Part shown: in pieces, positions 1-20,910 of the stretch | How the letters are laid out: every line of letters starts with the position of its first letter | How positions within the stretch are numbered: the first letter of the stretch is position 1 | IMG/VR virus record: IMGVR_UViG_2671181019_000012 | Coordinates: 1-20,910 of that record | Origin: a virus | Lineage: Duplodnaviria; Heunggongvirae; Uroviricota; Caudoviricetes | Length of the DNA: 20,910 bases | Reading direction: 5' to 3' (one strand) | Notes under the pieces: generated by a model | Database searches by the model: none | What the model was told of the DNA's origin: nothing | The model's input: only the letters and a program-made list of their open reading frames with translations | Made by a program: the position numbers and the translations under genes

Positions 1-28
1 AATCCCTACCCGAAATAATACTTATTAG

Positions 29-55
29 AAAAAAACCAGCCTTTGGGGAGGCTGG
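29..55 (-). terminator. tR'-like intrinsic terminator about 100 nt downstream of Q
   Basis: Stem CCAGCC (36-41) / GGCTGG (50-55), 8-nt loop, followed on minus strand by a 7-T run (plus-strand A-run 29-35). Confidence 0.55.
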
Positions 56-155
56 CTAAATCAGGAAACAAGCTGTTATATGATAATAACTACGTTGCGA
101 TTCCAACATTTAAAATGTTAGACTAATGAGAATCAGACAGCAACTTTTCCTTTAA

Positions 156-533
156 TTATTTTGAACAATCAGCATCCATCTCCAATCGGAGATCCAACAC
201 CATCAGCATACCCTCCACTACGCCCTCAGCTTTCTGGAGCATCCTGCCAACCCAACAATCAGATCGCCCATGCTTACGTGCAAGCGCCATAAAAGTCATG
301 CCGCCGACATAATAGTCCACCAATAAATCATGCAAATCGCTGTTGTTCTTTTTCAGACGGGCCATGCACCCGCAAATGATCATCGCGTCATCGTCACAAC
401 ATTGCGGGCGAGATTTTACTTTTGAAGGAATTAATCCCTTAAAACCGGCGGCAATGGACGACCAGGTCACATCTTCATGATTATTAGCCGCCCACGCTCC
501 CCAACGCTCAAGAACCATCTGAATATCACGCAT
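156..533 (-). CDS. Late-gene antitermination protein Q (small Q family, resembles DLP12 QuuD from memory)
   Basis: ORF 156..548; first ATG at 533 preceded by GGAG; translation [20 protein letters not shown]... with a CCDDD...CGC cysteine cluster; followed by terminator at 29-55. Confidence 0.7.
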
Positions 534-755
534 CAACTTACTCCACAAAAATCAGACCAGAACGCCAATTACAAGCAAAAATCAATAAAACAGTATTAGT
601 TGATTGTTATCTCTGACTTCATACTCCTGCTCCTGTCAGGGTTTTGGCGTAATTCCTCAGTATTCGGTAATCGGTCAAAACAGAACTGGGGAAACGATAT
701 AAGCGCAGGCGCATCCAGCGGTGGCGAAGAAGTTCTGCCATATTAAACTCAAACA

Positions 756-863
756 TCATTCATTCCCCATTTCGGTGATGGTCAGTTCCAGCCTCCCACC
801 TTTGGTAGCAAGTGTTGTTTGAGAGATATTCAGTGACTCTCGATATTTTCGTAGGTTGCTCAT
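756..863 (-). pseudogene. Truncated cro-like XRE-HTH remnant (35 codons)
   Basis: ATG at 863 with GGAGGG RBS; MSNLRKYRESLNISQTTLATKGG resembles the N-terminal half of 434-type Cro HTH, then ends after unrelated residues; divergent from cI. Confidence 0.4.
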
Positions 864-979
864 ATGCCCTCCATAGTAACCTCGAATAAAAAATACAATA
901 TGTACTTTCCAAATACAAGCAAAAATACACATTGTGCATGGATGGTTCCAGTACAGAGCGTAATAATAAGGACATGAAA
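864..979. promoter_or_regulatory. Divergent immunity promoter/operator region (pRM/pR-like) between cro remnant and cI
   Basis: Intergenic between divergent HTH genes; repeated AAATACA[AC] motifs at 891-898, 911-918, 923-930; same motif recurs at 3155-3162. Confidence 0.4.
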
Positions 980-1633
980 ATGAAATGGTATGAACTGGCT
1001 AGATCCAGAATGAAAGAGCTCGGCATAACTCAAGAGAAGTTAGCCGAAGAGCTAGGTATGACGCAGGGTGGGATTGGACACTGGTTGCGCGGATCTCGTC
1101 ATCCATCTCTTAGTGATATTGGTGTGGTGTTTAAATACCTTGGTATTGATAACATATCATTCAACCACGACGGGACATTTTCACCTGTTGGCGAATACTC
1201 ATCGGCCCCAGTTAAAAAACAATATGAGTACCCTGTATTTTCTCATGTTCAGGCTGGGATGTTCTCTCCAGAACTCAGAACCTTTACCAAAGGCGATGCG
1301 GAGAGATTGGTAAGCACAACCAAAAAAGCCAGTGACTCTGCATTCTGGCTTGAGGTTGAAGGTAACTCAATGACCGCACCAACAGGTTCCAAACCCAGTT
1401 TTCCTGACGGGATGTTAATTCTGGTTGACCCTGAGCAAGCTGTTGAGCCCGGCGATTTCTGCATAGCCAGACTTGGTGGTGATGAATTTACCTTCAAGAA
1501 ACTGATCAGGGATAGCGGTCAGGTGTTTCTACAGCCACTAAACCCACAATACCCAATGATCCCATGCAATGAGAGTTGTTCCGTTGTGGGGAAAGTTATC
1601 GCTAGTCAGTGGCCTGAAGAGACGTTTGGGTGA
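980..1633 (+). CDS. cI: CI-type prophage repressor (XRE HTH N-domain + LexA/S24 autocleavage C-domain)
   Basis: C-terminal ~130 aa match lambda CI as I recall it ([29 protein letters not shown]...GNSM...FKKL...PEETFG); N-terminal HTH differs from lambda. Start 980 (AAGGA 968-972) or 974. Confidence 0.9.
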
Positions 1634-1679
1634 CAAGAAGCACAGGTATTAACAATAACTTTCATGGTGATACGAATCA

Positions 1680-2222
1680 GTGGCTAAAAAAGGCGACTTT
1701 AAGCCTACCCAGAAAGAGGTTGACCAAGCTATTACTCGCTTGAAAAAAGTAACTTTTAGCGGAGTTACATGGACCGGAAGTGAGGGACGAACCCCAATCT
1801 GGTTTAAATTGGATCTCAAAGCTTTTGATGAAATTGGCAACCCAATCACAGGCATAAGATTTATGCTTCACTGGCGTCCTCCTATCGTTGAAGGGGTGGA
1901 TATAGTGAAGATTTCATTTGTGATGTTTCTTCATGACAGGCGCATTTACGCGCTTGATCCGTACCCTGCGGATAACAAGCCACACCGTAATAAATCTATA
2001 GTGAACCATCCAGATTTTGTTGAGGTGGCTCGAGGTCCTCACTATCACATGTACTTCGAATCAGCTGGGGAAGAAATTGCACTTAAGCTTGAAACGAACA
2101 TCAAGCCAGATGATTTTTTTGGCTACTGGAATTATTTTTGCGAGGCGCTTAATATCATATATGAAGGCAGCCCACCTTTACCTAATCAAGATAAATCAGG
2201 TCAGTTATCATGGGAAATGTAA
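1680..2222 (+). CDS. Hypothetical protein, first gene of rex-position cassette
   Basis: 180-codon ORF with GTG start, 46 nt after cI stop, same strand; overlaps next ORF by 13 nt; no motif I recognise. Confidence 0.55.
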   Translation: MAKKGDFKPTQKEVDQAITRLKKVTFSGVTWTGSEGRTPIWFKLDLKAFDEIGNPITGIRFMLHWRPPIVEGVDIVKISFVMFLHDRRIYALDPYPADNKPHRNKSIVNHPDFVEVARGPHYHMYFESAGEEIALKLETNIKPDDFFGYWNYFCEALNIIYEGSPPLPNQDKSGQLSWEM

Positions 2223-2986
2223 CGTGTTCAACAGTCATATCTAAGCTCGGGTTTGAATGCCACCCAATGAGCGACACGTTGCTGCGCGTTATTAGTCCAT
2301 TCACATACTACGATGATTGTGAGCAGATAAGTGTATTCGTTCAAGAGATGAGTGGTCAGTATAGGGTTACAGACTACTGCGATACATTGATGAATATTGA
2401 ATCACGCGGCATCCACCTGACTAAAAAGAAAATTGATCTGATCAGGTCATCACTCGCTTCGCAAGGAATTTCATTAAATGACTCTGGAGAGATATCTGCG
2501 TGGGCAGATGAGTCGTCCGTTGGACAGGTAACTGCAAATGTTATTCGTGGTGGGATTCTTGCATCCGCCCAAACTGCTGATTGGTATGCTGAGGTCAAAG
2601 ACGATAAGTTCGAAAAATGTGTAATCAGTTACTTAAAATCAGCAGGGCTTGGGAAGCGACTAGTCTTAAAGGAAAAAGTGAAAGGTATTAGTGGGCATAA
2701 CATTACTGTTCCGTTAACGCTAAGGAATGAGTCTCGACTAATACCACCAAAACGCGGGTTTACGGTAAGCCTTGCCAGCAGTAAGGGATGGAATACTGCC
2801 CACTCAACAGTTGGGAAGATTATTGACTTAAGTCAGGTCGTTCCTGACATAAACAATAGATTTGTAATAGTTGACAGCGATGGGTTAACACCTGAGCTAC
2901 AGCAACTATCATTACTATTTAATGATACCGCACGAGTGTTGCCATTCCATACCAGAGACTCTTGGATTGAGTCTCTGGTAGCCTAG
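2210..2986 (+). CDS. Hypothetical protein, second gene of rex-position cassette
   Basis: 258-codon ORF overlapping the previous stop; followed by intrinsic terminator; no motif I recognise. Confidence 0.6.
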   Translation: MGNVTCSTVISKLGFECHPMSDTLLRVISPFTYYDDCEQISVFVQEMSGQYRVTDYCDTLMNIESRGIHLTKKKIDLIRSSLASQGISLNDSGEISAWADESSVGQVTANVIRGGILASAQTADWYAEVKDDKFEKCVISYLKSAGLGKRLVLKEKVKGISGHNITVPLTLRNESRLIPPKRGFTVSLASSKGWNTAHSTVGKIIDLSQVVPDINNRFVIVDSDGLTPELQQLSLLFNDTARVLPFHTRDSWIESLVA

Positions 2987-2991
2987 AAAAA

Positions 2992-3017
2992 CCCGGCCTC
3001 AGCGCCGGGTTTTCTTT
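2992..3017 (+). terminator. Intrinsic terminator closing the cI-cassette operon
   Basis: Stem CCCGGC (2992-2997) / GCCGGG (3004-3009), then TTTTCTTT. Confidence 0.6.
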
Positions 3018-3145
3018 GCCTCACCCCCCACCTAAAGACACATAACCAAATGTATTTATTGAAAAATAAATAGATACAACTCACTAAACCACGCAATTCT
3101 GATCTCTCCTTACATCGCCGAGGCGATACACCCACGCTAAAAAAC

Positions 3146-3231
3146 AACACTATTAAATACAAAGTGTTATAAAAAATCACCCCATTTTAGAACAAATCGT
3201 ATTTATCCAATAGAGTACATATCGTACTATT
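3146..3231. promoter_or_regulatory. Candidate OL/pL operator-promoter region
   Basis: Inverted repeats AACACT (3146-3151) n11 AGTGTT (3163-3168) containing AAATACAA, and GTAC-atatc-GTAC (3215-3227); lies between cassette terminator and N. Confidence 0.3.
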
Positions 3232-3276
3232 TAACCGTCAGCAGGACGCTGGAAGCCAAACGGAACAGACTGGCAG

Positions 3277-3304
3277 GCTCTTTAAACAACGTCGAACTCT
3301 CGAC
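3277..3304 (+). promoter_or_regulatory. Candidate nutL (boxA-like GCTCTTTAAACAA plus boxB-like hairpin)
   Basis: GCTCTTTAAACAA (3277-3289) resembles boxA consensus; adjacent hairpin GTCGA-actc-TCGAC (3291-3304); about 120 nt upstream of N. Confidence 0.35.
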
Positions 3305-3420
3305 TACGTGGCTGAAAAGCCAGATCACCCAACCACATGAGCTGTGGGATGCAATGCCGAAGCAACCGTCTCAGGAGGAGCTTCGAGATTGCATCACCAA
3401 AGTTTATTCGGGAGGAATCT

Positions 3421-3693
3421 ATGTCCAGAAAAACAGAATTTAAAGGCACCTCAGCTTCTCGTCGTAGAGCTCGTCGCGCAAACCTGCAAAGTCAGGAGGC
3501 GATTAGCTCCGACAAGCTACACAGACCAACCCCCTCTCGAGTGGTCTTGCAATGCAAGCGCAAACCAGCAATGAGAGCAGAAGTAATAACACTGACAACG
3601 TTGACCAGAAAATATGAAGGCTCAACTTGTCTTCCAAATGTAGCTCTTTACGCGGCAGGCTACAGGAAATCAAAACAACTGACAGCAAGGTGA
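3421..3693 (+). CDS. N: N-type transcription antiterminator
   Basis: ATG 3421 after GGGAGG; arginine-rich motif SASRRRARRANLQ; C-terminus LPNVALYAAGYRKSKQLTAR closely resembles P22 gp24/N C-terminus as I recall it. Confidence 0.7.
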   Translation: MSRKTEFKGTSASRRRARRANLQSQEAISSDKLHRPTPSRVVLQCKRKPAMRAEVITLTTLTRKYEGSTCLPNVALYAAGYRKSKQLTAR

Positions 3694-3821
3694 CTTGTGT
3701 TGGTCGCCAGAAAATAAAATTAGGCAGCAAACCACTTATTTGAGGTGATATATGGAAGAAGAATTTGAAGAGTTCGAAGAGCATCCTCAGGATGTGATGG
3801 AACAATACCAGGACTATCCGT

Positions 3822-4022
3822 ATGACTACGACTATTGATAAAAATCAATGGTGTGGACAATTCAAGCGATGCAATGGATGCAAGCTGCAATCGGAATGCA
3901 TGGTTAAGCCTGAAGAAATGTTTCCTGTAATGGAAGATGGGAAATATGTCGATAAATGGGCAATACGAACGACGGCAATGATTGCCAGAGAACTTGGTAA
4001 ACAGAACAACAAGGCTGCCTGA
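3822..4022 (+). CDS. Hypothetical small Cys-rich early protein
   Basis: 66-codon ORF with CxxxxxxCxxC cluster. Confidence 0.4.
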   Translation: MTTTIDKNQWCGQFKRCNGCKLQSECMVKPEEMFPVMEDGKYVDKWAIRTTAMIARELGKQNNKAA

Positions 4023-4081
4023 TGGTGGCCTTTATTTTTTGGCCGTAAATAATTTCATGCTTATTACAATCAAGGGGATAT

Positions 4082-4531
4082 ATGGAAGAACAAGCAAACA
4101 AGATTCTCGTAGAACTACTGCAAAAAGCCAGCAATGGAATAGACACGGCTGTTTCATTCAGCCAGGCGCAGATTCCTGATGTTGTTCATCAGTTGCTGCT
4201 ATGGAATATGGTTGACAGTCTGATTAAAACATTAATAGCCATTCTAACAATCCCACTGGTTTTCTGGTTTATGAAGAAGCAGTGCCGAAGAGTTGAGACA
4301 GGTAAAATCGGTGATGAAGGATATTCATGGGAGAAGGGAAATCCCAAATACAGGCCGACAATGGTTTGGGATAGCAAAGGTGATATTAATCTTCTTATCA
4401 TGCCATTAGTTGGAGTTTTGGCTCTGTGGGGGATTTTTATTATTAGTGCAGTAACCAATATGACATGGTTAAAAATTTTGCTGGCTCCAAAGCTTTACCT
4501 TATCGAATATGCAGCATCATTGGTTAAGTAA
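4082..4531 (+). CDS. Small inner-membrane protein, possibly SieB-like superinfection exclusion (position-based guess)
   Basis: ATG 4082 after AAGGGG; two clear hydrophobic helices; sits in early-left region; followed by terminator. Confidence 0.5.
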   Translation: MEEQANKILVELLQKASNGIDTAVSFSQAQIPDVVHQLLLWNMVDSLIKTLIAILTIPLVFWFMKKQCRRVETGKIGDEGYSWEKGNPKYRPTMVWDSKGDINLLIMPLVGVLALWGIFIISAVTNMTWLKILLAPKLYLIEYAASLVK

Positions 4532-4536
4532 TTTCA

Positions 4537-4562
4537 GGCCGCATAGTCGGCCTTTATTTTTG
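4537..4562 (+). terminator. Intrinsic terminator
   Basis: GGCCG-catagt-CGGCC followed by TTTATTTTT. Confidence 0.6.
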
Positions 4563-4680
4563 GCACTAACAACAGAATAAACACTGCACTGTGTATTCAT
4601 TCCAACGAGTGAATACACGGAGCAATGTCGCTCGTAACTAAACAGGAGCCGACTTGTTCTGATTATTGGAAATCTTCTTT

Positions 4681-4708
4681 GCCCTCCAATGTGAGGGCGA
4701 TTTTTTAT
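4681..4708 (+). terminator. Intrinsic terminator
   Basis: GCCCTC-caatgt-GAGGGC followed by GATTTTTTAT. Confidence 0.55.
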
Positions 4709-4726
4709 CTATGAGGATATGAATAG

Positions 4727-5074
4727 ATGTCAAACATCAAAAAATACATCATTGATTACGACTGGAAAGCATCAATAGAAATTGAAATCGACCATGACGT
4801 AATGAAAGAGGAAAAACTTCACCAGATTAATAATTTCTGGTCAGACTCTGAATACCGACTAAATAAACACGGCTCTTTATTAAATGCTGTATTAATCATG
4901 CTGGCGCAACATGCTCTGCTTATAGCAATTTCGAAAGACTTAAATGCATATGGTGTTGTGTGTGAGTTCGACTGGAATGATGGAAATGGTCAGGAAGGAT
5001 GGCCTCCAATGGATGGTAGCGAAGGAATAAGAATTACCGATATCGATACATCAGGAATATCCGAAATCCCCTGA
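4727..5074 (+). CDS. Hypothetical phage protein
   Basis: 115-codon ORF, ATG with GAGGA RBS. Confidence 0.5.
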   Translation: MSNIKKYIIDYDWKASIEIEIDHDVMKEEKLHQINNFWSDSEYRLNKHGSLLNAVLIMLAQHALLIAISKDLNAYGVVCEFDWNDGNGQEGWPPMDGSEGIRITDIDTSGISEIP

Positions 5075-5119
5075 AAGCACAGCGGCTGGCTGAGGAGATA
5101 AATAATAAACGGGGGCTGT

Positions 5120-5677
5120 ATGACTGATTTCACCGGAAGCAATACTCCTGCCGAACATCGCGACAGCTGGCGCACACCACCAGAGATTTTTACTGCGCTT
5201 AATGCAGAGTTCGTTTTTCAACTTGATGCTGCCGCCAGCGAAAAAAACCGACTATGTCGGCTTTTTATCTCACAGGAGCAGAACACATTAACCACTTCAT
5301 GGCCTGAAGCAATGGGATATGCCTCTGGTTATGTCTGGTTGAATCCACCATACAGCAATATTTCCCCTTTTGTGAAAAAGGCAGCCACTGAAAACAAATT
5401 CAGTAGTGTGGGATGTGTAATGTTATTGCCTGCTGACACATCTGTCGGATGGTTTCATGAAGCGATACAAACCGCCAGTGAGGTCAGATTCATCACGGCA
5501 GGACGACTGGCATTTATTAACCCACTCACTGAGAAACCCGTCAGTGGAAATAATAAAGGCTCGATGCTCATTATCTGGCACCCATACCCCCGTACACACT
5601 GCCACTTTACGACCGTTGATCGTGGAGAGTTGATGGCGTTCGGCTCAAGGATTCTTGCCCGTCGGGAGGCTGCATGA
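5120..5677 (+). CDS. Phage-type DNA N6-adenine methyltransferase (orphan)
   Basis: NPPY catalytic motif (WLNPPYSN); size and context typical of phage Dam-family methyltransferases. Confidence 0.85.
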   Translation: MTDFTGSNTPAEHRDSWRTPPEIFTALNAEFVFQLDAAASEKNRLCRLFISQEQNTLTTSWPEAMGYASGYVWLNPPYSNISPFVKKAATENKFSSVGCVMLLPADTSVGWFHEAIQTASEVRFITAGRLAFINPLTEKPVSGNNKGSMLIIWHPYPRTHCHFTTVDRGELMAFGSRILARREAA

Positions 5678-5757
5678 CAACCACGGAATGCATTTTTCTG
5701 GCAGCGGGCTTCATATTCTGTGTGCTTATGCTTGCCGACATGGGACTTGTTCAATGA
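5674..5757 (+). CDS. 27-aa hydrophobic peptide, translationally coupled on both sides
   Basis: GGGAGG RBS; ATG overlaps methyltransferase stop (ATGA 5674-5677); its stop overlaps next ATG (ATGA 5754-5757); MTTTECIFLAAGFIFCVLMLADMGLVQ. Confidence 0.35.
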   Translation: MTTTECIFLAAGFIFCVLMLADMGLVQ

Positions 5758-5969
5758 CACCTCAGCACGAAAACGCCCTTCGCAGCATTGCCCGTCAGGC
5801 TAATTCTGAAATCAAAAAAGCCAGACAGCAGTTTCCGGATAAAAACGTCGATGACATTTGCCGTAGCGTACTGAAGAAGCACCGCGAAACGGTAACGCTG
5901 ATGGGATTCACACCGACTCATTTAAGCCTGGCGATCGGCATGTTAAACGGCGTCTTTAAGGAACGGTGA
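5754..5969 (+). CDS. Hypothetical protein (71 aa)
   Basis: In-frame ATG coupled to upstream peptide; the 5655 start in the ORF track is probably an artefactual 5' extension. Confidence 0.5.
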   Translation: MTPQHENALRSIARQANSEIKKARQQFPDKNVDDICRSVLKKHRETVTLMGFTPTHLSLAIGMLNGVFKER

Positions 5970-6067
5970 ACATGAAAAGCAAAATCATCAGGGAGCTACA
6001 GGCTCCTTTTTTATTGTTCGCATTCATCCTCAAGCGTATTAACCAACAATTCAGGGATTAATGGAAG

Positions 6068-6286
6068 ATGGCAGACATCATTGATTCAGCATCAGAAATC
6101 GAAGAATTACAGCGCAATACAGCAATAAAAATGCGTCGTCAGAACTACCAGACTGTATCCGCAACTCATTGTTGTGAGTGTGGCGATCCGATAGATGAGC
6201 GAAGACGCCTGGCTGTTCAGGGTTGTCGGACTTGTGCAAGTTGCCAGGAGGAGATCGAACTTAAGAACAAACAATGGGGACTGTGA
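6068..6286 (+). CDS. TraR/DksA-family C4 zinc-finger protein
   Basis: CCECGDPI...CRTCASC (CxxC-n17-CxxC) in a 72-aa protein. Confidence 0.75.
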   Translation: MADIIDSASEIEELQRNTAIKMRRQNYQTVSATHCCECGDPIDERRRLAVQGCRTCASCQEEIELKNKQWGL

Positions 6287-6333
6287 TGGCCTCAAAGCAG
6301 CAAATTTCAACATCGTCCAACTGAGGTGTAAAA

Positions 6334-6612
6334 ATGTTCAGAATCATTTTTCCTAACACCTGGTACGTCGACCACCACGGCACTCCCTGCAAAATCCTGC
6401 GTTCTACCCACAACAAAGTTCACTACATCCGAAAAGGCAGAACATGTATCGCCAGCATGTTCCGCTTTAATCATGACTTTGAACCTGTGAATAAAGCTGA
6501 TGCAGATCGGATAGCAGAAGAGATCGAAACGGCAGAACACATTAAGAAGTTACGTGACATGCGTTCAAAAAGCAGAGGTAACCATGGAATCATACAGCCT
6601 CACACTCGATGA
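6334..6612 (+). CDS. Hypothetical phage protein
   Basis: 92-codon ORF with GAGGTG RBS. Confidence 0.5.
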   Translation: MFRIIFPNTWYVDHHGTPCKILRSTHNKVHYIRKGRTCIASMFRFNHDFEPVNKADADRIAEEIETAEHIKKLRDMRSKSRGNHGIIQPHTR

Positions 6613-6934
6613 GGCCTGTCAGTTTCTCAAGATATCCAGACCTACCGCTACCAACTGGATACGAACAGGCCGCCTACAGGCAACACGCAAAGACCCCACT
6701 AAACTAAAATCTCCTTACCTCACAACACGACAAGCCTGCATTGCGGCGCTTCAGTCTCCGCTGCATACTGTCCAGGTGAGCGCGGGTGATGGCATAACAG
6801 AGGAAAGAAAATGTCACTCTTCCGCAGAGGTGAAATATGGTACGCCAGTTTCACATTGCCGAACGGTAAAAGATTTAAACAGTCTCTTGGAACAAAGGAC
6901 AAAAGGCAGGCGACAGAACTCCATGACAAGCTAA
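6584..6934 (+). CDS. xis: Excisionase (AlpA/Xis-type HTH)
   Basis: [31 protein letters not shown] directly upstream of and overlapping int; ATG 6584 after GAGG. True 3' end uncertain. Confidence 0.55.
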
Positions 6935-7974
6935 AGGCTGAAGCATGGCGGGTCAGCAAACTTGGTGAAATACCTGATATAACGTTCGAGGAAGCGTGTG
7001 TCAGGTGGCTTGAAGAGAAAGCACATAAAAAATCACTGGACGATGACAAAAGCCGGATCGGATTCTGGCTTCAACATTTCGCAGGAATGCAACTAAGAGA
7101 CATTACTGAATCAAAAATTTATTCAGCAATGCAGAAAATGACGAACCGGCGTAATGAGGAAAACTGGAAACTCAGGGCAGAAGCATGCAGAAAAAAAGGG
7201 AAACCTGTTCCAGAATACAAGCCAAAACCAGCGTCTGTTGCAACGAAGGCTACGCATCTTTCATTTATAAAAGCCCTACTAAGAGCCGCAGAGCGTGAAT
7301 GGAAAATGCTGGATAAGGCACCAATTATTAAAGTGCCTCAACCAAAGAATAAACGGATCCGCTGGCTGGAGCCCCATGAAGCACAAAGGCTGATTGATGA
7401 ATGTCCGGAGCCATTAAAGTCTGTTGTTGAATTTGCACTGGCAACAGGCTTAAGACGCTCGAACATCATCAACCTTGAATGGCAACAAATAGATATGCAG
7501 CGCCGGGTGGCATGGATAAACCCGGAAGAGAGTAAATCAAACCGCGCAATCGGCGTTGCGCTGAATGATACTGCATGTCGCGTATTGAAAAAACAAATCG
7601 GGAATCATCACCGTTGGGTATTTGTGTACAAGGAAAGCTGTACCAAACCAGACGGAACGAAAGCGCCAACAGTAAGGAAGATGCGGTATGACGCAAACAC
7701 AGCCTGGAAAGCGGCGCTGAGACGGGCTGGTATTGATGATTTCAGATTTCACGACTTGAGACACACCTGGGCAAGTTGGCTGGTTCAAGCCGGAGTCCCG
7801 TTGTCAGTGTTACAGGAAATGGGAGGCTGGGAGTCTATCGAAATGGTTCGTCGATATGCTCACCTTGCACCTAATCACCTTACCGAACACGCACGGCAAA
7901 TAGACTCGATCCTGAACCCATCGGTCCCAAATTTGTCCCAGTCAAAAAATAAGGAAGGTACTAATGATGTGTAA
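6811..7974 (+). CDS. int: Tyrosine integrase (lambda family; resembles DLP12 IntD from memory)
   Basis: 387 aa; catalytic-region signatures ([16 protein letters not shown]); adjacent to tRNA att core. Confidence 0.9.
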
Positions 7975-7988
7975 CTTATTGATTTAAA

Positions 7989-8037
7989 TGGTGCCGATAA
8001 TAGGAGTCGAACCTACGACCTTCGCATTACGAATGCG
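7989..8037 (-). tRNA. Partial tRNA-Thr(CGU) 3' fragment (thrW-type att core), not a complete gene
   Basis: Minus strand reads CGCATTCGTAATGCGAAGGTCGTAGGTTCGACTCCTATTATCGGCACCA (anticodon loop, T-arm, acceptor 3' strand, CCA); 5' half absent. Confidence 0.75.
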
Positions 8038-8125
8038 TAAATTGATCTTGTAAAATCAATACCTATCGAATTTAAATGGATTTTTTGCCACAATATTGCC
8101 ACAGTTCGTTAGGAATCAGACAGAA

Positions 8126-15158: not shown

Positions 15159-15191
15159 GCCCGACTGGTAAGATCGGGCCTTTTTATTTTT
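15159..15191 (+). terminator. Intrinsic terminator (possibly bidirectional)
   Basis: GCCCGA-ctggtaaga-TCGGGC followed by CTTTTTATTTTT. Confidence 0.6.
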
Positions 15192-15613
15192 CCACTCTGG
15201 CCTGAATGGAACATCCTACATTAGACGTTAAGATCTTACATCTAATTATCCGAAAATACTAATGGATGCGTAGTTGCATTTGACCTGACCGCCCATTTGC
15301 GGGTTACTCTACCATCGCCAATAAAGTCCGGCTACTCGAATTCGGAAGTATTAGGCTATAGGTCATAAACCTGAATAACTGCTATGTGCTGAAGCGGATA
15401 AAGCTGACATCATTATGCACCAATCAACTCGGTGTAAGTCAGCTAGTTGGTGATGGAGTGACTTGTCAATAGTTGTAGCCCCTACCAGTGCATCGGAGAT
15501 TCTTGAGTGTAACCTTAGTTGCTTTAATCAGAAGTAAAGGAAACGTACTATGAAAATCAGTACTCTTAATCAAGAGATCCCCCGTTCTCTCACGGAAAAG
15601 GGGGATTGAATTT

Positions 15614-16876
15614 TCAAATTTTCTTTTTAGCGATAAAAATACAGTAAAAATATAAGGTTTTGATAATGTGATTAATGCTGTGCACCTCGCGAAATAATAG
15701 TAATAGCTTCCTCATAAAAGACATGAAACTAAGTTCGTTGTATTTAGTGCGTTCCATTCCTTCCTTAGCGAAATAGTAGGTTATCATCTGAATTGACTCT
15801 TTATATTCATATTTATAATGTGCAATGCCATTTCGCAGCTTGTTGTCTAAAGCATTGAGATCAACTATATAAAAGCTATCATCCAATCCGCTTATTTTCG
15901 TGCCTAAATCAACGTTTGCATATTCGTTGAGACTAGAAAAACCTTTAATTAAATCGCCTTTTTTATTTAGTCTTACTGAATCGTCAAAAATATTATGATC
16001 TCCGCGTTTTAATAAGTTATTCAATCCGGCCACAATTATTAATTGCCGAGAGAATACTTCAGATAAGTCTTTGTAAAAATTGTTACAGTCATCAAATTCG
16101 GCAGTTGAAACTCGAGCAGGAATCATTGATAAATCTACGTTTTTATCATAATCATAGTAAAGCGCTGGGCGTGAAGGGAGTTCAAAGTCAAGCATTTTGG
16201 GATATAGGCTTAAACAATCGAAATGCAAACTTTTCAGAAACCCACTTCCAATAATATCATCTAAAAATTTATTTAGCTGTTTTGGATGATTTTTCTGAAT
16301 ATAATGAAGAAATTGTGGCATTTTTTCACTAATTTCAGCATTATGTGCATGTATTGTAAAGGGAAATGACATTGCAGAGGTTGCTGTATAAAGTGCGGAA
16401 AGGATATCTTGTATTTTTAGCGAACGAGGTTTTTTCAGAGTAGGTAATTCTTTCATTAGGTTACTGAAAGTATTGTAATTTCCTTGTTTGTATTGAGTAA
16501 TGAGTCGCTGGAGCTTATCGCGATGTTTATAAATATAATTCATTCCATTTAGATGTGCGTTCAGCATTAAGTATTTTTCATGACCTATTGCACTTGTTAT
16601 TTTTAAGAATGCTGTTTTTCCTATTTCGTATTTTCCAAAGCCTACGGGAAAATCTAAATGCAAATCGATGAATGGATTTGTTGTGCCAAAGTCATTGCTT
16701 TCTACAGTTTCCGCACCGTTAAATACAGGCTCTCCCTCCCCAAGAGTAAACGATATATTATTCTCACAATTTGGACATGCAAATTGGAACGGTTGTATGT
16801 CTCGATTAGACATACCTATTCTTGTATCAATGACCGTGTCACATACAAGGCATTTAAATTGCTGTAAAAAATTCAT
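15614..16876 (-). CDS. Zn-ribbon plus HEPN-motif protein (candidate Abi-like RNase)
   Basis: N-terminal CLVCD...CPNC zinc ribbon; C-terminal LRNGIAHYKY matches the HEPN Rx4H motif; AT-rich, monocistronic. Confidence 0.65.
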   Translation of the reverse strand: MNFLQQFKCLVCDTVIDTRIGMSNRDIQPFQFACPNCENNISFTLGEGEPVFNGAETVESNDFGTTNPFIDLHLDFPVGFGKYEIGKTAFLKITSAIGHEKYLMLNAHLNGMNYIYKHRDKLQRLITQYKQGNYNTFSNLMKELPTLKKPRSLKIQDILSALYTATSAMSFPFTIHAHNAEISEKMPQFLHYIQKNHPKQLNKFLDDIIGSGFLKSLHFDCLSLYPKMLDFELPSRPALYYDYDKNVDLSMIPARVSTAEFDDCNNFYKDLSEVFSRQLIIVAGLNNLLKRGDHNIFDDSVRLNKKGDLIKGFSSLNEYANVDLGTKISGLDDSFYIVDLNALDNKLRNGIAHYKYEYKESIQMITYYFAKEGMERTKYNELSFMSFMRKLLLLFREVHSINHIIKTLYFYCIFIAKKKI

Positions 16877-17123
16877 AAATATTTTATTAATCCTATAAAT
16901 TATAAGTTAAGTATTAGTCTTTTATCTACAAACCAAAGCCACTTTACTACTTTACCTAACTGCACTTTAAACAATCATAAGTTCTTTTTTTTTAAAAAGG
17001 TAGTCCAAAGATACCAATTTATTCAATATCAACGAGAATTCGAGACTCCTATGTGAGTAAAAAACTATGAGCTTCATGCCATGCTTTCAATAAATGTCTT
17101 CAGTTACCCATAAATTTACTGGA

Positions 17124-17651
17124 TTAACAATTTGTAGTCTTTCCGACCAAATTACCGCGCGCAGTGTGACCCCATACTTTAGATGTCACCTTATCTCTTT
17201 CCACTAGTTGTTTACGGTGCATCAAATCGGCAAGCAGTATTGAAACAAAGAACATGAATTTTGTTTTGGGAGTATTAGGAACATCTTTGGGTCCAAGCCA
17301 AGGTAGCTGCTCCAGTTGATTTTGTATTTTGGGTGTTGCGAAGCTAACACCATTCCAACTATGCCCAAAAGCATTTCTAATGCTACGCAGTGTGTTTAGT
17401 TCTTTGTATTCGTGTTCCATTATCAGTCCTAACGCATATGCTAAGCCTGTTCTAGCAGCAAAAGATGATAAAGGCGCTGTTGCACCATTCAGTAGACCTT
17501 TAGCTACTTTGTCATTTAACAGGTGAGCCTGGATGATCTCGGATAACCACTCATCGAAAATGGATGCTGCTATTAGAACAGAGCCACGATCTGATTCTTT
17601 ATTTAGTTCGGACAAAAATTGACCGAGTTCAATTTGGGTTTTATCACTCAC
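17124..17651 (-). CDS. HEPN-motif protein (175 aa)
   Basis: RSIRNAFGHSW (Rx4H); GTG start 17651 with AAGGAG RBS. Confidence 0.6.
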   Translation of the reverse strand: MSDKTQIELGQFLSELNKESDRGSVLIAASIFDEWLSEIIQAHLLNDKVAKGLLNGATAPLSSFAARTGLAYALGLIMEHEYKELNTLRSIRNAFGHSWNGVSFATPKIQNQLEQLPWLGPKDVPNTPKTKFMFFVSILLADLMHRKQLVERDKVTSKVWGHTARGNLVGKTTNC

Positions 17652-18120
17652 AGACTCTGGAACTCCTTTCTCAAAAATTCAACATGAGGACGCTTCGGTC
17701 GCACATCAATCTTAACCATTAGATTATGAAATTGTGTTAGGTCTGGGTCAAACTATGAACAAAAACAGAAAAAATTATTGTGACGTTATTTAGGGGGACC
17801 TACAATGACACATTTTAAACAATTACTTTAATATCAATAAATTGGATCGTATTACTGTGTTCCTATTATTGGTTTAGCTCAGCTTGTCGCTCACAGCGGA
17901 CCTTCAGCTCGATAGCAAGTCCGCTCCGTTGGAGTGCCAGATGCGCTCTAAATTTGATGGCTAGTATTGAAGAGATACTTGGGCATCATGGTTATGGTGT
18001 AAATACCGTCTGTGATACCCGCAGAGGTGCTAGGTTTAGGCACTGAGAAGGATACATTGAACATGAATTCAGAGTGATGTAACACAAGTCATAGAAAATT
18101 AGTGATTTATATTGAAAAGG

Positions 18121-18159
18121 GGGCTATTTTATTAAAGCAAGGCCGCCTTTAGGCAGCCT
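18121..18159 (-). terminator. Intrinsic terminator after the three-gene operon
   Basis: AGGCTGCC-taaa-GGCGGCCT (one G-U pair) then U-rich tract, just after the gene C stop. Confidence 0.45.
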
Positions 18160-18165
18160 CTTATT

Positions 18166-18843
18166 TTACATGTAGATATTCATTAAACTGTCAAATAGTC
18201 TTTTGGTTAACTCTTTTTCCGCTCGTGCTTCGATTTGAGCCATACCATTTCGGAAGAGTTTTAATTTACCGCTAAATTCTTGGTCATGAATAGTACATGT
18301 CAATCGATCAAGTCTCATTTTTTTGTGAATAAGCTCATCTTTGAAATATTTTTTAAGATCGCTGGTACTATTAATTTGCATCTTGGCAAGAGCAAATTCA
18401 GCAACTTGAATTTGAGATACATCTAGTTGCACTATATTAAGTGTCAACTCTGTGTTTAAAGAACTGAACCATATGAACGGGTCAATCTCAATCTCTTCTA
18501 AGCTGGTACCAAGACCAAGGTTTTTTACCAGTGCCTGAGCAAATGGTTTAAGTGTTCTCGGTGGATTATCAATAAGTAAAACTGGGGTGTATTGTTCGTC
18601 AAAACTGAAAGATGTTACTCTATATTCAATGCGTTCAACAGCGGTACTGTTGCCGTATAGATTACTTATTCTATCTTCGCTAATTATCTTTTCGATGAAG
18701 CGAGCGTGAAAATGAGATGTTCGTGATTTATCAAATATAAACCCTTTCCCTTTCTCTTCAGTAAAAGGATCACGCATGAGTTTTTCAACTGTTTCACTAG
18801 TAGTGAAACGATTGTTGAGTTTAATCCATTTAAATTTTTTCAT
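18166..18843 (-). CDS. Hypothetical protein, gene C of three-gene operon
   Basis: 225 codons; start overlaps gene B end by 14 nt; AT-rich. Confidence 0.6.
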   Translation of the reverse strand: MKKFKWIKLNNRFTTSETVEKLMRDPFTEEKGKGFIFDKSRTSHFHARFIEKIISEDRISNLYGNSTAVERIEYRVTSFSFDEQYTPVLLIDNPPRTLKPFAQALVKNLGLGTSLEEIEIDPFIWFSSLNTELTLNIVQLDVSQIQVAEFALAKMQINSTSDLKKYFKDELIHKKMRLDRLTCTIHDQEFSGKLKLFRNGMAQIEARAEKELTKRLFDSLMNIYM

Positions 18844-19909
18844 GCTCTTCCACCTTTTTACCCGTCACGATATTATAGGCGTCTGCTGCTGACTGTTCAA
18901 TTAGTAGGCTGATTTTCTTCTTTTCAACTTCATTTGCTGCACGAATAGTAACATTGTATCCACTACCTTTTTGGTTATTGATTCCTTTAATTTGATAGGA
19001 AAAATCAGAGCAATTTTCTGAATCCTTAAAGAAAGCTTCAACCAAAATCCTGTCTCCTATTCCGTTTTTAGGTTTAGCAGACCAAGCAATTCTTCCAATA
19101 TAGTATCCTTTGTTATGTAGTTGGGTGAAAATAGCAGAACTATTAACAGAATCACCTTTTAGAACCGCTTTTTTTACGAATCCTGTCTCGATTTCTTCTT
19201 CTTCCTCGTCATCACCTTTGCTTGTTGAACGGTTAAGCTCTACATTAGTAACGTCGTCAATTTCATATCCACTCAAGCCGCCCATAACCTCTTGAAAAAA
19301 CTGACTTCTTAGCGCTGGTGTAGGAATCGCTTCTAAAGAAATTTCAAACTTTTCAACATCAACGGATTTAATCTTTGACAACTCTTTTTGTAATAGTGTT
19401 ATTACATCTTTAGCCTTTTGGTTCTGAGGCATACGAATATCAACATTATCGTTATTTACAGTAAGATCAATCTTGATGTTTCGGTTGTCTATCTGACGCA
19501 ATGCTGTTCTGGACAAGTCTACTTCTTGGTAGTTTACCTCGATTGCTAAAGACCCATCTTTTTTCGCAGTGATTTTTACTGTTTCACCAGAGCCAGTGGC
19601 TAATTTTCTTTTAACTAACTCTGCTGCTGTTTTTAATTCCGTCTGAGAGGATGATGCTTGAAGCTTGACGCTAGTTATACTCTCTCTTTTATCATAAGTT
19701 TGTACAAGTTCCTTAATAGAATCTAGATCACTATATCCCTGAGGTAGTTTGCAAACCTCTTCAATTAATTCCTCCTTTGTTAAGTCTTGAGCAACAATAA
19801 TACCTTTCCGTAATAATATCTCGCGTAATCTTGCGATGGTAATTCGTTTATGATGAAGTGCATCATATATATTTTTGTCAGTTGCGAAATAAATATTCAT
19901 GTTATTCAT
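18830..19909 (-). CDS. Hypothetical protein, gene B of three-gene operon
   Basis: 359 codons; start overlaps gene A stop by 1 nt (TAATG); acidic DDEEEEE linker mid-protein. Confidence 0.6.
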   Translation of the reverse strand: MNNMNIYFATDKNIYDALHHKRITIARLREILLRKGIIVAQDLTKEELIEEVCKLPQGYSDLDSIKELVQTYDKRESITSVKLQASSSQTELKTAAELVKRKLATGSGETVKITAKKDGSLAIEVNYQEVDLSRTALRQIDNRNIKIDLTVNNDNVDIRMPQNQKAKDVITLLQKELSKIKSVDVEKFEISLEAIPTPALRSQFFQEVMGGLSGYEIDDVTNVELNRSTSKGDDEEEEEIETGFVKKAVLKGDSVNSSAIFTQLHNKGYYIGRIAWSAKPKNGIGDRILVEAFFKDSENCSDFSYQIKGINNQKGSGYNVTIRAANEVEKKKISLLIEQSAADAYNIVTGKKVEEHEKI

Positions 19910-20910
19910 TAACGTTGCTCCATGCCTATAGCTTCAAGACTATATTGAATTACCATTGCAGCTGTTTTTTCGAATGCAACTTTTGAAAACAAACGTTCAC
20001 TTTCGCCTGATAGCCAATGGGCACTATATTTTTGCTTTGCTCTTTCAAAGTGATGAATGGAGTCTTCATGCGGATTTATATGACAATGTCTAATTTTTAT
20101 TCTTTTTGCATCAGTCAGTATTTGATAATTAGAAAGCATGTCAAGGAAATAGATGAACTCATCTTCACTATTCCCTGGTTGATTATAATAAATTACGTAA
20201 CCACTATCTTCTTTTTCACCCATCCAATCGAATTCTTCATGCTTTATTATTATGAATGGTGATGTTAAGACCTCAACAGTAGCTGCAGTCTTATTGTTGA
20301 TAGGATGTTTTATCCTAGTTAGTGCTAAGTCTGGGTAATAGAAATAGTACAAATCTGGTTGAGGTAAAGCCCCGGTACCAATAAGCATTTTAATATCTGA
20401 TGCTATATTTATCATATCGGATATTTTGAATGGATCTAAAAGGTGTAATTTTATGTTTGGGGGGCATTTTATTATTTCAGGGTCGACTTTCTTCATCACG
20501 GATGAGTAAAAATCCTTGTCATAAAGGTTGTCATGATTATAGAGAAATAATAAACCTCGAACTTTGTAACCTAATGACTCATCCCGCACATATCGTTTAC
20601 ACCACTGTTGGCTAATGTTGGCGCATTCTGTAGCGAGAGCTAAAGAAGAAAGTGCACCTTCTACCATCCCTTTGCCGATACTACTTTGAGCATAGCTTTT
20701 GAGGTCTGTGTTCAAGTACACAATCTCTTCTTCATAAGGATCGGTATAGTAAAACACCACATCGCTAGGATGTGTTTTTTTGTCATGAGCCTCTAGGTCG
20801 CAATCCCAGTTCATATCTTGACTAGTAGCTCGTTGCCATTTGAAAATTTTAAAAATATCTTGGGTTATCTTATTTGCAACATGCTGTATTGAAGAGGTCT
20901 CTCCGCCCAT
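19909..20910 (-). CDS. Hypothetical protein, gene A of three-gene operon (possibly 5'-truncated by window edge)
   Basis: 333 codons; ATG is the final 3 bases of the window, so start may be real or the ORF may continue upstream. Confidence 0.55.
   Translation of the reverse strand: MGGETSSIQHVANKITQDIFKIFKWQRATSQDMNWDCDLEAHDKKTHPSDVVFYYTDPYEEEIVYLNTDLKSYAQSSIGKGMVEGALSSLALATECANISQQWCKRYVRDESLGYKVRGLLFLYNHDNLYDKDFYSSVMKKVDPEIIKCPPNIKLHLLDPFKISDMINIASDIKMLIGTGALPQPDLYYFYYPDLALTRIKHPINNKTAATVEVLTSPFIIIKHEEFDWMGEKEDSGYVIYYNQPGNSEDEFIYFLDMLSNYQILTDAKRIKIRHCHINPHEDSIHHFERAKQKYSAHWLSGESERLFSKVAFEKTAAMVIQYSLEAIGMEQR

Follow-up and report, generated by a model that had tools for sequence, protein, structure and literature searches.

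A CI2c-type repressor with a lambda-like C-terminal domain in a lambdoid prophage: candidate operators and predicted immunity

The cI gene located at positions 974–1633 (plus strand; ATG start at 974, TGA stop at 1631–1633, 219 codons) of the 20,910-nucleotide stretch of viral DNA analyzed here (the window) codes for a repressor of 219 amino acid residues whose C-terminal part resembles that of lambda CI, while its DNA-binding part does not belong to the lambda type. This raises the question of which immunity the protein confers and whether that immunity is a new one, as was implied in a preliminary description of the locus. We consider it very likely, with a probability of roughly 93%, that this cI represents the CI2c immunity type of a lambdoid prophage, predicted to be SOS-inducible like lambda, heteroimmune to lambda and served by six operators.

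Domain structure of the repressor

Two Pfam domains were identified in CI: HTH_3 at residues 11–58 (nt 1004–1147; E 1.9e-10, above the gathering score), within the N-terminal DNA-binding domain and linker (residues 1–83, positions 974–1222, plus strand), and Peptidase_S24 (PF00717) at residues 87–209 (E 1.1e-28), within the lambda-type C-terminal domain (residues 84–219, positions 1223–1633, plus strand), which comprises the end of the hinge, the Peptidase_S24 fold and the dimerization, cooperativity and RecA-sensing module. Judged from its sequence, CI has the combination of HTH and Peptidase S24 domains that characterizes the LexA/lambda-CI-type self-cleaving phage repressors. The start of cI given in RefSeq/GenBank is an upstream GTG at 938, located within the operator OR2, from which a protein of 231 residues would be obtained. 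We favor ATG 974 (or 980) over GTG 938, because the geometry of the operator region suggests that the PRM transcript starts near 974; the homologues retrieved from other genera, which begin at the MK(M/T)(K/E)W position, agree with this choice.

Lambda CI, taken from NC_001416, shares 151 of 212 aligned positions with the whole protein (BLASTP), and in the 136 C-terminal residues the identity rises to 135/136 (99.3%). The sole change is Leu112 (codon TTG, 1307–1309, plus strand) in place of lambda Trp129 (TGG; mature numbering), which is the AERL/AERW difference that had been pointed out in the preliminary description, and the comparison with NC_001416 proved the lambda CI sequence used there to be correct. 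The Ala-Gly cleavage site and the Ser and Lys catalytic residues named in the same description are also present: Ala94-Gly95 (codons at 1253–1258), Ser132, the catalytic nucleophile (1367–1369), and Lys175, the general base (1496–1498), all on the plus strand, align with lambda Ala111-Gly112, Ser149 and Lys192 (mature numbering), respectively. The structures matched by the C-terminal domain in the PDB are 3bdn, 8gmu and 1f39.

In nucleotide comparisons, lambda homology sets in at ~1223, where the C-terminal domain starts, which bears out the earlier proposal of a recombinant mosaic made of a lambda-type C-terminal module and a heterologous HTH. Over this domain the nucleotide identity is 93.7%, and the two copies are separated by 25 synonymous substitutions and a single non-synonymous one. 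With this ratio, the domain is an old copy that has diverged independently while kept under strong purifying selection, and is neither a recent contaminant nor a fragment of laboratory lambda.

The residues of lambda CI that contact RecA were identified by cryo-EM as F106, F121, F141, L143, F189, D187 and E188 (PMC9926225), and all of them fall in the stretch that is identical in the two proteins; W129 is not among them. Since every reported RecA*-contact residue is kept, RecA*-stimulated self-cleavage at Ala94-Gly95, and with it SOS induction, is expected for this putative self-cleaving repressor. Nevertheless, Leu112 deserves attention, because a Trp at the position of lambda Trp129 is conserved in nearly all the homologues retrieved, so that its replacement could affect the stability of the repressor or its rate of cleavage. 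On this reading, the repressor would be non-inducible or kinetically altered, and not RecA-inducible like lambda as had been proposed; the location of Leu112, only 17 residues past the cleavage site, also speaks for it. We find this very unlikely, given that neither the cleavage site nor the Ser/Lys dyad is impaired, that the published RecA-contact residues exclude W129, and that Leu112 is also found in the four homoimmune copies examined (those of the Stx1-converting phage, ev207, MMC-J-0020 and Nissle, 4/4), two of which are complete phage genome records.

The N-terminal domain, on which the immunity type depends, had been described as unrelated to that of lambda, and this has to be corrected. 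In a pairwise BLASTP the two N-terminal domains are 28% identical over 53 residues (E 1e-6), with 21% identity to the lambda type in a global alignment, and in a phmmer search against PDB sequences the structures of the lambda N-terminal domain were matched with E values between 4.5e-4 and 3e-3, ahead of the 434 repressor (E 0.25) and P22 c2 (E 0.38). The N-terminal domain is, on these alignments, a distant HTH_3 homologue of that of lambda, with the same fold family. Its identity is 30% to P22 c2 and 21% to 933W cI, and in a tblastn search of the HK022 early region no significant match was obtained with either CI domain. It does not appear, from these comparisons, to be of the lambda, P22 c2, 434 cI, 933W cI or HK022 immunity type, and the nearest distinct N-terminal domains in the phage collection are those of the Salmonella phages L, ST64T and vB_SosS_Oslo repressors (52–55%).

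The residues aligned with lambda Gln33, Gln44, Glu34 and Asp38 are Gln20, Gln31, Glu21 and Glu25, and those aligned with lambda Ser45, Ala49 and Asn52 are Gly32, His36 and Arg39. The lambda residues at these positions are well established as making base contacts or as belonging to the positive-control patch. The lambda N-terminal arm has no counterpart in CI, the protein being 18 residues shorter.

Operators and proposed mode of action

The surroundings of cI have the layout of a lambdoid immunity region, with a tripartite OR at 891–965 and a tripartite OL at 3155–3229, upstream of the N gene, whose peptide is recognized by Pfam (E 7.6e-32). OR is composed of OR1 (891–907, AAATACAATATGTACTT), the top-scoring operator, which overlaps the putative PR -10 element, OR2 (923–939, AAATACACATTGTGCAT) and OR3 (949–965, CAGTACAGAGCGTAATA), the weakest match, which overlaps the putative PRM. 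OL is composed of OL3 (3155–3171, AAATACAAAGTGTTATA), OL2 (3188–3204, TAGAACAAATCGTATTT), which overlaps the putative PL -35, and OL1 (3213–3229, GAGTACATATCGTACTA), which overlaps the putative PL -10 (TACTAT, 3225–3230). These six 17-bp sites are already annotated as "putative operators" in GenBank AP005153, where OR1–OR3 are exactly the same and OL1–OL3 differ by 1–2 nt, at variable positions. Seven related loci, two of which (NCTC9966 and SCU-104) are only ~90% identical, have sites at the corresponding positions, and the substitutions among these loci lie mostly at the central and outer operator positions.

All six operators are pseudo-palindromic around position 9, with AC at positions 5–6 in 12/12 half-sites and A at position 2 in 11/12, the half-site consensus being (A/T)A(A/G)TACA. 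The pattern ARWACANNNYGT matches the 20.9 kb eight times, against 1.6 expected, and seven of the eight matches lie in the six OR/OL sites; as the pattern was derived from the operators themselves, the informative result is how seldom it occurs in the rest of the window. With a half-site PWM, the six sites are the top six of 20,894 positions (scores 13–20). Lambda operators (consensus TATCACCGCCAGTGGTA) were absent from the whole window at up to three mismatches. The presence of six sites of its own, together with this absence, argues for an operator specificity particular to this repressor, in line with what had been suggested.

The heptamer AAATACA, noticed earlier as a candidate half-site repeated in both flanking regulatory regions, is indeed located in both, at 891, 911 and 923 in OR and at 3155 in OL, with a reverse complement at 3051. 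There are 18 copies on both strands of the whole window, and from these counts the Poisson probability of finding three copies within the 110-bp OR region is ~1e-4. The three OR copies are on the same strand, from which it could be argued that the unit recognized by CI is the direct repeat AAATACA (891, 911 and 923) and not a palindrome, with a binding mode different from that of lambda. This is very unlikely, considering that all six conserved sites have an inverted second half, in which the invariant positions A5, C6, G12 and T13 account for the AC of every half-site, and that OL2 and OL1 have no exact AAATACA on the plus strand. The copy at 911 has no inverted partner half-site and a PWM score of 3.8, and it coincides with the putative PR -35 on the minus strand (911–918, read as TTGTATTT; TTGTAT, followed after 17 bp by TATTTT at 895–890), where AP005153 also annotates a -35 element. 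Because of the missing partner half-site we do not take it as a full operator; it is probably the -35 promoter element of PR. The assignment of AAATACA as a half-site holds for two of its three OR copies (891 and 923) and not for the one at 911, and the conservation and ranking of the sites support the palindromic reading, in which AAATACA is the half-site of six putative operators, three each in OR and OL.

The positions of PR, PRM and PL were deduced from the AP005153 annotation and from geometry; a simple sigma-70 consensus scan flagged none of the three promoters in OR or OL, and the operators were not detected by an inverted-repeat finder, for which their arms are too short. Measured from center to center, from left to right on the plus strand, the operators are spaced by 32 and 26 bp in OR and by 33 and 25 bp in OL, in comparison with 24 and 23 bp in lambda. 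With OR1 and OR2 32 bp apart, against 24 bp in lambda, the pairwise cooperativity known from lambda may not extend to these two sites. The distances from the operator center to the first base of the cI ATG, here and in lambda, are 43 vs 42 bp for OR2, 17 vs 19 bp for OR3 and 75 vs 66 bp for OR1.

We propose that the N-terminal HTH_3 domain (residues 1 to ~65) most likely binds the six 17-bp operators as a dimer, and that CI would shut PR and PL by binding at OR, in the cI-cro interval, and at OL, upstream of N. Lambda PRM is known to initiate transcription at the AUG of cI itself, under activation by CI at OR2. A lambda-like activation of PRM is suggested here, because both the geometry of OR2 and the acidic residues Glu21/Glu25 (lambda Glu34/Asp38) are kept; CI at OR2 probably activates a PRM with a proposed start near 974, which would give a leaderless or near-leaderless cI mRNA, and OR3 would mediate the negative autoregulation of cI. 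The C-terminal module (residues 84–219) should provide dimerization and dimer-dimer cooperativity, as well as RecA*-stimulated self-cleavage at Ala94-Gly95 via Ser132/Lys175. Since a lambda C-terminal module is combined with a different N-terminal domain and different operators, the repressor is predicted to be SOS-inducible like that of lambda and, at the same time, heteroimmune to it. We infer DNA binding, PRM activation and cleavage by CI from the alignments and the operator geometry described above; our literature search returned neither a footprint or EMSA for the CI2c immunity type nor an experiment on this CI.

Immunity type, domain exchange and prophage context

CI is 100% identical, at the amino acid level, to the repressors of the Stx1-converting phage AP005153, of ev207, of the MMC-J-0020 prophage and of the Nissle 1917 prophage (WP_001302016.1). 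By megablast, cI is matched over at least 80% of its length, with 95–99% nucleotide identity, in 62 phage records, including AP005153, Stx2 phage II (AP005154), Nil2 (AJ413274), 2851, 1717, YYZ-2008, the PA series, ev207, ev017 and 2G7b, and the 83-residue N-terminal domain recurs without a single change in at least 56 phage records. Of 5,426 complete E. coli genomes, 776, or about one in seven, carry OR together with the N-terminal domain. In the classification of Smith et al. (2012, BMC Genomics 13:311; PMC3430580) this variant was named CI2c, and lambda CI2a and CI2c were described as sharing the carboxy terminus and differing in the amino terminus; the identity of the DNA-binding domain and of the operator sequences assigns the present cI, at the sequence level, to CI2c. 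Among the Stx-phage CI proteins, Clade I was reported to be the closest to lambda, with 61% overall identity (Llarena et al., 2022; PMC8951638), and the present CI, with 151 of the 237 lambda residues identical (~64%), is compatible with this figure.

Of the alignments proposed in the preliminary description as a check, those with lambda (28%), P22 c2 (30%) and 434 (E 0.25) set the N-terminal domain apart, and the phage records match it to the known CI2c type. The novelty that had been implied does not hold, because the N-terminal domain is that of a known immunity type, the very finding that the description had named as refuting it: the protein, its mosaic structure and its putative operators are already known from public records and from print. 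One could still argue that lambda and an unknown phage have recombined anew in this particular lineage, with an undescribed immunity type as the result, given that the hinge does hold a genuine mosaic joint, with lambda DNA homology from ~1223, and that all of the sequence right of 1223 is shared with a lambda-immunity prophage of E. coli O103:H2 strain 129. The chance of this is negligible, as the identical protein occurs in phages sequenced since 2001–2003 and in the 776 complete E. coli genomes, the mosaic was already in print (Smith et al., 2012; PMC3430580) and the 25 synonymous differences from lambda indicate that the shared module is old.

The assignment to CI2c also fits a broader exchange of domains. 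A search with the C-terminal domain only returned 373 proteins, among which the lambda-type C-terminal domain (77–99% identity) is joined to several types of N-terminal domain: the lambda type (237 residues), the type of the window (219 or 231 residues; E. coli, Citrobacter and further assemblies), a related MKTEWYELAK type (Enterobacter, Kluyvera and Citrobacter), an MNWYDIAK type (Salmonella), an HTH_19 type (MKTMHEIIGERIK; 212–216 residues) and one further type (P0074). These types were sorted by identity to two references, since a single-linkage clustering at 45% chained the lambda and window types together. The similarity of the C-terminal domains does not track the N-terminal type, because P0005, of the HTH_19 type, and P0006, of the window type, differ in this domain only at the first two residues of the stretch (FE vs YD).

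In strain 129, the cI is of lambda immunity (232 of 237 residues identical to lambda, with lambda operators present) and is followed by the same two genes as in the window, at 99.1% nucleotide identity, the match beginning exactly at 1223. Because the cassette is found on several N-terminal types and because of this match in strain 129, the exchange at the hinge is recurrent and ordinary in lambdoid phages, the lambda-type C-terminal domain being joined, in the sequences retrieved, to at least four N-terminal types across Enterobacteriaceae. The set of retrieved proteins is a clean illustration of the lambda C-terminal domain as a shuffled cassette joined at the hinge.

As the lambda and CI2c C-terminal domains differ by one residue in E. 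coli, it is also conceivable that co-resident heteroimmune prophages form mixed CI dimers or oligomers, which could couple their switches or mutually destabilize them. Copy numbers permit the co-residence of prophages with a lambda-type C-terminal domain, which was counted 1,424 times in 1,202 genomes, with up to three copies per genome (the CI2c N-terminal domain was counted 802 times in 776 genomes). We regard such mixed oligomers, suggested by the near-identity of the domains, as doubtful.

The prophage that carries this cI is crippled and unable to replicate, with cI intact. The match to homoimmune phages ends in the left part of the window at ~806, and 4.6 kb are missing in comparison with the MMC-J-0020 prophage; positions 1–807 of the window correspond to 1583514–1584320 of the MMC-J-0020 genome, and positions 806–4200 to 1588906–1592300. 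The deletion removes cII, PRE, O, P, ren and the nin genes and leaves a cro remnant (756–863, minus strand), in which codons 1–19 continue, without a frameshift, into the 16 codons that end rusA, with MSNLRKYRESLNISQTTLA-TKGGRLELTITEMGNE as the product and with loss of the Cro recognition helix. This cro-rusA junction was absent from the complete E. coli genomes of the collection searched. As a result, the genes that now follow PR are ylcG and the one for the Q antiterminator (Pfam, E 2.2e-51).

On the other side of cI, two overlapping genes (1680–2986, plus strand), one DUF6978-like (1680–2222) and one with DUF1828 (2210–2986), stand where lambda has rexA-rexB; both probably share a transcript with cI, and they have weak matches to the PADLOC candidate system PDC-M24. 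The cI operon ends with an intrinsic-terminator hairpin, CCCGGC/GCCGGG followed by a T tract (2992–3017, plus strand), which was confirmed by folding (-17 kcal/mol, z -3.4) and was not flagged after the operon by a terminator consensus scan.

In such a decaying prophage, cI could be a silent relic, intact by chance and no longer expressed or functional. The loss of cro, cII/PRE, O, P and the nin genes would fit this, as would the PL -35, weakened by a G-to-T change relative to its relatives, and the only ~3 kb of early-left genes that are found between N and int. We consider this improbable: the reading frame is full-length, its product is 100% identical to those in phage genome records, OR1–OR3 are letter for letter those of the Stx1 phage, and maintenance expression from PRM requires none of the deleted functions. 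A functional CI could still confer homoimmunity and gate PL and the shortened PR transcript (ylcG-Q).

If so, a host whose defective prophage retains an intact CI2c repressor should be protected against homoimmune Stx1 and Stx2 phages (the Stx2 phage II and 2851 type) and should remain sensitive to lambda and to 933W-type phages, a distinction relevant to which strains can become toxin producers. The "phage repressor" (pr) of Nissle 1917 has been reported to be protective against lambda (Bury et al., 2018; PMC5987069). We considered whether pr is the CI of the Nissle prophage and rejected this identity, the pr amplicon having 410 bp and its primers being located in the oop/cII region.

Comparison with known systems

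The closest systems are the CI2c repressors of Stx phages (AP005154, AP005153, AJ413274, 2851, 1717 and YYZ-2008), which have the same arrangement, with a divergent cro and the N gene. The window differs in its cro, which is cut short and joined to rusA, and in the loss of cII, O and P. Its genes from cI to OL are unlike those of the Stx1 phage and match those of ev207, Nissle and MMC-J-0020.

Lambda CI (NP_040628; 3BDN, 1F39 and 8GMU) operates in a region that also has tripartite OR and OL, and in which cI is also followed by a gene pair expressed in the lysogen and then by a terminator. The two systems differ in the operator core, ACA-N3-YGT here and TATCACCGC in lambda, in the N-terminal domain, with its low identity (28% over 53 residues) and missing arm, and in the Leu that replaces Trp129.

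The C2-type repressors of the Salmonella phages L, ST64T and vB_SosS_Oslo, which have the nearest distinct N-terminal domains, are of a different immunity type, and some also carry a lambda-like C-terminal domain at 80–82% identity (P0045 and P0051–P0055). P22 c2 is more distant, with 30% identity in the N-terminal domain and 46% in the C-terminal domain. The 933W cI belongs to another protein family; its N-terminal domain is 21% identical, and only a 44-residue stretch of its C-terminal domain can be aligned (36%). A mosaic organization is also found among those repressors, cI1a (BP-4795) and cI1b (933W) having an identical carboxy-terminal half and a different amino terminus (Smith et al., 2012; PMC3430580).

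Operators and the start of cI

The putative operators of the right region, OR1-OR3 (891-965), are spaced by 32/26 bp and those of the left region, OL1-OL3 (3155-3229), by 33/25 bp. From left to right along the plus strand, the wider gap precedes the narrower one in both regions, without mirror symmetry about cI, so that the lambda-like spacing of ~25 bp pairs OR2 with OR3 and OL1 with OL2. In RefSeq and GenBank the cI gene starts at GTG 938, which adds 12 residues (938-973) to the repressor. This start is probably an over-extension, since the putative PRM promoter lies downstream of this codon, which falls within OR2.

The leftward region

The putative PL promoter has TTTATC as its -35 element (3202-3207), where the Stx1 phage (AP005153) has TTGACC and phage ev207 has TTGATC. 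The G-to-T change, which also alters the last base of OL2, may have weakened the putative PL in this defective prophage. Further along, the N gene (3421-3693; N_peptide Pfam, E 7.6e-32) is preceded by a putative nutL site (3278-3323), in which GCTCTTTAA resembles boxA and the hairpin TGGCTGAAAAGCCA resembles boxB. For the long open reading frame at 3337-3693, ATG 3421 is the probable start codon, in line with the annotation of RefSeq relatives.

Left of OL3, between this operator and the hairpin at 2992-3017, we also noticed an 11-nt inverted repeat, ATGTATTTATT / AATAAATAGAT (3050-3075; 4-nt gap, 91% complementary), which is kept in the Stx1 phage and includes a reverse-complement copy, at 3051, of the operator half-site AAATACA.

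The cro::rusA deletion and the adjoining element

An in-frame fusion of Cro residues 1-19 to the last 16 residues of RusA is encoded on the minus strand at 756-863, with the junction at 805-807 and a microhomology of 2 bp ('TA') at the joint. Relative to the MMC-J-0020 prophage, the deletion behind this fusion spans 4.6 kb and removed the 3' part of cro, cII/PRE, O, P, ren, ninB, dam, ninE, ninX and the 5' part of rusA, leaving ylcG (619-759) and Q (156-533) directly downstream of the putative PR. A search of 5,426 complete E. coli genomes found the junction in none of them. At 5120-5677 lies a phage Dam methyltransferase gene. The prophage remnant adjoins another integrated element. Two tyrosine recombinase genes lie here in tandem (6811-7974 and 8096-9199), with a TrbL/VirB6 gene (10616-12019) after them, all on the minus strand; trbJ is annotated in genomes matching this region.

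The gene pair downstream of cI

In place of lambda rexA-rexB, cI is followed on the plus strand by a weakly matching DUF6978 gene (1680-2222) and a DUF1828 gene (2210-2986), which overlap by 13 nt. Directly 3' of the DUF1828 stop codon, a strong CCCGGC/GCCGGG hairpin with a 6-nt loop and TTTTCTTT (2992-3017, plus strand; -17 kcal/mol, z -3.4) probably marks the end of the cI operon; it was not flagged by a consensus terminator scan. In PADLOC the cassette weakly matched PDC-M24A/B, a candidate defence system (E 4e-4 and 7e-7), and it may be a defence moron expressed in the lysogen. E. coli O103:H2 strain 129 has the same cassette (99.1% identical) downstream of a cI of lambda immunity, and ev207 and the Nissle 1917 prophage carry related versions behind their own cI.

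Follow-up and report, generated by a model that had tools for sequence, protein, structure and literature searches.

What is encoded by the two overlapping genes that follow the repressor gene in this lambdoid prophage, and do they form an anti-phage system? The window analyzed here is the whole stretch of 20,910 nucleotides from a Caudoviricetes virus (IMG/VR record IMGVR_UViG_2671181019_000012), for which the original prediction had proposed an unknown two-gene cassette in the rexAB position, closed by a terminator and a strong positional candidate for defense. The cI-type repressor gene is located at 974..1633 on the plus strand (Pfam Peptidase_S24, 1.3e-28; HTH_3, 2.1e-10); the mechanical ORF extends from a TTG at 932 to 1633, and the ATG at 974 is the probable start. 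Its DNA is 96-98% identical to the cI of phages 2B8 and E212 and of Stx-converting phages, and it is presumed to be the first gene of the P_RM operon. ORF1 (1680..2222, GTG start, 180 aa) and ORF2 (2210..2986, ATG start, 258 aa) follow on the same strand and overlap by 13 nt, as had been described. The 46-nt gap between cI and ORF1, in which a terminator scan found none, contains the left edge of the cassette and the ORF1 leader (1641..1679, plus strand) with a Shine-Dalgarno-like GGTGA at 1666-1670. Another Shine-Dalgarno-like sequence (GGA/GAG/AGG) is present 9-13 nt upstream of the ORF2 start in every allele.

The sequences at 887..906 and 3214..3233 pair as an inverted repeat (I2, 85% complementary), and by likeness to the lambda map they probably represent the OR-side and OL-side operators. 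Because these operator-like repeats flank the segment, the cassette would lie inside the OR-OL immunity region. Past the cassette, the P_L operon begins with antiterminator N (3421..3693, plus strand; Pfam N_peptide, 7.6e-32). A 16-nt inverted repeat at 3348-3395 (88% complementary, 16-nt spacer) lies in the leader of N, shortly before its start, and in position resembles the lambda N-leader hairpin that is processed by RNase III.

At the right edge of the cassette, an intrinsic terminator homologous to lambda t_imm (2990..3020, plus strand) begins 4 nt past the ORF2 stop. Its stem (2992-2997/3004-3009, CCCGGC/GCCGGG) is followed by UUUUCUUU, and neither the stem nor the U-tract varies among lambda, 2B8, an Stx2a phage, PhiR57_1 and the window. 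The terminator region matches the end of lambda rexB/t_imm at 86% over lambda 35767-35831, and its two-hairpin fold has a free energy of -41.2 kcal/mol (z = -7.4); a simple consensus terminator scan overlooked it. Among the enterobacterial loci, nearly all carry a rho-independent terminator 3' of ORF2, even where the sequence has diverged. Both the closing terminator and the rexAB position were thus correctly predicted, the slot and the t_imm terminator being the same as in lambda. Just 5' of t_imm, the last 12 codons of ORF2 contain a perfect 12-bp hairpin with a 7-nt loop (2950..2980, plus strand). It is specific to the E. coli allele, shows one mismatch in one other locus (L024) and is missing from alleles of 88-91% identity, so it is probably incidental rather than functional. 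Its reading as a self-immunity element like the aba of BstA was rejected because it is not kept in other alleles.

Both ORFs are genuine genes, because they evolve with low dN/dS (0.015-0.1 against alleles of 66-91% identity, at which synonymous sites are saturated) and match PHROG families (ORF1, 7e-74; ORF2, 3e-119). Full-length homologues of each were found throughout Enterobacterales. On the minus strand of the ORF1-ORF2 interval no ORF exceeds 74 aa. Rfam gave no match on the cassette interval, and its sole return was sub-threshold and outside the cassette. At 27-70 on the minus strand of the window, a similarity to Betaproteobacteria_toxic_sRNA (28.6 bits against a gathering threshold of 50, E = 0.01) is probably due to chance. 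Consensus promoter sites were no more frequent than in shuffled sequence, a result that speaks neither for nor against an internal P_LIT-like promoter.

According to PMC8585504, which cites Degnan et al. 2007, the cI-N interval is a mosaic hotspot in which RexAB and BstA are found, and the promoter that drives it is among the most active in a lysogen. The survey of cI-N cargo suggested with the prediction was performed. In phages that carry other cargo between a cI and an N of 94-98% DNA identity, homology to the window ends at 1640 (at 1631 in Stx2a_WGPS8) and resumes at 2990, the terminator being common to them. From these breakpoints, the exchangeable unit consists of the two genes and their leader. 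In place of the pair, 2B8 and E212 encode an NYN protein and Stx-converting phages a hypothetical protein of 173 aa. PhiR57_1 and many IMG/VR contigs have identical cI and N with an allele of the pair that is only 41% and 51% identical. In this PhiR57_1-type allele, homology returns within codons 1-15 of ORF1 and among the last 45 of ORF2. Conversely, the allele of the window (ORF1 at least 96%, ORF2 99% identical) follows cI alleles that are 100%, about 70% or 24% identical or undetectable by BLAST, and nine of ten further distinct upstream genes encode HTH and/or S24 repressors. The cassette swaps as a unit behind many repressor alleles. Prophages of Providencia and Izhakiella have a DUF3024 gene of 113 aa inserted between repressor and pair (L004 4052-4393, L005 4053-4394, L008 4044-4385). 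It matches the PADLOC candidate PDC-S43 (5.7e-37), and the slot therefore stacks two candidate defense cargoes in these prophages.

These exchanges bear on the possibility that the pair serves the phage life cycle itself, through induction control, counter-defense or as a homing-type selfish nuclease cassette among lambdoid genomes. The pair is dispensable, since it is absent from phages with the same cI and N, and it presumably belongs to the lysogen-expressed operon rather than to an early or late lytic one. Moreover, free-standing homing nucleases are usually single genes, and most distant relatives of the pair were found outside prophages. We give a life-cycle role only a slim chance.

The two genes were never found apart. 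Using ORF2 as bait in GTDB genomes and IMG/VR, an ORF1 homologue was identified directly upstream of ORF2 in all 87 enterobacterial loci. One of these is disrupted (L057 2588-3896, IMG/VR), with ORF1 cut to 114 aa, ORF2 cut to 221 aa and a gap between them, which could be an insertion or an assembly artefact. Seven distinct, distant ORF1 relatives (21-30% identity) were seen at nine places, in metagenomes and in chromosomes of beta- and gammaproteobacteria. Downstream of each of them is a gene of about 250 aa, in most cases with a 4-nt overlap. Six of these seven partners are annotated as DUF1828, some weakly, and the partner in L101 has no recorded Pfam match. ORF1 and ORF2 are therefore an inseparable, autonomous two-gene module.

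The only PADLOC models matched by the pair belong to one candidate system, PDC-M24. ORF1 matched PDC-M24A (E = 4e-4, 58 of 146 positions), and ORF2 matched PDC-M24B (E about 7e-7, about 90-100 of 255 positions, N-terminal half only). Among relatives, ORF1 homologues likewise matched only PDC-M24A models and 24 of 24 ORF2 homologues matched PDC-M24B, with best values of 4e-6 and 8e-10, respectively. Because the matches are weak and cover about 35-40% of each model, the pair was not filed as a PDC-M24 member. It seems instead to be a divergent, prophage-borne and remote branch of the DUF6978/DUF1828 pairs represented by PDC-M24. The description of the cassette as unknown thus needs to be narrowed: its proteins belong to named DUF and PHROG families and resemble PDC-M24 weakly, and what stands is that the function of these families is uncharacterized. 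The searchable literature contained no functional study for DUF1828, DUF6978, PDC-M24, the RefSeq accessions or the PHROG identifiers, no experimental test of PDC-M24 and no reported phenotype or activity of the pair.

ORF1 encodes a soluble protein of 180 aa (pI 6.3). It matched Pfam DUF6978 over residues 98-159 only (23.6 bits, E = 7e-5), below the gathering threshold of 29.6, and DUF6978 was matched by 7 of 18 ORF1 relatives at E <= 0.01 (best 2e-6). Judged from sequence similarity, ORF1 is a sister group of DUF6978 rather than a member. A HMMER scan of 1.84 billion representative proteins gave 22 clusters at E <= 0.001, and a profile search gave 160 proteins, all of about 150-195 aa. W31, R88, D93, N104, H121, H123, F153 and P168 are invariant in the family, and H102 and G119 are nearly so (at least 90%). 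The resulting D ... HxN ... GxHxH cluster looks like a metal or catalytic site, but none of the known motifs is a convincing match for it. The histidines were also considered as HNH/His-Me, HIT, cupin or calcineurin-like motifs; these ideas were dropped, as neither spacing nor conservation fits. The idea that the conserved C-terminal tail is a docking peptide was dropped as well; conservation of this tail is confounded because it overlaps the Shine-Dalgarno region of ORF2.

The ORF2 product is a soluble protein of 258 aa, whose residues 30-112 matched Pfam DUF1828 above the gathering threshold (40.9 bits against 22, E = 2.6e-10). With this domain and the sub-threshold DUF6978 match of ORF1, the earlier statement that the proteins carry no recognizable motif does not hold. 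NCBIfam gave no match for either protein, and a sequence search of the PDB with four profiles returned nothing or artefacts (a designed Kelch repeat protein, His-tags). The predicted model of ORF2 (pLDDT 81) consists of two halves. The N-terminal half (about residues 1-120), which includes DUF1828, is predicted to adopt a fold like that of type III secretion chaperones and YbjN. The C-terminal half (about 130-258) is modeled as a restriction-endonuclease-like fold and agrees with the PD-(D/E)xK core, alpha-beta-beta-beta-alpha-beta. Foldseek of the whole model against the PDB gave no match at E <= 0.001; SpcU, SicP and Card1 were near the top ranks.

The active site of this putative nuclease is atypical. 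In the C-terminal half, G159-x-S161-G162-H163, D206 and R217 are invariant throughout the family, and an acidic residue is found at 222 or 223. The canonical catalytic D at the start of beta2 and the (D/E)xK of beta3, positions judged from secondary structure, are absent from ORF2: invariant H163 sits where the PD aspartate is expected, and beta3 lacks a conserved acid-x-Lys motif. Only enterobacterial members keep K181 and E135, which are lost in distant relatives. The fold is thus nuclease-like, and catalysis is putative. A Ser-His-Asp hydrolase reading of GxSGH and D206 was dropped, as Ser and His are separated by only two positions and a nucleophile-elbow motif is lacking.

Of 5426 complete E. 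coli genomes, 61 carry the cassette, O104:H4 outbreak isolates among them; there it is located in a lambdoid prophage beside intD. Enterobacterial copies are almost exclusively in the repressor-linked cargo slot. The distant pairs are mostly outside prophages, and their neighbors are TA modules or IS elements rather than classic defense islands. Three of them lie within 2 kb of HigBA-like/Gp49 genes or of PIN with MazE (VapC/MazE) on chromosomes (L095 8326-8945, L096 8530-9184, L102 9382-10052), and IS transposases adjoin two others (L100, L101), which suggests that the distant pairs are small mobile accessory islets. In a distant prophage (L098 8621-14537 and L099), the pair directly follows an HTH+S24 repressor and is followed by a PRTRC_E/Prok_Ub/Prok-E2/Prok-JAB/ThiF ubiquitin-like cassette.

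The distant pairs beside TA modules and IS elements, outside prophages, make a plain toxin-antitoxin or addiction module a live rival explanation. Such a module would stabilize the prophage or a genomic islet, or simply be selfish, and give no protection against phages. A small upstream gene overlapping a larger downstream one, by 13 nt in the window and by 4 nt in relatives, would suit a type II TA module, as would the genomic scatter of the copies, some of which stand alone among housekeeping genes; the module has also been kept in the heavily deleted prophage remnant of the window. However, no known toxin or antitoxin domain was found in ORF1 or ORF2 with Pfam, NCBIfam or PADLOC, ORF1 lacks a DNA-binding domain of the sort that type II antitoxins usually have, and the enterobacterial module is almost confined to the cargo slot. 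We consider this rival unlikely; it overlaps the defense model because many TA modules defend.

Other features of the window concern the prophage as a whole, which is a deletion remnant. Homology to intact lambdoid prophages starts at 806, and the junction 805/806 was found in no complete E. coli genome of the collection. About 19 N-terminal codons of cro remain (minus strand, 863 down to 806) and are joined to the DNA that immediately precedes Q (156-548, minus strand), from which it follows that the cII-O-P-nin region is missing. To the right of N and the Ral and Ea10-like genes are a phage Dam methyltransferase gene (5120-5677), two tyrosine integrase genes (6811-7974 and 8096-9199), a block of low GC content (about 31%, 9000-10500) and, on the minus strand, a TrbL/VirB6 conjugation gene (10616-12019). 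The neighbor of the prophage remnant on this side appears to be an integrative conjugative element.

For the pair itself, we propose a TA-like, abortive-infection-type anti-phage module, expressed in lysogens and with ORF2 as effector, a reading to which we give about an even chance. As the anatomy and the lambda paradigm suggest, lysogens would transcribe ORF1 and ORF2 together with cI, from P_RM to t_imm, and the 13-nt overlap would couple translation of ORF2 to that of ORF1. The N-terminal domain of ORF2 may bind a protein or peptide and thereby gate the C-terminal domain, a putative nuclease. ORF1 would be the partner that senses infection or restrains ORF2, probably through physical interaction. 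This model is supported by the hallmarks of conflict systems, by the fold class, which is that of known defense effectors, and by the PADLOC link. The atypical active site of ORF2 and the location of distant pairs outside classic defense islands argue against it, as does the mixed validation record of PDC candidates (4 of 8 and 0 of 2). The positional argument made in the original prediction is fully borne out, with the rexAB slot and t_imm confirmed, and the defense role is what we infer.

A more specific version of this anti-phage model, with a new mechanism, can be formulated from the family-wide residues. The chaperone-like domain of ORF2, fused to a non-canonical endonuclease-fold domain (S161/H163/D206/R217), would capture a phage protein or peptide, and the histidine-rich ORF1 would be an enzyme acting as co-effector or gatekeeper. 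Although quite unlikely in our judgment, this mechanism would bring a sensing logic and a catalytic site undescribed for validated anti-phage systems, and about 1% of complete E. coli genomes would have it in their prophages.

The same protein features can be set against a role in lysogenic conversion, in which the pair would alter host physiology (stress response, biofilm, virulence or regulation) and not phage sensitivity. The coupling of two genes, the nuclease-like fold and the rapid exchange of the cassette are more typical of conflict systems, and the pair also occurs in environmental beta- and gammaproteobacteria without a link to pathogenesis. We regard this role as improbable.

Were the anti-phage reading correct, it would provide the first function for DUF1828, DUF6978 and the PADLOC candidate PDC-M24. 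Given its presence in 61 of 5426 E. coli genomes including O104:H4, a defensive cassette could affect phage typing, phage therapy and prophage competition. Since two alleles (41% and 51% identical) coexist next to identical cI and N genes, specificity can be studied as a natural experiment, and the fusion of a chaperone-like domain to an atypical endonuclease fold is an architecture without a characterized mechanism. If it is not defensive, the cassette is one more conserved hypothetical pair or TA module in a known hotspot. Two-gene modules with a nuclease-fold protein that lysogens express as exclusion cargo of the cI-N slot are a well-known kind; what appears new is an uncharacterized family remotely tied to an unvalidated candidate. 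Until a phenotype or unusual chemistry is known, this would not surprise a specialist.

Comparison with known systems places the pair as follows. It shares with PDC-M24 the two-gene organization, the correspondence of ORF1 to A and of ORF2 to B, and similar protein sizes (models of 146-148 and 255-256 positions); it differs from this unvalidated candidate in that the matches are weak and partial and the C-terminal half of ORF2 is unmatched. Can2/Card1, NucC and Cdn1 combine a sensor domain with a PD-(D/E)xK effector. In ORF2, however, the predicted N-terminal domain is like type III secretion chaperones and YbjN, not CARF or SAVED, a cyclic-nucleotide synthase is absent near the pair, and the canonical catalytic residues are lacking. 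In TAC systems (bioRxiv 10.1101/2024.02.24.581848), a SecB-like chaperone recognizes the tail of the antitoxin, and protection against phage is among the things these systems can provide. The link between a chaperone-fold module and a TA-like pair would be common to both and offers an analogy for a chaperone-like domain acting as sensor, whereas the predicted fold in ORF2 is fused to a putative effector and is not SecB-like.

Lambda RexAB is the closest system in position, sharing the slot between cI and t_imm, the strand, presumed co-transcription from P_RM, the terminator and the nature of a two-gene lysogen cargo. The pair could accordingly be read as a highly diverged RexA/RexB that causes membrane depolarization, for which identical position and terminator are the only points in favor. 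The original prediction had seen no resemblance to RexA or RexB and had listed remote homology among its checks, and the comparison agreed: hhalign gave a probability of 0.2% and E of about 0.3 for each pairing of the alignments (ORF1 with RexA, ORF2 with RexB, ORF2 with RexA). The size order is reversed, with RexA of 279 aa preceding RexB of 144 aa in lambda, while ORF1 of 180 aa precedes ORF2 of 258 aa here. Unlike RexB, whose maximal 19-residue Kyte-Doolittle value is 2.39, neither protein has a hydrophobic segment (ORF1 1.22, ORF2 0.79; no window above 1.6), and a RexB-type ion channel mechanism is impossible because the pair includes no membrane protein. At the level of sequence and predicted topology, diverged RexA/RexB, an outcome that the original prediction had named as its own refutation, is refuted, and we assign it a negligible probability.

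The remaining comparison is with BstA of the Salmonella prophage BTP1, which is encoded directly 3' of the prophage repressor in diverse Gram-negative prophages, is closed by a terminator of its own and protects through abortive infection (PMC8585504). That system consists of one protein and a cognate anti-BstA DNA element, whereas the cassette has two genes; PADLOC detected no BstA match in the pair, and no conserved self-immunity element was found. What the two share is the position directly downstream of a prophage repressor, closed by a terminator, and if the pair is defensive, a validated family would join RexAB and BstA in the cI-N slot of lambdoid prophages.

Follow-up and report, generated by a model that had tools for sequence, protein, structure and literature searches.

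A stand-alone MtlR-type HEPN protein in a defence hotspot beside thrW: a candidate one-gene abortive-infection RNase of E. coli

What does a HEPN protein do when it is encoded without a recognisable partner? The question is raised by a 175-aa reading frame in the window, the whole stretch of 20,910 nucleotides analysed here, which was found to be E. coli chromosome. An earlier note on this DNA had drawn attention to the peptide RSIRNAFGHSW as a HEPN motif, to the GTG start of the frame and to the missing antitoxin gene, and had suggested that the protein might be an orphan effector. Our assessment comes down, by a little better than even chances, on the side of a self-contained HEPN RNase that a trigger would activate for abortive infection, by analogy with the Salmonella prophage protein HepS. 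The features of the gene are the following:

17124–17651, minus strand: coding sequence (528 nt) of a 175-aa single-domain MtlR-type HEPN protein, RefSeq WP_021570025.1
17355–17387, minus strand: codons for RSIRNAFGHSW, residues 89–99, with the predicted HEPN catalytic residues R92, N93 and H97
17583–17597, minus strand: codons for ESDRG, residues 19–23, a conserved N-terminal acidic/basic motif with a presumed role

The 175-aa frame is a real gene. RefSeq places a CDS with the same bounds as the frame, under the product label 'MltR family transcriptional regulator'. The GTG is the first available start downstream of an in-frame stop, and a Shine-Dalgarno sequence, AAGGAG, is located 11 nt 5' of it (17668–17663, minus strand). 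In the orthologues from Pantoea vagans (84% identical) and from an enterobacterial contig (90% identical), an ATG replaces the GTG at the identical position. Comparison with these two orthologues gave dN/dS values of 0.08–0.14, indicating purifying selection. With the RefSeq CDS identical and the orthologue starts coinciding, the GTG-initiated frame carrying RSIRNAFGHSW described in the earlier note was confirmed.

The presence of a bare Rx4-6H pattern proves nothing alone, because 0.62 occurrences are expected by chance in 175 residues at the composition of the window. The stricter pattern R[NDH]x3H, for which 0.025 occurrences are expected, is present in only two reading frames of the window, the 175-aa gene and its 420-aa neighbour. 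The real support for the HEPN motif comes from a Pfam match above threshold, from the fold, and from the invariance of R92, N93 and H97 in 129 relatives. In Pfam, residues 23–126 matched the HEPN-clan family MtlR (PF05068) with 27.8 bits against a gathering cut-off of 25.2, and relatives of the protein scored 13–44 bits against the same model. The NCBIfam model for the MltR regulator proper (NF008234) gave 30.6 bits, below its cut-off of 149. No model of PADLOC v2 matched the protein, which over its full length matched phrog_22031, a family of unknown function. The fold of the predicted monomer is an all-alpha up-and-down helical bundle of HEPN type. Structure searches placed MtlR, YggD and HepS on top, followed by classic HEPN proteins, and Foldseek returned the same order; the fold is therefore that of HEPN proteins, in the structural neighbourhood of MtlR, YggD and HepS. 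A family profile run against PDB sequences recovered MtlR (6kcr, E 2.8e-9; 3brj, E 2.2e-6) and HepS (E 0.034). The HEPN assignment made earlier from the motif is thus borne out by profile and structure searches.

Next, conservation across the family was considered. In an alignment of 129 diverse relatives with a mean column identity of 19%, R92, N93 and H97 were the sole invariant columns, and the residue directly after the arginine is polar, as in R92-N93-A-F-G-H97. Positions E19, R22, R89, F95 and F104 were conserved in at least 90% of these sequences, E19 and R22 with the spacing Ex2R as compared with the typical Ex3[KR] of the second acidic motif of HEPN proteins. Among 161 fetched sequences, 122 contained [EDST][STA]DR and 159 contained a hydrophobic residue followed by R-N-x3-H, the two exceptions being one frameshifted and one truncated copy, so that homologues do keep the R...H motif. 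As judged from the alignment, the invariant R-N-x3-H pattern is what would be expected of an active HEPN site. The MtlR/YggD clade was defined within the HEPN superfamily by Anantharaman et al. 2013, who predicted part of the MtlR family to be active RNases and noted that the mannitol repressors had lost the motif (PMC3710099). By its sequence, the 175-aa protein would belong to the predicted active part. The motif alone does not prove catalysis, because E. coli MtlR keeps the arginine and the histidine at the aligned positions (ALREELNH). Literature searches returned no experiment on the 175-aa protein or on any catalytic MtlR-type member.

An exhaustive profile search yielded 13,782 cluster representatives (clustered at 50% identity) at E ≤ 1e-3 and 10,488 at E ≤ 1e-10. 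In length, members are mostly of 160–210 aa, and a few are tandem duplications. Close homologues were scarce, with 15 matches in a word-indexed search. Three tandem fusions of 367–417 aa (P0022, P0037 and P0053) carry two MtlR-type HEPN stretches per polypeptide and may represent, in covalent form, the dimer that HEPN active sites require.

The 175-aa gene is located in an integrative element next to a tRNA-Thr gene (thrW, beside proA), which contains an integrase, VbhA, remnants of TrbL, TrbJ and TraJ, and a HigA-like gene. A plasmid origin was rejected, as megablast against PLSDB gave no match and the locus is chromosomal. Of 5,426 complete E. coli genomes, 11 carry the gene, in each case in the thrW island and with at least 99% identity. 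One further feature of the island lies directly upstream:

18166–20910, minus strand: Hp3, Hp2 and Hp1 (PADLOC), full-length matches (Hp1 5e-176, Hp2 2e-160, Hp3 3e-80)

The PADLOC names Hp1–Hp3 stand for what we take to be the Rst_3HP system, and these three genes are probably an Rst_3HP anti-phage system. According to Tesson et al., Rst_3HP is mostly prophage-borne (PMC9090908). In RefSeq, Hp1 is a PD-(D/E)XK nuclease domain protein. Hp3 (18166–18843) is the next gene upstream of the 175-aa gene, and the 514-bp intergenic gap (17652–18165) reported earlier is real. A GC-rich hairpin with a T-rich tail is located just past the Hp3 stop, at ~18157–18134; it was read directly from the sequence and was not listed by the consensus scan. 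Downstream of the 175-aa gene lies a second solo HEPN-like gene, of 420 aa. The five genes (Hp1–Hp3, the 175-aa gene and the 420-aa gene) are co-directional within 5.3 kb, and the units are separated by gaps of 514 bp and 247 bp.

In related islands, the stretch that corresponds to ~15000–20910 of the window, between HigA and thrW, lies at 10952–13767 (locus L106) and at 10120–15533 (locus L107). One sister island with the same backbone carries Pycsar and an AAA pseudogene in this slot; another carries an AAA+HNH pair together with a DUF4297/coiled-coil pair, reminiscent of Septu and Lamassu. Given this varied defence cargo in sister islands, the slot is a defence hotspot, and because strains differ in its content (Rst_3HP-like with two HEPN genes, Pycsar, or Septu-like/Lamassu-like), it is a natural place for more defence cargo. 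The E. coli variants H9–H12, which are without Hp1–Hp3 or without the 175-aa gene, were rejected as examples of natural modularity: the ends of the missing blocks are IS1 and ISVsa5 insertions or deletions, i.e., IS-mediated truncations.

The solo status of the gene was assessed locally and in its relatives. No MNT or nucleotidyltransferase gene is adjacent to the 175-aa gene or annotated among the neighbouring genes of the island. Across 78 loci from many phyla, 287 flanking reading frames fell into 279 BLAST clusters, the largest with 3 members, and the 148 immediate neighbours of relatives matched 143 Pfam families, none of them in more than two neighbours. No nucleotidyltransferase family recurred among these 148 neighbours in Pfam. 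Mannitol genes were found neither near the 175-aa gene nor among the Pfam families that the 148 neighbours matched most often. A conserved partner gene was thus rejected by both BLAST clustering and Pfam, and the observation of no visible partner holds locally as well as across the 78 loci. The Pantoea vagans orthologue is located at the tail-fibre/Lom end of a prophage, and the 90% identical enterobacterial orthologue in an islet with ParDE and a DUF4238 gene as neighbours. The 175-aa gene is, in short, a one-gene cassette.

The surroundings of more distant relatives vary widely. Many are found among housekeeping genes, e.g., gyrA, metH and panC, so that much of the family could have a cellular function other than defence. 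Some distant relatives directly abut GmrSD, HsdS+PIN or Cap15 genes, and others are carried by temperate phages, e.g., gp48 of Burkholderia phage KS9, just after the replication genes. In Brevundimonas lutea (L077, 3658–8137), a relative sits between reading frames for the two halves of MetH, S-methyltransferase and pterin/B12, with an overlap of a few bases on each side. This is unusual, whether as an insertion or as an operon.

The DNA upstream of the gene was compared with that of the same two orthologues (84–90% identical). Only ~170 nt, comprising promoter and leader, are shared with the window, and the sequence beyond is unrelated. The following features were assigned:

17723–17751, minus strand: sigma-70-type promoter candidate, TTGACC-N17-CATAAT, 10 of 12 consensus matches
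17652–17722, minus strand: leader (5' UTR), conserved among the window and the loci L004/L005 and L008
17705–17717, minus strand: 13-nt conserved element GGTTAAGATTGAT at the predicted transcription start; the orthologues diverge further upstream

The TTGACC hexamer and its surrounding bases are kept in orthologues from unrelated genomic contexts. It is this conservation, and not the promoter scan, that supports the promoter, because the whole scan gave no more sites than shuffled sequence. The 13-nt element could act as an operator, or could belong to the transcription start region or to the first transcribed stretch. Antisense promoters were rejected, their number being no greater than in shuffled sequence. 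No stable fold was found in the leader (z +0.96) or in the 3' flank (z −0.33), Rfam gave no match in the flanks including the 514-bp gap, and repeats of the type III antitoxin kind were rejected, since only short two-copy chance matches were present in the flanks. A 23-codon reading frame (17648–17719, minus strand) overlaps the GTG start in a GTGA arrangement. It was rejected as not conserved, since 6 codons are left of it in each of the two orthologues. The predicted transcription start, moreover, coincides with its ATG or lies downstream of it. The small antisense RNA or tiny reading frame envisaged earlier for 17652–18165 did not come to light: neither a conserved small reading frame nor a structured RNA was found in this interval.

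The closest experimental precedent for a solo HEPN effector is HepS, a single HEPN protein without a partner gene from Salmonella prophage Gifsy-1 (Sargen et al. 2026, PMC13043305). HepS is constitutively expressed, and its over-expression is non-toxic (PMC13043305). At rest it forms an inactive tetramer with the R/H residues buried; the siphovirus tail-tip protein J opens and activates the tetramer, which then cleaves tRNA anticodon loops with tRNA-Thr/Ile/Ser as targets, leading to abortive infection (PMC13043305). HepS thus lends experimental precedent to the earlier suggestion of an orphan effector, with catalysis by the 175-aa protein expected by analogy.

For the comparison, HepS structures were available as PDB 9oij and 9oik, and the HepS sequence was recovered by a degenerate DNA pattern scan of viral contigs; tblastn of a 43-aa HepS fragment against phages and a search of a large protein database gave no match. 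Both proteins are small stand-alone HEPN proteins (<250 aa) with an RNxxxH motif, no conserved partner, and carriage on prophages or mobile elements. The HepS motif IRNKYAH (R100–H105) aligns with R92–H97, and the two proteins can be aligned over the segment AxALGL...IRNxxAH. The relative gp48 of KS9 follows phage replication genes, much as hepS does in Gifsy-1. However, the sequence relation to HepS is marginal (profile E 0.034; hhalign probability 48%, E 1.9e-4, over 58 columns). HepS is longer (214 aa) with different termini, belongs to phrog_5712 rather than phrog_22031, and in Pfam matches DUF4145 weakly and not MtlR. The 175-aa protein is not demonstrably a member of the HepS family, and its trigger and target need not match those of HepS.

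MtlR and YggD (PF05068; PDB 6kcr, 3brj and 3c8g) share a helix pair with the 175-aa protein, AYALGL...IRNxFxH as compared with YGLGV...LREELNH in MtlR, at 14–21% identity. In canonical MtlR, R-N-x3-H is lost in part or whole (the motif of Vibrio MtlR reads LKNHLNS), whereas it is strictly conserved in the relatives of the 175-aa protein. The 175-aa gene is unlinked to mtlA/mtlD and is found on mobile elements and in defence hotspots. With the name 'MltR family transcriptional regulator', RefSeq probably over-annotates the protein.

A third comparison was made with HEPN-MNT modules (e.g., SO_3166/SO_3165 and HepT/MntA). In these, a tyrosine is located two residues after the catalytic histidine, and the tyrosine of Rx4HxY is the residue AMPylated by MNT. 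In contrast, the 175-aa protein has a tryptophan at this position (RNAFGHSW), which is retained in close relatives and replaced by I, R, S or M in distant ones. It is also larger than HEPN-MNT toxins, with extra C-terminal helices, and no MNT gene is present beside it or near its relatives. The earlier point about MNT pairing therefore stands as far as the absence of an MNT gene nearby is concerned; the expectation of one does not, since it applies to the HEPN-MNT clade and the 175-aa protein is of MtlR type.

Under the preferred reading, the 175-aa gene would occupy the defence-cargo slot of the thrW element as a single-gene cassette, and the protein would be expressed constitutively from the gene's own promoter. 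The resting state would be an inactive homo-oligomer, so that no antitoxin would be needed. A phage-derived cue would then induce a conformational change, by which the R92-N93-x3-H97 motifs of two paired protomers would form a metal-independent HEPN active site. Host RNA, most likely tRNA anticodon loops, would be cut and the infection aborted. The proposed RNase activity, oligomeric resting state, trigger, RNA target and defence phenotype are all modelled on HepS and on general HEPN biochemistry. It counts against an RNase that MtlR and YggD, the nearest relatives of solved structure, are either regulators or not nucleases.

That last point leads to the first alternative, a non-catalytic regulator like the mannitol repressor MtlR, which would control genes of the island or host through protein-protein or nucleic-acid binding. 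It is consistent with MtlR and YggD being the best matches in both sequence and structure, with a score above the Pfam MtlR threshold, with the aligned R and H of an E. coli MtlR that has no known RNase activity, and with the many relatives found among housekeeping genes. However, the NCBIfam MltR score (30.6 bits) is far under 149, mannitol genes are absent here and around the 78 relatives, and no neighbour recurs that might be regulated. The strict invariance of R-N-x3-H, with the polar N typical of active HEPN proteins, would be unexpected for a non-catalytic scaffold, and the gene occupies a defence-cargo slot. We regard such a regulator as fairly unlikely. HEPN proteins are frequent toxins of toxin-antitoxin pairs (PMC3710099), which favours a toxin whose antitoxin is something other than a recognisable adjacent protein, i.e., a small RNA, a tiny flanking reading frame or a protein encoded in trans. 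The 23-codon frame overlapping the GTG start, the conserved leader element GGTTAAGATTGAT, and the orphan HigA-like gene with other toxin-antitoxin parts in the island would fit such an arrangement. Against this, the 23-codon frame is cut down to 6 codons in the two orthologues, with its ATG placed at or before the predicted transcription start, while leader and 3' flank lack type III-like repeats, Rfam matches and stable folds. Antisense promoter-like sites are no commoner than in shuffled sequence, no neighbour recurs across the 78 loci, and the W two residues past H97, variable in relatives, is not the tyrosine modified by MNT. On this evidence an unseen antitoxin is unlikely.

A subunit role within a neighbouring cassette, either as an accessory effector of Hp1–Hp3 or as the partner of the 420-aa protein in a two-HEPN pair, has the arrangement of the locus in its favour: all five genes share one direction within 5.3 kb, the units on either side are defence-like, and in E. 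coli the 175-aa gene is found only in the thrW island next to the 420-aa gene. However, the 84–90% identical orthologues occur without either neighbour, and homologues of the 420-aa protein in three other genomes have no MtlR-type neighbour, on which ground a link between these two genes was rejected. The 175-aa gene moreover has its own conserved promoter, a hairpin with a T-rich tail (~18157–18134) follows the Hp3 stop, and the units lie 514 and 247 bp apart. This makes a subunit role very unlikely. A self-contained HEPN RNase remains our preferred reading.

The 175-aa protein is a plausible, uncharacterised relative of known proteins, MtlR-type HEPN by family and solo-HEPN defence by probable function, and does not represent a new kind of system. 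A broader reading, which we put forward tentatively and regard as doubtful, is that the catalytic MtlR-type proteins are a large unrecognised family of one-gene abortive-infection RNases with subfamily-specific triggers, of which MtlR would be a domesticated, inactivated offshoot. The basis for it is the number of clusters (13,782) together with the observation that almost all fetched members are solo and carry the invariant RNxxxH. Many family members (uncounted) bear the product name 'MltR family transcriptional regulator' or 'mannitol operon repressor'. On the broader reading, the mannitol repressor would descend from a defence nuclease, and the phage triggers of the subfamilies could differ from the tail-tip cue of HepS. 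Should our preferred reading be correct, a second, much larger clade would join the 'solo HEPN' class, at present represented by HepS alone; the former of the two product names would be misleading for this clade, and sensor and effector would be combined in 175 aa.

Several further features of the island were recorded away from the 175-aa gene. Two RNA elements were found by Rfam, both with scores above gathering:

10540–10612, plus strand: PtaRNA1, 48.6 bits, above the gathering score, next to trbL
13457–13556, minus strand: traJ-II RNA motif, 93.1 bits, just upstream of traJ

PtaRNA1 is an antisense RNA that serves as the antitoxin in a type I toxin-antitoxin pair, and its match overlaps the end of a small minus-strand RefSeq gene (~10336–10548). 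The HigA-family antitoxin-like gene (14701–14958, plus strand) has no annotated toxin partner; it is 85 aa long here and 94 aa in L106, and is flanked on each side by ~650–700 bp without long reading frames. Beside the island integrase, RefSeq annotates a 112-nt 'tRNA-Ser' at ~7991–8102 (minus strand). In the whole window, ARAGORN found no tRNA and Rfam none at gathering score, and the annotated gene may be left over from a tRNA-like attachment site or be an artefact of annotation. Two tandem tyrosine-recombinase-like reading frames (6811–7974 and 8096–9199, both plus strand) each contain RFHDLRH, and upstream of ~6584 the window departs from the island-bearing reference strains, pointing to another integrative element or prophage stacked at that site.
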